Below are positions 1-64,000 of a stretch of 64,000 nucleotides of DNA, piece by piece. Position numbers and translations under genes: made by a program. Position 1 is the first letter of the stretch, and each line of letters starts with the position of its first letter. The DNA lies in NCBI GenBank assembly GCA_963662275.1, contig OY759316.1, positions 1,184,001 through 1,248,000 on the forward strand, read 5' to 3'. Below the pieces are notes generated by a model. That model saw nothing but the letters and a program-made list of their open reading frames with translations, did no database searches and was not told the DNA's origin. The DNA comes from Candidatus Cloacimonadales bacterium. GTDB taxonomy: Bacteria > Cloacimonadota > Cloacimonadia > Cloacimonadales > DAONDQ01.

Positions 1-35
1 ACTTTAGGAGGCTTTATATTTGAGACTCATATTTA

Positions 36-94
36 ATAAGATCGGAATCTTATTCTACAACGTTGATTCAGTAGGATCGGCGTCCTACTCTACA
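36..94. repeat. Two REP-like hairpins (family A, GTAGAGTAGGACGCCGATCCTACTG on the minus strand)
   Basis: AATAAGATCGGAATCTTATT and GATTCAGTAGGATCGGCGTCCTACTCTACA; relatives at 9475-9605, 19424-19499 and 43321-43382 with compensatory stem changes. Confidence 0.8.
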
Positions 95-164
95 TTTACA
101 TTCTCATTGACATATTCTCATACTTAATACCTCTAAGTCCATCATATGATTTTTAGGAGTTATC

Positions 165-1403
165 ATGCGGGAAGTAAGAAAATTAGAAAAGAATCAACTA
201 AAAGATGCACTGAGTATTGCTGCAAAAGCTTATCCCATGATGGGATTAACATCTGAGTTAAAACTACAGGAATTTGAAACAAGAATACTGGAGGATTTCA
301 ACCAGGAATCCGGTACATGGTATGGGCTTTTTGAAGATAGTATCTTACTGGGTTGCATGATATTGTATGACTTTGTAATTAACTATTATGGTCATGAGAT
401 CAAAGCAAAGGGCATTGGGGCAGTGGCTGTGGAATTCCTGCATAAGAAGCAGAAAGTATGCAAGGAACTGCTGCACTGGTATTTGGAATATTCTCTTAAG
501 CAGAAATATCCCCTTGCCATGCTGTATGCTTTCAAACCGGAGTTTTATTATAAAATGGGATTTGGATATGGTACAACCTGCTATAATTATGTTACCAAGC
601 CCAATCTGATACCTAAATCAAATGAAAACTATAAGATGGATTATCTCAATCAATCTGATGTCGATGATATCTTGGCTTTTTATCATGAGATTTATCAAGG
701 CATTCATGGAATGACCCCGAGAAAAGAGAAGAATATTGCTGCTTTATTAAAGACTCCCGGCTTGTATTTTGTCTGCTATCGGGAACAAGAAAAACTGACC
801 GCATTATTGGTTTTTCGCCTGATATCAAATGATTCTACTAACAATGAAACAGATATGGAATTAGACCTGCTATTTACAACTCCAATAGGACTTAAAGCTG
901 CTATGAACTTCCTAAACAGTCAATCTGACCAGGTGAGACAGATATCCATTTCTACTTTATACAAAGATTTCTTCTATAATTTCGCAGATATCCGGCATAT
1001 TGATCATAAGGTATTAAAACAACCAGGCTATCATCATACTTATGATGCCGGCATGGGCATTATGTATAGAAGCTTAAACTCGATAGAATTAATCACAAAA
1101 AGACCAAGTACATTAGATAACATCAAAATCCGATTTATCCTCAATGATTCTTTTGTGGAAGACTGCCCAAAGGATTTCGTCATGGAATGGAAAGCAGGCA
1201 AAGCCAGTTTATCTAAAAGCAAGAAATACGACCTCGAACTCAAGTTTGATGTCTCTGATTTCTCTTCCTGGATTCTGAATGCAATTGATATCACGACTCT
1301 CTATCAATATGGGTTGGTGGAGATATCAGATAAGAAATATATTCCTTTCTTGGAGCAGGCTTTCTATTATCAGCAGAAACCTACCTGCCTGGAAAGATTT
1401 TAG
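165..1403 (+). CDS. Eis-like GNAT acetyltransferase with C-terminal SCP2-like domain
   Basis: 412 aa; GIGAVAV..HKKQKV acetyl-CoA motif, LYAF..FYYKMGFG; length and C-terminal layout as in the Eis family; RBS AGGAG upstream. Confidence 0.8.
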   Translation: MREVRKLEKNQLKDALSIAAKAYPMMGLTSELKLQEFETRILEDFNQESGTWYGLFEDSILLGCMILYDFVINYYGHEIKAKGIGAVAVEFLHKKQKVCKELLHWYLEYSLKQKYPLAMLYAFKPEFYYKMGFGYGTTCYNYVTKPNLIPKSNENYKMDYLNQSDVDDILAFYHEIYQGIHGMTPRKEKNIAALLKTPGLYFVCYREQEKLTALLVFRLISNDSTNNETDMELDLLFTTPIGLKAAMNFLNSQSDQVRQISISTLYKDFFYNFADIRHIDHKVLKQPGYHHTYDAGMGIMYRSLNSIELITKRPSTLDNIKIRFILNDSFVEDCPKDFVMEWKAGKASLSKSKKYDLELKFDVSDFSSWILNAIDITTLYQYGLVEISDKKYIPFLEQAFYYQQKPTCLERF

Positions 1404-1404
1404 T

Positions 1405-1626
1405 CGTAGCACCTACTTCAGGAGGTAAATAATCGTAGCACTTACTTCAGTGGGTAATGTTTTTTGTGGCTACTGCTTCAGCATGTGGGTAATGTTCTTT
1501 AAGTCATTGTCGGCTCATTACAAAACAAGATAAATCATGTTGCCAAGTTACCTGAAGGAAACAACCACCAGATACTAAAACATCCTGAAATATGCGCTAC
1601 GTTACATCCTGAAGTAAGTAATACAC
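1405..1626. repeat. GTAG-type REP-like cluster (family D, CGTAGCACCTACTTCAGGAGGT) between convergent genes
   Basis: Direct copies at 1405 and 1434, inverted copies at 1581-1604 and 1605-1626; a related copy at 9450-9473. Confidence 0.65.
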
Positions 1627-1670
1627 CTCACTGGTGCCTGATACCTGGGTTGTGTAGCAATAGTACATAT

Positions 1671-2474
1671 TTACTCAATTTCTGCAGTTCTCAAAATACG
1701 GACAAGTTCCGACATCCCCTCCTTAAAATGACCAGAACTGAGATCAAACCATTGCAACTTACTCAAAACATGCTCTTCATGATTTGGTAGCAACTCCATA
1801 ATCTCGTTAAGATCAACTAGCGATACTAGCAAAATACTCTGTCGTTGTGATTTTTGTATCGTTCCAATTGAGTCGACTATTTCCTTAAGACAAAATGGGT
1901 TTTCAAAAAATGCTCTGTTGATCAGTAATAAAACGTAGCCATTTTGGATGAAATATTCTAAAGTCATTGCAATTGAGTTAATCCAATCAGATTTTGTATG
2001 ATTATCGTGATTGTAATAGATACTAAAACCTTCATGAGAGAGGTAATCAATTATTTGATGGGCTATTTCGATATCTTGATTTGAGTAGGATAGAAATATG
2101 GTTGCACGTTTTGATAAGCGAGTGAGTTTGTATTGTTCGAACTGAAGACCTCTTTCTAGATTAATTGTTTCAACAACCTTTCCTTCCTTTTCCATCGACT
2201 TTACTAAGTTCATTTCTCTCATAACAGACTTAGAACTCTGAGCATCTGGACTATCACAGATTAAAAACCATTCACGAGCTCTGATTTCACGTTCAATAAG
2301 TTTCCAAAGCAATTCATCATCTGATTCTGTATCCTCCATGCATTTGAGGTAGAATAATACAGGGTTGTGACCTAAACTTTCAAGTTCGTTTCTTATCTCA
2401 CGAACCTTCTCAATATCCTTATTTGAATGAGAAACGAATATCCAAGCTCCTGAACCATTGTTTGGTGTATTCAT
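1671..2474 (-). CDS. Tandem TIR-TIR domain protein
   Basis: Two TIR-like units: IFVSHSNKD...SKSVMRE and IFLSYSNQD...NPFCLKE, each with Glu at the catalytic position; RBS GGAG. Confidence 0.8.
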   Translation of the reverse strand: MNTPNNGSGAWIFVSHSNKDIEKVREIRNELESLGHNPVLFYLKCMEDTESDDELLWKLIEREIRAREWFLICDSPDAQSSKSVMREMNLVKSMEKEGKVVETINLERGLQFEQYKLTRLSKRATIFLSYSNQDIEIAHQIIDYLSHEGFSIYYNHDNHTKSDWINSIAMTLEYFIQNGYVLLLINRAFFENPFCLKEIVDSIGTIQKSQRQSILLVSLVDLNEIMELLPNHEEHVLSKLQWFDLSSGHFKEGMSELVRILRTAEIE

Positions 2475-2520
2475 TTCAAATCTCCAATATCTTCACTAAA
2501 ACATATCCTGCCTAACTATC

Positions 2521-2775
2521 TTACAAAAAAAAAGGACGGCATTTGTTGATTTCATCCAGGCATAGCTTCAGTGTTTCTTTGCGAGTATTCTGTTCTTCAT
2601 TAATCCCCCAGCGCAAATCTACTTCAGTCAATTCCACATGTCGTTCTCTGCAGAAGCTACGCAGTTCCGGCCAACAGTGGCTCATGAGTTCATTACGCTC
2701 TTCCATCATATCACGGAAGGTGGAAGAGACAAAGATACGGATACTACGGTTATCGGATTTCAGGTTATCTGGCAT
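2521..2775 (-). CDS. Short or truncated DUF4062 (TIR-like) protein, 84 aa, possibly a gene remnant
   Basis: IRIFVSSTFRDMMEER...VDLRWG...LCLDEINKCRPFF then stop right after a T9 run; strong RBS AAGGAGG before ATG 2775. Confidence 0.7.
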   Translation of the reverse strand: MPDNLKSDNRSIRIFVSSTFRDMMEERNELMSHCWPELRSFCRERHVELTEVDLRWGINEEQNTRKETLKLCLDEINKCRPFFL

Positions 2776-2799
2776 ATTGCCCTCCTTCAATGAATCGTA

Positions 2800-5556
2800 T
2801 TATTTCGGCTGAACAATCACAGTAACCTGCTCGGGGTTTTCCTTTATTTCAACTTGGAGTTTTGCCTTATCCTCTGTCGGTTTCTTAGATGTTGTAAGAT
2901 TAACCTCTTTTACCTTCTCTACTGTATAACCAGCTTCTGAAAGGAATTTAGGGATATTTTTCACTATTATTCTATCTTTATCCTTTTCTTCCTTAGAAAG
3001 TTCCGTTCTTCCCATCCTGGCAGCAATCCAAGGTTCAATGCCAGCCCATTCCTCCTCACTCATCACCCGCCAGGGAAGGAGGCAATTGTGATATAGTTTT
3101 TCCTCGTCTCTTACTTTGTTATATACCCAACCTCGACTGAGTTTGGATAAGCACCAGCGCCAGTGTTCCTTTTCTGCAAGAAACTCGATTTCTTCTTTGC
3201 TAAGACTAATGGATTTCTGATTAGCACGGGCTGGATAGAGAATGTAGCCAATTGATCGCAATTTCTCCACAATATCCTTCACATTTTGACGATTCTCTAT
3301 CTTGAAATCTTCTTTTAAACCTTCATAATCTTCGTTTGCCTTCGCTGAATTCACATTTGCACGATATACCGTGTGAACGCTTGCAGCAAGCTTTTCGAGC
3401 AATTCGTCCTTCAGCACCGGAGCTTGCACCAAAGCCAGGAACTCACGTCCATTCACATGGATATTCAATTGTTCTTCAGGAGGGAGGCAAGAACGCTCAT
3501 AATAGCCTTTTCCGTTTAATAAGCTGGAAGAAATGATAGACTCAATAGAACGTACCCCATGTTTATATTCGGAAATACAGAGAAAAGCATGAAGAACACC
3601 TGGATCGATCTTGACCTTATCAGTCTTTCCTTCCCGTTGAACGATCTTGGGTGCATGCCTGGTCAGTAATTCGCGAAGCAATATAGCTCTTCTAATGATA
3701 TAGTGAGAATCAGGAATGCCGTTCGTTGATAGAGGATTTGGACCAATAATATTGAGAAAGCCATGCAGACGACTTACGAAGTCAGGTCCTTTGACATTAC
3801 GGAATTCAGTGTTTGCTCTGCCTTTATCGAACTCAGTGATAGAACTTGCAGTACCACCTGCAAATACAAAGACAGCTTTACCGATATGATGAGTGACCTG
3901 TCCATCCTGGAATTCGCCATCCTGCATTGGGGAAAGAAAATAGCGAAGCCATTCTTTATCACCTGTGTCAAACTCATCCCAGAATACAAGAGGAATCTTT
4001 CCTGCCAATCCTATATCACGTACCTGGTGAAGTGCGCCTACCAATTCAGAAGAATCTCCAAACTGGGAGATATTAAAGGTGATATCGACTATTTTATCTT
4101 TCGCTATGGCACGTGCCACTTGTTTCACACCGAAAGATTTACCAGCACCAGGAGGTCCAAAGACAGCTAAACACAGGGGGCGATGTTTCGGTTCGCTGAC
4201 ATATTGCTTTATCAGGGCACTGATGCTTTGATATCCCTCGATTTCTCGACGATCTGCTGTTACAAAATCATTGAATATTCCTAAAGGTACATTCTTAAGT
4301 GCTGACTTGTATCCATCTGTCACAATCTGTTCAGCAATGGTTTCAAGACTGGGTTTGTCTTCGTCACCCAATACACCAGGCTGATCATACATCTCATCGA
4401 GAATTGTCCAGGTTCCGCTCCGATAACCAATTGGCAGGTGTAGAGGATCGAGATTCCTGACAGGATTCTGTACTTTAACTACAGATAAGTTCTCTTCGTT
4501 ATCTATCTGGGATGCTATCAAGTCTAATGGAAATACAGGTGGAGTGAGCTTGTCATTGCTTTTCTGCGGACCAAATCCTTCTTTTTGCAGATTTCTCATG
4601 GCATTCACACCACAACAGATCGCTGCGTTTAAGTCCGGAGCAGAGGATTTCATAAGCTCATTAACAACAGAAGCAGTTAAACAAACAGTATAACCTATCA
4701 TCATACCTGGATAGGGTTTTGCCCAAGTACCTTCATAATAATTTGGATCAAAGAATAACAGGCAATCCCAATCTTCAGGCTTGTTCTTCTTCAAAAGCAA
4801 GGCACCTTCCGGTCCGATGGAAACAATGACATAAGCACATTCAGACAAGCTGCTTACACATGGATTGTGGGTTAGTTCCCAAAACAAATCCTGAGCCATT
4901 CTCTCCCAGGAAAGTTCTCTGCTCACGTGGATGGAAGTACGGCGTAAATCTGTGAGTGTGAGTACCGCGATGGTTCGATCAGCATGATGTTTAACGATAT
5001 GATGCCATATTTTACCTTCTTTCATTTCCGCAACAGGACTGGCAGATTTGACAATAATCCAGCTTGGCTTTTTACCTTTTTGAATGGCTTTGGGCCATAA
5101 CTCCTGGTGATCTCTAAATCCTAAACCTGCATCATCAATAATGACAATATCTGCGGTTTCCGGGTTTTCGACAGGGGCAGTTATCTCACATGTATCTGGC
5201 GTATCACCGCCACAGAAACTGTCTAATCCAATGAATTCTGCAACTCTCCATACGAGATTATCCTTGTCTTTATCAGTCTTGTCTGAAGGTTCCCAAATGG
5301 CATAGGAATGATGGACTCTATGGTCATTGGGTAGCAGCGGTGTTGAAGGAAGTTCACTCTTTATTAAATGTATATCCATTCCCTTACTGGATTTGATTTC
5401 CTCAATCAAATCACTCAGCATGGCTGCACCACCAGATTGTAAACATGCCCGTGAAGTATCCACAGCATTCCATGCCTGACCACCGGTCTTTCCCTTCTTA
5501 ATCCGTGCAATGTTCCAATCTGCTGTGACATCACCCGTTATGATAATGTGTTTCAT
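2800..5556 (-). CDS. PfkB/ribokinase-like N-terminal domain + AAA+ ATPase + tandem RyR repeats
   Basis: IITGDVTADW, GGAA, IVIIDD, VSIGPEGALL (PfkB-like, GAGD absent); Walker A GPPGAGKS, Walker B VFWDEFD; RyR motif LAEKEHWRW..GWVY..RDEEKLYHNCLLPW..LSKEEKDKDR. Confidence 0.75.
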   Translation of the reverse strand: MKHIIITGDVTADWNIARIKKGKTGGQAWNAVDTSRACLQSGGAAMLSDLIEEIKSSKGMDIHLIKSELPSTPLLPNDHRVHHSYAIWEPSDKTDKDKDNLVWRVAEFIGLDSFCGGDTPDTCEITAPVENPETADIVIIDDAGLGFRDHQELWPKAIQKGKKPSWIIVKSASPVAEMKEGKIWHHIVKHHADRTIAVLTLTDLRRTSIHVSRELSWERMAQDLFWELTHNPCVSSLSECAYVIVSIGPEGALLLKKNKPEDWDCLLFFDPNYYEGTWAKPYPGMMIGYTVCLTASVVNELMKSSAPDLNAAICCGVNAMRNLQKEGFGPQKSNDKLTPPVFPLDLIASQIDNEENLSVVKVQNPVRNLDPLHLPIGYRSGTWTILDEMYDQPGVLGDEDKPSLETIAEQIVTDGYKSALKNVPLGIFNDFVTADRREIEGYQSISALIKQYVSEPKHRPLCLAVFGPPGAGKSFGVKQVARAIAKDKIVDITFNISQFGDSSELVGALHQVRDIGLAGKIPLVFWDEFDTGDKEWLRYFLSPMQDGEFQDGQVTHHIGKAVFVFAGGTASSITEFDKGRANTEFRNVKGPDFVSRLHGFLNIIGPNPLSTNGIPDSHYIIRRAILLRELLTRHAPKIVQREGKTDKVKIDPGVLHAFLCISEYKHGVRSIESIISSSLLNGKGYYERSCLPPEEQLNIHVNGREFLALVQAPVLKDELLEKLAASVHTVYRANVNSAKANEDYEGLKEDFKIENRQNVKDIVEKLRSIGYILYPARANQKSISLSKEEIEFLAEKEHWRWCLSKLSRGWVYNKVRDEEKLYHNCLLPWRVMSEEEWAGIEPWIAARMGRTELSKEEKDKDRIIVKNIPKFLSEAGYTVEKVKEVNLTTSKKPTEDKAKLQVEIKENPEQVTVIVQPK

Positions 5557-8500
5557 AATTGCTCCTTATAGCTATATCCATTAGAGTTAAGCAACTCGAT
5601 TATCTTTCTATATTCCTGAATATCTTTAGGAGAGAAAGACATCTCCATCTTTTTCATATCATGAATAATACCCGCTACTTTCAGATAATCATCTAGATAA
5701 TCGTTCATATTATGTTTTCTCTTAAACTGAGCGATTTTATAAAGATAAATCCATAAATCCCTTTGCCATTCTGCATTAGAAGAGTCTCTTTTAACCAATT
5801 TTTCAATAATTCTAAGAGCTGCTTTTTTATGATTCAATGCATATGAGACTTTATTCTGGCTCTCATAGATTTCGCTTGTTATTTCATAAAAAACAGATAA
5901 ATCCCTCTGATATTCTGTATTTCTTTTGCTAAATATAATTAGCTTTTTGATAATTTTCTTTGCAATTTTTAATTCAGATAAAGAATCAGTTAAGTTCCCC
6001 TTTTCAAGGAATATTTCGCCCAACCTTCCATGAATGAGTGCTAAATCATAAAGAGAATTGGGATTATCAGGAAAAGATGTAACCAAATTATCCCTAATTT
6101 TCATACATTCATGATATATTTCAAGAGCTTCTGATAGACTACTTCTGCCTAGTTCTTGGTGGATTCCGCCTATTTTCATATATAATACAGATAAACCTCG
6201 TTGCCAATCTGCATTCTTTATATCATACTTGAGAAGATTTTCATAGATCTTAATACCTGCTTGGTATTTGTTTTGCGCTTGACGGAGTTTTCCTTCTGCT
6301 CTTAGGACATCTCCCAATTTCTCGTAACTAATACATAGTCGCTTCTGCCAGGTAGTATTATCTGGTTCAGAATCCGTTAATCTAATCATTATTTTCAAAC
6401 TAAGCTCATAATCCTCATGTGCTCTGGCATGTTTACCCTGTTGAAGATAGATTTCACCTATATTTTGGAGCCAGTCAGATAGGTCACATTGCACTACTAA
6501 GTTATCAGGTTCAATTTCTGTAATATCCCGAATTATTTCTATAAACTCTTGGTATTCAGTCAGTGCAGCAGGTAAATTACCTTCTTTCCTAAATACTATT
6601 CCAACAAATTGATGGCTGATTGCTAAATTCTTCTTATATTCTATATTTTTAGGATCTAAATCAAATAATGTTTTTGCTATCGATAATCCTTCCTGAAATT
6701 CTTGTAAGGATTTTTGTAATTTTTCTTGTCTTAAAAAACATTTGCCAACTCTATTAAAGCTGATACATAGATCGGATTTGTACTGTAGACTATCGGATTC
6801 AGATTTTGCTAATTGCTTAGCAATCATGAGACCCTTCTGATGTTCTTTTAGAGCGTCTTTTAGGTTATTTTGATATTCATAAATATCCCCTATGTTTTGA
6901 TAGCTTACTGATAACTCGAAAAGGAATTTGTTTTCATTCGGATTAGATGCTACAAGTTCACTTCTTAATTTCTCACTCTCCTTACAATCATTTAGAGCTT
7001 TATTAGTATATCCCAAAGCCCAGTGTATTTTCCCAAGACGATCATAAACAACTGCTGAAAATCTTTGCCTCTTAGTACTATCTTGAGCTTTCTTCATTTG
7101 TATTAATTCTCTGAGGACACTTTCAAGTATTACTTCTCGTATTTTGAATCTGCCAGTATGATTTAGAACATCATCAAGGTCTTGCAGGAATAATTTGTAC
7201 AAATTATAATACATATCCTCCGATTTAAGCTTTTGATCTAATAATTCACAAACCCAGTACAAAGATAGATTATCTGAACAAGTTTCACCAGATAGCAAGT
7301 AATCCAGAAGTGTTTTAAGGGAAGCATCATTGCTTTGTTCGGGTTGGGATCCACTTAAGTATTCTGCAGCTCTTTTCTTATCATCTGCTGCAATTAAATG
7401 CCACATAGTCTCGCTGACATGAATAGGATCGTCGCTTTTCAGCCTTAAAAGGTGGTCGCAAATCAAAGAATGCAGAGCTTTATTCATTTCAGTATCTGAT
7501 TGAATAAGATTCAAGACTTTCTGGATATGATATACAGCAGCTTCCTGCATCTGCTGATGCATAAATTTCCATCTTCCACTACTTCCGCTTTGGATTAATT
7601 GTCCTCGCAAACCACGTCGAATTACTGCAAACTTCAATGGATCCCAAACGATAGACAGAGAATCTGAAAAAAGCACTTTAGCTGCATTTGGAAGCATGGT
7701 TTCAAAATCCATCTCCCGCCAACCTTGACGACTGACAGCAACCAAAGATACAATAGATGCAACCCATTCTGTTCCATAAGTCTTTTCTAAGCGAGTTAGT
7801 ATCCATTCATATAATGCGGATACATCTCCTGGCACATTATTCGCAAGATGTTCAGAAGGATCATAACCAGCTTTGTTAGCCAATGAATAATCATCTTCGT
7901 CCAATAAATTCAATTGCTCTAAGGCAAGGCTCAACCAAAGAGGATTCATAAAAGCTTTTTCTTCTTTAAAATCAAGCTTTGTTAGAATAATAGATTTTGC
8001 TCCAAAACTTACTTTACGGTGATAACGTTCATATATAGCAGTGATAATTTCTACAGCATTTTTTTCTGTAAGACCTTCAAGTTCAAATTCTAAAACTCCT
8101 GCCCATTGAGCTAAGCCATCTGCCGCTTCTCCTTCTATTGCAGTTGCGATGATCCTTGCATTCAGAGGCCAGGGACGTTTCAGCCAGGTCATGTGCAAAC
8201 CACGGGTAGTAGGATTAAACTGATTCAAGGCATCGATTAGTACCACCACACGCTTTTTCACAGAAGAACGACTCAGTAACGATGCGAAAGTATTATCTAA
8301 ATCTTCTTCTGTATATTTCTCAGATAGTGGATTGGTAATTTCCAAGAATGATGAAAGCTCTGTTATCCACCTGAGGAGCATGGAATCTACATCACCGGAC
8401 TGCGGAGTGATCCCTGCTGCATGGGATAAGTGAAGGATACTTTCATCTTGTTCAAATTCACGATACAGCTTAGCAAAGAGAGCGCTTTTTCCTGTCCCCG

Positions 8501-9401
8501 GTCCGGCAGTGATACATGCTCCCCAATCTGCTCCTTCCTTTGCTTCAGAGTATGCAAAAGTGCGGAGTTCGGAGAGAATATCTTCACGTCCTACAAAGTT
8601 CCTGCTGCGATCTTGAACGAAGTCTTCAATTGCCTGTCTTTCTTCTTCTTCCCAGGATTTGGGGACTTTCTGTTCAATATCTTTGGTCTCTTCATCCAGA
8701 ATCTTCCAGATCTCTCCTTGTACCCAAACACCCCAATCTTTCAGACTTGTTTCTGTGATATGCTCAGTTTGCTCATCCCATTCCAAAGTATATGGTCGTA
8801 CCTGCTTACAAAGCACAGGGTCATCCATAATCTTCTGTTTGAGAGCTTTAAGGTTTTTTGCTTTCTCACTTGCATTCACTTCTTTTGAATACTCTTCACT
8901 GTAGTCTTCTGCCTTTTCCTTAGGCATTCTAGCATAGGGGAGAGGTTTACGAAAGAGGAAAAGGGAATTGGTACGCAGCCATGGATCTTTTTTAATCAGA
9001 CCATACTCAATTTCGAGAGCCGTGACACTTTTCCCTTCTACTTCAAACTGAAAGCCTTTTTCATTTGCTGCAGCTTCCAACCGCTGTTTGGGAGGTGTCC
9101 AGCCATAGCGGTCACCGAGAAGCACTATTAATAGCGGACGGCTTTTATCTATTTCATCCAGGCATACTTTCAAGGTTAGAAGCTCACGTGCTTCAATATC
9201 TATTTCATTCGCAACTTCCACACCTTGTCTGAGGTCGATGGGCTCGAGTAAGACATGCCGTGCCCTCAAGCGTTCTGCCAGTTCAGGGAAGACAACCTTG
9301 TTGAGATGATCTCTTTCTGCCTGCATATCTTTGAATGTGGAGCTTAAGAAAACAGGACGGGATACCCAGGAAGTAAACGTGGAAGCTTCTTTCTCACTCA
9401 T
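5553..9401 (-). CDS. NLR-like STAND protein: DUF4062 + NACHT/AAA ATPase + TPR repeats
   Basis: VFLSSTFKDMQAER..LLGDRYGW..SVTALEIEYG (DUF4062); FVGRE, GPGTGKS, VLIDALNQ, NPLWL; about 9 TPR-like repeats of the type WQRxLSVxYxKIG; ATGA overlap with the next gene. Confidence 0.85.
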   Translation of the reverse strand: MSEKEASTFTSWVSRPVFLSSTFKDMQAERDHLNKVVFPELAERLRARHVLLEPIDLRQGVEVANEIDIEARELLTLKVCLDEIDKSRPLLIVLLGDRYGWTPPKQRLEAAANEKGFQFEVEGKSVTALEIEYGLIKKDPWLRTNSLFLFRKPLPYARMPKEKAEDYSEEYSKEVNASEKAKNLKALKQKIMDDPVLCKQVRPYTLEWDEQTEHITETSLKDWGVWVQGEIWKILDEETKDIEQKVPKSWEEEERQAIEDFVQDRSRNFVGREDILSELRTFAYSEAKEGADWGACITAGPGTGKSALFAKLYREFEQDESILHLSHAAGITPQSGDVDSMLLRWITELSSFLEITNPLSEKYTEEDLDNTFASLLSRSSVKKRVVVLIDALNQFNPTTRGLHMTWLKRPWPLNARIIATAIEGEAADGLAQWAGVLEFELEGLTEKNAVEIITAIYERYHRKVSFGAKSIILTKLDFKEEKAFMNPLWLSLALEQLNLLDEDDYSLANKAGYDPSEHLANNVPGDVSALYEWILTRLEKTYGTEWVASIVSLVAVSRQGWREMDFETMLPNAAKVLFSDSLSIVWDPLKFAVIRRGLRGQLIQSGSSGRWKFMHQQMQEAAVYHIQKVLNLIQSDTEMNKALHSLICDHLLRLKSDDPIHVSETMWHLIAADDKKRAAEYLSGSQPEQSNDASLKTLLDYLLSGETCSDNLSLYWVCELLDQKLKSEDMYYNLYKLFLQDLDDVLNHTGRFKIREVILESVLRELIQMKKAQDSTKRQRFSAVVYDRLGKIHWALGYTNKALNDCKESEKLRSELVASNPNENKFLFELSVSYQNIGDIYEYQNNLKDALKEHQKGLMIAKQLAKSESDSLQYKSDLCISFNRVGKCFLRQEKLQKSLQEFQEGLSIAKTLFDLDPKNIEYKKNLAISHQFVGIVFRKEGNLPAALTEYQEFIEIIRDITEIEPDNLVVQCDLSDWLQNIGEIYLQQGKHARAHEDYELSLKIMIRLTDSEPDNTTWQKRLCISYEKLGDVLRAEGKLRQAQNKYQAGIKIYENLLKYDIKNADWQRGLSVLYMKIGGIHQELGRSSLSEALEIYHECMKIRDNLVTSFPDNPNSLYDLALIHGRLGEIFLEKGNLTDSLSELKIAKKIIKKLIIFSKRNTEYQRDLSVFYEITSEIYESQNKVSYALNHKKAALRIIEKLVKRDSSNAEWQRDLWIYLYKIAQFKRKHNMNDYLDDYLKVAGIIHDMKKMEMSFSPKDIQEYRKIIELLNSNGYSYKEQL

Positions 9402-9474
9402 AACAGCTCCTTTTAAATCTAATACACAGGTGGATAATTAATATAAAAGTAACGTAGCGCATACTTTAGGATTG

Positions 9475-9605
9475 GATTCAGTAAGATCGGAATCTTACTC
9501 CACGACTTCTGAATGAATATTTATTGATTCAGTAAGATCGGAATCTTACTCCACGACTTCTGAATGAATATTTATTGATTCAGTAAGATCGGAATCTTAC
9601 TCCAC
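9475..9605. repeat. 51-bp tandem repeat (2.6 copies) containing a family A REP hairpin
   Basis: GATTCAGTAAGATCGGAATCTTACTCCACGACTTCTGAATGAATATTTATT starting at 9475, 9526 and 9577; hairpin AGTAAGAT-cgga-ATCTTACT. Confidence 0.95.
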
Positions 9606-9722
9606 AACGTTTCGAATATTTAAATACAGATGTCTTTTTAATGTATTGGAGAGATTGGTGTCAATGGTTTTATGAAGCAGAGCTGTCAGCTTACACTAAC
9701 AGCTCAGGTAAGAATTGAAGAA

Positions 9723-11528
9723 TCACTCGTCTTGTGAGAATATTACTACGGAGTATGGTCCAATGCTAATTTTTCCTGAAAATGGCAAATCATCGTATGG
9801 TATATCAGAAGTCTGCACATCGGGAGAGTGATGTGTTTCGAAGTTCGGGTCATATTTATAAGAATCGCTGTTAAATCTCATTTTCCATATTCCGGCTCGA
9901 GGAAATCCAATTACATAATCATCATGATCATGGTTATAATTCTTCAGATTAACAACAACAACGACGCTATCTTTTGGGCATTGTTCCATCCATCTATGAT
10001 AAGCGATAATCTTACTAGCATCTTCATAATGATACATATGCGTATATTGACCACCCAAGCCTTTTGTCACACCTGAAACATTTCTGCGTAATGCTATCAA
10101 ATCCTTATACATTCTGAATATTCCGTGTTCGTCTTCCAGCCTTGACCAGTCGATTGGGTCTCTATCCTGGAACCAGCGGTCTTCCAGAAATTCCTGACCT
10201 TGAAATATCATGGGAATACCGGGAGATGTCATAACAAGGGCACCACCTAAGGTTGAACGTTTCCTGGAAAACCAGTTGTCCACATTACCGGGCCAGATCT
10301 GTTCTGGAATACGTTTTTTACCATTTGCGACTTCATCATGCGATTCCGTGAAGATAATACGCCGAAAAGCATCTAAGTCGTAACGATATTGAATAGCATC
10401 ACAGACTGCCCCCAGGTCACGTGATGAATCATCTACATCAATGATAGCTTGCCTGATGGGTGCTACAAATTCAATGTCCCATTGCGCATCATAACCAGCC
10501 CCACCGATCTCTTCATTTTTGGTGACCCAGGCATTATTCTGCATTCCTTCAGCAATACTGATCTTACCCTGGAAACGTTTCTTAATCTCTTCATTGATCC
10601 ACTGCATCAAGCTCCAGCCGTTGGGAATATCATCTGCGCTATCTCCATCTCTACCGGCGATATTGCCTATGAAGGGAACTGCATCCCAACGCAAGCCATC
10701 TGCATGGAATTCCTCCAGCCACATCAATGCATTATCGCATAAATACTGTCTTACTTCACCACGACCATAATCGGGACGTGTATCTCCCCAGGGCGTAAAA
10801 GAACGGTTATCATTATAGAAGTATATCCCTCCTTTGCCATTTTCACTCCAACCATCAAATCTCCATAAATCCAGATCTTCCGGTCCAAAATGGTTGTAAA
10901 CAACATCCACGATAACGGCAATTCCATGCTCATGAGCAGCTTTAATAAATTGTTTGAAGGCATCAGGTCCGCCATAGATACTCTCTACAGCAAAAGGATG
11001 AGAAGGATTATAGCCCCACGAAAAGTCTTCTGGAAACTCTGCGATAGGCATAACTTCAATTGCATTGATACCTAATTTTTGCAGATAGTCCATTTTCTCT
11101 ATCGCACTGGTAAACGTTCCAGGCTTTCCTTCCTCTTTAACATGAAATGTTCCAATATGCAATTCATAAATCACAAGATCATTCCATGTGGGAATCGTAA
11201 AGCTATCATTACCCCAATCAAAGACATCAGGAGCATAGATGATACTATTACCGATTGAGTTAGTCACCTTCCTGGCATAAGGATCATTACGTGATAAAGT
11301 ACCCTCGGAACTTTCAATCAGAAATCTATATTCATCGCCTATCTTAGCTTTCAAAATTCTTGCTGACCATAAGTCGTTTCCTTCATTTTTCAATGGAGTT
11401 GAACCCCATTGATTGAAAGCTCCAGTGACAGATACTTTTTGAGCAAAAGGAGTCCAAACCCGAAAAGTGACTCCGGTTTTACCGGGAATTGCACCAAGAT
11501 ATTTTTTAGTTGCAGATCTATCTTGCAT
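9723..11528 (-). CDS. GH13 enzyme with CBM48 (branching enzyme / maltooligosyltrehalose trehalohydrolase-like)
   Basis: GVTFRVWTP, IYELHIGTF, SWGYNP, DVVYNH, DGLRWDAV, ESHDE, PMIFQGQE motifs. Confidence 0.85.
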   Translation of the reverse strand: MQDRSATKKYLGAIPGKTGVTFRVWTPFAQKVSVTGAFNQWGSTPLKNEGNDLWSARILKAKIGDEYRFLIESSEGTLSRNDPYARKVTNSIGNSIIYAPDVFDWGNDSFTIPTWNDLVIYELHIGTFHVKEEGKPGTFTSAIEKMDYLQKLGINAIEVMPIAEFPEDFSWGYNPSHPFAVESIYGGPDAFKQFIKAAHEHGIAVIVDVVYNHFGPEDLDLWRFDGWSENGKGGIYFYNDNRSFTPWGDTRPDYGRGEVRQYLCDNALMWLEEFHADGLRWDAVPFIGNIAGRDGDSADDIPNGWSLMQWINEEIKKRFQGKISIAEGMQNNAWVTKNEEIGGAGYDAQWDIEFVAPIRQAIIDVDDSSRDLGAVCDAIQYRYDLDAFRRIIFTESHDEVANGKKRIPEQIWPGNVDNWFSRKRSTLGGALVMTSPGIPMIFQGQEFLEDRWFQDRDPIDWSRLEDEHGIFRMYKDLIALRRNVSGVTKGLGGQYTHMYHYEDASKIIAYHRWMEQCPKDSVVVVVNLKNYNHDHDDYVIGFPRAGIWKMRFNSDSYKYDPNFETHHSPDVQTSDIPYDDLPFSGKISIGPYSVVIFSQDE

Positions 11529-11666
11529 TCTCTTCTCCTAGGAACAATACGATTGTTTATCGAATCAAAAACCAAATTTAAAGAATCAGCAAAGTCATTT
11601 TTTTAAATACGGGATATCATCTAACAACAATGTAAAGCACTTAGCAGAAAGTCAAAGCCCTAAATC

Positions 11667-11734
11667 GCATTACGGTAGCAATACGGTAGCAATACGGTAG
11701 CATTACGGTAAAAAACCGTAATGCTACCGTATTG
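11667..11734. repeat. 11-bp tandem repeat ending in a perfect 20-bp-stem inverted repeat
   Basis: TACGGT at 11671, 11682, 11693, 11704; ACCGTA at 11715, 11726; stem 11690-11709 pairs with 11715-11734. Confidence 0.9.
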
Positions 11735-11841
11735 ATATAGTAATGGAATAGTAGATCATTCAAGAGGAGAAGAAATCAGAAGTTGGTACTAGAATGGAGA
11801 AGTCTGATTTGTTTTCGTAGAGACGCCGAAGTTGAGTTTTC

Positions 11842-11870
11842 GTAGAGACGCCCAAGTTGGGCGTCTCTAC
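11842..11870. repeat. REP-like palindrome family B (GTAGAGACGCCCAAGTTGGGCGTCTCTAC)
   Basis: Near-perfect palindrome; further copies at 41305, 45954, 55504, 55556, 62192 and 62248. Confidence 0.9.
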
Positions 11871-11878
11871 ATGATAAT

Positions 11879-12682
11879 TTATTTTGCTTGATAAGCGTCT
11901 TTGATTTCCTGGGTGAGTTTATTCAATTCATCGAGTTGTTCTTTCGTATAAGAACCGGCAGTCGGGGCATAGATGACTTGTTTGATTTTGGCATAGTTTG
12001 TTTTCGAAACGATATAGTAATCAGATTTAATGATATTTTCGTTAGTCAGTTTGTTCATATTGTCGATGAGTTCATTCAGGATGCCTTTCTGGTCAACGAT
12101 CGTCGATTTGTCTGCTTTATAGTTGGTATTGACAAGGTAAGACATGCGATTCAAACCTTCAGTCCATCCGCCTAACTGCATGAGCGTAAACAAATCATAA
12201 CGTTTGGTCTCAAAAAGAGATGATTCGACATCAATCTTATATTTATCCAGAGCAAGTTCCAGGTTTTTCCAATCTTCAGATTTCACATAACCTTGCAGTT
12301 CATCAGCAAATTTCAGGATATTTTCATCGATACCGATAAATTTTGAATCTTCGATCATGGCTGTGGAAATCGCCATAAGTTTGGTCTTATTCTTCGCTTT
12401 TACAGCGAGAACACCATCAGCAGTCAGCACTCCGAGAGCGAAAGATGTTTTATAGACTTCTTTTTCGGATTGATAGATGTCTTTGCTGACAGCTTTGTCA
12501 TAATCAGCATTTTTAAGAAAATCAAGCCCAGATAAGATAGATGAAAGGCTTGGAAGTGGTACAAGGTAATAATCTGTTACTTCTTCAGCAGTTTTAGGGG
12601 GTAGTTTTTGTTTGTTCTTGCAACCAACGATAAGAGTGGAGATAACCACCAATATTAGTGTTACAATTAAGAATCTCTTCAT
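11879..12682 (-). CDS. Hypothetical lipoprotein
   Basis: MKRFLIV...LIVGC lipobox; start chosen from RBS GGAGG; lies directly downstream of the ABC gene. Confidence 0.7.
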   Translation of the reverse strand: MKRFLIVTLILVVISTLIVGCKNKQKLPPKTAEEVTDYYLVPLPSLSSILSGLDFLKNADYDKAVSKDIYQSEKEVYKTSFALGVLTADGVLAVKAKNKTKLMAISTAMIEDSKFIGIDENILKFADELQGYVKSEDWKNLELALDKYKIDVESSLFETKRYDLFTLMQLGGWTEGLNRMSYLVNTNYKADKSTIVDQKGILNELIDNMNKLTNENIIKSDYYIVSKTNYAKIKQVIYAPTAGSYTKEQLDELNKLTQEIKDAYQAK

Positions 12683-12740
12683 CATTTCCTCCATATTAAT
12701 AAACAAAGATGTTAATTTTAGCTTCCTTAAATCTAATTCG

Positions 12741-15700
12741 TTATTCCTTGAAGTAGTACTTCAGTTTCACTAATGTCGCAGCTTGAAAGAACAAGGCATA
12801 AAGAATTACGATCCAAAGATCCAGGTAATAGGTTCTGTATTTATGGTTAAATACATGTATATACGATGATAGAAACACATTCTGATTTGTATTCAGAAAA
12901 TGACCATCCATCATATTCACAGCATTATTAATATTACGGTTTGAGAATTTCTCCAAAGGATAATTCCTAGCAATGATAGCTTTTTCAGAATATAGCCTAT
13001 CTGTGCCTTTCTGAAATACATCAAATCCAATATATCCTTTTCTATAGTTTTTTTCCAATGTCAATCTTTTTTTCTCCTGCTTGTCTAAGAGACGGTCATA
13101 AGTATTCAGATTTGCCTGTGCTGTCAACATCCCTTCAAATAACCAGCGGGATGGAATGACTTGTACAATTTCAGGGATTGGGCTTTTTTTCAGGACTTTC
13201 AGGTCCTGGTTCATTTTCTCATATTGGATGATGGCACCGCCGAAGATGATCTGGGGTATCAGTACTAACGGAAGGATGTTGATGATTGCCCTGTTGTCAT
13301 TTAGGAATGTGGAGATAAACAGTCCCATGGAAAAACCAATGAAGGAGGAGGCGAAATAATACATGATGCTGGGCAGCATAATTCCCTTCATATCTAAGAT
13401 AGATGCTGAGACTCCATAATACAGAAGTACTTGTACCAGGGCAAAGAGAGAAAGGACAATCACTTTAGCACCCAGGTAATCACTGGGATGCATATTCATC
13501 ATTTTCTCCCTCAGGATCATACGTCTTTCTTCCAATATTTCCTGGATACTGGATGACATGCCAAGAAAGATGAACACAATGATGGAAACGAAGATATATA
13601 CTCCAATGTTTGTGTTTTTATAGTAACTGTATTTATCTGCTTCCGGTGCCAGCCTTAAGATATATCCCACTATCAGCCCCAGGATTGGAGCTTCCAGGAA
13701 AGTAATGATGATATTGGTTCGATTACGTATTTTTAACTGGAAACTACGCTTGATATAAAGTAAGAAGAGTTTGAATCTGCCAAGGAGAGTAAGTTTCTTC
13801 TGTTTCACTTGTTTTGCCGGTAAATCTCCAAAATCATTCGGCATTTCATTACTGATGATTTCAAACAGCATCTTTCTTTTATAACGGTCTCTCCAGTATT
13901 CGGGAGGAAATTTGCGTTTTACTGCAATACGCTGGTTGACCTGCTCATAGGCAATTTCACCATTTTCACGATATTCCGGATAAGAGATTACATCATAAAC
14001 ATAATCAGGCGTTTTTAAAGAACGTTTCTTTTCGATGTCACTCTTCTTGAAAGTGGTTTGTGCTAATTCAATATCGAAATAGGAGAAAGTATCATCGGGA
14101 GAGCCATAATAGACTTGTTTTCCACCCATATCCATCAGCAGGACTTTATCGAATTTCGCATAAATATCCGCATTAGGCTGATGAATTGTGCATAAGACTA
14201 TCTTTCCCTGGATCGTCAATTCCTTCAGCATATCTATGACTTGTTCAGCATCACTTGAAGATAAACCGGATGTAGGTTCATCACAGATAATGAGAGTTGG
14301 TTCGAACAGCATTTCCAAAGCGATATTCAATCTTTTCCGTTCACCACCGCTCATGAATTTGTTCTTAACATCACCAACCGGCGAGTACTTACGCTGCATC
14401 AGATTTGTCTGGTTGAGAATGATGCTGATTTTCTGATCAAGTTGTTCATTAGAAATTGTGGGCATACGCATTTTGCCCCTGTACATGAGATTCTCATAAA
14501 CAGTCAGATTACTGAATAATAGATCTTCCTGAGGTACATAACCAAAATGTTCCGTAAAATACATAAGATTACGATTGAGGTTTTTCCCATCGATTTTGAT
14601 TGTGCCATAGGTTGGATGTATTTCAGCACTGATTGTTTTCAAAAGAGTTGATTTTCCACATCCGCTTTGTCCCAGGATGCCTATGAAGTTTCCTTTATTC
14701 ATGCTGAAAGAGATACTGTCCAGGGCAAGAGTATTATCCTTGAAAAAGTGTTTGATATCCATGATTTCAATATGATTGATTTCAAAGGGAACTTCCACAA
14801 AATCGTAAAAACTGTTGATTCGATAATTTCGTTTCTGAATAGATAAAACGTCTGTATTCAGATGAAAAGGAGAAGGCTGGCTGATGATACTTCCATTGAC
14901 TGAAAATGAAAATCCTTTTTTCACAGGATAAATCATCAGTTGAGCATCAGTTACCGTAAAACGAATCACAGTTTTCGTACTCGCTGTCCTGGATAGAGTA
15001 TAATACTCTCCTTCGTGGTTAATAAAGAGTTCATTGGGGATTATGCTTTCAACACCAATATCCGATCTTTCATGAATTACATCCTGGAGTGTGAAAGATC
15101 CATAGTCACCTTTGATCTGCATGATATCATCATAGGCGATAGACCATTCATGATTATGAGGAACACTCTTGCCATTCCGATAGACAGCCCCCTGGTTGAG
15201 AATGACAGAATAGTGGTTTTTGTTATTAATAATCCGAAAATCGTAGTCTTGCTTATGGAAATAGATGATATCATAAGTTTCTTGAGCCATATACATTTTG
15301 CTCATAATATCATGCTCAAAATTGATATTTCCAACTGTTAAGACGCTGTCTTTGGGCAGATAATAGATCACATTGGCGTTCAAAGGATTCCCGTTGATTT
15401 GCGAGGTTGTTTTGGCGGAAGTCAGGACAAACATGTATTTATCGATGAGAATGAGTAGTAATTCCCGATCGGCAACGTTTTTATTCTTAAATATGATATC
15501 GTTTTCCTTCTCTCTGCCGAATGTTAAATAATCATAAAAGAGCGAAGTATGAGCTGAAGAGAATAGATTTCCATGTTCGATTATTATCAGATTATCATTC
15601 TTTGTCTCGAAGGAATTGATAAGAGACATGAACCCTTCAGTATCTAAACTGAAAAGTTTGCTTAACTCGAGGATCGTGGTAATTTCAGAGATGACTAAAT

Positions 15701-16016
15701 TATTATTAGAATTTGCCATAATCACGATACTCAAGAGAATCCGAATCTTATCCAGGCGAGTCAGGTGAATGTTCAGATAGGATATTACTTGTTCTACGGG
15801 AATATCGTTTTCTAATACCTGGCGCAAATAGACTTCCCAGGAAACGTCCACTTTATGAAACAGATTCACTAATACTGAATAGAGAATGGCAACTTCATCA
15901 GAACTGACACGTATATCAGATTTCAGTAAATGAACATATAATCGAGTGACCATGTCGATTGTTTTCTTATGTTCTCTTTGTGACGTTCGTGAGCTTTGTA
16001 CCATTCCAGGCTTCAT
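12741..16016 (-). CDS. Fused ABC transporter: TerB-like N-terminus, FHA-like beta domains, ABCG-type ATPase, ABC-2 membrane domain
   Basis: GQSGCGKST, MSGGERKR, ICDEPTSG, CTIHQP; C-terminal TM helices with PLVLIPQIIFGG; LTFGRE..DIIF FHA-like motif; TerB call is tentative. Confidence 0.75.
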   Translation of the reverse strand: MKPGMVQSSRTSQREHKKTIDMVTRLYVHLLKSDIRVSSDEVAILYSVLVNLFHKVDVSWEVYLRQVLENDIPVEQVISYLNIHLTRLDKIRILLSIVIMANSNNNLVISEITTILELSKLFSLDTEGFMSLINSFETKNDNLIIIEHGNLFSSAHTSLFYDYLTFGREKENDIIFKNKNVADRELLLILIDKYMFVLTSAKTTSQINGNPLNANVIYYLPKDSVLTVGNINFEHDIMSKMYMAQETYDIIYFHKQDYDFRIINNKNHYSVILNQGAVYRNGKSVPHNHEWSIAYDDIMQIKGDYGSFTLQDVIHERSDIGVESIIPNELFINHEGEYYTLSRTASTKTVIRFTVTDAQLMIYPVKKGFSFSVNGSIISQPSPFHLNTDVLSIQKRNYRINSFYDFVEVPFEINHIEIMDIKHFFKDNTLALDSISFSMNKGNFIGILGQSGCGKSTLLKTISAEIHPTYGTIKIDGKNLNRNLMYFTEHFGYVPQEDLLFSNLTVYENLMYRGKMRMPTISNEQLDQKISIILNQTNLMQRKYSPVGDVKNKFMSGGERKRLNIALEMLFEPTLIICDEPTSGLSSSDAEQVIDMLKELTIQGKIVLCTIHQPNADIYAKFDKVLLMDMGGKQVYYGSPDDTFSYFDIELAQTTFKKSDIEKKRSLKTPDYVYDVISYPEYRENGEIAYEQVNQRIAVKRKFPPEYWRDRYKRKMLFEIISNEMPNDFGDLPAKQVKQKKLTLLGRFKLFLLYIKRSFQLKIRNRTNIIITFLEAPILGLIVGYILRLAPEADKYSYYKNTNIGVYIFVSIIVFIFLGMSSSIQEILEERRMILREKMMNMHPSDYLGAKVIVLSLFALVQVLLYYGVSASILDMKGIMLPSIMYYFASSFIGFSMGLFISTFLNDNRAIINILPLVLIPQIIFGGAIIQYEKMNQDLKVLKKSPIPEIVQVIPSRWLFEGMLTAQANLNTYDRLLDKQEKKRLTLEKNYRKGYIGFDVFQKGTDRLYSEKAIIARNYPLEKFSNRNINNAVNMMDGHFLNTNQNVFLSSYIHVFNHKYRTYYLDLWIVILYALFFQAATLVKLKYYFKE

Positions 16017-16027
16017 TGTTTCCTCAT

Positions 16028-17332
16028 TTATAAATGGGCTAATAATTTGTGTTTATGCTGCTGGCAGGATTCGCAATCATGAATCATACAGAATTCACGA
16101 TAGAGTTGCTGCAAACCCAGTTGACGGAGGGCAGAACCCCTAAGCTGAGATGACTGGCTGATCGTCATAAAACGCTTCATATCCCTGATATGGGCATTTT
16201 CAGGTAACCCGGGATAAATGATATAGAGATGTTCCAATTGTTTGCTTAAGTCTGCATTTTTGAGTTTTTTAGCGTAGATCATCTCGATGGGTAGCAAGGC
16301 ATTGATAATGAATAAACGCAGCATGTTCCTGCCCCAGGTTTGATGAACGGAATGGAGAGGAGACCCTGCATTTAAGAGATCATTTAATGCCATCTCAAGC
16401 GATTTTGCTGATTTATTGCTATAATTTTGGAATATCTGATGAATTTGCTCTTGCAATTGATGATCTAGAGAGCGATATAGAAAATTCCTGGTAACCTGTA
16501 TTCTTTTTAGTGGATGATGGGCTGGTCTGATACGGAAATGATTCCATTCACAGGGAATTTGCTGTTGAAAGTACTTTTGTTTCTTATACGTTGTCAGCCA
16601 ATATTGGGCTTCTTCCGTGTTTTTAATGGAAGTAATCAATCCGGAACTGCACAGAAAGATCGCAGTCATCTCATCCATAGTCATACCGGCTTTTTTCCAA
16701 ACCTGTAATTGATGATAGGGGAGCTGTTCTGCCAGGATGAGGAAGGGAAACTGGTTCTGCCGATATCCCATAGCTTCCATCAAGGATTGAAAGATGATTT
16801 GATTCATATCATTGAAATGTAATTCAGCCTGGAACCTGGCTATTCGCCTGTGTAAGCGTTCCATTCCATATTGATTTAAAAGTATTTTGACTTGTTCCGG
16901 CTGCAGACCTGCGAAGAAATGACACAATGGTTCCCGGTTCGGAATAGGTATGGCAGGTGGTGTTAGTTGAGATATCTCATTATCCAGGAAATTCTTCAAT
17001 TCCAGGATATCGATGATACTGCCATTTTCCGCAATCGTGAATTGCTGTTTTAAATTATGTTCAAAAACCACATGCATGATAACATGATTATAAACCGGGT
17101 CTTCATGATGCCGATGTGCAATCCAATCTGATGTTTTAAGGTGAATTTCAATATCTCCACGTTTGATTACACCATTTATTTCCAAAACAGCGTGATGATA
17201 ATCAGGTCCAACGTTGGTGTTGAAATGTCCGGGGAAGAGTATTTTTATGTGTTTGTGAGTGACCGTTGCCATTTCTGGAATGAAATGCCGTGCATCCCAA
17301 ATGTGATAGAGATATCTCTCTGGCAAATTCAT
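16028..17332 (-). CDS. DUF2851 family protein
   Basis: PG..N...GPDY, GDIEIH...SDW..H.HH.DP.YN.VIMHVV, RPAHHP, C-terminal CxxxxCxxC. Confidence 0.8.
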   Translation of the reverse strand: MNLPERYLYHIWDARHFIPEMATVTHKHIKILFPGHFNTNVGPDYHHAVLEINGVIKRGDIEIHLKTSDWIAHRHHEDPVYNHVIMHVVFEHNLKQQFTIAENGSIIDILELKNFLDNEISQLTPPAIPIPNREPLCHFFAGLQPEQVKILLNQYGMERLHRRIARFQAELHFNDMNQIIFQSLMEAMGYRQNQFPFLILAEQLPYHQLQVWKKAGMTMDEMTAIFLCSSGLITSIKNTEEAQYWLTTYKKQKYFQQQIPCEWNHFRIRPAHHPLKRIQVTRNFLYRSLDHQLQEQIHQIFQNYSNKSAKSLEMALNDLLNAGSPLHSVHQTWGRNMLRLFIINALLPIEMIYAKKLKNADLSKQLEHLYIIYPGLPENAHIRDMKRFMTISQSSQLRGSALRQLGLQQLYREFCMIHDCESCQQHKHKLLAHL

Positions 17333-17333
17333 C

Positions 17334-18002
17334 TTAATAATAGGTCTTCAGCACTGAATAACGGTGACGCAGGATGCGATTGCGATTGAAGTTATTGACG
17401 TTATACCGAATCGGATTAGGGACTATCGTCACAAGCCGAATTGATTGTTCCCGATTCAGCTTTGAAACACTTTTCCCATAATACTGAAGAGAAGCTTGTT
17501 CAATGCCGAAGGTACCCTTACCCCATTCGATGTAATTCAGGTACAATTCAAGTATTCTTCGTTTCGGCATGAGAAGTTCGAGTTCACCGGATATCCAGAA
17601 CTCCATGTATTTCCGCAGGTAGTTACGATCAGTTGTCAGGAATAAGGTTCGAGCCAATTGATTTGTGATCGTACTACCTCCCAGCTTTATCTTGTGTCGG
17701 CGTTTGTTGACTTTATAGGCATGTTTGATCTGGTCGATATTAAATCCCCAGTGTTCAGCAAAATTACTGTCTTCCAGGTTCACCAGCATGGAATATGTTT
17801 TCTTGGGTATACTTCCGAGGGGGATGAATTTGACCCATTTCACAGGATAACCGCGTATGATCTTACGTTGAATCATCAAAGTTGTGATGGGTGGGTTGAT
17901 AAAATTATACAGCATGATCAGGATGAAGATAATTCCCAAGAACCAAAGATGCAGTTTTAGAATGAAAATTCCAATACGCTTCAATAGACTATTTTTTTTC
18001 AT
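17334..18002 (-). CDS. mtgA: Monofunctional peptidoglycan transglycosylase (GT51)
   Basis: ED..F..HWGF, GGSTITNQLARTLFL, RKYME, KRRILELYLN..EWG; N-terminal TM helix; start placed at MKKNSL. Confidence 0.85.
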   Translation of the reverse strand: MKKNSLLKRIGIFILKLHLWFLGIIFILIMLYNFINPPITTLMIQRKIIRGYPVKWVKFIPLGSIPKKTYSMLVNLEDSNFAEHWGFNIDQIKHAYKVNKRRHKIKLGGSTITNQLARTLFLTTDRNYLRKYMEFWISGELELLMPKRRILELYLNYIEWGKGTFGIEQASLQYYGKSVSKLNREQSIRLVTIVPNPIRYNVNNFNRNRILRHRYSVLKTYY

Positions 18003-18003
18003 T

Positions 18004-18810
18004 TTATGCTCTTTCTTCATGATCAGTAATTGCATCCATATCTTTTTCAATATGTTTCTTGTGGGTTGAATACTGATAACCAGTCGCGATATTTCGTATA
18101 ATATAGGAGGCTGCCCACATTCCCATGATGGCAGGCATGTAACCGACAGAACCAATGGTTACGCGTGATCTGCCCCGAGCAGAAATGGTTTCATCCAAGG
18201 GGATTGAATCTTCGGCAAATTCCCTAATAGGAAATTCAGATGAATAAATGACAGGTATTCCTGATGCAATTCCTCTTCGCTTCAGGAATTTCCTTACCCT
18301 TCTTGCTAATGGGCAACGGCTGGTTTCAGAGATATCAGCTAAATGTATCTGGGAAGGATCCATTCGATTACCTGCACCCAGGATGGAGATGATGGGAATC
18401 TTCCTGTGATAGGCATCTTCCATTAAACCTACTTTAGGTCCAAGACCATCAATGGCGTCTACAATGAAGTCCACATTCTGGAGAAGCTGGTCTCGGCTTT
18501 CTATCGCACAGAAATCTGCAAAGATATCTACTTCTGCCTCAGGATTGATATCCAGGATTCGGTCTCGCATAACTTCAGCTTTCATTTTCCCAACTGTACT
18601 ATGCAATGCGATAATCTGCCTGTTAAGGTTTGTTGCCCCGATCGTATCAAAATCAACTAGCAGAAAGCGTCCGATACCACTTCGTGCTAATCCTTCACAG
18701 GTATAACCACCGACTCCACCAAGACCGATAACTGCAACACGGCATTCGTGAAGACGCTGTACAGCTTCGTTGCCTAATAATAATTCAGTGCGATTAAATT
18801 GATCTTTCAT
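18004..18810 (-). CDS. tcdA: tRNA threonylcarbamoyladenosine dehydratase (ThiF family)
   Basis: GLGGVGG, DFD....TNLNRQ, VDAID, GAGNRMDP, CPLARRVRK. Confidence 0.85.
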   Translation of the reverse strand: MKDQFNRTELLLGNEAVQRLHECRVAVIGLGGVGGYTCEGLARSGIGRFLLVDFDTIGATNLNRQIIALHSTVGKMKAEVMRDRILDINPEAEVDIFADFCAIESRDQLLQNVDFIVDAIDGLGPKVGLMEDAYHRKIPIISILGAGNRMDPSQIHLADISETSRCPLARRVRKFLKRRGIASGIPVIYSSEFPIREFAEDSIPLDETISARGRSRVTIGSVGYMPAIMGMWAASYIIRNIATGYQYSTHKKHIEKDMDAITDHEERA

Positions 18811-18817
18811 GTGTTTC

Positions 18818-19690
18818 CTAAACCGTTTTCATGGTTCCGGTAAATCCTAATTCATCCAAACTTTTCCAAGTCAATGCTCGTAAAGATAAAGTATCGACTG
18901 CTCCTGCTTCTGCAAGTTTTTCTGCAATTTGAGGTAAGTATCTGAGTTTGTTGCATTCTGTTTCAGCAAAATATGGCTTTTGTGCAGGAGCATCGGTTTC
19001 TATCACAATTAAGCCCCAATCGAGTATGTTTTTGAGTACTTTCTCATGATTTTTGGATAACAGTATGGAAGCTCCTAAAGAGAAGCCAAAACGCAAGGAT
19101 TTAAAGATTTGAACTACTTCCTCTGAACTGGCAAAACTATGTAAAATTCCCCTGGTCTTTGGGAAGTTGTTCTTAATCAATTTATATAGGTCGTAATACC
19201 TACCGACAGAATGAAATACGACTGGCAGGTCATATGTTTTAGCCATTTCCAATTGAGTAAGAAGCAGCTTTTCTTGTAATTTCTGGTTATCATAGCGGGA
19301 ATCAAATCCTATCTCACCAATGGCTATGATCTTTCCCTGCTGTGCAAGTCCCGCTACCAAATCAATATCACCTTTTGTCTCTTCCACAAACATGGGGTGG
19401 ATGCCTGCATACCATTCCATATTTGTAGAGTAGGACGCCGTTCCTGCTGTCTTCGTAATTTGCTGCATTGTAGAGCAAGACGCCGATCCTGCTGTATTCA
19501 CATTCTTCTGCTGGTAGTTCAAATGCCATTCGAATTGCTCTTTATTATAGGCACTGGAGAAGAATTTAACAACTCCCACTTTCTCTGCTTCGAGGACTTC
19601 TTCAGCAATATCAGCTTGATCGAATTCAATAATATCACAGAAATGGCAATGGAAATCAAACCAACCGGTTGGGTAATGTCCAATATCCAT
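18818..19690 (-). CDS. TatD family hydrolase carrying an in-frame repeat insertion
   Basis: DFHCH, GIHP, AIGEIG, PVVFH, ILHSF, IETDAP; extra TAGSASCST..TAGTASYST segment. Confidence 0.85.
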   Translation of the reverse strand: MDIGHYPTGWFDFHCHFCDIIEFDQADIAEEVLEAEKVGVVKFFSSAYNKEQFEWHLNYQQKNVNTAGSASCSTMQQITKTAGTASYSTNMEWYAGIHPMFVEETKGDIDLVAGLAQQGKIIAIGEIGFDSRYDNQKLQEKLLLTQLEMAKTYDLPVVFHSVGRYYDLYKLIKNNFPKTRGILHSFASSEEVVQIFKSLRFGFSLGASILLSKNHEKVLKNILDWGLIVIETDAPAQKPYFAETECNKLRYLPQIAEKLAEAGAVDTLSLRALTWKSLDELGFTGTMKTV

Positions 19691-19698
19691 ATTTAGCC

Positions 19699-20721
19699 CT
19701 ATATCCTTTCTATCGGATAGTGTTTTCTGATCTCATTCACAACAGCTTCGGGATTGATTAATTTCATGCAATTATGATGACCTTCAGGACATACTCTTGC
19801 TCCATGGCTACCGCACGGGCGGCAGGGAAGATCAACTTCGAAGATCTTATCATTCTTACGATATGGATAATACCCGATACGCCTTACGGTAGGTCCAAAG
19901 AAGGCATATACGTCAGTTTTCATTGCATTTGCCAAGTGGAGAGCACCACTGTCATTGCAGATCAATAAACGACAGCGGTGAATGATTTCAGCGGATTCCA
20001 GGATACTGGTCTTTCCGGCTAGATTAATAGCAGAAATTCCCGCAGAAGTAATGATTCTATCGCATAATGCCCTTTCATCGGGGCTTCCTGTAAAAATGAG
20101 TGTATAACCTGAATCCGCTAGATCTTTGGTTAATTGAACATAAGAAGATTCTTCCCAGCATTTGGTCTTCCAGACTGAACCTGGTGCAATGGCAAGCATT
20201 GTTGTATGCTTCTTGATTCCTTCAAGCAGATGATTCACGTGCATTTTGTCTTTCTCGGAAGGGAATAATTCAGTCTGCATATCCCATTTCCGTTCAGATA
20301 AGATGGAAAGAAGATTCAGGTTGTTCAGGATACGATGTTGTCCAGATATCCAGGGGACTCTTTTTGATAGATTATACCTGGCAATATACCGGTCAAAACC
20401 AATCCTTTCCGGTATTCCTGCAAGTTTGAGTAATACAGAAGTAGTGAAGGAGCTATGGGGTGTAAGTACCATATCATACTGATTTTTACGCAGTTTAAAA
20501 ACCAGGTTGATGAGTGAGAATAGTTTGTTCTTCCTTTTATCGAATACAAGAATCGCATTCAAATACGGATTATTTGAAAGAATTGACTTGGTTTCCTTGA
20601 TAACCATCGCATCGATTTTAGCATTTGGGAATAACTGGTTTATAGCTCGTATCAATGGTGTGATAAGGATGACATCTCCCACAAATGCAGTCTGTACGAC
20701 GAGAATTCTTTTATCATTCAT
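19699..20721 (-). CDS. waaF: LPS heptosyltransferase II-like GT9
   Basis: ILVVQTAFVGDVIL, APGSVWKTKCW, NDSGALHLA, FFGPT, CRPC. Confidence 0.75.
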   Translation of the reverse strand: MNDKRILVVQTAFVGDVILITPLIRAINQLFPNAKIDAMVIKETKSILSNNPYLNAILVFDKRKNKLFSLINLVFKLRKNQYDMVLTPHSSFTTSVLLKLAGIPERIGFDRYIARYNLSKRVPWISGQHRILNNLNLLSILSERKWDMQTELFPSEKDKMHVNHLLEGIKKHTTMLAIAPGSVWKTKCWEESSYVQLTKDLADSGYTLIFTGSPDERALCDRIITSAGISAINLAGKTSILESAEIIHRCRLLICNDSGALHLANAMKTDVYAFFGPTVRRIGYYPYRKNDKIFEVDLPCRPCGSHGARVCPEGHHNCMKLINPEAVVNEIRKHYPIERI

Positions 20722-20728
20722 AATGCTA

Positions 20729-21772
20729 TTACTCTTGATCCAGAAGCTTCAGACATTGAGTTGCCATTTTAGGTAAATCGATTGTAGTAAAGCAATCATA
20801 TACGGGACAATGTTTTCGACATCCGTATTTAAAGGAACAGTTCACATCAGGTTGGACATATTGAACCTGGGAATTATTAATGATACCCCATCGTATCGGC
20901 GATTGAATGAGTATCTTGGGATACACAGCAACGATCTTTTTTTGCATACATCCGGCAACATGTGTTGGTCCTGTTGAAGCTCCGATGTATAAATTAATAT
21001 ACTGTAACAAAGCAGCAAAATCAAGTATAGAACCGTCATTAATGAAAGTATGAAGTCTTTCAGCTTTCATATCGAAGTACTTATGTAATAAAGGTTCATC
21101 ATTGCGAACAGAGGATATGATGATGTGAACATCCTGGTCTTGCTCCAGGATTATTTTTACTAAAGATACGTATTGTTCCAAGCTGAGATTCTTAGTGGAA
21201 CCCCCGGTAAAAGGATGAACCAGGATTACTTTAGCAACTGGAGGGATGCCCATTTTTGAGAAATTAGCAGCAGCATGATCTTGATATTCAGGAGGGAAAA
21301 ACAGTTCTGAATCGCAATCCTTGAATTTATCAAATAGGGAAGGATTTAGATGTCGTACTAAATCAAGATTGTACATAGCTTCATTCTTTTTTGCCTGGGA
21401 GCGATGTTGAATTACACCTTGGGGATACGAAAAGAATGAGCTCAGTTTTGATAAGGGTCCAATCTTTATTTTTGCTCTACTCTTTTTTGCTAAACGGCTG
21501 ATGAAAGAGTCCGTAAATAAGGCAATAAAGACATCCGGATGCTCTTGAAGTAATAGTTTCAGTAATGCATCATAACTCAATGTGTCTATTGTAATTATCA
21601 AATCAATATATGGATTAAAACGAACCAGGTCAAACGTATATTGCTTGACTAGTAATATGAGTTTACAGTGAGGATACATCAGGCGTAATCTCTTAATTGA
21701 TGGAAAGCTAAGAACTAAATCACCCATTCGATCCGTGCGTGAGAGTATGATTGTGGGATTATCCTTGAGCAT
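20729..21772 (-). CDS. GT9 glycosyltransferase
   Basis: RTDRMGDLVL, VHPFTGGS, STGPTHVA. Confidence 0.85.
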   Translation of the reverse strand: MLKDNPTIILSRTDRMGDLVLSFPSIKRLRLMYPHCKLILLVKQYTFDLVRFNPYIDLIITIDTLSYDALLKLLLQEHPDVFIALFTDSFISRLAKKSRAKIKIGPLSKLSSFFSYPQGVIQHRSQAKKNEAMYNLDLVRHLNPSLFDKFKDCDSELFFPPEYQDHAAANFSKMGIPPVAKVILVHPFTGGSTKNLSLEQYVSLVKIILEQDQDVHIIISSVRNDEPLLHKYFDMKAERLHTFINDGSILDFAALLQYINLYIGASTGPTHVAGCMQKKIVAVYPKILIQSPIRWGIINNSQVQYVQPDVNCSFKYGCRKHCPVYDCFTTIDLPKMATQCLKLLDQE

Positions 21773-22520
21773 GCTTTTCCCAGAGCTTTAAATATTTCAA
21801 ATATACCGAGAAAGAGGAATTGATTGAAAGAACCAGCCCCACTTTGCCATCCAGGAAGCCTTTTTTTATAAAATACATCTGCAAAAACTTGGAAATGGAA
21901 TGAAATACAGCATCATGAATTTGGGCTCTCTTGCCGTTTCTGAACTGATCTTCTGCCCAATAATCCGCATAGGAATTCATCTTATGTATGTATGAAGTTA
22001 AATCAGGATACGTATAATGCTTGAGCAGTTCATTAATATGACCGGTTCTACCTGTGACGAGAATGGATTCATGAACCAGCTTATCGTTGAAATGACCTTT
22101 TCCTTTTCGGAATAAACGTAGAGGTGAGTCTTTATCCCATCCTGAATGACGTATCCATTTTGTTAAATAAAAGGAAATACGATTGATATGATATCCGTCT
22201 AGAGCATTCGGATCTACAATTACCGATTCAATTCTTTTCGCAAGTTCTGGAGTGACTTCCTCATCTGCATCAATGGATAATATCCAGTCAGAAGTAGCTT
22301 TGTCAATAGCCATCTGTTTTGATTTGCTAAAACCATACCAGTCAATAGTAGTAACATTGCATGTGTATTCCTTACAGATATCAACCGTATGATCTTCTGA
22401 GCCTGTGTCTAAAACGATGATTTCATCAGCCCATTTTACCGATTCCAGGCAACGCCTGATATTATGTTCCTCATTTTTGGTAATGATGGTGACGCTTAAC
22501 TTAGGACTTCTGCTGGTCAT
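21759..22520 (-). CDS. GT2 glycosyltransferase (WaaE/KdtX-like)
   Basis: LSVTIITKNEE, DTGSED.T, IDADE, VHE, GFLDG; start placed at MTSRSP. Confidence 0.85.
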   Translation of the reverse strand: MTSRSPKLSVTIITKNEEHNIRRCLESVKWADEIIVLDTGSEDHTVDICKEYTCNVTTIDWYGFSKSKQMAIDKATSDWILSIDADEEVTPELAKRIESVIVDPNALDGYHINRISFYLTKWIRHSGWDKDSPLRLFRKGKGHFNDKLVHESILVTGRTGHINELLKHYTYPDLTSYIHKMNSYADYWAEDQFRNGKRAQIHDAVFHSISKFLQMYFIKKGFLDGKVGLVLSINSSFSVYLKYLKLWEKHAQG

Positions 22521-23565
22521 GTTGATCTGATTCCAAGTAGATAGCTGATTGTTCTTGTGACAAATCAATATTTAAGATAGACATAACTTTAGCATAAGCT
22601 TCTTCCTCGGGGATTCCAAAGGAAAAGTCAGTTTTATTGTATTTCTCTCGATTTGACAGGCAATAATGTTCCGGGAAAACAGAATGCGGACACCAATTCA
22701 AAGGATTCGTGGGTCCAAAGAAAGCCAGTGAGGGTGTTTTTGTGACAATGGAAATGTGATTTAATCCTCCATCATTGCAGACCAGGAGTGAACAATGAGT
22801 CAGGAGAGCAGCCCCTTGGTTCAAAGTCGTCTGGGGAGCTAAGATAGGCTTATTTTCCATTAACGAAATAAGTTTCTTCACGTCCGCTTCTTCTGACTTA
22901 GCCCACAGGATAATGACTTGATAAGATGTTGAAGACAGGATTCTATCTGCAAGTTGCGCATAGTATTGGATACCCCATTTCTTTTTCAGCGAAGGACTGC
23001 CAGGTGAAAAACAAATCAGCTTTTCATTTAAGAGATCCTCTTTTTCTAACCATTCTCTGATGTAAGAGTAAGATTCCTTTTTGATATGATAATATAATTC
23101 GAATGGTTCTTCTTTGATTCCCAGCGGTTGGAGAAGATCAAAACGCATTGATGCACTGTAACGCTCAATAGCTCGGTTAGCTTTAAGATTATAAATCCAG
23201 CTCCATTTCAGATGCCCGAAGCCTAAACGATATTTAGCACCACTAAAGAAGACGATTTGTGCAGTTCCAACTCCAGATTGCTGGTCAATTACCAATGAAT
23301 ATCTGCGACTCCAGATAAGGGAGAATATGCGACAGCGTTCAACAGAATATCGAATGTTCTTATATCGCTTGAAAGTGATCACTTTTGAAATGATGGGATT
23401 ATCTTCAAGAATTGAATCAAAAGGCTTGGATACCAGGAAGTCTATCCGAGCCTTGGGAAACTTTTTTTGAAGAGCAGCCAGGTAGGATGTATTCAGCAAT
23501 ACATCACCAAAAGGTTCTAACTGGATAATTAAGATAGTTTTGATTTTCTGATCATCAATTTTCAT
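22501..23565 (-). CDS. GT9 glycosyltransferase
   Basis: GDVLL, SPGS...KKW, NDGG..HI, FFGPT. Confidence 0.85.
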   Translation of the reverse strand: MKIDDQKIKTILIIQLEPFGDVLLNTSYLAALQKKFPKARIDFLVSKPFDSILEDNPIISKVITFKRYKNIRYSVERCRIFSLIWSRRYSLVIDQQSGVGTAQIVFFSGAKYRLGFGHLKWSWIYNLKANRAIERYSASMRFDLLQPLGIKEEPFELYYHIKKESYSYIREWLEKEDLLNEKLICFSPGSPSLKKKWGIQYYAQLADRILSSTSYQVIILWAKSEEADVKKLISLMENKPILAPQTTLNQGAALLTHCSLLVCNDGGLNHISIVTKTPSLAFFGPTNPLNWCPHSVFPEHYCLSNREKYNKTDFSFGIPEEEAYAKVMSILNIDLSQEQSAIYLESDQHDQQKS

Positions 23566-23573
23566 AATTATTA

Positions 23574-23951
23574 CTACCTATATTTTACATATTCCTTTTC
23601 TTCAATCACAGTGGAACCGGTCTCAACATTAATAAGCTTTTTGATTTCAGATCGTATATCATTTTCAAAATAGACGCAACGAGCCAATTGAATGAACTCA
23701 TCATCAAATTCCTGTTTTGATTCCTTGATTCTTAACTTGTCTTCAATATCCCATAAGCGCATATTTACTGCTAATAAATCCTGATAATGCTTGGAATTAT
23801 CATCAATACCGATGTCCTGCATGGATTGGTTTAAAAAGTCGTATTCAAGTTTAATATTTGCAAGCTTTTCCGTTGATTTGATCCTGTTCAGCTTAATATA
23901 CAGGATCGTCACTTTATCGACAATTTCGCCATTTGCTACTTCAATTTTCAT
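23574..23951 (-). CDS. DUF6165 family protein
   Basis: GEIVDKVTILYIK, LWDIED..R..E....FD.EFI.LAR.VY..ND.R..IK..IN...GS...EEK.Y. Confidence 0.75.
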   Translation of the reverse strand: MKIEVANGEIVDKVTILYIKLNRIKSTEKLANIKLEYDFLNQSMQDIGIDDNSKHYQDLLAVNMRLWDIEDKLRIKESKQEFDDEFIQLARCVYFENDIRSEIKKLINVETGSTVIEEKEYVKYR

Positions 23952-24308
23952 TACGATTACACCTCATAGTTAATATCGAAAAATGTAGTTGATAACCTGG
24001 CAAATATTACTCTCTGTGATATTCAGTCAAGAGTTAAATCAGACCGGAATTATCATATGCTTTCGGTAGTTCACCCTTTAGGCTTGGTGGAAACTCCTTC
24101 AGGTGTTTTCTTCTCTTCTCTTCTCTTCCACTTTTAGTTTTTAGTTATTAGCTTTTAGTCTTTTATGACAGACAGATCTAATTGTTCTGTCTTTTTGTAA
24201 TTTGGAATTCGTATTGATTATTCTCATCTTGCCTTCTTGCCTTCCCCCCTTCTTCAAATGACCCTTAAATGACCAATACATGTGAGATTAAAAACCAGGT
24301 AATCTGGA

Positions 24309-24412
24309 GCTAATCAGAAACTAAAATACTTTAGGAGCTGGTTAGTATCTGACTAGTACCTGATTAGTAGCTGGTTATTATCTCATTTTGGTGCCAATAG
24401 AGTATCATAAGG
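24309..24412 (+). repeat. Dispersed repeat of about 100 bp, second copy at about 42612-42705
   Basis: GCTAATCARAAACTAAAATACTTTAGGAGCTG...TATCTCATTT..TGCCAA...CATAAGG at both sites; the 24.3-kb copy has one extra 11-bp unit. Confidence 0.85.
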
Positions 24413-24667
24413 TCATAATCATGTTATCCTAGACTTATCGTAGATCACATAATCTACTCTGTTGCTACAAGCGACAAGCTACAATCTACAAGCGTATGTC
24501 ATTCTCGAGGAATCGGGAATCCAGGACTACTTTACACATGGAACCTTATGCCAATTCATAATTCTTAATTTTTAATTCTTAATTGGCGTAGCCTGTCACC
24601 TTCTGTCTTTTCTGTTGACAGGAAAAAGAATGATTGCAATGAATAAATTCATAAGAGGGATAAATGA

Positions 24668-25138
24668 ATGGATAATACAAGTTTAGATTTTAACTCCCGG
24701 AAGCATGACGTTTTGAGTAAAGCAGTAATAAATCAATTCGTTCCAAAGTTTATGCCGGATGCGGTTTTAGTTTATTCCACTCTAGCAATTGATTCTCCTG
24801 AGCTCGATAAAAATCTTCAAGTTAAGTTATGTATTCCAACTGACAATTCTCAGACATTACCTGATATTATTTTATATAAATCTGATTCCAACTGGCTAGT
24901 ATTAATCGATTTGATTACCAAGCATGGAACAATGGATAGTAATCGATGCAATGAACTGATTGAAGTGTTTAAAGATACTCCTGCAGAATTGGTTTTGGTA
25001 AATGCATATCGTAATAAAAAGGAAATGAATGAGTCTCAAACTGATTTAGCCTGGGGAACAAATGCCTGGTTTGCCGAAGAACCGGAACATATGATACATT
25101 TTGATGGAAATCACGTTGTAGAACCGTACAAGAAGTGA
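24668..25138 (+). CDS. Stand-alone BsuBI/PstI restriction endonuclease C-terminal domain
   Basis: LPDIILY....NWLVLIDLITKHG..D..R..EL, LAWGTNAWFAEEPEHMIHFDG; N-terminal HTH domain absent. Confidence 0.75.
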   Translation: MDNTSLDFNSRKHDVLSKAVINQFVPKFMPDAVLVYSTLAIDSPELDKNLQVKLCIPTDNSQTLPDIILYKSDSNWLVLIDLITKHGTMDSNRCNELIEVFKDTPAELVLVNAYRNKKEMNESQTDLAWGTNAWFAEEPEHMIHFDGNHVVEPYKK

Positions 25139-25294
25139 CTATTCAGTAATTTCTTCTTTTTTACTTCTTGACGTTTTTTTCCTATAGTTCGATTTGTTTA
25201 AAAATTCTTTTGATAGATTTACAGGCAATGAATATGATATAAAATCGGTGGGAGGATAAAATGCAGTTCATTACAATCAATAATCTTAATCACA

Positions 25295-26242
25295 ATGAGT
25301 ATAAAAATGAAGAAAACTAAAGATCAGGTCAGCGAACAGGAGCCAAGCTTAAAGTCGTATTATGTCGCTCCCAATATATCCAAGAAATTGGCTATAGGAA
25401 GCAAAAGAATCTGTGATTGCGGTCCGACAAATATCAATTGCATGACTCCTAAGGAATGGATGAAATCCCAAATCGGTGTTTGGCAATTTACCTATGATAA
25501 ACGTGATGTTAGAGATAAAACAGTTCATCCTGCTACGTTTCCTATTAATTTATCGAACAAGATTGTTAGTTTATTTACCCATAGAGGTCAGCTTGTCATT
25601 GATCCTTTTGTTGGAAGTGGAACTACCATGCTTTCATGTTTAGAATTACATCGTAATTGTGTCGGTTTTGATTTAAATGAAGCCTATATCGAAGTCTGTC
25701 GAACAAGAGTAGCCCAAGAGCTTTCTTTTTCAGATACAAAACAGATTGGAATATGCAATGATGCTCGTAATATCAATCAATATATTGAAGATAATACCGT
25801 GAGTTTAGTCTGGACATCTCCTCCATACGCTAATCTTCTCAATCGTAAAAGACAAAACAAATCACGCAGAGACAGGCTGAATGATCAATTTGATAAGGTG
25901 GAGCAATACTCACAGGATGAAAGAGATTTAGGAACCTATGATATTGAGAAATGGACAAAGGAAATGGGAGATATCTTTGAAGCTCTATTGCCTCTAATGA
26001 AAACAAAAGCTCATTGTGTCATTAATGTACCTGATTTTTGGTGGGAGAATAAGAGGATAGTTCTGCATGTTTTCCTGATTGAAGAATTGCATAGAAGAGG
26101 TTTTGAACTTCGTAACACGATTATCTGGGATAGAACCAATATCGTCAATAATATTGGCATCTTCGGTTGGCCTAGTAATTACATCACCATGGGAACTACT
26201 TTTGAATATCTTTTAGATTTTTGGAAACCACCCAAATCCTGA
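25295..26242 (+). CDS. DNA amino-methyltransferase, probably N4-cytosine, alpha-type motif order (M.MvaI-like)
   Basis: HPATFP, motif I DPFVGSGTT before motif IV TSPPY; adjacent to an MvaI/BcnI-family endonuclease; exact start uncertain. Confidence 0.85.
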   Translation: MSIKMKKTKDQVSEQEPSLKSYYVAPNISKKLAIGSKRICDCGPTNINCMTPKEWMKSQIGVWQFTYDKRDVRDKTVHPATFPINLSNKIVSLFTHRGQLVIDPFVGSGTTMLSCLELHRNCVGFDLNEAYIEVCRTRVAQELSFSDTKQIGICNDARNINQYIEDNTVSLVWTSPPYANLLNRKRQNKSRRDRLNDQFDKVEQYSQDERDLGTYDIEKWTKEMGDIFEALLPLMKTKAHCVINVPDFWWENKRIVLHVFLIEELHRRGFELRNTIIWDRTNIVNNIGIFGWPSNYITMGTTFEYLLDFWKPPKS

Positions 26243-26255
26243 TAAAGGAGCTTGC

Positions 26256-27041
26256 ATGTTAGAAGTCTATTCTAAAGAAGAGATTATTGCAAAGCTGAAA
26301 GAGATTAAAAACCTGGGCTGGGTTAAGAATACCAGGCAAGGGAATGACGGCTCAGTTGGTAATATGCTAGAAGATTTACTCGGTATTCCTGAGAATAACT
26401 TTGCCGTTGCTAATTCAGGTGAATGGGAAATCAAAGCCAAAAGAAAGAATTCTTCATCGTTAATGACACTCCTACATAATGAACCATCTCCCAGGAATGC
26501 AGACCTCGTTTCTAAATTACTTTTACCATGTTATGGCTGGAAACACCAACAAGCTGGAATTAAATATCCAGAACATGAAATGAGTTTTCGGCAGACGATA
26601 TATTGTAAAAGATACAGCGACAGAGGTTTTACGGTTTTATTAGATAGGAAAGAAGAAAAGATAACTATCAAATTCGATTACACAAAGGTTGATGAACGTC
26701 ATTCGGTATGGTTAAATGAAGTTAAAAATAGAATTGGTTTAGCAGATATTAATCCTGTTCCGTATTGGGGCTTTCGTGATGTCGGGGCACATATCGGAGC
26801 AAAGCTAATCAATTGCTTTTATGTAGCTGCTGAAGTGAAGAAAGAAGATGGGCAAGAGTATTTCCAATATTCTGATATAAAGATGCTCAGTACTTTCTCA
26901 TTAGAAAAATTCATTGATGCCCTTGAACATGATCTGATCTATGTGGATTTCGATGCCAGAACCGGTCATAATCATGGTACTAAATTTAGAATCAAAGAGA
27001 ATTATATCCATTTGCTGTATGCGAATGTGAGGGAGATATAG
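26256..27041 (+). CDS. MvaI/BcnI family type II restriction endonuclease
   Basis: [27 protein letters not shown]...[15 protein letters not shown]. Confidence 0.85.
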
Positions 27042-27336
27042 ATTATGGGAAACAGAAGTCAGGATTGCTGATAATCCTGATCATATGATACACTTTAATG
27101 GAAGTAAGTTTATGGGACCGTATTAGAGGTGATTAAGGTTTGTTAATATCGTTTAAACTTAAATAAAATGTACTGTACAGTACTGTACTTGTTACTTAAG
27201 TATTTTAGAATTAATAAAAGAGGTGTTATGTGAAATTTTATACACTTTACAGCTATCCTTAGTACTTTCCCACCCTTTTCTTGACATATAAAATCAAATA
27301 TTTTTCTATTTCTGATACAACACAAAGGAGGATATC

Positions 27337-28130
27337 ATGCGTTGGATTTGTATAATTTCATTGATTTTTACTTTTTGCTTTTCGCTGTTTGCTTCCAGTA
27401 CCCCTCCTGGCTCAATAGACATGGTCTATGTGGAAGGCAGTTCTTTCACCATGGGCGATACAGCCGGTGGAGGATCAAGCGATGAAAAGCCCACTCACCA
27501 AGTTACGCTTTCATCTTTTTATATCGGTAAATATGAAGTAACGCAAAAACAATGGCAGGAAGTCATGGGTAATAATCCATCATATTTCAAAGGCGATGAT
27601 CTACCTGTAGAACAGGTTAGCTGGTATGACTGTGTGGATTTCTGCAATAAACTGAGCCAAAAAGAAGATTTAACACCCTGCTACAGTGGAAGCGGAGCAA
27701 AAATCACCTGCAATTGGAATGCAAATGGTTATAGACTTCCTACGGAAGCAGAATGGGAATATGCTGCTAAAGGCGGTAATAAAAGTAAAGGTTTAAGATT
27801 TTCTGGAAGCAAAAAACTTCGTAGCGTGGCATGGTATTATGGTAACTCTTCCAAAACCAACCAGGTTGGACAGAAGCAGGCGAATGAACTTGGCATATAT
27901 GATATGACGGCAATGTCTGGGAATGGTGCTGGGACTGGTATGATAAAAGCTATTACAGTAAGAGCACTGCATCCAACCCGCAGGGTGCAGATGCGGGCTC
28001 GTACAGAGTCTTGCGGGGCGGTTCGTGGAACAGCTTCGGCTTCAACTGCCGTGTTTCCTGCCGCCCCGACTATTTCTCTCCCGACTGCGGGTACTTCTTC
28101 ATTGGGTTCCGTTTGTTTAGGGCTAAATGA
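27337..28130 (+). pseudogene. Secreted FGE-sulfatase/CLec-fold protein with a 1-nt deletion near 27908
   Basis: Signal peptide, [39 protein letters not shown]; continues in another frame as [11 protein letters not shown]...RVLRGGSW...IGFRLFRAK* (TGA 28128-28130). Confidence 0.85.
28011..28120 (+). other. Putative DGR variable region (VR)
   Basis: RGGSW-to-GFR segment dominated by NNC codons; by hand count 11 A and 62 G+C in 110 nt, against an AT-rich background. Confidence 0.65.
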
Positions 28131-28405
28131 TTGGGTTTTGAGTTTTTGTTCTTTGGGCTTTCTTCAAGCTTTTAGCTTTCTGTGACATAAGATTGTATCT
28201 TGTTATAACCTGAAGTTTGCAACTGTAGGAGTCTCGTAACATAGAGTGGTACTCTGTTGTATGAGCGGATTGGTAATCCCCGATGGAAGTACAATTCGAC
28301 AATACCATTATCGATTACAACACATTGCCAATGTTAGTTACAAGATTGTCGTCCTGAAGGGCTCCAAGATTCCTGAAGTAATCTTTACGTTTCCTGAAGA
28401 AAACA

Positions 28406-29659
28406 CTACAAGCTAGAGGAAGTGAATAATTCTGCCAATTGCTTTGTCCTGTTCTTTGCTTCATATTTCTGAATTTCTTCCCAATTTGGATTGTGAATGA
28501 ATGACTTGGACTTAAAAGCAGCCTGGAAATCTAAAAGAGCTTGCATGATTTCTTTCTTATCATCAATATCAACTGTAATCCCTGTTTGCGTCTTAGAAAT
28601 GAATTGAGCTAAATCACTGTGCTTGTCGTTTAACAGGAGAATTGGGCGATTCGATCGAATACATTCGAATGCTTTCCCTGGAAATGTCCCATTCAGTTCT
28701 TTATTTTTTAACAGCATAATTAACAGAACATGAGAATTCATGAGGTTTTCAAGGCTCTGTTTGTGGGGGAGAAAACCGTGGAAAAGGAGTAATTTATGAT
28801 CGATGAGTTCTTTAAACTTTTTGCTGAATGTTTTATAGGGATATTTTGTTGAAAGATTTAATTGAATCCTAATCGAATGCTGCTTATAAATCTCCAGAAT
28901 CGCATCTGCGATTGGATCAAGCGGAACTAGTGAACTGACACTCCCTGAATAACCGATGGTTAAAACATCAAGATCTAAATCATTCACATCAGTATTCGTG
29001 GAGGGAAAATCAGCATCATCATATCCATTATAGAGAAATTCGAATTTATCCTGGAATTGAGGGTATCTTTCTTGATATATCTTCGCAATCGATTCAGATA
29101 CCTGGATGATGTGATCTGCATCACTAAAGCAGGTTTTCTCTAAATCACACTTTCTTTGATATAAATCGTTATGATAATTTCTATCGCTATAGATATTCAA
29201 GGTAAATGGATCCCTAAAATCAATGATGATCGGTATTCCGAACTTTCTTTTCAGTGTTGATACGATAGCCATCAGGGAAAAGCTGGGTACGGTCATATAT
29301 ATGGCTTCTATTTTCATTTGTTTCGTGATCCTGTCTATTTCCTTGATAAGGTAAGGAAGCCAGAGGATATATTCATCAGGTAAATAATTCAATAATCCCA
29401 TGCTGCGCAGCATCTTTTTTACTTCACCAGGCAAGAATTTCGGGAAATTTGGGAAGAAAGGTCTGATTATTTGAATATCACTCGGGATTTCCTCTAGCAT
29501 GGAAGGATCTTTTATCATTTTTGAAGACCATGTGGGAGGAGTTAAGACAATTGGATTCCAACCAACCTGGGGTAAGTATTTAACAAATTTGGTAACTCTC
29601 TGGACACCAATCCCTCCAATTGGAGGAAAAGAGGTTGATATGATAATGCAGTTCTTCAT
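28406..29659 (-). CDS. GT4 glycosyltransferase
   Basis: FPPIGGIGVQRVTKFVKYL...GW, DFRDPF, NGYD..DF, PGKAFE. Confidence 0.85.
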   Translation of the reverse strand: MKNCIIISTSFPPIGGIGVQRVTKFVKYLPQVGWNPIVLTPPTWSSKMIKDPSMLEEIPSDIQIIRPFFPNFPKFLPGEVKKMLRSMGLLNYLPDEYILWLPYLIKEIDRITKQMKIEAIYMTVPSFSLMAIVSTLKRKFGIPIIIDFRDPFTLNIYSDRNYHNDLYQRKCDLEKTCFSDADHIIQVSESIAKIYQERYPQFQDKFEFLYNGYDDADFPSTNTDVNDLDLDVLTIGYSGSVSSLVPLDPIADAILEIYKQHSIRIQLNLSTKYPYKTFSKKFKELIDHKLLLFHGFLPHKQSLENLMNSHVLLIMLLKNKELNGTFPGKAFECIRSNRPILLLNDKHSDLAQFISKTQTGITVDIDDKKEIMQALLDFQAAFKSKSFIHNPNWEEIQKYEAKNRTKQLAELFTSSSL

Positions 29660-29676
29660 GGTTGAACTACACTCTC

Positions 29677-30789
29677 TTATTGGGATTTTGACAAGCGATG
29701 CTGATGAGGAATGTATTCATTGATCAATCCTTCGAGTTTATCGATCATAATATCTTCTGTAAATTTGTCCTGAATTGTCTGCAAGGCATTAACACCCATT
29801 TCCAAGCGTAATTTATGATCTTCTATCACCTGGTTCATATCTCGAACTAAGGATTGAATATCGCCGGCTCTAAATAGAAATCCGTTGTGTTCATGTTTCA
29901 CGATTTCAGCTACACCGCCCACATTGGAGGATATCACGGGTATTCCCGCAGCCATATACTCTACGATCGTATTAGGGAAGCCTTCATCATAGGAAGCCAA
30001 CATCCCGACATTATACATGGATGACCACTCCAGGACATTCTTCTGGAATCCGGGAGTGATAATTCTATCTTCCATTCTCATTTGCCTTCTATTATGATTG
30101 ATCTCTTCCTTCAAATTACCATCGCCGCATATGATTAGATAGCATTCAGGATGTTTGATGATCACAAGACCAAAAGCGCGTATCACATCTCCAATTCCTT
30201 TTGCTCGAACTAATTGTACATTCATTCCGAACACAAATGCACCAGGAGGTATCCTGTTATCTTCCTTTAATTGCAGAACTGAGTCCGGATCAACGGGAAC
30301 CGGATTCCTACCGTTATAAATCACGGAATACATTTCCGGCTTTAGCCAATGATAAGTATTTTGAGCCTTGTCGAGAATTGCTTGACATGGTGCAATTGTA
30401 TGGGTAACAAAGTGCTTGGAAAGAAATCTATTCTTCTTCGAATTATTGAGATCAGTATAGTTCCCGACTCGACGGATATTGGGAATACCGGCTAATTTCG
30501 CAGCAACTCCGCCCACCGTTATTTCTTTGGTTGTATTTGTGAATACTACATCGATCTTATTCTTTTTAATGAACTGATAGATGAAGGAAATGATGATGGG
30601 GCTATAATCACTAACGGAATTGATTTCAACGATCTTGATATTCTTAGGTGCATATTGGTTTAATTCAGATTTTTTAGTGGAAATAATCCAGCAGTGATGA
30701 CCCCGTTTTTCCAGGGCTTCCACTGCTCTGCACATCCATCCGACGACTCCGCCAAATTTCCCTTTTGTATTGATAAACAGAATATTCAT
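29677..30789 (-). CDS. GT4 glycosyltransferase
   Basis: VIYNG, KGI, EGFPNTIVEYMAAGIPVISSNVGG. Confidence 0.9.
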   Translation of the reverse strand: MNILFINTKGKFGGVVGWMCRAVEALEKRGHHCWIISTKKSELNQYAPKNIKIVEINSVSDYSPIIISFIYQFIKKNKIDVVFTNTTKEITVGGVAAKLAGIPNIRRVGNYTDLNNSKKNRFLSKHFVTHTIAPCQAILDKAQNTYHWLKPEMYSVIYNGRNPVPVDPDSVLQLKEDNRIPPGAFVFGMNVQLVRAKGIGDVIRAFGLVIIKHPECYLIICGDGNLKEEINHNRRQMRMEDRIITPGFQKNVLEWSSMYNVGMLASYDEGFPNTIVEYMAAGIPVISSNVGGVAEIVKHEHNGFLFRAGDIQSLVRDMNQVIEDHKLRLEMGVNALQTIQDKFTEDIMIDKLEGLINEYIPHQHRLSKSQ

Positions 30790-32681
30790 TACTTCCCAAA
30801 CTGCAATTTATATAATTGCTGATATCTCTGGCAAGATTGAAGTAACTCTTCATGTTTACCGATTCCAACAATTTTACCATGTTCTAATACTACGATCTTA
30901 TCAGCAGTCAGGATTGTAGATAGCCGATGGGCAATGACAACAACTGTCCGATTTGCCGTAGCTTTATCAATAGCATCCTGGACTTTTCTTTCTGAATCTG
31001 TATCAAGAGCGCTGGTAGCTTCATCAAAAATCAGGATTGGAGGATCACCAACAATTGCACGAGCAATACAAAGACGCTGTTTTTGCCCACCGGAAAGATT
31101 GGAACCTTTTGTTTGAAGAAGTTCATCATATTGCCCAGGGAAATGAATAATGAATTCTGAAGCGCTGGCGATGTCACATGCCGTCTGTACCTGTTCATCT
31201 GAAACAGGAACCGAACTGCCGTAACTGATGTTATTCCTGACAGTATCCGTAAACAGCACTGAATCCTGGGTCACAACGCCATATAGGTTTCGGAGATCGA
31301 TCAGTTTTATTTTTTGGATAGGAATTGAATCAACTAGTATCTGTCCCGAATTATAATCATACATGCGGTTCAGTAAGTTCGCAATCGTTGTTTTTCCTGA
31401 CCCGCTGCTGCCGATAATGGCAACTTTTTCACCTTTCACGATATCGAAGCTGATATGTGAGAGTACATCCTTTGTTCCTGTATAAGAAAACGAAACATCC
31501 TGGAAGGAGATTCTATCTGTAAAACCGGTCTTTTCTATGGGGTTTGGATCTTCAGCAATTTCGCTTTGCCGGTTCAGGATCACAGAGATTCTTTCCAATG
31601 AAACCAACGCACGTTTAATGTCATTGTATGCTTTGGTAACAGCTTTTGTGGGTTGAAGCATGGAAAAGACAGCAAAAAGGAAGGCTGTAAATTCACCAAA
31701 GGAAAAAGTACTGGTCTTGCCAATGATCTGAGTACCGCCCATAAAAACGATCAGGACTCCAATGATCACAGTATTCATCTCTGCGATGGGTATATTCAGT
31801 CCATCTAACAGATCTGATACCCGCCAAAGGTGGAAATACCTGTTATTGATCTTATTAAACTTCTTATACTCAAATTCTTCATGCGAAAAAGCTTTCACAA
31901 TTCGCATACTGTTAAGTGCTTCTTCTACATTGCTGAACATGGAAGAGAACTGTGATTGTATCTTTTTAGAGTTCCTTTTCAGCTTTTTGCCGATATACGT
32001 GATGCAAAAAGTGAAGACCGGAAGTACTAACAGGCACCAGAGGAACAGGTGAGCATTCAGAAATATTGCCAGCCGGATATAGATGATGATGGATATGATG
32101 TTCTGCAGTGTGCTGAATAGATTATTGATGAATTGATTACTGACGATTTCCACATCATTCACCATACGTACGAGTGAATCACCAACCTTATTCTGGTTAA
32201 AGAATGCCAGGGATTGGGATAAATATTTGCTGAACATCAGGCTGCGCACATCACGGATCGTCTTACCGCGAAGATTCGTAAACATGACTCGATTTGAATA
32301 GTAACAGATATTCTTCAGGATATAAAGCCCAAGAATGATATAGCAAATGGAGAAAAGAAGAATCATGGAATCGGTTGAATTTAAAACAGCTTTAAAGGAT
32401 TCTATTAAAGGTGCAAATTCCGTTGTTGGTCGCATTTTTAATAGGGAGCCGTAGTTTAATGTATAATTATGGACTGCTTGCCCCATTGCTGCTAAAAAAG
32501 AGCTATAATCCGGATACAATATCTGCGGTTTATTCTTGACAAAGACATAATCGAGAAGAGGGATCATCATCGCAATGCTGACACCGCCAAGCATAGCATA
32601 TAAGAACATGCTGATTATACCACCGACGACGAATCCCCAGTAGTGCAGCATGATTTTATAGATACGAATCAAATCTTTCAC
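30789..32681 (-). CDS. MsbA-like ABC exporter (TMD + ATPase)
   Basis: TM N-terminal half; GSSGSGKTT, LSGGQKQR, IFDEATSALD, IAHRLST; LPS gene context. Confidence 0.85.
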   Translation of the reverse strand: MKDLIRIYKIMLHYWGFVVGGIISMFLYAMLGGVSIAMMIPLLDYVFVKNKPQILYPDYSSFLAAMGQAVHNYTLNYGSLLKMRPTTEFAPLIESFKAVLNSTDSMILLFSICYIILGLYILKNICYYSNRVMFTNLRGKTIRDVRSLMFSKYLSQSLAFFNQNKVGDSLVRMVNDVEIVSNQFINNLFSTLQNIISIIIYIRLAIFLNAHLFLWCLLVLPVFTFCITYIGKKLKRNSKKIQSQFSSMFSNVEEALNSMRIVKAFSHEEFEYKKFNKINNRYFHLWRVSDLLDGLNIPIAEMNTVIIGVLIVFMGGTQIIGKTSTFSFGEFTAFLFAVFSMLQPTKAVTKAYNDIKRALVSLERISVILNRQSEIAEDPNPIEKTGFTDRISFQDVSFSYTGTKDVLSHISFDIVKGEKVAIIGSSGSGKTTIANLLNRMYDYNSGQILVDSIPIQKIKLIDLRNLYGVVTQDSVLFTDTVRNNISYGSSVPVSDEQVQTACDIASASEFIIHFPGQYDELLQTKGSNLSGGQKQRLCIARAIVGDPPILIFDEATSALDTDSERKVQDAIDKATANRTVVVIAHRLSTILTADKIVVLEHGKIVGIGKHEELLQSCQRYQQLYKLQFGK

Positions 32682-32767
32682 ATATCATCCTATCGCTTAT
32701 ACTCAATCTTTTATCAAAATCCAGTTTATTCTTGCAGTGTCAAGGAAAAAGGGCAGAAGGGGGAAGA

Positions 32768-32820
32768 AGCGTACAGCATACAGCGTACAGCGTACAGCGT
32801 ATAGCGTACAGGTGACAGGT
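32768..32820 (+). repeat. Heptamer tandem repeat (AGCGTAC)n
   Basis: agcgtac agcatac agcgtac agcgtac agcgtat agcgtac. Confidence 0.9.
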
Positions 32821-32833
32821 TCAGATAAAAGAA

Positions 32834-33553
32834 CTAACTCATTTGGGTGCACTTTGTTAATATCGGGTTTCGACATTCATAATACCGATATAGGGAAATA
32901 CCTTTTGAGATCCCAAAAACACGACATGTTACATCTTCGAAAAAATATCTTAAAATTTCTTCAATCTCATCTGCTGTATTCACATGCTCATGTCTCATAA
33001 TCAACCCGTAATCAAGCTTGTATTTCAATCGAAATTCAAGCCCTGTTGTTGCTTTCCATCCTAACTTCCATAACCCGGTTCCCTCGCTTGGAATGGATGC
33101 CCTGAAAACACCATTTTTATTTAGAAGAAGACCGCTTTTTGCAATGCTATGCGGCAGGTTGCAGATATGCTCAAGTACAGCAATGGATGTGATTCTGTCA
33201 TAACGATTATTCATAGGAACCTCTGAGATATCAGCATAAATATTCCTAATTCTTTCGATTTGCGGTGAATTCTCAAATAAACCAGCCCTAGGTTCGACAA
33301 TATCATATAACGAAACTAAAGGTTCGTATCTCAACTGGTTTAAGGTTCCTGCTCCAAGTTCCAGAGTTACTTTGTTAGACTCATTTGAGATCATGACATC
33401 CTTAGCAACTTGACGATGGCACCAGGATTCTAGTCGTTGGGACATCGTTGAGGCGATGGACATTCCTTCTCGATTAGTTTTATATATTGATGCGTAATGG
33501 TCTGCGATTTCGTAGGGTAAGGCAGGACGCTGTTTGGAAAATTTGTCAAACAT
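32834..33553 (-). CDS. Class I SAM-dependent methyltransferase-like protein
   Basis: LELGAGT, YDIVEP, YDRITSIAVLEH, LL...GVF. Confidence 0.75.
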   Translation of the reverse strand: MFDKFSKQRPALPYEIADHYASIYKTNREGMSIASTMSQRLESWCHRQVAKDVMISNESNKVTLELGAGTLNQLRYEPLVSLYDIVEPRAGLFENSPQIERIRNIYADISEVPMNNRYDRITSIAVLEHICNLPHSIAKSGLLLNKNGVFRASIPSEGTGLWKLGWKATTGLEFRLKYKLDYGLIMRHEHVNTADEIEEILRYFFEDVTCRVFGISKGISLYRYYECRNPILTKCTQMS

Positions 33554-33632
33554 AATATCTCCAAGCTTATTTACTCGATTTTGATCTTCCCAGAAAACGA
33601 GTTTTCGCAGCCGAGGATGAAAGGTCGGGTTT

Positions 33633-33702
33633 GAAGTCCGAATGCCCTTTTAGTCAGGTATTCAATGATAATTTGTTTAGGGCATTTGAACTCCAAACTC
33701 TT
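33633..33702 (+). repeat. Dispersed repeat of about 70 bp, second copy at about 39404-39475
   Basis: GAAGTCCG..GCC...TAGTCAGGTATTCA...TAGGGC.TTTGAACTCCAAA.TCTTT at both sites. Confidence 0.75.
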
Positions 33703-34600
33703 TGCTTTCATGTAAACTCCAATTGCAGTCTGCTCTTCTCTGCAATTTTTAATTTTTAATTGGCTTAAGCCCCTTCGATCCGCCCCTAATATATGAAGAA
33801 AACGACAACAAACCATGAAAAAGGCATCAACCAGCCATGGTCGAAAAAAGTCTCGATTATGTCTCGGTTATTTCTCGTCATGTCTCGGTTATCACTCGGT
33901 AATCATATAGAAGCCACTCGTGTGCTGTAGGGACTGCTCGTATTCAGGTTCCAGAAACGAATGGTATGTAGTAACTGATATATGCAAATGTACTTAGATT
34001 TTGAAAGAATGTCAATGACTATTTATCTTGTCGTCATTCTCTTCCTTCGAACTTCGGAATAGCCTAATAAATTAAGCGCTCCACCCGGAAAGCTGTTTTT
34101 AACCGGCTATGCATCTGCAACTTCGTACTTCGCACATCGAACTTCGAAATAGCCTAGTAAATTAAGCGTTCCGGCAGAAGCATAGCCATCTTCCCTTGCC
34201 ACCAATCCCTACAAAGTACACTATTGCCTCAACAACTTCACAAATCTCCATCCAAATTCCTCACTCCATGCTCTTTTCTGGCTAAAGATAACCCCTCATA
34301 AGTGTCTTTTAATACTACCATAATAGTACAGTCAAAAACCGCCAAACAAACAAAACAAAACCGCTCCTTCCTGCGGTTCTGCTGCGGTGGTCCTGCGGTA
34401 GTGTAGCGGTTGTGCTGTTGTTCTGTTAAAAGAGCGGTTCATGTGGGAAAGGGGAGTGAAGAGAATTAAAAATTAAAAATTCAAAATTAAAATGGCAGAG
34501 TAGAGTTCAAGAATTGAAGATTGAAGATTGAAGATGGAAGATTGGCAGATCAGGGCCAGCAGAATGGAAGATGGAAGATTGGCAGAGCAGAAGGTTCAGT

Positions 34601-35020
34601 CTACAAAGTGAAATCCACATTGGTCAAGCCATGGTAGTAGTTGCCCTGGCGGGTGGTAAACTCAAGAACTGCATAATCAGGGTCATCGATTCCCTGGGGA
34701 TAGTACATGGTATAACCGGGCTTCCACATCATTTCCCGAGCTTCCCGATCGAACCGTAAGGTGATATCACCAACCAGGAGTAAGCCCATGAACCTTGTTT
34801 CATCCACAAAGTAGATGGAAGCCTTTGTGTCATCACGCAATTGAGCAACGCGTTTTGAACCGGTATTGGTGAGTAGCCAGATTTTTTCGATACCTTCATG
34901 CTTTGTGTTGAGCATAGCTTTCAGACGGGGATAACCATCGGTATGATTGGTTCCCAGGAAACAGATACGACTATTCTGGATCAGTTCTTTTCCTGCTTCG
35001 ATCGCTTCGTTAATTTGCAT
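34601..35020 (-). CDS. Pyridoxamine 5'-phosphate oxidase-like / general stress protein (FMN split barrel)
   Basis: DGYP...AM, IWLLTNTGS.RV.QL, ASIYF, YYPQGIDDPDYAVLEF. Confidence 0.8.
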   Translation of the reverse strand: MQINEAIEAGKELIQNSRICFLGTNHTDGYPRLKAMLNTKHEGIEKIWLLTNTGSKRVAQLRDDTKASIYFVDETRFMGLLLVGDITLRFDREAREMMWKPGYTMYYPQGIDDPDYAVLEFTTRQGNYYHGLTNVDFTL

Positions 35021-35228
35021 GCAGTCCTCCTGAATTCCGAAATTATTTTAGACGAGTGTTATCGACGCTCATTTTTTAGTCAAGAATCAAACTCTCCCTC
35101 GGTCCCTCCCTTTATCCAAAGGGAGGGAAGGGTCACATCGGTGCATCTCGATACAATTTCTCCTTCGTCGAAATCACACTGTCACCTGTCACCTACCACC
35201 TGTAACCTGTAACCTACAAGCTCGTATG

Positions 35229-36095
35229 CTACTCCGCCTTCACTTTGACCGGTAATCCGATCGGCATATTGGCTACATTAGGCTGGAAGGATAAAATGAT
35301 CTCCTGGTATTTAGCGGATGTTTTCTCTTTTGTATTTTCTGTCTGAGTTGTTTTTGGTCTCAAGAATCTCGATGCTGATTTAAAAGTAGCGGTTCCGAGT
35401 AATACATCTGTTTCTGCATTGAAGACCTGGAAAGCCTTATCTTGGTTGAGTTTCCCGATCCAATAGGTTTCCAGGTCACCTACGATCTCCAGTTTACTGG
35501 AACCCATCTGTAAACGGTCTATATCAGTTGGACTGAAAGCTTCTCCTACGTGGAGGTCACTTTTATAAATAATTCCATCCTGGGGTGCGTAAAGGTATCT
35601 ATCCTGCAATTTTGCGAAGTTCGTCTCAGCATTCTTCTGATTGACCTTTACCTGTTCCTCATCAATTTCCTTCTTGATCTTGATCTGTAAGTAATCAGCC
35701 TGGGGTTGAACCTCTTCTTTAAATAAAATTGCACTGCGTGAATAACTGTCATTACTTGCTTCAGCTACTTTTTTGGCATAATCGACCTGTGACAGCGATG
35801 ATTCGTAGGCTTTCTTTTCCGTAATATCATCGAAAGCGATGAGCAATTGCCCTTTCACAATATGGCTACCTTCAATAAAATTCAGTTGTTTGATAATTCC
35901 TGCTGTTTTTGGACTCAATGTAATGATCTTACCTTCGGGTTGAACCTGTCCATAAAATTCAATTGGAGTAGCATTCAGTACCGGTGCTTTTGCTGGAGGA
36001 TAAGTGTGGGATACTTTCTTTAGACTATTGAAGATAAAGTATGACATAGCTGCCACGACGATCAGAATAAGGGCAATGATGATGTATTTTTTCAT
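35229..36095 (-). CDS. HlyD/DevB-like periplasmic adaptor subunit
   Basis: N-terminal TM; GII..L...EG..I.KGQLL lipoyl half; APQDG. Confidence 0.8.
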   Translation of the reverse strand: MKKYIIIALILIVVAAMSYFIFNSLKKVSHTYPPAKAPVLNATPIEFYGQVQPEGKIITLSPKTAGIIKQLNFIEGSHIVKGQLLIAFDDITEKKAYESSLSQVDYAKKVAEASNDSYSRSAILFKEEVQPQADYLQIKIKKEIDEEQVKVNQKNAETNFAKLQDRYLYAPQDGIIYKSDLHVGEAFSPTDIDRLQMGSSKLEIVGDLETYWIGKLNQDKAFQVFNAETDVLLGTATFKSASRFLRPKTTQTENTKEKTSAKYQEIILSFQPNVANMPIGLPVKVKAE

Positions 36096-36106
36096 GTTAA
36101 TTTACC

Positions 36107-36832
36107 TCAAGTCTCGTTATAACGAGTATCTGCTGTAATTCTACCATAGATGACCTGGATCAGTCTGTCCGCATATGGAAACACACGTGAATCATGCGTT
36201 ACCAGTACAACAGCCTTGTTCTCCTTGCTGAGAGCCTTCAGAGTATCCAGCACTATTGTGCTGCTTTCAATATCCAGGGAGGATGTAGGTTCATCGCAAA
36301 GAACCAGGGAAGGATTATTGATCAGAGCTCGGGCGATGGCAACTCTCTGTTTTTGACCACCTGATAGTTTTTCAATATTGTAGGATAGAAAATCTCCCAG
36401 TCCTAATAAGTCTAATGTCTTTTTCGCCTGTATCTTCTTTTCTGTCGTGACAGGATCGCCCTGCACAGCCAATGCGATCAGGACGTTCTCCATCACAGTC
36501 AATGCAGGTATCATGGCTGCAGTTTGAAACACAAAGCCGAAATTCCGTAAACGGATGGAAGCTAATTTATTATCATTTAAGGAAGTAATATCCTTGTTGT
36601 TGACGAAGATCTTGCCTTCTGTCGGCTTGAGAATCAATGCCATCATGGTTAAAATGGTTGTCTTTCCGCTCCCTGAAGGACCGGATATGACTGTTAATTC
36701 TCCCGGATAGATAGACAGGTTCAAAGGAAAGATAACTCTCCTGATATTACGTCCGTCTGAAAAGTCCTTCGCAATATCTATCATTTGAACAACAGGAGCA
36801 ACGAGGTTTGGATTGATATCTTTCATACTCAT
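36107..36832 (-). CDS. ABC ATP-binding protein (DevA/LolD-like)
   Basis: GPSGSGKTT, LSGGQKQRVAIARA, CDEPT, VTHD; start placed at MSMKD. Confidence 0.9.
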   Translation of the reverse strand: MSMKDINPNLVAPVVQMIDIAKDFSDGRNIRRVIFPLNLSIYPGELTVISGPSGSGKTTILTMMALILKPTEGKIFVNNKDITSLNDNKLASIRLRNFGFVFQTAAMIPALTVMENVLIALAVQGDPVTTEKKIQAKKTLDLLGLGDFLSYNIEKLSGGQKQRVAIARALINNPSLVLCDEPTSSLDIESSTIVLDTLKALSKENKAVVLVTHDSRVFPYADRLIQVIYGRITADTRYNET

Positions 36833-36833
36833 A

Positions 36834-37955
36834 TTACCTGAAAATGCCTGCAGGGTCAACGCTGATGGCTCTCCGTAGGGCAATGGAAGAACCTACAAGA
36901 CAGATCAAGAATGTTGAGATTGCCAAAATCGGGGAGATGTACCAGGGCATGAAACTCGGCAGGGCAGTGTCATATGTTCCTGTTAGAAAAGCTGCCAATA
37001 GGACAAAGCCAGCGAATATCCCGATTATCGCAATGTACACTGCCTGGAGGAAAACGATCCAACCTATGTCCCTATTCCTGGCACCCAGCACTTTGAGCAT
37101 GGCGTAATCCCTTGTTTTATTTAACACGTTCGTATATAGCGTTAGAGCGATAATGACAAAGCCTACGAGGATGCCGATGAGTGTGGAAAATCCGAAACTC
37201 GTGCCAATACCGGAGTTCTTAAGGTAATAGAATACGGTACTCTTTGAAATTTCAGGAGTGAGGTAAACAGCCGTGCGGGGAAGAAGCCTGCTGATCATTT
37301 CCTTCATTTTTGTCTTGTCTATGCTGTCATCGACCTTCACCAGCAAACAGGTTGTGCGATCCAAGCCAACACCACCAATTTCTCTTGCTTTGGCGATATT
37401 CGTAAAGACCAGGCTGCCTCCGAAACCTCTAACACCTTCTGTTAGTGCAACCAGCCGAACTCTAACGCCATTGATTTCAAAGATGTCATTAATTTTGGGA
37501 TTCCCCAGTGAAGGCAGGTCTAGATTATCGAGTGTAATTCCTTCAGGGTCATATAGATTCTCCAGTCTTCCTGCATACCAACGGTTAGGCGCACCTGTAT
37601 ACCGTGGGGGATTCAAACCAACGACCTGCACACCTACATTGTAGCCATTGCTTTGCTTCAAGGTTCCGGCATTGATGATCAGCGGATCGATTGATTTGAT
37701 ACCGGATAAGCCTGCTAATCTATCCTGGTAGGCACTGGGAATGGATCCTGTGGCATTGATATTATCTGTATTCTGGGCAAAAACCCATATATCTGCTCCA
37801 CTGATATCCACGATTCTTGACATAAAGGCGGTAAGCCCGAAGAAAGTAGTTAACTGCTGTCCAACGAGGAAAATGATGACGATTACCCCGGCTATAGAAC
37901 CCAGGGCAGCAGCACGATCATGGAACAGCATTTTAAAGGCAGCTAAACTACGCAT
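36834..37955 (-). CDS. FtsX/DevC-like ABC permease
   Basis: GADIWV periplasmic domain; DYAMLKVLGA; four-TM MacB/FtsX layout. Confidence 0.85.
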   Translation of the reverse strand: MRSLAAFKMLFHDRAAALGSIAGVIVIIFLVGQQLTTFFGLTAFMSRIVDISGADIWVFAQNTDNINATGSIPSAYQDRLAGLSGIKSIDPLIINAGTLKQSNGYNVGVQVVGLNPPRYTGAPNRWYAGRLENLYDPEGITLDNLDLPSLGNPKINDIFEINGVRVRLVALTEGVRGFGGSLVFTNIAKAREIGGVGLDRTTCLLVKVDDSIDKTKMKEMISRLLPRTAVYLTPEISKSTVFYYLKNSGIGTSFGFSTLIGILVGFVIIALTLYTNVLNKTRDYAMLKVLGARNRDIGWIVFLQAVYIAIIGIFAGFVLLAAFLTGTYDTALPSFMPWYISPILAISTFLICLVGSSIALRRAISVDPAGIFR

Positions 37956-38970
37956 GGATCAGCTCTTTTAGAAGCACTTTGTGACAGTCCGAGTAGTTTT
38001 CAGGCACATGATTACAAAATTGCTTGAGAATGGGTTGGTAAGATTTACTACCGCCTCCAATTGTCAGCATCTTCGGAAATTCATTCCGAACATCTTGCAT
38101 GAGGCTCTTGAATTGAATCAGGAAGGCAAGCATACTGACAGAAATGATAAGTGCATCGGGTTTGAAGGCTGTGAGAGCACTGAGGATATCCTGTTTTGGC
38201 ATGCTGCTTCCCATAAATATCACCGTCCAACCTTTGTATTCAAGATAACGGGAAAGCAGATTCATGCCTATGGAATGAAGATCACCCGGTACTGAGGTGA
38301 TACAGATTTTCTTCTCAAGCTTGTTCTCGGAAGTCAGTGTAGAAAATATTTGATGAGCCACTATCAGCAAATTAAGGGAAGCGATATGTTCATCAGCAAC
38401 ACTGATTTTGTTTTGCCACCAGAGAGTTCCGATATCTCGAAGGCTTTGAAGAAACAACTGCTCGATAGTACATTCGATGTCATTATTAGAGAAGTAATCT
38501 TTTACCAGGGAGAATGCAATTATACGGTCATTATCCATCAAAGCCCGAATGAAAGGAGTAATTTCCAGGGGTGGAGTCTCATTCTTGAAAAGACTATGAG
38601 GATCATAATTGTGGTTTGAAGTGATGAAGTTTACAATTTCTGCAGATAGATTTGCAGGCAGGTTAGCCATAATGGCTGTTTTCCAGAATTTCATCATACT
38701 TATCAGAATATCTGTGGGGATTTGCCTATGTAGAAATGACCCGACAATGAAGCTAATTTCTTCAGACAAGGCTTCCTTGATATCAAATTCCAGGATGGAA
38801 GTTAAACTCAAGGCAAAGTGGCTCTGGGCTTCAATGATAAACTGCAGTTGCAATGGGGTAACTGTTCCTGAGTGACTATACTCAATTTGAAAAGAGCGAA
38901 TGACGGTATTTAAAATCTGGGCATTGTATTGATGGTAGCTTTCTACCGCTTTGTCAGATAATGTTTTCAT
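37948..38970 (-). CDS. Cobalamin-binding protein (B12-binding_2 + B12-binding) without a DNA-binding domain
   Basis: IG..W-x9-EH (WWQNKISVADEH), DxHxxG (GDLHSIG), GW.V..MG, ISVS, IGGG. Confidence 0.8.
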   Translation of the reverse strand: MKTLSDKAVESYHQYNAQILNTVIRSFQIEYSHSGTVTPLQLQFIIEAQSHFALSLTSILEFDIKEALSEEISFIVGSFLHRQIPTDILISMMKFWKTAIMANLPANLSAEIVNFITSNHNYDPHSLFKNETPPLEITPFIRALMDNDRIIAFSLVKDYFSNNDIECTIEQLFLQSLRDIGTLWWQNKISVADEHIASLNLLIVAHQIFSTLTSENKLEKKICITSVPGDLHSIGMNLLSRYLEYKGWTVIFMGSSMPKQDILSALTAFKPDALIISVSMLAFLIQFKSLMQDVRNEFPKMLTIGGGSKSYQPILKQFCNHVPENYSDCHKVLLKELIHA

Positions 38971-39182
38971 ATCATCCTCATTTATTTCACATACGCTTAT
39001 AATTTAAAATGTAATCCATGTGAATATTTTGGCAACTTATGCTTGCGTTGGACTTCAAATCTCCAAAATATCTAATGTTTCTAACTTGACTAAAAGGAGA
39101 TTTGGAGTTCAACCCCGAATTACTAAAGTACCCAACTATTGTTCGCTCATCATTATCTAGTACAAATGAACACCAGAATAAC

Positions 39183-39305
39183 AGAATCAAACTCTCCGAC
39201 CTAAAGGTCACCTCCCTTTATCCAAAGGGAGGAATGATACAAGTCAGCATCAGGTCTGATTTCCCTCCCTTTGGATAAAGGGAGGGTAGGGGAGAGTTTG
39301 ATTCT
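39183..39305. repeat. Inverted pair of family C hairpin repeats (CCTCCCTTTATCCAAAGGGAGG)
   Basis: 39183-39235 and 39263-39305 in opposite orientation; other copies at 35083-35127 and 42464-42516; relatives at 52224 and 62271. Confidence 0.85.
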
Positions 39306-39484
39306 CTTCTATCCGGAAGTTTGGAGTTCATTCATCCTTCGTATCTATCTATTTGGATTAGCTAAAAGGATGAGTGGACTTCATACTTCTTGTTATCAGA
39401 TTCAGAAGTCCGCAAGCCTTAATAGTCAGGTATTCACAAATGATAGGTAGGGCTTTTGAACTCCAAAATCTTTTGAATCATCTA

Positions 39485-39752
39485 TCGTCCCGATGGGACT
39501 TAGGTTTTTTTCTTTCTCGTAGCACCGGATTAAAATCCAGTGTTAATATGTTTCTTCCCTACGGGAATAAGAGTATATGCAAGCACGATTGTCCGGTTCT
39601 TATAACAAGTATGATATTGCGGATCGTCCGGTACGGACGATAGCTGAGTATGAAATCCACCAGTCCGGTACGGACGATAGGTAATAACGCTCGGATTTCA
39701 ATCCGGCGATATGTGACTCTAAGCGACCGATCCACCAGTCCAGTACGGACGA
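39485..39752. repeat. Cluster of short palindromes (TCGTCCGGTACGGACGA; CCGGATTTCAATCCGG type)
   Basis: Palindrome at 39623-39641; direct repeat ATCCACCAGTCCRGTACGGACGA at 39655 and 39730; similar hairpin cluster at about 42945-43160. Confidence 0.7.
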
Positions 39753-39922
39753 CAGGTATGATGTGGCGGACTCTTTGGTATTCTTCTCTTCTCTTCTCTT
39801 CTCTTCTCTTCTCTGCAACTTCGTCCTTCGAACTTCCGAGATTCTGTTACCTAATCAAATATTCCTTGACGCATAAGCATACTACCGAAAATTAGGAAAA
39901 AAAAGACCGCAAGGAGTAGAAC

Positions 39923-41236
39923 ATGAAGCGTAAAGTCATTATCATGGGTGCAGCAGGAAGAGATTTTCATAATTTCAACCTCTTCTATCGCGACAACGAT
40001 TCCTATGAAGTGGTTGCCTTCACTGCAACTCAGATTCCTGGAATCGACGACAAGAAATACCCAGCCGAATTAGCCGGGAAACTGTATCCTAACGGGATTA
40101 ACATCTACCCCGAAGCCGAATTGACAAACCTGATCAAAAAATACAATGTCGATCTGGTCGTCTTCGCCTACAGTGATGTTCCTCATGAACGTGTGATGCA
40201 TAATGCATCTCTCGTTACTGCAGCCGGTGCTGATTTTGTCCTTATGGGCGTAAACCAGACCCGCGTTAAGACAACCAAACCTTTGGTCACTATCTGTGCC
40301 TCACGTACAGGTTGCGGCAAAAGCCAAACCACACGTGCAGTAGTGAAAGCCCTGAAAGCAAAAGGCTTGAAAGTTGTGTCTATTCGTCATCCCATGCCTT
40401 ATGGTGACCTGGTAGCACAAAAAGTTCAACGCTATGCAACACTTGATGATCTTGTGAAGCACAAATGCACAGTGGAAGAAATGGAAGAGTACGAACCACA
40501 TATTGCTATCGGTTCCGTGATTTATGCCGGTGTCGATTATGAAGCAATCGTTCGTGAAGCTGAGAAAGAAGCTGATGTGATCGTATGGGACGGCGGAAAC
40601 AATGATACGCCTTTCTACACATCTGACAAAGAACTGAAGATAGTTGTTGTCGACCCACATCGTCCAGGTGCAGAATTATCTTACCACCCAGGCGAAGCGA
40701 ATGTTCACATGGCTGATGTCATTGTGATCAATAAGATCGATACAGCCGATTTGGAAGATATCCTTGAAGTTCGTGAGAACGTCCGCTCAATCAACAAGAA
40801 AGCAATCATCATTGATGGCGCTTCTCCTGTTTCTGTGGATCATCCCGAACTCATCACCGGTAAAAGAGTCCTCGTTGTGGAAGATGGTCCTACCCTCACC
40901 CACGGTGAAATGACTTACGGTGCCGGCATTATTGCCGCAGAGAAGTACGGCGCAGAAGACTTAGTTGATCCTCGTCCATACGCTGTTGGCGAAATTCAAG
41001 AAACTTTCGAAAAGTATCCTGATATTGGTATTCTTCTTCCTGCAATGGGTTACAGCGACCAGCAGATCAAAGATATGGAAACGACGATCAATGCAACCGA
41101 ATGCGATTCAGTTGTGATTGCAACTCCAATCGACCTTCGTCGTATCATTAAGATCAACAAACCAGCCTGCCGTGTAACTTATGATCTCCAGGAAATTGGC
41201 GCTCCAACGATCGCTGATGTTCTGAAAGATTTCTAA
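39923..41236 (+). CDS. arcE: Arginine synthetase-like P-loop protein (family often annotated GTPase or cyclic 2,3-DPG synthetase)
   Basis: GAAGRDFHNFN, AFTATQIP, RTGCGKSQT, RHPMPYG, WDGGNND, EDGPTLTHG, LPAMGY; immediately upstream of carbamate kinase. Confidence 0.75.
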   Translation: MKRKVIIMGAAGRDFHNFNLFYRDNDSYEVVAFTATQIPGIDDKKYPAELAGKLYPNGINIYPEAELTNLIKKYNVDLVVFAYSDVPHERVMHNASLVTAAGADFVLMGVNQTRVKTTKPLVTICASRTGCGKSQTTRAVVKALKAKGLKVVSIRHPMPYGDLVAQKVQRYATLDDLVKHKCTVEEMEEYEPHIAIGSVIYAGVDYEAIVREAEKEADVIVWDGGNNDTPFYTSDKELKIVVVDPHRPGAELSYHPGEANVHMADVIVINKIDTADLEDILEVRENVRSINKKAIIIDGASPVSVDHPELITGKRVLVVEDGPTLTHGEMTYGAGIIAAEKYGAEDLVDPRPYAVGEIQETFEKYPDIGILLPAMGYSDQQIKDMETTINATECDSVVIATPIDLRRIIKINKPACRVTYDLQEIGAPTIADVLKDF

Positions 41237-41265
41237 AAAAGTTAAATATAAACTATCATAATGGC

Positions 41266-41293
41266 AAGGAGACTTACTACGGTAAGTCTCCTT
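41266..41293 (+). terminator. Stem-loop after arcE (attenuator or mRNA-stabilising hairpin)
   Basis: AAGGAGACTTAC-tacg-GTAAGTCTCCTT, perfect 12-bp stem. Confidence 0.55.
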
Positions 41294-41390
41294 CCTTGTC
41301 TTATGTAGAGACGCCCAATTGGGGCGTCTCAATGAACTGGAAGGGTTTACTCCCGCAAACCCCTACGAAAAGCAATGGAGGATTCGAAAT

Positions 41391-42338
41391 ATGATTAAGA
41401 AAGCAGTATTGGCATTAGGTGGCAATGCAATCATCATGGCTGGTCAGAAAGGTACAGTTTCTGAGCAGTTTGAAAATACACGTAATAGTCTTGGCGGAGT
41501 AGTGGAACTCATTCGCCAGGGTTATCATTTAGCAATCACACATGGAAACGGACCACAGGTCGGTAATCTTCTTCGTCAGCAGGAAGCTGGCGAGAAAGAA
41601 GGGATTGCTCCCCTGCCATTGGGTATCCTCAATGCAGCAACCGAAGGTACAATGGGCTACATGATCGAACAGAGCCTGCAGAACCGTCTGCATCTTCAAG
41701 GCATTGATAAACAGGTCATCACAGTCACAGCACAAGTTGTTGTGGATAAGAATGACCCCAGCATGCTGAACCCCACCAAGTATGTCGGCAGTACCTATTA
41801 TACTAAAGAACAGGCTGATCAGCTTCATGCCGATTTAGGCTGGACATTGAAGGAAGATTCCGGTAAGGGTTATCGCCGTGTTGTTCCTTCACCAAAGCCG
41901 ATTGATATTCTTCCTGCCAAAGCCGTGAAAGCTATGGTGGAAGAGGGAGATATCGTCATCACAGTCGGTGGTGGTGGAATTCCAATTTATATTGAAGAAA
42001 ATGGAACTTATGAAGGCGTTGATGCCGTGATCGATAAAGATTTTGCTTCTGCTTTACTAGCCCGTATGATCGAAGCTGACCTTCTTGTCATCTTGACAGG
42101 TGTGGACAAGGTTTCTATCAATTATGGCAAACCTGATCAGAAAGAACTTGATCGTCTTTCCATCGCTGATGCCAAGAAATACGATGCTGAAGGTCAATTC
42201 CCGAAAGGAAGCATGGGTCCCAAGATCCAGGCTGCCATCAGTTTCATCGAACAGGGTGGAAAAGAAGTGCTCATTACTTCCATCGAAAAGATCGTCGATG
42301 CGTTTGAGGGTAAGACCGGAACGATAATACACGCATAA
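41391..42338 (+). CDS. arcC: Carbamate kinase
   Basis: ALGGNA, THGNGPQVG, PTKYVG, GYRRVVPSP, GGGGIP, AVIDKD, GSMGPK; RBS GGAGG before ATG 41391. Confidence 0.95.
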   Translation: MIKKAVLALGGNAIIMAGQKGTVSEQFENTRNSLGGVVELIRQGYHLAITHGNGPQVGNLLRQQEAGEKEGIAPLPLGILNAATEGTMGYMIEQSLQNRLHLQGIDKQVITVTAQVVVDKNDPSMLNPTKYVGSTYYTKEQADQLHADLGWTLKEDSGKGYRRVVPSPKPIDILPAKAVKAMVEEGDIVITVGGGGIPIYIEENGTYEGVDAVIDKDFASALLARMIEADLLVILTGVDKVSINYGKPDQKELDRLSIADAKKYDAEGQFPKGSMGPKIQAAISFIEQGGKEVLITSIEKIVDAFEGKTGTIIHA

Positions 42339-42339
42339 T

Positions 42340-42440
42340 AGGTGTAAGGTGCTAGGGGCTAGGTGTTAGGTGTTAGGTGTTAGGTACTAGGTGCTAGGTG
42401 TTAGGTACTAGGTGCTAGGTATTAGGTGCCAGGTTTCAGG
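42340..42440 (+). repeat. Heptamer tandem repeat (TAGGTGY/TAGGTAC)n, about 13 units
   Basis: Begins at the arcC stop and is followed by hairpin GGGTCTGC-ttca-GCAGACCC (42444-42463). Confidence 0.9.
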
Positions 42441-43386
42441 GAAGGGTCTGCTTCAGCAGACCCATTCCTCCCTTTGGATAAAGGGAGGTGACCTTTAGGT
42501 CGGAGAGTTTGATTCTATTTTCTTCCAATTCATAATTCATAATTCGTAATTTGCACTTGAATTGCTCTCAAATGACAATGGAAATGAAAACCAAATAGAT
42601 ACTAAATAGAAGCTAATCAAAAACTAAAATACTTTAGGAGCTGATTAGGATCTGACTAGTAGCTGGATACTATCTCATTTAGATGCCAAGAGTGAGCCAT
42701 AAGGATTCCTCTTTTAATACAAACAAAGATGAAAATGGATATAAATAAAGCATCTACAAAAGACAACCTAAAGAAGTCTAGGTTATTCCTAGGTGGTTCT
42801 TAGGTGGTCTTTAGGTGATTCATACCTGGTTTTATATGCGACTTATTTGTCGATATTTAGCATCCTCTTTTCTGTCACTTATAGTTTTTAGTTACTAGCT
42901 TTTAGTTTATGCAGTCTTTATGCAATTCGTAATTGATGAACCAATCCTACAAGGATGAAAGATGATAACCAATGGTGTGAGCCACTGGAAAGAATCCTCC
43001 CAACCTTTCAGAATCTCGGAGAGATGACAGATAATAACCCATAGCGTGAGCTATGGGAAAATAATCCCGCCAAACCTATAGAACCCTGACAAGGGGTGGT
43101 ACTCTGAGATTGTAATATAGCTTTGGAAGCTGTTATGTCATTGGGATTGCATCCCAATGACTCTGATCAGACTCCGAGGTTACAAACCTAACAACAAAAC
43201 AACTAACATATTTTTGTTACGATTTCCCATTGCAATCCTGACGTTCACACGTTAGCTATCGGATTTCATCTCTACGAGATTAATGATGTAAGAATTTAAA
43301 CGGTCTAAAGGCGGAGCTACGAATTCAGTAGGATCGGCATCCTACTCCACCAGCAGATAGCAAGAACGGCGTCTTGCTTTACTTTT

Positions 43387-45247
43387 GAGACTGTTCAAAA
43401 TTAACCTCCATTTTACGCAGCCTTATTGGTAGTGACAGAGAAAAAGTGGTCTAAGTGCGACCAATCCACATTTTCTTGACATATGCGGGAGATACTTAAA
43501 CTTGCTAAAAGTGATTCCTGACGCATGATTGGTTGACCTTTATCGACCAGTTCTTTGAACCAAAGCGAAAACACAAGGTTGCGGGTGGTTTCTTCAGATT
43601 TTAGTCCAAATCTACCGGATGTCACCTTCTTGATTTTGCGGTTCCAGCGTTCAGAGACATTGGAAGTCAAACCTTTGCTGAGGTGTCTCCAATCACTAAT
43701 GATATTGCTTTTGATGTATTCGGCGGCGGTTGGGGGAGTAATAGCTGTCAGGCTTGCGATACCCTTTTTCCTTCCGCCCGCCGTTTCTCTTCGGAAAGCT
43801 TTCATAATCCTCTTCTTAAAGAACTTGTCCCTGTCTTCAGGGAGATGACATTGACTGATTCTTTTGAAGAGATTTCGTATCTTATGGAACTTACAGAGTT
43901 GGTAATGGACTTTTGGAAACACTGTTTTTCTTGCAACTGCTAACGATTTACTGCCATCACTGACAATCAGGGTTGGATCTTTCCTGTAGAGCTGTCTGAA
44001 GGTTCTGAAACATGCTTCGAATGATTCTTTCTTTGTGTCAGGATACAACTCACAAAACAGAGGGATGTGAGTCACAAAATCAACAATACTGATGACATAG
44101 TACGGAATACCTTTGATCTTCACATATTTCTCATCAATGCTGATCTTTCCGCTCCACTTACCGATTGAGTTCAGAATCAGGCTCTGCAGGTCAGCGATTT
44201 CATGCCAGAGATTTGAGACTGTAGCTTTACAGGTGTTGAGCAGCAAAGCTATCGTCTCGAAGTTCATACCGCTTCCAACCAGGTAATGTACCAGCAGACA
44301 CAGGTTCTTGCGTTCCAGACTATGGAACGGCTTTGCATCGGCGGTTCTATGGGATGTATTGCCTTTAGCAGTCTTCATTTGTTCCAGGAGTCTGTCACAG
44401 ATAACAGGTGTATTCTGCTGACCGGCAAGCAGTTTCAGCAGATGTACAGCATCACCGCCTACTGTCTTTTTCAGAAGAAGCTTCTGAGCTTGCTTAACTA
44501 CAGACAGAGAATTGACCTGAGAAGCATATTTGCAGAAAGTGGTATAGGACATTTTAAAATCATGATGGCTGATGAACTCCTGATACATGACATTTAAAGG
44601 TAAAAGCAGGTTATTGATAACAAAATTCTCGATCTGAGGAATACACTCCAGCAGGTCAACTTTCCGGCTTAAATATGCCAGGATATCATGACCATGCTGC
44701 TCAAACTCTTGCCAGAAATTATGTACATTCCTGCGGTCTGCGTAGTTAAACAGATCAGCTATTTGCTGAAGTGTAAGGAGGTTGTCTCCGCCTATTCCTA
44801 CTAATAAGCGTAGAAACGCTATTAAGAACTTGTGGTTTGATGTTGTCTCAGGCAAAGTGAATGAAAATGGTACGTTAATACTTACATGGTATTGGTTACT
44901 TTCATGACTAACACTTACCGCTTCTTGAATTGGAGTGTTTTTTTGTCATAATATCCTCCCTTTTGTTACCAGGTAACAAATGCCATTGAAGCTATAGCAA
45001 AAAACTTGTAAAGAACTATTTTATATGATTTTAACTACACATTTAGTCAGAAACGGCTTCGAAACATTACTTATAATCGCGTGTTTTTCAATTTTAGTCA
45101 AAAAGCTTAACTTGTGATTTGGTGTCCTTAGCAGAGCTTATCTGTCAATTCTGGAAGGTATGTTAAATTATGACCGTTTCGACCACTTTTTTCAACTTGC
45201 TACTTTCTAACTTATTGAATATTATGAATAACTTCATGAACAGTCTC
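43387..45247 (-). mobile_element. Complete 1861-bp insertion sequence, Mutator/IS256-like DDE
   Basis: TIRs GAGACTGTTCA (43387) and TGAACAGTCTC (ends 45247); 8-bp TSD TTACTTTT at 43379-43386 and 45248-45255. Confidence 0.9.
43413..44949 (-). CDS. DDE transposase; the RBS-preceded ATG is out of frame by one extra A in an A7 run
   Basis: ISIDEKY (D1), IVSDG (D2), QLCKFH (CxxH), TSNVSER (E); RBS GGGAGG before ATG 44949; long frame open from about 44945. Confidence 0.8.
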
Positions 45248-45874
45248 TTACTTTTTCACCGGTTGCCGGATAATGGTTTTCAGTTTATCCGGAGCAGAAC
45301 GACGAGGGTCATTCAAATAGATCTCATGATGCTTGCCTTCCAAAGAATAACCTTTATTAGCAATGGCAGCATGAAGTCTTTCAATAGTAGGTGCTTCAGA
45401 AGCATAGGAACCTTTATGCAGAACTTGAGCGCAGAAGCCTTCTTCCCATTTTTCCATTCTCAGTAATGAAAGAGCTGGAAGAGGTTTCTTCTTAGCAGCA
45501 TCATGCTTCGCCATTTGCAGCATGGAAACGGTAACAAAAGACGGTTGCATGATCATAGCAGTCCATTTCCACTTATCGATTGTTTCCATGGAGAATTCTG
45601 TCATATCATCCATCCACCAAAGGCATTCCAATGGCATCACAACATAATCCTGACGTTCCCGATAGGCAAACTTCAAGGTATAGGATACACTATATAAGCA
45701 TTCAACTGCATTTTGATAAGTTTCGTCTGAATTGGGATTCCCTTCACCATCAATCATCAGGAATGGGAGTTTAGGCACTTTCACAAATTGCACTTCTTTT
45801 GTCGTGGCATCAAATATCTGGAATAGTTCATTTTTAAGATCAAGCTTCAGCGTTTTCTGTCGCTGTATTTTCAT
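45248..45874 (-). CDS. GyrI-like small-molecule binding domain protein
   Basis: FLMIDGEGNPN, LYSVSYTLKF, YVVMPLECLWW, W.WTAMI.QP, H.GSY..E, HHEIYLNDPRR. Confidence 0.85.
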   Translation of the reverse strand: MKIQRQKTLKLDLKNELFQIFDATTKEVQFVKVPKLPFLMIDGEGNPNSDETYQNAVECLYSVSYTLKFAYRERQDYVVMPLECLWWMDDMTEFSMETIDKWKWTAMIMQPSFVTVSMLQMAKHDAAKKKPLPALSLLRMEKWEEGFCAQVLHKGSYASEAPTIERLHAAIANKGYSLEGKHHEIYLNDPRRSAPDKLKTIIRQPVKK

Positions 45875-45987
45875 GGAAATACCTCCCCAGGGAAATAATT
45901 TAATATTACTGATTTACAGGATATCTTGTCAATGTATGATACCGAAATTAAGAAGAGATGCCTAACTTGGGCGTCTCTAAGGTTCAT

Positions 45988-47838
45988 TTAATTCATGGCA
46001 GTCACTTTATAGAATCCAGATGCGAATGCTGTAGGAATACTGTAAGTGGTTCTTGTTGAAGTTGTAATTAGTTCAAAAGTGCCATTTGGATCATCAGCTC
46101 GATAAATACTATAGCTGGTTGCACCGATAACGGCTTTCCAAGTTAACTGAATACCATTTGCATCCAAAGATAATTGGACATTGGGTGCTGTTAATCTCGT
46201 TGTAGCAGAAACCATATTTGATTCACCTGAGATGTTCCCATTGTAGTCTCTAGCTCTGATCTTAAAATAATACTCTGTATTGCCGTTCAAACTGGAAATG
46301 GATATTTGATTATTTGCCTGGCTTGCTAAAAGAGCATTATTATTTCGTGTAAAAAGAAGAAAATTCGTACCTGTGATTGGTTCTGTGGAATACATGATTT
46401 CATAAGTTTTGAAATCATAAGCATAGCTCCTGTTCCATAACAAATTAACAGAATTATAATTATAGCCTAGAACCTGCAGGTTTGCTGGTGTTGAAGGAAG
46501 CTGGTTATCATTCATGGCAAAAAGACTGGGTAAAGTGGATGTAAGATTGTGCACTAATTGTTCATAGTACGCCCATGCATGGTCATACACATTGTTTAGA
46601 TTGTAATTACCGGTTTGTGTATCATAACCATAAAACCAGTTCAGATTGCTTGTTGTCTGGTCAAAACAATTTGGCAGTTCATCCATTTCAATATGAAGGA
46701 AGGGGTCGAAAATATCATAATCATTCCAGCCGTTTAAAGAATAAATGGCTTGTCTATTCATGGAGTAACCAGGTAAATCGATATTCGTATTACATGTAAA
46801 AGTAGTATCCGCATTCGAATAAGATACCGGATAAGCATGATTGAAAAAAGCATAATAATCATTAAACATAACTTGCCTATGAGTTCCGATCGTGTTTGCA
46901 GTTAGCATGACCGGATTTCCATGATGGATCATATCTTCATGGAGATTGGAAAGATCTCGGACAGGCAAATTCAGGCAGACATTATTTGAACCTGCTGAAA
47001 TCTGGTTGCTAGCATATCCCACGTGGCGATTCCAATCATAGCTGTGAACCTGGATAGATAGTTCACGTTTACCAAATTGCAGCCTGATCTTATTGCAAAA
47101 AATCTTATATGCATAATTGAAGGCAGTTGCATCAATCCTGGAAGGATCAGATAGTGAAGTAGAATTAGTATAAGTTCCACTCCAGGCAATTTCCCTGCCT
47201 GCCCCAGCGATTTGGAAGAACATCGCATTCCATTCAACAAAAGCTTTCGCGGCGATATAAGGAGCAATAAAATCATCATTCGGATGGACAACATTAATGA
47301 TCATAGGTGATGTTGCTAATGGATAATAGACAAACAATCCCCATCCATATGCAAAACTGCCATATTCATCATCTCCGGTATCCATTGTTCCCTGGTCATC
47401 AAAATATGCTGTAACGAGATTCTCTCTCAGGAGATAGTAAATTCGTCCAGTATCTGTATCATTGAATTTGACAACCTGGTAGGGGATATTATTTGCTGTA
47501 AGAGTATCTTGCGCTGCACCATATCTAGCCGCGAGCAGTTCATTAATTGCCCTGTTCCAATGCAGCAGTTCGTTCGCAGCAGCGATATGAAATGCCCCAA
47601 AACCATTTGTCTGACGATCCCAAGGCGCATATAGATTGTAATTTGGGATGGCGATACCTTCTGAAACATGAGATACCCACTTATCATATGCACAAGCAGG
47701 TTCAGAAAAGAAAAGGAAATTACTAAACGATCCTGTTTCTTCAGTGATTACTGCGAAACAGGGGAACACAAAGCAAAGGATAAAACCAATAATCACCAAT
47801 CTATATATGATTAGTTCTTTAATATCATTTGGTGTCAT
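45988..47838 (-). CDS. Secreted protein: unknown N-terminal domain + FN3 + short C-terminal tail domain
   Basis: Signal peptide; PSTPANL..SVNLLW..YEIMY..L..NTEYYFKIRARD FN3; tail ends SGFYKVTAMN. Confidence 0.7.
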   Translation of the reverse strand: MTPNDIKELIIYRLVIIGFILCFVFPCFAVITEETGSFSNFLFFSEPACAYDKWVSHVSEGIAIPNYNLYAPWDRQTNGFGAFHIAAANELLHWNRAINELLAARYGAAQDTLTANNIPYQVVKFNDTDTGRIYYLLRENLVTAYFDDQGTMDTGDDEYGSFAYGWGLFVYYPLATSPMIINVVHPNDDFIAPYIAAKAFVEWNAMFFQIAGAGREIAWSGTYTNSTSLSDPSRIDATAFNYAYKIFCNKIRLQFGKRELSIQVHSYDWNRHVGYASNQISAGSNNVCLNLPVRDLSNLHEDMIHHGNPVMLTANTIGTHRQVMFNDYYAFFNHAYPVSYSNADTTFTCNTNIDLPGYSMNRQAIYSLNGWNDYDIFDPFLHIEMDELPNCFDQTTSNLNWFYGYDTQTGNYNLNNVYDHAWAYYEQLVHNLTSTLPSLFAMNDNQLPSTPANLQVLGYNYNSVNLLWNRSYAYDFKTYEIMYSTEPITGTNFLLFTRNNNALLASQANNQISISSLNGNTEYYFKIRARDYNGNISGESNMVSATTRLTAPNVQLSLDANGIQLTWKAVIGATSYSIYRADDPNGTFELITTSTRTTYSIPTAFASGFYKVTAMN

Positions 47839-47856
47839 GATTCACGGTTCATTCAA

Positions 47857-50800
47857 TCATCGTTTATCTCGGATCAATTGAGACTTTGTTGATGGGCTAA
47901 TAGCAGTAATCTTATAGAATCCCGAATGAATTTCTGTTGGAATTGGATATGATGTACCTGAAACTGTTGAGATTAACTCGAAAGTACCTTCCAGTGAATC
48001 AGCGTAATAAATATTATATCCATCAGCACCGATTACCGTAGGCCAGGATAACTGGTTTCCATCTATTGTTATCTGTGCTTCCACTTGTGGTGCTGCAAAA
48101 CCAATTCCTGATATATGAATGATATTTGAGCTGTGATTTATATCATTACTCGAGATTGTCAGATTCGAATCAACTAATCCACTCGTATCCGGAGTAAACT
48201 CCAGATCAAATATGCTGCTATCTCCTGCAGCTAAATTGTAGGATAGTGCATTTCGACTCTCAAGCATTTTCTTACTTCCCGTTGCAATACTAACCGAGAA
48301 GCCTGGTAATGCAGTGATTGAACCTGTCATAGCTACTGTTCCAGTATTAGAAATAGTGAACTGGAGTGTTTTTGAACTTCCTATATTCACACAGCCGTAA
48401 TCCAAGGCTGTCCTATCAATATTAAATACCGGTAATTGAATAACTTCTTCCACTGTAATATCATCAATGAAGATGTTATTGCCATATTTACTACCAGCCT
48501 GGAAGAGCACATATCGTTTATTACTACCCTGGTTGATTGGAAAATCAAAACTATATTCATACCAGCCAACTGCTGTTATGGTAGGACTCATACCTCTTGC
48601 TCGATGTATAGTTCCGAGAAGCGTAGCGCTTGTTAAATTCTGCGTAGAATTGAAGTACACATTGATACTATCTGCATTGGATGCATACAAGCTATCCCTG
48701 TACATCCAGAATTTAACTCGGAAGTTCTTACTTAAGACCATTCTCAAAGGTGGTAAAGCAAGAAAGGCTGAGTTACCGGTAGCAATACTATAACTGTTAT
48801 ATCTAAGCATCGCTGCTCCGCTATGAGGTGAGCATATGGGATATGTACCAGTAGTTTGTTTATCAAAACTCTGGGTAGAAGGAGCAATCGGTGCATTCAC
48901 AGCACCAAAAGGTGGAAACAAAGCTCCCTCGAATCCTTCAGTATAGGGGTAAGTTACAACTGTCGGATCACTGCTTGTACCTGTGAGAGTAACATCATGA
49001 GTCTGTTTTGTTAGAGTATCAGTCACTCTTATACTTGCGGTTTTAGTACCTAGGTCTGTTGCTGTCATGACTACTGAGATAGTCATACTCTGCCCGGTAT
49101 TCAGTAATTTCGGATAAGTATTGGTGTCTGTAATAATGAAGCTGTTCGGATATAAGCCTGTTTTAGTGATCGAGCTTATTGTAAGGGTTCTTCCACCGGT
49201 ATTTGTAATAGTAACAGTTCTTGAATCGGAAACAGTGGTGTAAACTATCGTACCATAATCAATTGAACTTGGACTGACGGAAAAGCTTGGTGTCGATTGA
49301 ATATTGCCCATCGTAATTTGAATATTAGGTCTCTGGCTGGAAAGAGTTCCATTGGTTATGGGAGCATCTGTATCTTTTTGCCAGTTTTGCACCATATTCG
49401 CTGCTGAAACAGAATATTGAAAACCGGAACCGGCAGAAACGCCGGAACCTGAACCACCATAATTGCATTCCATTAAAACCAATAGATTATTCCCTGAATA
49501 CGGGTAATCTGTGATATCTAAATTCAGCCAGGTATTAATTGCAGGTGCAGTAATAGAAGCGTCGTATACAAGAGTAGCACCCAGGATCATGTTGCTCCAG
49601 GAATCAGCAGTCAAGCTTGAAGCTGTTATCGTCTTGAGGTAAATCTTCGTAGGTATTGCAGCAGTTGTGGCAATCGTTGGATACCAGGTAAGATAATTCA
49701 CCGTACCATATATGGGAACCTCGGACTGTAGAAAGAGATTTGCGCTTCTTTCATAACCGTAATATGTTGAGATGGGTTTACGTGAGACTGTTGTTTCGGT
49801 GCCAATCGAAATGACAGCAGTGCTGATTGGCGTGACATTGATAGTATTACTTGCAACAGATTCGCCTGAAGGATTTGTATAGGCCGCTTTAACATAGTAG
49901 GTATATGAAGTCCCATTAATAACCGTATTATCCACGTATGTAAGACCTGTCTGTGTTGTAAGCAGGCTTCCATTACGATATACTTTGTAACTTATTGGAG
50001 TACCGGAACTGGGAACTAACCAATTTAATGTAATAAATCCGATACTGGCTACAGCAGTCAAGGTCTGCGGGGGATTGAATGTAACAGCAGGATAGGCAAT
50101 ATAGTCCACCCAAGCACAGTCTGAACCATATGTAACACTGCCATCCTTCATATATTCCCATTTCAGGATATGATCACCGGCTGTGATATTGAAAGCTGCC
50201 ATCGACCAATCAACAACTCCAGACCATTTGCTCTTGAGAACCCCATCAATGTAGAATTTAAGATAATCATAACCGGATTCAGATGATACTTTGTAAAAGA
50301 AGCTTACTTGTCCCGCTATGCAGGGAGTAGTAACTTGCATTACAGACGATTGACTATGTGTGATGACTCCTGATTTTGCACTCTTTGCACCATTAAAGTA
50401 ATTCGCTGTGTCGATCGACCAGTTAGCATTACCGGAAAGAGTCCAGGGAAGTGAAGTGAAACCGTTTTCAAAGTTTTCACTTAAAGGTGTTAATGGGTTT
50501 GATGTACTATATGTGAAAGTAATGGAATTACCCGCTGAGCTTCCAATGCTGTTCAAATTCAAACCATAAACAGAATCATCATACAAAAATGGTTTCGGAT
50601 TTGTATATTGATTAAAGATGATACGACCTGCTTCATCACTGAAGAAAGCAGTGCTGAGATCACCGTTTACGAGAGTGGTACCATTCGGACGATAAGCATA
50701 AACTTCATCTGGTGGACCGGAGGCATTACCGCTGGCTGTAGTATTAATTCGATAAATCATCAAACCGCTACCGGGAACGCTGGATTCAAATGTACCTGTT

Positions 50801-52017
50801 TTCTTCCTATATTCCAAGACAAAATACTGGGTGGAAATAGATGAATTGATTCGATAGCAGTTATTTGTTGAAGTTGCCAATGAATTTAAAGTATAAGTGC
50901 CTGCTGTGCTGATGACAGGGATACTGCTGATCCACAGTCCGTATTTGAATTTCATATAGGCACTCATATGTTGGGGTGGATTTTGATCATTTTCCATGAT
51001 ATCCCAACCTCCCACAGGCGAAACCGGTTGGGTTGTGTAATGATAAAGATCAGGAGCACCTAAAGAATGAAACATTTCATGGCAAAGAACACCTACGCCC
51101 CTGGAAGCCATGAACAAAGATAATTGGAAATTGTAATCGTACACACGTTTAGTATTGATATACACATTCATGGAATATAAACTCCAACGGTGAGGCCAAA
51201 GCAATTCAGCCCAACCATCTGAATTACCCTGGATGACGAAACAGACATTATCTACTTTCCCATCATTGTCGGCATCAATATTGAGTGATGTTGGGATGGC
51301 AGAGCGAACAGCCATAACAGCATCCCTAAGAAGTGTATGCTCTCTGGAAGTGGAATTTGAACTTGTATATCCTATTAAATTACTTGTGGAATCATAGGGG
51401 CTATAATATGCACGCGGGTGACTATCCTGGTAACTCAGGACAGTTGTACCGGGCGTAGGGTAGAAGCTAGTGGCTATATTCAGTTGATTATAGGAAGCTT
51501 CACTAAAGTAGGACTGCATTGTATTACCCGTAGTACCATTGAACATAGAGGAATATGTGGAGATGTTGTCTGTAAATTCAGTTTGGTCAGAGAAACGTAT
51601 GAAGATGACAATGTTATTCAGTGTACCGGAATGGGGTGCTCTACCTTCATTATGAGATGTTACTCTCTGGTTGCCAATCTGCCTGATTCGTCCAATTTCT
51701 TCAGATGATTTATTTACATTCGGCTTAATGCCTCGCATCATCGGGTTATCCTTACCCACAATGAGTGAAGATGGCACAATATCAGAACCTGCTTGCTGTG
51801 CATATACATACCAGCCCTTTGAATCGCGTATGATTGTATAACCGTCTTTGTCATGCGACCAGTTATAGAATTCATCACCTGAAGCAAAAACATTGAGAAT
51901 TGTTCCATCCGGTTGCTTCAAGGTAATAGGTTGGTTATTCACATAGGCGGCAAAGAGGATAGTTTGGAAAATAATCGTAATCAGAACTAATAAGAACATA
52001 TGTTTAACTGCTTTCAT
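47857..52017 (-). CDS. M6 (immune inhibitor A) metalloprotease with FN3, Ig-like and adhesin-type domains
   Basis: Signal peptide, QPDG propeptide, LWPHRW, CHEMFHSLGAPDLY, WDIM; start at MKAVK from RBS GGAG. Confidence 0.85.
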   Translation of the reverse strand: MKAVKHMFLLVLITIIFQTILFAAYVNNQPITLKQPDGTILNVFASGDEFYNWSHDKDGYTIIRDSKGWYVYAQQAGSDIVPSSLIVGKDNPMMRGIKPNVNKSSEEIGRIRQIGNQRVTSHNEGRAPHSGTLNNIVIFIRFSDQTEFTDNISTYSSMFNGTTGNTMQSYFSEASYNQLNIATSFYPTPGTTVLSYQDSHPRAYYSPYDSTSNLIGYTSSNSTSREHTLLRDAVMAVRSAIPTSLNIDADNDGKVDNVCFVIQGNSDGWAELLWPHRWSLYSMNVYINTKRVYDYNFQLSLFMASRGVGVLCHEMFHSLGAPDLYHYTTQPVSPVGGWDIMENDQNPPQHMSAYMKFKYGLWISSIPVISTAGTYTLNSLATSTNNCYRINSSISTQYFVLEYRKKTGTFESSVPGSGLMIYRINTTASGNASGPPDEVYAYRPNGTTLVNGDLSTAFFSDEAGRIIFNQYTNPKPFLYDDSVYGLNLNSIGSSAGNSITFTYSTSNPLTPLSENFENGFTSLPWTLSGNANWSIDTANYFNGAKSAKSGVITHSQSSVMQVTTPCIAGQVSFFYKVSSESGYDYLKFYIDGVLKSKWSGVVDWSMAAFNITAGDHILKWEYMKDGSVTYGSDCAWVDYIAYPAVTFNPPQTLTAVASIGFITLNWLVPSSGTPISYKVYRNGSLLTTQTGLTYVDNTVINGTSYTYYVKAAYTNPSGESVASNTINVTPISTAVISIGTETTVSRKPISTYYGYERSANLFLQSEVPIYGTVNYLTWYPTIATTAAIPTKIYLKTITASSLTADSWSNMILGATLVYDASITAPAINTWLNLDITDYPYSGNNLLVLMECNYGGSGSGVSAGSGFQYSVSAANMVQNWQKDTDAPITNGTLSSQRPNIQITMGNIQSTPSFSVSPSSIDYGTIVYTTVSDSRTVTITNTGGRTLTISSITKTGLYPNSFIITDTNTYPKLLNTGQSMTISVVMTATDLGTKTASIRVTDTLTKQTHDVTLTGTSSDPTVVTYPYTEGFEGALFPPFGAVNAPIAPSTQSFDKQTTGTYPICSPHSGAAMLRYNSYSIATGNSAFLALPPLRMVLSKNFRVKFWMYRDSLYASNADSINVYFNSTQNLTSATLLGTIHRARGMSPTITAVGWYEYSFDFPINQGSNKRYVLFQAGSKYGNNIFIDDITVEEVIQLPVFNIDRTALDYGCVNIGSSKTLQFTISNTGTVAMTGSITALPGFSVSIATGSKKMLESRNALSYNLAAGDSSIFDLEFTPDTSGLVDSNLTISSNDINHSSNIIHISGIGFAAPQVEAQITIDGNQLSWPTVIGADGYNIYYADSLEGTFELISTVSGTSYPIPTEIHSGFYKITAISPSTKSQLIRDKR

Positions 52018-52322
52018 TGTCATCTCCAAGAAAAGGATAATTATTGATAGAAAAAATGGTATGGATTGTCAAGGAAAGGTTAAGAAAAATAGAAATTATG
52101 AGTTATATACATGAATAACACATGAAAGAGCTACTTGAACATTGAAGGAGGTTGCACATTTTTCAAAGTTCGAAACCGTAGACAAGGATAGGCGAAAGGA
52201 ATTTGCTCCAATAGTCAGTTAGACCCCCCTACCCCCCTTCCCAAGGGGGGAGGAAATCTTCTTGCCTTCTGTCCTTCTTGCCTTCTGTCCTTGCTACAAG
52301 CTATCAGCAATAAGCTTCTACC

Positions 52323-55300
52323 TTACTTCATCAGTATCATCTTCCTGGTACAGGAATAACTTCCTGATTGCATTTTATAGAAATACAATCCACTACCAAG
52401 AGCGTTACTCTTATCGTCGGTGCCATTCCAAGTGACAGTATGATTACCGGCATCGGTATATGTATTCACTAAAGTCCTGACTTTTTGTCCTAGAGCATTA
52501 TATATATCGAGAGAAACATGACCTGGCTTAGTAACACTGTAGGATATTTCTGTAGAAGGGTTGAATGGATTCGGATAGTTTCCATTCAAAGCCGTGATCA
52601 TGGGCATGGTTGGGTCATGATTGCCAGTAATTGTAATGAGAGCGGGTTGAGATTCGCCTTCTGTATATACGGCAGTAACTCCAATTGTAGATAAACCATT
52701 AGGTAAATTAGTGATATCATATTCGAAAGCTATCGTTGTCATTGATTCATAGAGATTGTTATTTAGATATATCTTGAAACCGGTAAGACTGCGATCAGGA
52801 ATATCACCTGGATTGACAGAAGAATTTTTACCAGTGATAGCTTGAACAGACCAAGTTAAATGAACGCTATTCCCGGTAATAATTGTAGCCGATAGGTTGG
52901 ATGGGGGAGTTAAAGGCGGTGCAACTGGTCTTACTGCGATATGTGGTGTAGATACAGATTCTCCTGTAGGGTTTGTATATGTAGCAGTAATCCAGAACAT
53001 GTAAGATGTGTTATTGGTTAAACCAGGATAAGTATAATTCAGCACTGTAGGAGCTAATGTAGTAACAAAAAAATTGCTATTCCGAAATACCTTATAGCTT
53101 GTGGGTGTGCCGCTTATAGGAGCATTCCATGTTAAAATAGCAGATTCATTTCCTGGTGTTGCGGTAAAACCTGTAGGCGGATTAAATGCATAAGCTGGAA
53201 TAATTACGGTAGATTCATTACTAAAATTGGATTCCCCAGAGGGATTTGAATAGTAACAGGTAACCTGATAGACGTAAGTTCCAGGGACTAGACCGCTGTC
53301 GACATATTGCAGAGCAGTTGGATTTGCAATCGTTTGTAGAAGTGAACCACCTCGATAGATTTTAACACCTGCCAAGCTACGGCTGGGTAATTGAGTTGAA
53401 GTTGGAAGTGCCCAATTCAGAGTAATTTCATTCCATGCAGTTTGTGTACCAACCAAGTTGGTTGGCGGGTTTCCCACAGCGATAAACGGATAGGAGAGAT
53501 AGTCTACCCAAGCACAATCAGTACCGTCAGTAAGACTCTCATTTTTTATATACTCCCATTTCAGGATATGACCACCGGCAGAGATATTGAAAGAGACCAT
53601 TCCCCAATTACTTTCTCCCGACCATTGATTCTGAAGAATGTCATCAATGTAGAAATTCAGGAAATCATTATTTACTTCAGACGATATTTTATAGAAAAAG
53701 CTGACTTGACCAGCATTGCATGTAATGCTGGTTTGCATAACTGAAGATTGAGTTTCTGAAATAAAACCGGATTTAGCGCTTTTAATACCATTGTAATGAT
53801 TAGCAGTCGTTATTGTCCAATTAGAATCTCCTGAAAATGTCCATGGGAGATAAGTGAATCCAGACTCAAAACTATCAACGGCAATGGGAAGTGAACTTTG
53901 AGGGGTGTAAGTGAATGAAATAGTATTTCCAGTCGCATTACCAATATTAGATAAGGCGATATTCCCATTTATGCCGTCTGAAAGAAACGGACTCGGATTC
54001 GTATACTGATTGAATATAGTGCGTCCCACATCAAAACCGAAGTTTGCTAAGTTAATATCTCCATCATTATCAGTTGTACCATTAACACGATAGGCGTAGA
54101 CTTCATCAGGAGGACCACCGGCATTCCCTTCTTCGTTCATATTAATTCTATAAATAACTAAACCACTTCCTGGCAGGCTCGATTCAAAAACTCCTGTCTG
54201 TTTCCGATATTCCAGGACATAGTATTCTGTTGTTGAATTTGAAGTATCAATTCGATAACAATTATTCGTGGGATTTACCAGTGAATTCAATGTATAAGTT
54301 CCAGGAGTACTGATCACAGGAATGCTCTCGATCCATAAACCATACTTAAATTTCATATAAGCACTCATATGCTGGGGAGGGTTAGCATCCCATTCCATGA
54401 TATCCCATCCTCCAACAGGTGTATTACCATCATAAGAATAGTGATACAAGTCGGGTGAACCAAGTGAATGGAACATTTCATGGCAAAGAACTCCAACACC
54501 CCTATCTTGTAAGAATAATGACAGTTGGAAATTATAATCATACACCATTTTTCCATTGATAAACACTTCCTGGCTATTTAAATACCAGCGATGAGGCCAT
54601 AATAATTCATTCCAACCATCAGAATCACCTTCAATAATGAAACATACATTATCCACATTACCATCATCGTCTCCATCGATATTGAGTGATGAAGGTATTG
54701 CCGAATTAACACCATTGATAGCATTTGCTAATAGCGTATGTTCTCTTGACTGTCGTTCATCTCCGTTAGCACCACCTTCGTAACCAATCGTGTTGAGAGA
54801 GGCATCATACGGACTGTAATATGCACGAGGGTGGCTGTCTTGCCAACTAACGACAAATGTGTTTGGAAGCGGGTAGAAACTAGTAGATACATTGAGTTGA
54901 TTATAAGATGCTTCATTAAAATAGGCTTGCATTGTGTTTCCCGTCATACCATTGAACAAGGAGTTGTATGATGAGATATTTTCATTAAATTCAGGCTGAT
55001 CAGAGAAACGGATGAATATAGTAATGTTATTTAAAGTACCCGAGTGCGGTGCGCGACCATCACCTTGCGATGTCATCCGCTGATTGCCTATTCTTCTTAT
55101 ACGACCGATTTCTTCCGATGATTTATTCACATAAGGTTGTATACCCGTAATAGCGGGGTTTACTTGTCCGACAATATAAGATGAAGGTTCAATATCTGAG
55201 CCAGCCTGTTTAGCATAGACATACCAGCCTTTGCTGTTTCGAACGACCGTATAACCGTCTTTGTCCTTTACCCAATTATAGAATTCATCTCCTGTAGCAA

Positions 55301-55430
55301 AGAGATTCAGGACGATACCATCAGGTTGCTTGAGTGTAATGGGATGACTTTTTACGTAACTAGCAAATAGAATTGTATTGCAGCTAACAGAAAGAAGAAG
55401 AAACAAAAACAGTAACTTAATCGGTTTCAT
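52323..55430 (-). CDS. M6 metalloprotease with FN3 repeats and FlgD-Ig/T9SS-like C-terminal domain
   Basis: CHEMFHSLGSPDLY; GNYPNPFNPST..IYNALGQKV..WNG..SGLYFY..RKMILMK. Confidence 0.9.
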   Translation of the reverse strand: MKPIKLLFLFLLLSVSCNTILFASYVKSHPITLKQPDGIVLNLFATGDEFYNWVKDKDGYTVVRNSKGWYVYAKQAGSDIEPSSYIVGQVNPAITGIQPYVNKSSEEIGRIRRIGNQRMTSQGDGRAPHSGTLNNITIFIRFSDQPEFNENISSYNSLFNGMTGNTMQAYFNEASYNQLNVSTSFYPLPNTFVVSWQDSHPRAYYSPYDASLNTIGYEGGANGDERQSREHTLLANAINGVNSAIPSSLNIDGDDDGNVDNVCFIIEGDSDGWNELLWPHRWYLNSQEVFINGKMVYDYNFQLSLFLQDRGVGVLCHEMFHSLGSPDLYHYSYDGNTPVGGWDIMEWDANPPQHMSAYMKFKYGLWIESIPVISTPGTYTLNSLVNPTNNCYRIDTSNSTTEYYVLEYRKQTGVFESSLPGSGLVIYRINMNEEGNAGGPPDEVYAYRVNGTTDNDGDINLANFGFDVGRTIFNQYTNPSPFLSDGINGNIALSNIGNATGNTISFTYTPQSSLPIAVDSFESGFTYLPWTFSGDSNWTITTANHYNGIKSAKSGFISETQSSVMQTSITCNAGQVSFFYKISSEVNNDFLNFYIDDILQNQWSGESNWGMVSFNISAGGHILKWEYIKNESLTDGTDCAWVDYLSYPFIAVGNPPTNLVGTQTAWNEITLNWALPTSTQLPSRSLAGVKIYRGGSLLQTIANPTALQYVDSGLVPGTYVYQVTCYYSNPSGESNFSNESTVIIPAYAFNPPTGFTATPGNESAILTWNAPISGTPTSYKVFRNSNFFVTTLAPTVLNYTYPGLTNNTSYMFWITATYTNPTGESVSTPHIAVRPVAPPLTPPSNLSATIITGNSVHLTWSVQAITGKNSSVNPGDIPDRSLTGFKIYLNNNLYESMTTIAFEYDITNLPNGLSTIGVTAVYTEGESQPALITITGNHDPTMPMITALNGNYPNPFNPSTEISYSVTKPGHVSLDIYNALGQKVRTLVNTYTDAGNHTVTWNGTDDKSNALGSGLYFYKMQSGSYSCTRKMILMK

Positions 55431-55588
55431 ATTCACCTCTTTAATAATTTTATATTAACAATTGGATATTAAAAGATATTGTCAAGAAAATTGCGTAATA
55501 AAAGTAGAGACGCCCAATTGGGGCGTCTCTACGAGAATCAAGTTATTGAGGAAATGAGACGCCCAGGTTGGGCGTCTCTACGATTATC

Positions 55589-58500
55589 TTATTTCAATAA
55601 AACCATCTTTTTGAGATAAGAGTAATTCCCAGCTTTCATCTGATAGAAATAGATACCACTGCTAAGAGGTACTCCTTTCTCAGCATTGCCATTCCAAGTT
55701 GTAGTATGATTACCGGCTTCGATCCTTGAATTCACTAGCGTTTTAACTTTTTGCCCTAAGGCATTATAAATTTCAATAGATACATAGTCGGTTTTTCGAA
55801 TACTATAGGAAATAACAGTTGTAGGATTGAATGGATTTGGATAATTTCCATGTAGAGCAGTTAATATTGGCATCATAGGATCCTGGTTGCCAACTACCGA
55901 TATCGTATTACTGGGATCTGATTCCCCTTCTGTATAGAGAGCTGTTACTTTGTAACTATAGCTGCCATTCACAATATCCATAACATCATAAACCAGTGTT
56001 TGCGGGTTCATAACATCTTGGATGGAGATGTTATTTTGATAAATCCTATATCCCAGAAGACTACGATTTGGATATTCAGCATCTTTATTGGAGACAACGT
56101 GTTCTTCTATCACAGGTGCATCCCATGCAAGATGGACTGAATTACCTGTCATAATTGAGCCTGTGAGATTAGTTGGTGGATTCAAGAGTGGTGCAAGAGG
56201 CGTTACTGTGATGTGTTCAGTTCCAGCAGATTCACCCGTCGGATGAGTGTATGTTGCAGTAATCCAGAACTCATAGGGAGTTCCATTTATTAAATCAGTA
56301 CTTTGATAGGTTGTCACTGTGGAATCAAAAGTTGCAGCTAGTTCATTATTACGATAGATTTTATAACCAGTTTGCGTTCCACTTACAGGTGCAGCCCAAG
56401 TTAAAGTCGCTGAAGCATTTCCAGCAACTGCAGCAAAGTTGGTCGGCGGATTGAATTCATAGGGTGGAATCGTGATTGAAGCATCATTGCTAAATGCTGA
56501 TTCACCAACAGGATTAGTATAGAAACAAGTGACCTGGTAGAGGTAAGTACCTGGAACAACACTACTATCGGCAAACTGAACTGCAGTTATATTGGCTATA
56601 GTTTCCAGGAGACTGCTATTTCGATAGATTTTTACTCCAGCCAGGCTGCGATCACGGAATAATCCTTCATAACGTTTCACTGCACCCGGAATTATCTCTT
56701 CGGGAAGCTGCCAGGTTAATGTAACCACATTCCATGCAGTTTGAACTGCACTTAAGTTTGTAGGGGGATTCATTGGTGGTGTTTCCAGAATGACAGTTAT
56801 GTGTGCTGTGGCTGCAGATTCTCCTGTCGGATTGGAATAAGTTGCTGTAACCCAGTACTCATAAGTTGTGCTGTAAGATAAACCAGTATTAGTATAAGTC
56901 AATACACTAGCAGCCAAAGTTGTCAGAAGTGTGTTATTGCGATATACTTTGTAACCAGTCGGTGTCCCGCTTGTGGGCGCAGCCCATGTTAATGTTGCCA
57001 ATTCATGACCGGCAAGTGCATTGAAGTTTGTGGGTGGGTTGAACACATACGCAGGAATAATTACAGTTGCTTCATTACTATATGGTGATTCACCAATGGG
57101 ATTTGTGTAATAGCAAGTGACTTTATAGATATAGGTTCCGGGAACCACACTGGTATCTATATACTGAGTTGTTGTTGCATTTGGTATAGTATGGAGAAGG
57201 CTTCCATTCCGATAGACTTTCACTGCTGCCAAGCTTCTATCAGATTGATTTGTTTTGAGTTGAGTATATCCTTCACGTGTCAAACTATTACCGTTATTAC
57301 TACTACTTTTACTTCTAGCTGGTAACTGCCAGGTTAGAGTAACAGCATTCCATGCAGTTTGAATAGCAACTAAATTGGTTGGTGGATTAAATGTAGGTGC
57401 GACCGGTGTTACTGTGATATGCGTTGTTGCTGGTGATTCACCTGTGGGATTCGAATAGACCGCAGTAATCCAGAACTCGTAAGCTATTCCATTGGTTAGT
57501 CCAGTATTTGTATAGGACATAACAGTTGAAGCCAAAGTTGTTACTAAGGTATTATTCCGATATACTTTGTAATTTGTTGGCGTACCGCTCGTAGGAGCAC
57601 TCCAGGTTAATGCTGCTGATGCATTTCCAGCAACTGCGTGAAAATTTGTAGGTGGATTGAAAGTCGTTACAGGTATCGTAACAGATGATTCATTACTATA
57701 TGCTGATTCACCTGTAGGATTCGTATAGTAACAAGAGACTTTGTAGATATAAGTACCAGGAAGCACGCCAGTGTCCACATACTGAACAGCAGTCGCATTA
57801 GCGATCGTTTGAAGGAGTGTATTATTACGATAGACTTTCACCCCGGTTAAACTCCTACTTGGTAATGGTGCTAATGGCAGGACATTACCATTACGAGTTT
57901 GGTTTTGAATTGTTCCAATTGAGATAGGCTTAACCGTCATGGGACTGGATTCACTTCTGACAGTAAAATCATCACTGTTAAAATGGATTACATTTCTACT
58001 CCCGGATACGGTGATATCATCGAGAAACCAGTAATACCACAAACCATCCATATTAGGACCATCAATTCCCTGCCAGGCTAGTTTTATATTCTGTCCGGCA
58101 TAAGCAGATAAACTGATTGTATATGGAGTAGTATAGGGATTTTCCAATTCTGGGAGTGTGGAAGCATCCCATAATACTGTCCAGGAACTGCCGTTGTTGG
58201 TGGATACTTTCACATAATAATGATCCAGGTTGGTTGAACCTTGAAAACAGTAAGACCAGAATGTAAGATTTCCAGCAGAAGGACAAACAAATTGAGGTGT
58301 GATCAGCCATTCATCCTGGTGATTCATGGACCACCACAAACCTACTTGCTTGACTCCTCCATGGGGCATGGCTACAGGATCTGTATTGATAGTACCAACT
58401 TGGCACCAGGTTGGGAGAACACCATAAGTATTGGTACTGTGATCGGTGATAGTTTGAGTCCAACCGGTAGCAGGGAAAGTACCTTCAAAACCTTCCGTTA

Positions 58501-61500
58501 TTCCTCCGGGAGTTGTACTTGGAAGTTGCCAAGTCAATGTTACTGTACTGGCAGCAGTTAGTGTTGCAACCAGATTGGTTGGAGGATTTAGAGTAGGCAC
58601 ACTCGGTGTAACGGTGATATGAGTTGTAGCAGATGATTCACCAACAGGATTTGTATATGTGGCAGTCATCCAGAATTCGTAAGGTGTTCCATTTGTTAAA
58701 CCGGTATTTGTGTAGGTCATAACTGTTGATGCTAAAGTTGTAACAAGTGTGCTATTGCGGAATACTTTATACCCGGAAGGAGTACCACTCATAGGGGCAC
58801 TCCAGGTTAAAATGGCAGAAGCATTTCCAGCGACGGCATTGAAGTTTGTGGGTGGATTGAAACTCGTCCCAGGTATCGTGACAGATGATTCATTACTATA
58901 TACTGATTCACCTGTGGGATTCGTATAGTAACAAGAGACTTTGTAGATATAAGTGCCGGGAAGCACGCCAGTGTCCACATACTGAACAGCAGTCGCATTA
59001 GCAATCGTTTGAATGAGTGTATTATTACGATAGACTTTTACTCCGGTTAAACTCCTACTTGGTAATGGTGCTAATGGCAGGACATTGCCACTTCGAGTTT
59101 GGTTTTGAATTGTTCCCATTGAGACAGGCTTAACCGTCAAAGGACTTGTTTCACTTCTGACAGTAAAATCATCACTGTTAAAACGGATCACATTTCTACT
59201 ACCGGAGACAGTGATATCATCGAGAAACCAGTAATTCCATATCCCATCCATACTGGGTCCATCAATCCCCTGCCAGGCTAGTTTTATATTCTGTCCTGCA
59301 TAAGCAGATAAACTGATTGTATAAGGAGTGGTGTAGTGATTTTCCAATTGAGGAAGAGTGGAGGCATCCCATAATACTGTCCAGGAACTGCCATTATTGG
59401 TGGATACTTTCACATAATAATGATCCAGTTTGGTAGAACCTTGTGTACAGTATGACCAGAATGTCAGATTTCCAGCAGAAGGACAAACAAATTGAGGTGT
59501 GATCAGCCATTCGTCCTGGTGATTCATGGACCACCACAAACCTACCTGTTTGACTCCACCATGGGGTGTGGCAGAAATTGAACTAATAGCACCTACCTGG
59601 CACCAGGTTGGAAGAACACCATAAGTATTGGTACTGTTATCGGTTATGGTTTGAGTCCAACCAGCAGCAGGGAATGTACCTTCAAAACCTTCCGTTATAC
59701 CTCCGGTTGTTGTACCTGGAAGTTGCCAAGTCAATGTCACTGTACTGGCAGCAGTTTGTGTAGCAACCAGATTGGTTGGAGGATTTAGAGAAGGCACACT
59801 CGGTGTAACGGTGATATGAGCTGTAGCAGGTGATTCACCGACAGGATTTGTATAGGTGGCAGTCATCCAGAATTCATAAGGTGTGCCGTTCGTTAATCCG
59901 GTATTCGTGTAGGTCATAACTGTTGATGCTAAAGTTGTAACAAGTGTGCTATTGCGGAATACTTTATACCCGGAAGGAGTACCACTAATAGGGGCATTCC
60001 AGGTTAAAATGGCTGAAGTATTTCCAGCGACCGCATTGAAGTTTGTGGGTGGATTGAATCCGGTTGAATTGCTCGACAAACCAATATAATCCACCCATGC
60101 ACAATCTGAACCAACTGATTCACTTTCGTCCTTCGAATAAACCCATTTTAGAACATGATTACCGGCAGTGATGTCAAAGGTTGCGAATGACCAATTTACT
60201 TCACCTGACCATTCACTTTTTATAACACCATCTACATAGAAATACAAGAAATCAAAATCGTTTTCAGAAGATACTTTATAGTAGAAATTGACTTGTCCTG
60301 TAATGGATGTTACATTAACCTGCATGGTAGTTTCTTGGCTGTGTGTGATGACTCCGGATTTTGCACTTTTAATACCATTATAATGCTGAACTGTATCAAT
60401 AGTCCAATTGGCATTTCCGGAAAAAGTCCAAGGGAGAGAAGTGAATCCACTTTCAAAATTCTCGATGATTGGAACTTGGGGAATCTGGGAGCCATAATTG
60501 AAGGTAATTGAATTTCCAGATGAACTACCAATGCTTGATAGAGTTATATCTCCCATAGTTCCTGTGGAAAGAAAAGGATTCGGATTCGTATTCGAATTGA
60601 AAGTAGTACGTCCTACTTCTGTACTGAAATTTGCCTGATCGACATCTCCATTGTCTGTCATTGTGCCATTGACACGATAAGCATAGACTTCATCAGGAGG
60701 TCCATCGTCATTTCCAACAACGGCGGAATTGATTCTATATACGATTAACCCACTTCCTGGCAAACTGTTTTCAAAGGTTCCTGTTTTTTTCCTATATTCC
60801 AGGACGTAATACTCTGTGGTAGAATTTGCTGTATTGATTCGATAGCAGTTATTTGTGGAATTCACCAAGGAATTCAATGAATACGTACCTGCTGCATTGA
60901 TGACTGGAATGCTGCTGATCCATAACCCATATTTAAATTTCATATAAGCACTCATATGCTGGGGAGGATTAGTATTTCCTTCCATTATGTCCCAATATCC
61001 TACAGGTTCATTACCATCATCAATATAGTGATAGAGATCAGGAGCTCCAATTGAATGGAACATTTCATGACATAAAACACCTACACCTTCAGTAGCCATT
61101 GAGCCGGATAATTGGAAATTATAATCATAAACGCGTTTTGTATTGATTGTAACTGTTTGTGAATAAAGAACCCAACGATGAGGCCATAATAAATCGTTCC
61201 ACCCATCTGTATTTCCCTGGATAACGAAACATACATTATCTACATTCCCATCGTTATCGCCATCAATATTTAACGTTGTAGGGATTGCTGAACGAACAGC
61301 AGTAACGGCATTAACGAGTAATGTATGCTCTCTTGACATGACATCTGCTTCTTGATATCCAATCGTGTTAGTTGTGACATTATATGGTCTATAATAATTG
61401 CGGGGATGGCTATCCTGCCAACTAACGACAATCGTTCCTGGGATTGGATAGAAGGTTGATGTGACATTTAACTGATTATATGAAGCTTCATTAAAATAAG

Positions 61501-62005
61501 CTTGCATTGTATTCCCTGTAGAGCCATTGAACATTGAGCTGTATGTGGAAATCGGATGGGTATATTCCGTTTGATCAGAAAAACGGATAAAAATCACAAT
61601 GTTATTAATTGCACCTGTATGTGGTGCATTTCCTATACCATTAGAGTTGGTTCGCTGATATCCGCTTCTCCTGATTCGTCCGATTTCCTCAGGTGATTTA
61701 TTCACCAAAGGTTTGATGCCTGAAGCAGCAGGATTATCTTTACCCACTATGGCTGAAGATTGAGTAATGTCGGAACCCTTTTGCATGGCATAAACATACC
61801 AGCCTTTATCATTAAGCATAATAGTATAACCCTCTTTATCGTGTACCCAATTATAGAATTCGTCTCCTGATGCATATAGATTGAGAACTGTACCATCAGG
61901 TTGTTTGTCGGTGATTGGCTGATTCCTTAGATATGCAGCAAAAAGAATAGAGTTGAATGCAAAAGACAATAGTAGAAACATAATAAATAACTTTATAGAT
62001 TTCAT
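55589..62005 (-). CDS. Large M6 metalloprotease (2138 aa) with about 10 FN3, two cleaved-adhesin-like domains and a FlgD-Ig/T9SS-like tail
   Basis: CHEMFHSIGAPDLY; RBS AAGGAGG before ATG 62005; EGFEGTFP..GW...DEWLITP...YAGQNIKLAW..DDI twice; GNYPNPFNP tail. Confidence 0.9.
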   Translation of the reverse strand: MKSIKLFIMFLLLSFAFNSILFAAYLRNQPITDKQPDGTVLNLYASGDEFYNWVHDKEGYTIMLNDKGWYVYAMQKGSDITQSSAIVGKDNPAASGIKPLVNKSPEEIGRIRRSGYQRTNSNGIGNAPHTGAINNIVIFIRFSDQTEYTHPISTYSSMFNGSTGNTMQAYFNEASYNQLNVTSTFYPIPGTIVVSWQDSHPRNYYRPYNVTTNTIGYQEADVMSREHTLLVNAVTAVRSAIPTTLNIDGDNDGNVDNVCFVIQGNTDGWNDLLWPHRWVLYSQTVTINTKRVYDYNFQLSGSMATEGVGVLCHEMFHSIGAPDLYHYIDDGNEPVGYWDIMEGNTNPPQHMSAYMKFKYGLWISSIPVINAAGTYSLNSLVNSTNNCYRINTANSTTEYYVLEYRKKTGTFENSLPGSGLIVYRINSAVVGNDDGPPDEVYAYRVNGTMTDNGDVDQANFSTEVGRTTFNSNTNPNPFLSTGTMGDITLSSIGSSSGNSITFNYGSQIPQVPIIENFESGFTSLPWTFSGNANWTIDTVQHYNGIKSAKSGVITHSQETTMQVNVTSITGQVNFYYKVSSENDFDFLYFYVDGVIKSEWSGEVNWSFATFDITAGNHVLKWVYSKDESESVGSDCAWVDYIGLSSNSTGFNPPTNFNAVAGNTSAILTWNAPISGTPSGYKVFRNSTLVTTLASTVMTYTNTGLTNGTPYEFWMTATYTNPVGESPATAHITVTPSVPSLNPPTNLVATQTAASTVTLTWQLPGTTTGGITEGFEGTFPAAGWTQTITDNSTNTYGVLPTWCQVGAISSISATPHGGVKQVGLWWSMNHQDEWLITPQFVCPSAGNLTFWSYCTQGSTKLDHYYVKVSTNNGSSWTVLWDASTLPQLENHYTTPYTISLSAYAGQNIKLAWQGIDGPSMDGIWNYWFLDDITVSGSRNVIRFNSDDFTVRSETSPLTVKPVSMGTIQNQTRSGNVLPLAPLPSRSLTGVKVYRNNTLIQTIANATAVQYVDTGVLPGTYIYKVSCYYTNPTGESVYSNESSVTIPGTSFNPPTNFNAVAGNASAILTWSAPMSGTPSGYKVFRNSTLVTTLASTVMTYTNTGLTNGTPYEFWMTATYTNPVGESSATTHITVTPSVPTLNPPTNLVATLTAASTVTLTWQLPSTTPGGITEGFEGTFPATGWTQTITDHSTNTYGVLPTWCQVGTINTDPVAMPHGGVKQVGLWWSMNHQDEWLITPQFVCPSAGNLTFWSYCFQGSTNLDHYYVKVSTNNGSSWTVLWDASTLPELENPYTTPYTISLSAYAGQNIKLAWQGIDGPNMDGLWYYWFLDDITVSGSRNVIHFNSDDFTVRSESSPMTVKPISIGTIQNQTRNGNVLPLAPLPSRSLTGVKVYRNNTLLQTIANATAVQYVDTGVLPGTYIYKVSCYYTNPTGESAYSNESSVTIPVTTFNPPTNFHAVAGNASAALTWSAPTSGTPTNYKVYRNNTLVTTLASTVMSYTNTGLTNGIAYEFWITAVYSNPTGESPATTHITVTPVAPTFNPPTNLVAIQTAWNAVTLTWQLPARSKSSSNNGNSLTREGYTQLKTNQSDRSLAAVKVYRNGSLLHTIPNATTTQYIDTSVVPGTYIYKVTCYYTNPIGESPYSNEATVIIPAYVFNPPTNFNALAGHELATLTWAAPTSGTPTGYKVYRNNTLLTTLAASVLTYTNTGLSYSTTYEYWVTATYSNPTGESAATAHITVILETPPMNPPTNLSAVQTAWNVVTLTWQLPEEIIPGAVKRYEGLFRDRSLAGVKIYRNSSLLETIANITAVQFADSSVVPGTYLYQVTCFYTNPVGESAFSNDASITIPPYEFNPPTNFAAVAGNASATLTWAAPVSGTQTGYKIYRNNELAATFDSTVTTYQSTDLINGTPYEFWITATYTHPTGESAGTEHITVTPLAPLLNPPTNLTGSIMTGNSVHLAWDAPVIEEHVVSNKDAEYPNRSLLGYRIYQNNISIQDVMNPQTLVYDVMDIVNGSYSYKVTALYTEGESDPSNTISVVGNQDPMMPILTALHGNYPNPFNPTTVISYSIRKTDYVSIEIYNALGQKVKTLVNSRIEAGNHTTTWNGNAEKGVPLSSGIYFYQMKAGNYSYLKKMVLLK
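57651..60057 (-). repeat. Intragenic tandem duplication of about 1.2 kb
   Basis: Anchor GGTGGATTGA at 57651, 58851 and 60048, with long near-identical stretches between the two units. Confidence 0.9.
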
Positions 62006-62053
62006 GTTCGCCTCCTTACATGATAGTATATTTTTAGATATCCCAAGATTAAT

Positions 62054-62059
62054 TGTCAA
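62054..62059 (-). promoter_or_regulatory. TTGACA -35 element (representative of a recurrent pattern)
   Basis: TTGAC(A/G) lies 53-62 nt upstream of nine start codons (107, 24615, 27281, 32738, 39866, 45927, 52067, 55480, 62054). Confidence 0.6.
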
Positions 62060-62894
62060 GTAATTATGCAAATAAAGTAAAAACATTCCTTCAATCGCAA
62101 GTTTAAATTTGGTAATGTTTAATATTAATGTTTTCTGGTATATTGGTGGATGAGCATTGTCCTTGATCTGAATAATAATATCTGAATCAATGTAGAGACG
62201 CCCAACTTGGGCGTCTCTACTATCTGGAAATGGAATGCGAATTGAATGAGACGCCCAAGTTAGGCGTCTCCCTCTCTTTTGCAAAGAGAGGGGTTAGGTC
62301 CCTGAGCGTAGTCGAAGGGGAGAGTTAGTTCTTCAACCCTGAAACCAGCCGATAACAATCAGAAAAGATACTACCAATTTCTATCCAATTCCATACCAAT
62401 CACATACAAATCCCTTACAAATCTCCTTCCTGTTTCAAGAAACAGGATTGAAACAGGATTAAAACAGGAATGAAATTAGTAATACATAGGCGGTCTTTTT
62501 GACATCAGGTTGTAGGAAGTTATCTTCAGCAATGCTCACACTAAAAGATTCTGAAATATATTAATTAATAATTGACAGACGATGCAAGTAAATATTTAAG
62601 ATTGAAAATTGAAGATTGAAGGTTGAAGATGGAGCGCTGATTTTTCATCGGTGGATAGGTCGTATTGTTTGTGACGCAACGCATACTGTGGTTTCAGGTT
62701 ATAGAATTGAAACAGAGTGCTGGTAAATACTGGATCGAATTTCTTAGGAAACAGGTTTTCGAAATAAGAATGATAGGGGTGGCGAACTCCGTTTCGCCAC
62801 ATGCCAAATCAGAGTTTGGCATCCCAGCTTTTGAGTAAACTCAAAAAGCTTGAAAATGTTTGAACCAGAAACCAAATAAATTGGGAGGAAATCA

Positions 62895-64000
62895 ATGAAG
62901 TTGATTTGTAGTCTATTTGTAATGTTGCTTTTTGCACTAACCTTAACTGCACAGGAAAGCGGATATTTGATGACTTGGGGTAGTATGAAAGGAAGTTCAT
63001 TAGGAAACAATATTGTAAAAATTACAGCCGGAAATTGGCACAGCCTTGCTTTAAAGTCAGACAGTTCATTAGTTGCTTGGGGAAATAATACTTCAGGACA
63101 ATGCAATGTACCAGAAGGAAACAATTTTATAGCAATAAGTGCTCGAGAAAATCACAACCTTGTCTTACAATCAGATGGTTCTCTAGTAGCTTGGGGGAGT
63201 AATGATCATGGACAATGCAATGTACCCAATGGTAATAATTTTACAGCTATTGTTGCAGGTGATTGGCACGATCTTGCCATAAAATCAGATGGTTCGCTGG
63301 TAGCCTGGGGAGATAATAGTAATGGACAATGCGATGTTCCAGCAGGTAATAATTTTACAGCTATTGCAGCTGGATTCGGTCACAGTATTGCTTTGAAGTC
63401 TGATGGTTCAATAGTCGCCTGGGGAAGAAATTATGAAGGACAATGTAATGTACCTATAGGAAACAATTTTACAGTTATTGCTGCTGGCAACTTATATAGT
63501 CTAGCATTAAAGTCAGACGGATCTGTGCTTATCTGGGGTGATAATGAATCTGGTCAGTACAATGCACCCATTGGATATAGTTTTACTGCTATTTCTGCCG
63601 GTATGGGTCATATCATTGCTTTGAAAACTGATGGTATGCTGGTTGCTTGGGGAAGAAATGATTGTGGGCAATGCGATATCCCGGCTGGAAACGATTTTAC
63701 TACCATCACTGCTGGAGGATTGCACAATATTGTACTAAAGTCTGACGGATCTGTCCTTACAGTCGGTGACAATAGTAACGGGCAATGCAATGTGCCAGTT
63801 GGTAACACATTTACATCAATTGCTTCTGGGGGAAATCATTGCCTTGCATTGAAGGGAGATGGTTCATTGGCTGGATGGGGAAATAACGATTCAGGGCAAT
63901 GCAATGTACCAATGGGATTTGATTTCACTACTATTTCTGCTGGTGGATATAATATGGGTGGTCATAGCCTTGCTTTGAAGGGAGATGGCACACTGGTTGC
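62895..64000 (+). CDS. Secreted RCC1/BLIP-II-type beta-propeller repeat protein, partial (runs off the window; absent from the ORF track)
   Basis: RBS GGGAGG, signal peptide MKLICSLFVMLLFALTLTA, about 9 copies of a 38-aa (114-bp) unit GQCNVPxGNNFTAIAAGxxHSLALKSDGSLVAWGxN. Confidence 0.9.
   Translation, partial: MKLICSLFVMLLFALTLTAQESGYLMTWGSMKGSSLGNNIVKITAGNWHSLALKSDSSLVAWGNNTSGQCNVPEGNNFIAISARENHNLVLQSDGSLVAWGSNDHGQCNVPNGNNFTAIVAGDWHDLAIKSDGSLVAWGDNSNGQCDVPAGNNFTAIAAGFGHSIALKSDGSIVAWGRNYEGQCNVPIGNNFTVIAAGNLYSLALKSDGSVLIWGDNESGQYNAPIGYSFTAISAGMGHIIALKTDGMLVAWGRNDCGQCDIPAGNDFTTITAGGLHNIVLKSDGSVLTVGDNSNGQCNVPVGNTFTSIASGGNHCLALKGDGSLAGWGNNDSGQCNVPMGFDFTTISAGGYNMGGHSLALKGDGTLV

Follow-up and report, generated by a model that had tools for sequence, protein, structure and literature searches.

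We analysed a 64-kb window, that is, the whole stretch of DNA introduced above. An open reading frame on its minus strand (2800..5556) is open throughout and encodes a protein of 918 aa, here called the focal protein, which lies in an operon with genes for TIR-type proteins. The features of the operon are given below with the evidence that defines them.

5553..9401, minus strand: upstream gene, DUF4062 (TIR-like) + STAND NTPase + TPR, 1282 aa, putative NLR-like sensor (Pfam)
2800..5556, minus strand: the whole focal gene, PfkB-like domain + AAA+ ATPase + two ryanodine receptor (RyR) repeats, 918 aa (ORF translation, full-length homologues)
4501..5556, minus strand: ribokinase/PfkB-fold domain without canonical catalytic motifs, residues 1 to ~352 (AF2, Foldseek, VIA-align, hhalign)
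4690..4707, minus strand: GMMIGY, residues 284–289, at the GAGD position and directly before helix 289–303 (model secondary structure, column counts)
4285..4500, minus strand: linker and helical lead-in preceding the ATPase, residues 353–424, partly of low confidence (pLDDT 47–59 over residues 1–40 of the C-terminal model)
3421..4284, minus strand: AAA+ ATPase module, residues 425–712 (VIA-align over model residues 65–352, Foldseek matches to AAA+ proteins)
4135..4158, minus strand: Walker A GPPGAGKS, residues 467–474 (column counts)
3967..3987, minus strand: Walker B VFWDEFD, residues 524–530 (column counts)
3211..3420, minus strand: RyR repeat 1, residues 713–782, degenerate (hhalign against repeat 2, alignment with phage gp68)
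2899..3210, minus strand: RyR repeat 2, residues 783–886, canonical (Pfam RyR, PDB RyR matches, residue mapping to RyR Tad gp68, conservation counts)
2803..2898, minus strand: Lys/Glu-rich C-terminal tail, residues 887–918, predicted disordered (pLDDT 42–48)
2521..2775, minus strand: 84-aa ORF with the N-terminal half of DUF4062 and nine consecutive T at its end (translation; Pfam DUF4062, E 6e-9)
1671..2474, minus strand: downstream gene, two tandem TIR domains, 267 aa (Pfam TIR_2, E 3.2e-23, two stretches)

The upstream DUF4062–STAND–TPR gene overlaps the focal gene by 4 bases, and this pairing recurs in nine other loci. The initial annotation had placed the focal gene beside TIR enzymes. 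Pfam indeed identifies such genes on both of its flanks, the TIR link recurs in other genomes, and four of the five TIR_2 or DUF4062 domain matches of the whole genome fall in this operon; flanking of the focal gene by TIR genes is far above chance. Across the 17 TIR domains aligned from beside members of the focal family, both downstream TIR domains included, a single Glu is invariant (17/17), which we take to be the catalytic Glu of the TIR NADase literature. The operon is flanked by housekeeping genes (a GNAT acetyltransferase, a GlgB-like amylase, and an ABC transporter). The flanking GNAT and amylase genes were likewise not found in the same-genus genome G001, so synteny gives no island borders, and a promoter and terminator scan of 1350–9800 matched shuffled controls (22 versus 22.6 and 5 versus 5.4, respectively) and is uninformative on the operon. 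Searches with the focal protein returned weak DolB (E 9.8e-5) and mad8 matches only from PADLOC, and nothing useful from NCBIfam.

The N-terminal 360 aa are modeled by AF2 at a pLDDT of 92, and the model matches PfkB-family kinases only, with 7c1x as the top Foldseek hit (E 2.3e-9). VIA-align superimposes it on 7c1x_A with a Z of 19.6 and an rmsd of 4.2 over 284 residues, and on Escherichia coli ribokinase (1rkd) with a Z of 18.0, the hits covering model residues 1–358. The ribokinase fold proposed for this region is thus borne out. No Pfam or NCBIfam model matches the domain (PF00294 is absent at E up to 0.01), and a 52-sequence profile of it, searched against PDB sequences at E up to 10, found no PfkB chain, the best chance matches having E ≥ 0.22; hhalign against 24 PfkB kinases gives a Prob of 54% and an E of 1.3e-4. 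Kinship to PfkB is visible to fold comparison and hhalign only.

All motifs quoted in the initial annotation are present (GDVTAD at 8–13, GGAA at 42–45, VIIDD at 138–142, VSIGPEGA at 245–252, and GMMIGY at 284–289), and the residue-level reading built on them holds as well. Elements of the sugar site are retained: GDVTAD13 aligns by hhalign with GDxxxD, which carries the substrate Asp, and D13 is present in 42/42 homologues; G42–G43 align with the GGAAN hinge, G43 again in 42/42; and D141–D142 follow strand 5 in all 42. The phosphotransfer residues are missing. The NxxE equivalent is (T/N)DLR, which lacks the Glu and ends in R205, invariant both in the 42 homologues and in the 52 sequences of the profile. 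At the GAGD position, the N terminus of the helix carries G288–Y289; G284 and G288 are kept in 42/42 and Y289 in 39/42 close homologues, and position 289 varies among N, T, A, K, C, L, G, S, F, and D in distant relatives. An alternative hhalign register places E275–G276 there, where an Asp at the base position is likewise lacking. E275 lies in an inserted loop of ~14 residues and is invariant in 52/52 sequences, D270 nearly so. The invariant polar residues of the cleft across these 52 sequences, whose identity reaches down to 23%, are D9, R104, D142, R205, S216, E218, and E275. Because Glu275 is invariant, the domain may have a noncanonical catalytic activity.

The central module has an AAA+ fold with an intact nucleotide site, as had been claimed. 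Pfam gives weak, subthreshold AAA matches only. By VIA-align, residues 425–712 match the AAA+ core and helical lid of FleQ (7ejw_D, Z 15.1, 223 residues aligned), NtrC1 (1ny5_B, Z 14.9), and ClpA (1r6b) and Skd3 (both Z 14.7). The Walker A residues G467, P469, G470, G472, K473, and S474 and the Walker B residues D527 and E528 are each invariant in 42/42 homologues. R596 (DFVSRL) and R669 (HGVRS), also invariant, are candidates for the arginine finger and sensor 2, the two motifs presumably corresponding to those regions of enhancer-binding and Clp AAA+ proteins.

Two RyR repeats, one degenerate and one canonical, end the protein, as the initial annotation had stated. Pfam RyR (PF02026) matches residues 779–836 (E 9.5e-10, 39 bits against a gathering cutoff of 27.4), and phmmer against the PDB retrieves the R12 domains of RyR1–3 together with a Bacteroides RyR-like protein (3nrt). 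Repeat 1 aligns with repeat 2 by hhalign (Prob 98.7%, E 3.9e-16), and two Pfam RyR stretches occur in 4/4 homologues scanned. The phage RyR protein gp68 (RyR Tad; L105 in our alignment) was reached through a stand-alone RyR protein from L019, tblastn of repeat 2 against phages giving one weak match. In the alignment, H798, W801, R816, H823, K860, and D861 of repeat 2, which has an insertion of ~20 aa, correspond to H129, W132, K147, H154, K170, and D171 of gp68. Among the 42 homologues, H798 is kept in 42, W801 in 40, K860 in 38, and D861 in 40; position 823 is His in 27 and Asn in 15. Repeat 1 has a central deletion, Tyr for Trp, and Asn for Asp, and retains only the His (H728), with Y731 and E754/N755. 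The tail at 887–918 is unconserved and missing in most homologues.

According to two 2026 preprints (PMC13232231; 10.64898/2026.06.04.730250), 2'cADPR, 3'cADPR, and cADPR are bound or cleaved by RyDEP and RyR Tad, two RyR-domain proteins of phages, 2'cADPR and 3'cADPR being signals made by TIR proteins; R12 domains of animal RyRs are reported there to bind ATP or ADP as well. Because phage RyR domains bind or cleave 2'/3'cADPR and repeat 2 keeps all six of their ligand residues, it is likely the RyR module, and less so the kinase-like pocket, that senses an ADPR-type signal. The ligand could also be an ordinary adenine nucleotide, given the binding of ATP or ADP by animal R12 domains.

The focal protein belongs to a large family of 2438 cluster representatives at 50% identity that carries no family name. 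Full-length homologues at 42–65% identity keep the whole architecture across many phyla, which upholds the proposed combination of ribokinase fold, AAA+ ATPase, and tandem RyR repeats. The gene occurs in one of 41 related genomes, an accessory rather than a housekeeping distribution, and true PfkB kinases in 21/21. In 24/67 loci from many phyla, a TIR_2 or DUF4062 gene is found no more than two ORFs from the family gene, and one homologue (P0118) is itself fused to a TIR domain; 18/67 loci have no TIR/DUF4062 gene and no SLOG-like domain nearby.

RyR repeats are attached to the focal protein in 58/74 loci. A SLOG-like domain is present in 42/74, in some of them fused in place of RyR; in 11 of the 16 loci whose focal protein lacks RyR, it is fused or adjacent, so that one or the other occurs in 69/74 overall. 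The SLOG-like assignment is based on hhalign to one Pfam-verified YpsA (Prob 93%, E 3.4e-7) together with Atlas leads, a single YpsA sequence having been used and YpsA occurring in only 1/61 relatives of a locus genome. For this ~190-aa partner, Pfam yields only subthreshold YpsA (the best, E 0.003), YAcAr, and DprA matches, and its profile finds nothing meaningful among PDB sequences. Since SLOG-like partners (42/74 loci) are commoner than TIR genes, TIR proteins are perhaps not the universal source of the signal. Within the family loci, RyR repeats are also found on channel-like TrkA_N proteins, one TIR protein, and one RelA/SpoT protein; such tagging of varied proteins suggests the behaviour of sensor domains on interchangeable effectors. 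A role for RyR as a homotypic adaptor domain was considered as the main reading and set aside, every RyR-tagged protein having its own repeat pair and the phage homologues being ligand binders.

The focal gene sits among TIR immune genes, and its product therefore probably serves bacteria in reading alarm signals of the ADP-ribose type. More specifically, that the focal protein reads the signal in a TIR-based conflict operon of a Thoeris-like kind, undescribed in print, has, judged from the sequences, about an even chance. The upstream DUF4062–STAND–TPR protein, the downstream TIR–TIR protein, or both would be triggered by an invader and convert NAD+ to an ADP-ribose-derived nucleotide. The C-terminal tandem RyR module, with its conserved ligand residues, would then bind this nucleotide in the pocket of repeat 2, and binding would control assembly or ATP turnover of the AAA+ motor. 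As the weakest step, the ribokinase-fold domain, with a strongly conserved cleft and lost phosphotransfer residues, would act as a nonkinase output or adaptor; it might also offer a further site to a ligand that bears ribose. In relatives, the PfkB-like + AAA+ core would read its signal through a SLOG-like domain, in place of RyR or besides it. Against the proposal, the focal protein has no known cell-killing domain that would account for an output. In addition, TIR domains linked to STAND often act as effectors that do no more than deplete NAD+, the reason for which a Thoeris survey (10.64898/2025.12.03.692087) discarded the TIRs of Avs proteins.

The initial annotation had instead assigned ADPR-type sensing to the kinase-like pocket: a ribose/ADP-sugar site of the ribokinase-fold domain would bind an ADPR-like TIR product, and the RyR repeats would serve otherwise, for example in adenine-nucleotide sensing or dimer-like packing. 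The fold, the retained sugar-site elements, and the lost phosphotransfer residues all agree with this idea, the many polar cleft residues that stay invariant down to 23% identity would fit a working ligand site, and the PfkB-like + AAA+ core stands beside TIR genes even where RyR is lacking (L050, L064). Yet we know of no PfkB-fold domain that serves as a receptor for cADPR or ADPR, and RyR or SLOG-like domains, documented or probable binders of nucleotide signals, are attached or adjacent in 69/74 loci and leave less need for a third sensor. With an RyR module present, its ligand residues conserved, its phage relatives binding 2'cADPR, 3'cADPR, and cADPR, and a SLOG-like domain swapped in among relatives, sensing by the pocket is unsupported as stated, and we regard it as unlikely. 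The conservation of the RyR ligand residues and the exchange of RyR for SLOG-like domains make the C-terminal module the more economical sensor.

Repeat 2 could also degrade the signal instead of sensing it, because it has the catalytic dyad (His + Asp) of RyDEP, conserved here as H798 and D861. The focal protein would then be a regulator whose repeat 2 works as a glycosidase or sponge in the manner of RyDEP or RyR Tad, removing basal or spent cADPR-type signal, as type III CRISPR ring nucleases do for theirs, and shielding the cell from its own TIR enzymes. The phage homologues include both glycosidase and sponge types, according to the available part of one preprint (PMC13232231), and an operon with three TIR-type domains and one truncated copy could be dangerous if leaky. 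A conserved 700-aa PfkB-like/AAA+ body is nevertheless excessive for a hydrolase or sponge, the phage proteins having ~100–180 aa. The replacement of RyR by SLOG-like domains in relatives argues in the same direction, and sensing better fits the fusion of RyR to effector-like channel, TIR, and RelA/SpoT proteins. We consider a regulatory role improbable.

A slightly smaller probability attaches to the view that the N-terminal domain has enzymatic activity through noncanonical catalytic residues, such as E275 and D270 of the inserted loop. It would make or modify a nucleotide that bears ribose (phosphorylation of ADPR or of a nucleoside would be one way), so that the protein would produce or convert the signal. 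Beyond the invariance of E275 (52/52) and near-invariance of D270, hhalign sets FDPxxxEG over the PfkB motif FDvSGAGD, three relatives (L060, L071, L077) have Asp at position 289, and the many loci without a TIR gene need another source of signal. Against this view, the Glu of NxxE that holds Mg-ATP is replaced by the invariant R205, and the focal protein has Ala and Leu in place of Lys43 and Asn46 (ribokinase numbering) of the GGKGAN motif. In the model secondary structure, moreover, the helix N terminus predicted to form the anion-hole site falls at GxIGY and not at EG, and the hhalign probability is only 54%.

The reading of the focal protein as an ordinary sugar kinase or metabolic ATPase of housekeeping type, with coincidental TIR neighbours, is close to refuted and highly improbable: its flanks are a GNAT acetyltransferase, a GlgB-like amylase, and an ABC transporter, but it occurs in 1/41 related genomes against 21/21 for true PfkB kinases, the catalytic motifs are missing, and the association with TIR, DUF4062, SLOG-like, SLATT, NUDIX, and RelA/SpoT genes recurs across phyla.

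In the literature on RyR, TIR, conflict, and anti-phage systems, we found no published description of the PfkB-like + AAA+ + RyR architecture. The main text of the Thoeris survey (10.64898/2025.12.03.692087) has no mention of RyR, AAA, ribokinase, PfkB, or DUF4062, and uses "ryanodine" once, for the channels of animals; the words RyR, ryanodine, ribokinase, PfkB, and DUF4062 are all missing from Kaur et al. 2020 (PMC7159879) and from Iyer et al. 2022 (PMC9503650). The 2026 phage preprints (PMC13232231; 10.64898/2026.06.04.730250) are, in their available parts, silent on the cellular role of RyR domains. With the present family, RyR domains are placed on the side of the host and in cis with TIR genes, in thousands of proteins of bacteria and archaea; the N-terminal domain of the family is probably a clean example of a ribokinase fold in a nonkinase role. 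If the RyR module reads the signal, TIR immunity gains a new receptor class and a new output, a pseudo-kinase coupled to an AAA+ motor; the carriage of RyR decoys by phages is explained; and how cADPR acts on the ryanodine receptors of animals, a matter of long debate, acquires a directly testable bacterial model. A wider proposal, which we advance tentatively and hold to be possible, is that host-encoded RyR domains form a widespread, unrecognised class of receptors in bacteria and archaea for ADP-ribose-type messengers linked to TIR or SLOG, mounted on interchangeable outputs (pseudo-kinase/AAA+, 2TM-RCK channel-like, TIR, and RelA/SpoT) and forming a prokaryotic forerunner of the animal cADPR/ryanodine receptor axis, with the PfkB-like domain as a new kind of module, dead as a catalyst but able to recognise ribose, that an AAA+ motor drives.

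With the PfkB/ribokinase kinases (RbsK, 1rkd; Arabidopsis pseudouridine kinase, 7c1x; and the HldA/HldE heptose kinases), the N-terminal domain shares the whole-domain fold including the beta-sheet lid (Z 18–19.6 over 270–285 residues) and the GDxxxD, GG hinge, and post-strand-5 DD elements; it differs in its lack of a PF00294 match, the Arg in place of the NxxE Glu, GxIGY in place of GAGD, the ~14-residue insert, the fusion to an AAA+ ATPase, and its encoding by an accessory gene. The ATPase most resembles the bacterial enhancer-binding and Clp/Hsp100 D2 AAA+ proteins (FleQ, NtrC1, PspF, ClpA, and Skd3; Z 13.6–15.1), with Walker A and B intact, but the focal protein lacks a sigma-54 interaction loop, a DNA-binding domain, and a protease partner. 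SLOG–SLATT modules and ThsA-type SLOG sensors were reportedly described by Burroughs et al. in NAR in 2015. As in those systems, a YpsA-like SLOG domain neighbours or fuses with the PfkB-like + AAA+ core in relatives and is sometimes fused to SLATT-like membrane regions; unlike them, the 64-kb window has no SLOG-like gene, and the SLOG-like family of the relatives falls below Pfam thresholds. The upstream gene, with its TIR-like DUF4062 domain, STAND NTPase, and TPR sensor repeats, recalls TIR-STAND (Avs/NLR-like) defence proteins, which usually act alone, whereas here it is translationally coupled to the PfkB-like/AAA+/RyR gene.

RyDEP of mycobacteriophage DyoEdafos and RyR Tad of Pectobacterium phage vB_PatP_CB1 (gp68) have the same PF02026 fold, and their His/Trp pair, second His, Lys/Asp pair, and basic residue, which contact 3'cADPR there, are kept in repeat 2; their two-fold arrangement, a dimer in the phages, may correspond to the tandem repeat here. 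Both are small proteins with which viruses counter defence by destroying or sequestering the signal of the host, whereas the focal protein is host-encoded in cis with TIR genes, is fused to an ATPase and a pseudo-kinase, and has lost most ligand residues from repeat 1. From Thoeris, with its ThsB TIR and signal-activated effector (types I–XI in the available part of the survey; 10.64898/2025.12.03.692087), the present system differs in its receptor domain, RyR (SLOG-like in relatives) on a PfkB-like + AAA+ body, and in TIR-type domains that include a STAND/NLR-like protein, a class set aside by that survey. It resembles Thoeris in having TIR genes beside a potential binder of ADPR-derived nucleotides, in its patchy accessory distribution, and in sensor modules that are interchangeable between loci.

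The focal protein, predicted to comprise an N-terminal PfkB-like domain, an AAA+ ATPase, and two RyR repeats, is encoded in a four-gene operon of the window:

1671–2474, minus strand: TIR-TIR gene with two TIR_2 domains, 267 aa (Pfam E 3.2e-23)
2521–2775, minus strand: half-DUF4062 ORF, 84 aa (Pfam DUF4062 E 6e-9)
2800–5556, minus strand: focal gene, a single open frame of 918 aa
5553–9401, minus strand: gene for DUF4062 (TIR-like), a STAND-type NTPase (AAA_16, NPHP3_N), and TPR, 1282 aa (Pfam)

The end of the 1282-aa gene overlaps the focal gene by four bases. The 84-aa ORF has a strong ribosome-binding site and covers just the N-terminal half of a DUF4062/TIR-like domain; its frame ends in a T9 homopolymer, at the very point past which the upstream protein carries the rest of its complete domain. 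Possible explanations are a truncated remnant, a phase-variable gene, or a decoy. Beyond the operon lie ordinary genes (by Pfam, a GNAT acetyltransferase, a GlgB-like amylase, and an ABC transporter). The G+C content of the focal gene is 0.42–0.43, versus 0.33–0.37 on both sides. Within positions 5001–7500, the TPR region forming the 3′ two-thirds of the DUF4062–STAND–TPR gene has a G+C content of 0.33–0.37, markedly below its own 5′ part and the focal gene (0.42–0.43); as a putative sensor region, it may have recombined or be evolving fast. In the whole 4.38-Mb genome to which the window belongs, TIR_2 has three domain matches and DUF4062 two, and four of these five fall inside the focal operon. 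The sole TIR_2 match outside it (G000:C1:1518040–1518366, G000 being this genome) lies in an 817-aa open frame ∼330 kb away.

Residues 1–360 matched nothing in Pfam or NCBIfam. This segment was modeled from an alignment of 41 homologues, with a mean pLDDT of 92 and a pTM of 0.92. When the model was compared with the PDB using Foldseek, the top matches were exclusively PfkB-family kinases (320 matches at E ≤0.001), the best being Arabidopsis pseudouridine kinase (7c1x, E 2.3e-9). Alignment with VIA-align gave a Z of 19.6 to 7c1x_A (rmsd 4.2, 284 aligned) and of 18.0 to E. coli ribokinase (1rkd). Because the structural matches span residues 1–358, the fold of the N-domain is predicted to be ribokinase-like, lid included, as the initial annotation had proposed from motifs. 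Its kinship to PfkB kinases is almost invisible by sequence: a profile of 52 N-domains found no PfkB chain among PDB sequences, and hhalign against 24 true PfkB kinases of related genomes gave a Prob of 54% and an E of 1.3e-4 over 294 columns.

The hhalign alignment and the secondary structure of the model agreed on which kinase motifs are kept or lost. GDVTAD13 lies over the PfkB substrate-Asp motif, G42–G43 over the GG hinge, D141–D142 over the acidic pair after strand 5, and SxGxxG over the TxGxxG strand. The NxxE stretch is lost, reading (T/N)DLR with Arg205 in 42/42 homologues, as is the GAGD helix start, replaced by G288–Y289 (Tyr in 39/42). In a set of 52 sequences reaching down to 23% identity, the residue at position 289 can be Y, N, T, A, K, C, L, G, S, F, or D, and this variability argues that there is no selection for a base there. 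An insertion of ∼14 residues ahead of helix 289 carries Glu275, invariant in 52/52, and the nearly invariant Asp270; hhalign favors placing FDPxxxEG over FDvSGAGD of PfkB. Neither register, that of hhalign or that of secondary structure, has an Asp at the base position. The many invariant polar residues (D9, R104, D142, R205, S216, E218, and E275) indicate a working site, although not a canonical kinase site. Three Syntrophomonas-type relatives without RyR (L060, L071, and L077; L-numbers denote loci of relatives in other genomes), in which the PfkB-like and AAA+ parts are fused to a SLOG-like domain, have Asp at the equivalent of position 289 (GQMIGD or GQIIGD), and the invariant Arg still replaces the NxxE Glu. 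They may represent a less degenerate branch.

Residues 361–918 were modeled with the same homologues (pLDDT 84). The AAA+ segment, residues 425–712 (65–352 of the model), aligned with FleQ (Z 15.1), NtrC1 (14.9), and ClpA and Skd3 (14.7) in VIA-align, and Foldseek matched the ATPase model to ORC/Cdc6, FtsH, RFC, Skd3, and Vps4; no single AAA+ clade is prominent among the structural matches. Walker A (GPPGAGKS) and Walker B (VFWDEFD), previously described as intact, are invariant in the homologue alignment, as are R596 and R669.

Residues 779–836 scored 39 bits against Pfam RyR (cut-off 27.4), and phmmer matched the RyR segment to the R12 regions of RyR1–3 and to a Bacteroides RyR-like protein. 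Profiles of repeat 1 (712–782) and repeat 2 (783–886) aligned with each other at a Prob of 98.7% and an E of 3.9e-16, and two Pfam RyR stretches were present in 4/4 scanned homologues. In the focal protein, the middle of repeat 1 is deleted and repeat 2 contains an insertion of ∼20 aa. The initial description of one degenerate and one canonical repeat was right. Two preprints dealing with viral proteins (May 2026, PMC13232231; June 2026, 10.64898/2026.06.04.730250), report on RyR domains, and one of them calls PF02026 “previously uncharacterized.” The first gives H75, W78, H100, and D117 as key residues of a phage RyR-domain protein, and 6/8 phage RyR homologues as binding 2′/3′cADPR-type signals, some of them as nanomolar sponges (PMC13232231). 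The second presents the gp68 protein (“RyR Tad”) of a Pectobacterium phage in a crystal structure with 3′cADPR, and binding ∼100-fold weaker in the mutants H129A/W132A, H154A/K147A, and K170A/D171A (10.64898/2026.06.04.730250). In a sequence alignment, H798, W801, R816, H823, K860, and D861 of repeat 2 occupy the six contact positions of gp68. Conservation among 42 homologues is 42/42 for H798, 40/42 for W801, 38/42 for K860, and 40/42 for D861; position 823 is His in 27 and Asn in 15. Repeat 1 of the focal protein keeps only the His of the six.

A word-indexed search found at least 925 related proteins at E ≤0.001 among 8000 candidates scored. The best 120 of the 925 are nearly all full-length, share 42–65% identity, and are named solely “RyR domain-containing protein,” “ATPase,” or “AAA family ATPase.” An exhaustive search with the N-domain profile at E ≤0.001 yielded 2438 cluster representatives (clustering at 50% identity), 1057 of them at E ≤1e-30. 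No ordinary kinases were among the best 150 of the 2438, in which the N-domain begins within the first 50 residues, barring fragments, split matches, and the homologue P0248 (1262 aa), where it begins at residue 353. Relatives occur in Chloroflexota, Acidobacteriota, Planctomycetota, Gemmatimonadota, Chlorobi, Actinomycetota, Bacillota, Pseudomonadota, Bacteroidota, and methanogenic archaea. Within the window's order, the focal gene was found in 1/41 genomes, the window's own, and not even in a same-genus genome at 99% completeness, whereas true PfkB kinases are present in 21/21 related genomes. The focal gene is accessory, which answers the question of a housekeeping distribution raised in the initial annotation.

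To describe the genomic context, 80 loci were retrieved, of which six (L005, L013, L051, L072, L074, and L076) were left out as short or truncated. ORFs were called greedily in the remaining 74, and the focal ORF with at least one neighbor was definable in 67. Pfam scans of 217 ORFs, up to two on each side of the focal ORF, identified TIR_2 proteins in 16 loci and DUF4062 in nine, together 24/67; the TIR genes seen initially beside the focal gene thus recur near its relatives. The 17 aligned TIR domains encoded next to members of the family share just two invariant residues, the Phe of FxSY and a Glu, and both domains of the window's TIR-TIR protein carry this Glu. The homologue P0118 has a C-terminal TIR domain. 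NUDIX, SLATT_1, and RelA/SpoT-TPR genes are also among the neighbors of relatives.

A partner commoner than TIR genes is a SLOG-like domain of ∼190 aa with the motifs GVTGHR, SPLAEGADR, and WDG..GGT. An HMM detected it in 42/74 loci (nine inside the focal frame or overlapping it, 28 no more than 700 bases away, and five at 1.2–4.5 kb) and nowhere in the window. It falls below Pfam thresholds (best YpsA, E 0.003); comparison with a Pfam-verified YpsA protein gave a Prob of 93% and an E of 3.4e-7. Its ESM-Atlas neighbors by features are YpsA SLOG clusters (0.86–0.89, leads only), and those by structure carry fusions to SLATT, DUF4231, or NUDIX. In L053, L060, L064, L071, and L077, the PfkB-like and AAA+ protein ends in the SLOG-like domain instead of RyR repeats; L041 and L044 have both, with the SLOG-like domain after the repeats. 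RyR is present on the focal protein in 58/74 loci, the SLOG-like domain is fused or adjacent in 11 of the other 16, and 69/74 have either one. In 18/67 loci, TIR-type genes and SLOG-like domains are both lacking. The SLOG-like family, which has no name (examples, L012:12139–12693, L002:12641–13267, and L064:12119–12769), is the commonest partner of the PfkB-like and AAA+ core; it occurs alone, as a fusion with this core, or joined to SLATT-like membrane regions (L008, L015, and L017).

The conserved core is the PfkB-like domain plus the AAA+ ATPase. It is almost always found with RyR or a SLOG-like domain, module types for which binding of ADPR-derived nucleotides is known or likely, and often with TIR proteins, enzymes that make such nucleotides. 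With the folds, motifs, conserved ligand residues, and recurrent context of the family established, a Thoeris-like model is the most economical for the focal operon. The TIR-type proteins would make a nucleotide, presumably for signaling rather than mere NAD+ depletion; RyR repeat 2 would bind and read it; and the ATPase and pseudo-kinase would execute or relay the response. That the kinase-like pocket itself senses ADPR-like TIR products, as first proposed, is the second choice, less likely than reading of the nucleotide by repeat 2. The focal protein might, as further rivals, be a signal-degrading regulator or a noncanonical enzyme. A housekeeping kinase is effectively excluded.

A Thoeris survey of December 2025 lists 29 putative effector types, with types V–XI validated (10.64898/2025.12.03.692087). 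Its main text makes no mention of RyR, AAA, ribokinase, PfkB, or DUF4062, and our literature search found no description of the PfkB-like, AAA+, and RyR architecture. Further RyR-tagged proteins occur in 15/74 loci. Beside the family are a TIR-RyR protein, a RelA/SpoT-type nucleotide synthetase with RyR, and stand-alone RyR proteins of 94–95 aa:

L049:12712–14694, TIR-RyR protein
L073:7148–9682, minus strand, RelA/SpoT-type synthetase with RyR
L019:9680–9964, stand-alone RyR protein
L022:9676–9963, stand-alone RyR protein

Other RyR-tagged neighbors, of ∼600 aa, combine a pair of TM helices with a segment resembling a pore helix, TLQLVT(L/M)(E/N)SG, a TrkA_N/RCK domain, and RyR repeats at the C-terminus:

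L002:13264–15096, TrkA_N/RCK-RyR protein
L003:7672–9504, TrkA_N/RCK-RyR protein
L016:13383–15140, TrkA_N/RCK-RyR protein
L038:13155–15146, TrkA_N/RCK-RyR protein
L043:12582–14339, TrkA_N/RCK-RyR protein
L067:8636–10591, TrkA_N/RCK-RyR protein

These proteins look like ion channels bearing an RyR ligand pocket as a tag, strikingly reminiscent of the ryanodine receptors of animals.

Follow-up and report, generated by a model that had tools for sequence, protein, structure and literature searches.

A probable orphan variable region of a diversity-generating retroelement in a frameshifted FGE/C-type-lectin-fold gene of a Candidatus Cloacimonadales bacterium

One gene in the 64,000-nucleotide stretch of Candidatus Cloacimonadales DNA analyzed here (the window) ends in what is probably an orphan variable region, written by a diversity-generating retroelement (DGR) and now frozen in a recent pseudogene, the DGR core having been lost from the chromosome. 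We observed an A-poor, NNC-rich scar at the 3' end of the gene, a fit of this tail to the templates of DGRs in related genomes, and the absence of both an RT and a template from the assembly. From sequence comparison, a DGR origin of the tail is well supported, because its misfit to the relatives' template is biased toward adenines and four paralogous tails have no such bias.

Results

Structure of the gene and site of the frameshift

The gene lies at window positions 27337-28130 (+ strand). It is of the FGE-sulfatase/C-type-lectin-fold type and is disrupted by a 1-nt deletion at 27907-27909. The 5' part (27337-27908, +) has an N-terminal hydrophobic segment, MRWICIISLIFTFCFSLFASS, judged signal-like by eye, and positions 4-181 of the Pfam FGE-sulfatase profile (PF03781) match within 27337-27906 (E = 1.1e-32). 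The match resumes in a frame shifted by one base, with profile positions 183-254 in 27909-28128 (E = 1.6e-14). This 3' part (27909-28130, +), also assigned with PF03781, contains RGGSW, ends in GFRLFRAK and stops at 28128-28130. We conclude that one base is missing at 27907-27909 (+) because the gene has GATATGAC-GGCAAT at a site where its two closest paralogues have GATATGAGTGGAAAT or GACATGAGCGGAAAT. On the 3' side of the break, the 73 codons of the correct frame are free of other stops and defects, which suggests a recent inactivation. Programmed frameshifting was rejected, as no slippery heptamer was seen by eye at the break.

The break is not an error peculiar to this assembly. Contigs from public runs, one of which may be the source sample, cross the frameshift with 0 differences and 0 gaps (X4, 27498-28009; X5, 27661-27987), and the X1 and X3 contigs cover the site from both sides. 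The preliminary description of this DNA held that the frameshift hides the tail in the open reading frame track, and indeed the tail is out of frame in the listed ORF (27337-28185, 282 aa).

Among solved structures, the Treponema denticola variable protein 2Y3C is the best match to the closest intact paralogue (286 aa), with E = 1e-41 and an alignment that spans RGGSW...GFRL. Since the alignment runs through this segment, the A-poor stretch sits at the usual variable-region site of FGE-type DGR targets. Together, the two PF03781 halves and the 2Y3C match place the variable stretch at the C-terminal tip of a C-type-lectin/FGE fold. The core of the variable region (28029-28103, +) consists of 25 A-poor, NNC-rich codons in which the fixed elements CRV, R and PD match the templates of relatives. 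It is followed by GFR, the residues LFRAK and the stop (28104-28130, +); the TR/VR homology of relatives ends here, and by position this segment would be IMH-like.

A restriction-modification island lies directly upstream of the gene (24668-27041, +). It is made up of a 156-aa ORF whose only domain is a BsuBI/PstI endonuclease (24668-25138, +), an N6/N4 DNA methylase (25295-26242, +), and a MvaI/BcnI-family endonuclease (26256-27041, +).

Base composition and codon use in the tail

The codon string that first drew attention to the tail is present at 28029-28112, directly after CGG GGC GGT TCG TGG (RGGSW, 28014-28028). The adenine content of 28011-28190 had been put at about 10%; the depletion is real, and the measured value is 12.8%. 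Within the 25 variable codons, 10 of 75 nucleotides are A (13.3%), compared to 205 of 690 (29.7%) in the rest of the gene (Fisher p = 0.0026). The third position is C in 19 of the 25 variable codons versus 51 of 230 codons upstream (p = 1.3e-7). When only two-fold NNY codons were counted, 14 of 15 ended in C in the tail, compared to 26 of 69 upstream in the gene (p = 9e-5) and 147 of 529 in five neighboring ORFs. The C-ending bias is therefore not a by-product of amino-acid content.

In this genome (39% G+C), 75-nt windows that are equally A-poor make up 0.34% of the total, and 27983-28186 is the longest of the 15 A-poor clusters in the window. The tail has the lowest A content among the 40 tails listed for the genome, and those of the two closest paralogues come next. 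Live variable regions (VRs) of relatives have A contents of 0.17-0.28 and a third-position C in 12-18 of 23-26 codons; with 0.13 and 19 of 25, the window tail is at or beyond the range of the live VRs in both measures.

DGR cassettes of relatives and fit of the tail to their templates

The relatives used for comparison were 40 genomes, one from the same genus and the others from the same order. PF00078 matches were present in 22 of the 40 (23 of 41 genomes with the window's own). Eight RT loci from seven genomes were selected by the length of the RT ORF (343-433 aa) and a profile match starting at position 7-11. In seven of the eight, an AAY-rich template accompanied the RT and an Avd-like ORF; translated, these templates read GGSWNNNDNNCRVANRNNNNPDNSNNNNGFR or close variants of it. 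Complete cassettes, with FGE target, Avd, RT and AAC-rich template repeat (TR), were found in G007 (C13), G035 (C57), G031 (C130), G003, G023, G025 and G037. The eighth locus (G031:C100, L038) had neither a template nor an FGE target. In four TR/VR pairs from three of the genomes, mismatches fell at template adenines in 7 of 8, 8 of 8, 8 of 8, and 6 of 7 cases (60-nt windows), and a fifth pair (G003) was visible in translation.

The window tail retains all of the fixed elements of these templates and varies at their AAC and AAT codons, with one extra codon. With the tail-to-template gap placed by MAFFT, independently of the templates, 24 of the 34 adenines of the closest template (G025) are mismatched in the tail, compared to 11 of its 59 other positions (p = 1.3e-6). 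When the dropped codon was instead chosen to minimize non-A mismatches, the counts were 25 of 34 and 10 of 59. All six templates gave an adenine-specific mismatch with the window tail (p ≤ 0.001). In contrast, no adenine bias was seen in four control tails of this genome whose composition is ordinary (17-20 of 34 vs 23-34 of 59).

The match to the template is only approximate (11 of 59 non-A mismatches) because the DGR-bearing relatives belong to other families of the order. The adenine-specific mismatch was seen only against these diverged templates of relatives, and we infer the writing event from them since no exactly matching template was found anywhere. The preliminary description had read the NNC tail as the A-to-N product of an AAC-rich template, and had identified the stretch as the variable region of a DGR target in an FGE/C-type-lectin gene, at the site where such targets carry it. 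The adenine-specific misfit to templates of live DGRs in the same order agrees with the former, and the fold, the position and the fit to templates bear out the latter.

Sister paralogues and the FGE family

The genome has 48 PF03781 matches, two of them in the broken window gene and others in a giant ORF with ten domains, and 46 domain ends make up its FGE family. The tails of this family grade continuously in A content, from 0.13 to 0.38. The closest paralogues, at about 2107157 (-) and 1051796 (+) of the chromosome (G000:C1), have the same A-poor scar.

We compared the three sister genes in pairs. Upstream of the tail, the differences at codon positions 1, 2, and 3 numbered 43, 44, 95; 30, 25, 82; and 36, 31, 81, and about 41% of third positions differ. 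Within the tail, the corresponding numbers were 10, 10, 6; 13, 15, 5; and 16, 13, 5. Differences thus shift from third positions upstream to positions 1 and 2 in the tail (p = 0.006 to 4e-6). The sites that vary among the three tails fall on template adenines of relatives (31 of 34, vs 15 of 59 other positions; p = 3e-10). Given the third-position divergence upstream, the sisters would be either old residents or three separate imports.

Several other features of the family were noted. Many FGE paralogues share a DNA-level tail after GFR, GGnTTyCGn-nTnTGy-AGGAnTnCCCCTTGATTTTTG; this loose motif has nine exact matches in the genome, each immediately after an FGE domain. The window gene and the sister at 2107 kb differ from it in the tail after GFR (TTGTTTAGGnCTAAATGATT). 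Outside the window, G000:C1:1953190-1953400 holds a degenerate FGE remnant (NGYRLPTEAEWEF...) with an internal deletion and an in-frame stop; its tail is A-poor and NNC-like and ends in GFRLCRVSP. A pair of ORFs judged by eye to be tyrosine recombinase-like and transposase-like (G000:C1:2109578-2111593; L017 9578-11593) lies 1.7 kb from a sister FGE gene. Just upstream of this pair, at 2109431-2109457, is an exact 27-nt copy of window positions 28178-28204.

Search for a DGR core in the genome

The assembly is a single contig of 4,378,784 bases, estimated by markers to be 99.97% complete; plasmids or phages of the same cell would be missing from it. There were 18 matches to the RT profile PF00078. 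In 17 of them the open frame also encodes a GIIM maturase domain, and one representative of these GIIM-bearing RTs reads as a group II intron RT. The remaining match, an 893-aa RT-Cas1 fusion, is the only non-group-II RT match in the genome. Its ORF (G000:C1:3092718-3095399, -; L018 2718-5399) has an RT domain and a Cas1-like C-terminus, and CRISPR-associated-looking ORFs adjoin it. No DGR-clade RT was found in the genome with the PF00078 profile or by tblastn with seven DGR RTs of relatives. The latter gave 17-18 matches per RT, and the matches listed, up to six per RT, fell on the PF00078 loci, at 27-31% identity.

Avd proteins of relatives gave a best E value of 0.004 against the genome, at three of its four PF05635 genes. 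These are stand-alone four-helix-bundle genes of the Avd/23S-rRNA-IVP family (105-148 bits; G000:C1:4057914, 1305744, 1265377, and 4195650), and no RT match or template-like window was seen beside any of the four. Nowhere in the genome was an Avd gene found next to an RT and a template.

We searched the genome in three ways for a cognate template repeat, one that would depart from the tail only at template adenines, and all three were negative. BLAST of the tail recovered only the two sister tails. A scan for stretches identical to the tail except at A yielded none for the window tail and none for 35 tails. When 30-codon windows were scanned for 11 or more AAY codons, the template was recovered in seven of seven loci of relatives, and this genome gave three windows, none of them template-like. 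The window itself had been described as free of an RT and of a template repeat, and none was found there. Extending the search to the whole genome, as had been proposed, turned up neither a TR nor a DGR RT by profile, tblastn, compatibility and AAY scans.

Searches outside the genome and in population data

BLAST of 27880-28200 against the 40 relatives gave no template, and nearly all matches were confined to the conserved part. No template turned up either when the tail was compared by BLAST with 231 other genomes from the phylum; the only two matches were weak and were other A-poor variable regions. We also searched three public collections for the exact 22-mer that precedes the tail (28010-28031), a search in which records from the window's own genome may be left out. 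It was present in seven metagenome stretches, five genome-collection stretches and no viral stretches (viral_contigs). All 12 are unrelated high-GC DGR-type sequences with at most 81 of 121 positions adenine-compatible, and they were rejected as templates.

An intact or variant allele was sought among 5.8 billion protein clusters. The best match outside the window's own genome was P0012, with 76% identity over 76% of the query, and the others beyond it were at 75% or less. The own-genome matches were the 282-aa ORF of the window and the paralogue P0002 (76%). The cluster that holds the frameshifted ORF has one member sequence.

The stretch occurs in five public runs from two studies, with no RNA data set listed among them, and contigs from four of the runs were examined. 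Those covering the tail had 0 differences (X1 and X3, 27909-28400; X4, 27980-28232; X5, 28007-28232), and no variant fell between 27945 and 28266 among the contig variants listed. Because contigs drop rare variants, this identity counters only large-scale or between-sample turnover.

The 3' flank and a dispersed hairpin-module repeat

A T-rich flank (28131-28190, +) with weak 7-nt periodicity follows the gene and is common to the paralogue (G000:C1:2107007-2107060). The 7-nt periodic tract of the preliminary description was thus recovered as a weak autocorrelation (lag 7, z = 3.8) and not as a tandem repeat: Tandem Repeats Finder reported nothing in it at a minimum score of 30. Readings of the tract as a tandem repeat or as a terminator were rejected, the latter for want of a terminator-like hairpin after the stop. 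The fold of 28120-28420 was no better than those of shuffled sequences (z = 0.15), and Rfam gave 0 matches over 27000-28500 at E ≤ 1.

Outside the gene, 28181-28345 (+) is a copy of a small, REP/MITE-like dispersed repeat built from hairpin modules that have TGGTA/TACCA loops and GTAAC...GTTAC ends. The repeat has 25 loci in the genome (38 HSPs, 75-94% identity) and was found in none of the 40 relatives, including the one in the same genus. Copies lie within 600 nt downstream of 10 of the 46 FGE-domain ends, compared to 0.17 expected at random positions (2000 random-position trials, maximum 3). At the nine FGE-linked loci besides the window's own, the main copies are opposite in orientation to the gene, and three of the nine have an additional short piece in the orientation of the gene. 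Of the 15 other loci, 13 have no FGE gene within 2.5 kb. The repeat at 28181-28345 was rejected as a conserved DGR cis element because it was absent from all 40 relatives; the best match in 19 loci of relatives (L021-L039) had E = 0.23.

Discussion

We propose that the locus is a recently inactivated paralogue, broken by a single-base deletion, of a large secreted family with an FGE-sulfatase/C-type-lectin fold, and that its predicted C-terminal ligand-binding tip was formerly rewritten by a DGR. The RT would have copied an AAC-rich template repeat, roughly GGSW-NNNDNN-CRV-xN-R-NNNN(N)-PD-NSNNNN-GFR, misreading its adenines, and the resulting cDNA would have replaced the variable region, leaving NNC codons and few adenines. 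With Avd, RT and template no longer in the chromosome, the tip would be frozen. The two closest paralogues carry the same scar, and one lost template probably served all three genes. The tail would then have been written by a DGR of this lineage that was later lost. A frozen leftover is the most likely state of the tail, rather than a working remote target, because the gene is frameshifted. As judged from sequence, the tail seems as fresh as live variable regions, which would fit a very recent loss and, equally, a DGR that persists off the chromosome.

The preliminary description had taken a DGR acting in trans to be implied. Our data do not bear this out: there is no RT or template in the genome, no template was found in 231 genomes of the phylum or in the public 22-mer scan, and the tail is identical in four runs. 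Such a DGR is possible only with an element outside the assembled chromosome. Its RT and template would reside on an extrachromosomal element, a phage or a strain-variable island and would still be rewriting the three sister tails, a situation we consider improbable. It would account for the single scaffold common to the three tails and for an A content and third-position C at or beyond those of relatives' live VRs; a writing DGR may still exist since the tail is as unworn as these. Passages in two reports (PMC4891356, PMC8144416) document remote targets of DGRs, and one of them notes that such targets escape contig-based surveys (Roux et al. 2021, PMC8144416). However, a chromosome with neither a DGR RT nor a template, a frameshifted target gene, and contigs from four runs that are unbroken and identical through the tail all speak against current rewriting, as does the 22-mer, with 0 exact matches in viral_contigs and 12 elsewhere in unrelated high-GC DGR sequences. 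That a writing DGR persists off the chromosome and serves at least three FGE genes purely in trans is accordingly something we regard as unlikely. If it were true, the hairpin-module repeats behind FGE tails could relate to how remote targets are found.

Two further accounts would give the tail another origin. The tail could have been written in another organism, the gene or its ancestor having arrived by horizontal transfer without a DGR core. The gene does adjoin a restriction-modification island and small mobile repeats, DGR sequences from unrelated high-GC phyla also have the 22-mer found ahead of the tail, and acquisition of the target alone is named as an alternative for one T. denticola leftover in the relevant passage of PMC4891356. 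Yet the three sisters differ at about 41% of upstream third positions, the best match outside the genome among 5.8 billion protein clusters is only 76% identical (P0012), no nucleotide match exists in 231 other genomes of the phylum, and the 46 FGE domain ends form a continuum of tail compositions; we consider transfer improbable. Nor does it seem at all probable that no retroelement was ever involved and that ordinary diversifying selection, codon preference or gene conversion shaped the binding loop. The loop after RGGSW is a variable binding surface in all FGE-type lectins, and the family tails are continuous in A content (0.13 to 0.38), as this account would have it. It is already disfavored by the C-ending two-fold codons (14 of 15 vs 26 of 69 in the same gene), by the conservation of third positions where positions 1 and 2 vary, and by the coincidence of variable sites with the template adenines of relatives (31 of 34 vs 15 of 59), which control tails lack.

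Loss of the DGR from the chromosome, the reading that we prefer, can be set beside three known systems. The DGR cassettes of relatives agree with the window gene in target family, in tail scaffold (GGSW..CRV..R..PD..GFR), and in the NNC signature of their VRs. They keep Avd, RT, and a template downstream of the RT, and the window genome has none of the three. TvpA of Treponema denticola is served by a resident DGR. Like the window gene, TvpA (Treponema denticola variable protein 1, PDB 2Y3C) has an FGE-subclass C-type-lectin fold with a C-terminal VR between RGGSW and GFRL; in contrast, the reading frame of the window copy is disrupted 5' of the VR.

The closest parallel is in T. denticola isolates that have no RT or TR and carry "leftover" FGE target genes, as described in passages of Nimkulrat et al. 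(2016, Front Microbiol 7:852, PMC4891356). An adenine fit to related templates in a genome with neither RT nor template, as found here, is how those passages define a leftover or orphan DGR target. By the same passages, the leftovers and the window gene share an FGE-sulfatase/C-type-lectin target-like gene with a signal peptide (here recognized by eye only), a VR whose differences from the templates of relatives with a DGR lie mostly at template adenines, and several such genes per genome in the absence of an RT or template. They differ in that the DGR-bearing relatives here are from other families of the same order and not strains of one species, in the additional frameshift of the window copy, and in the host, here an uncultured environmental bacterium. 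No new mechanism is revealed, as the same situation is already in print for T. denticola. The window tail would be one more DGR-written binding tip that has outlived its retroelement, and its composition makes it the freshest of those in this genome. Relics of this kind help in dating the loss of DGRs and in mapping surface lectins that were formerly diversified. The orphan state thus appears to occur also in an uncultured environmental lineage that has, within its order, relatives with the complete cassette.
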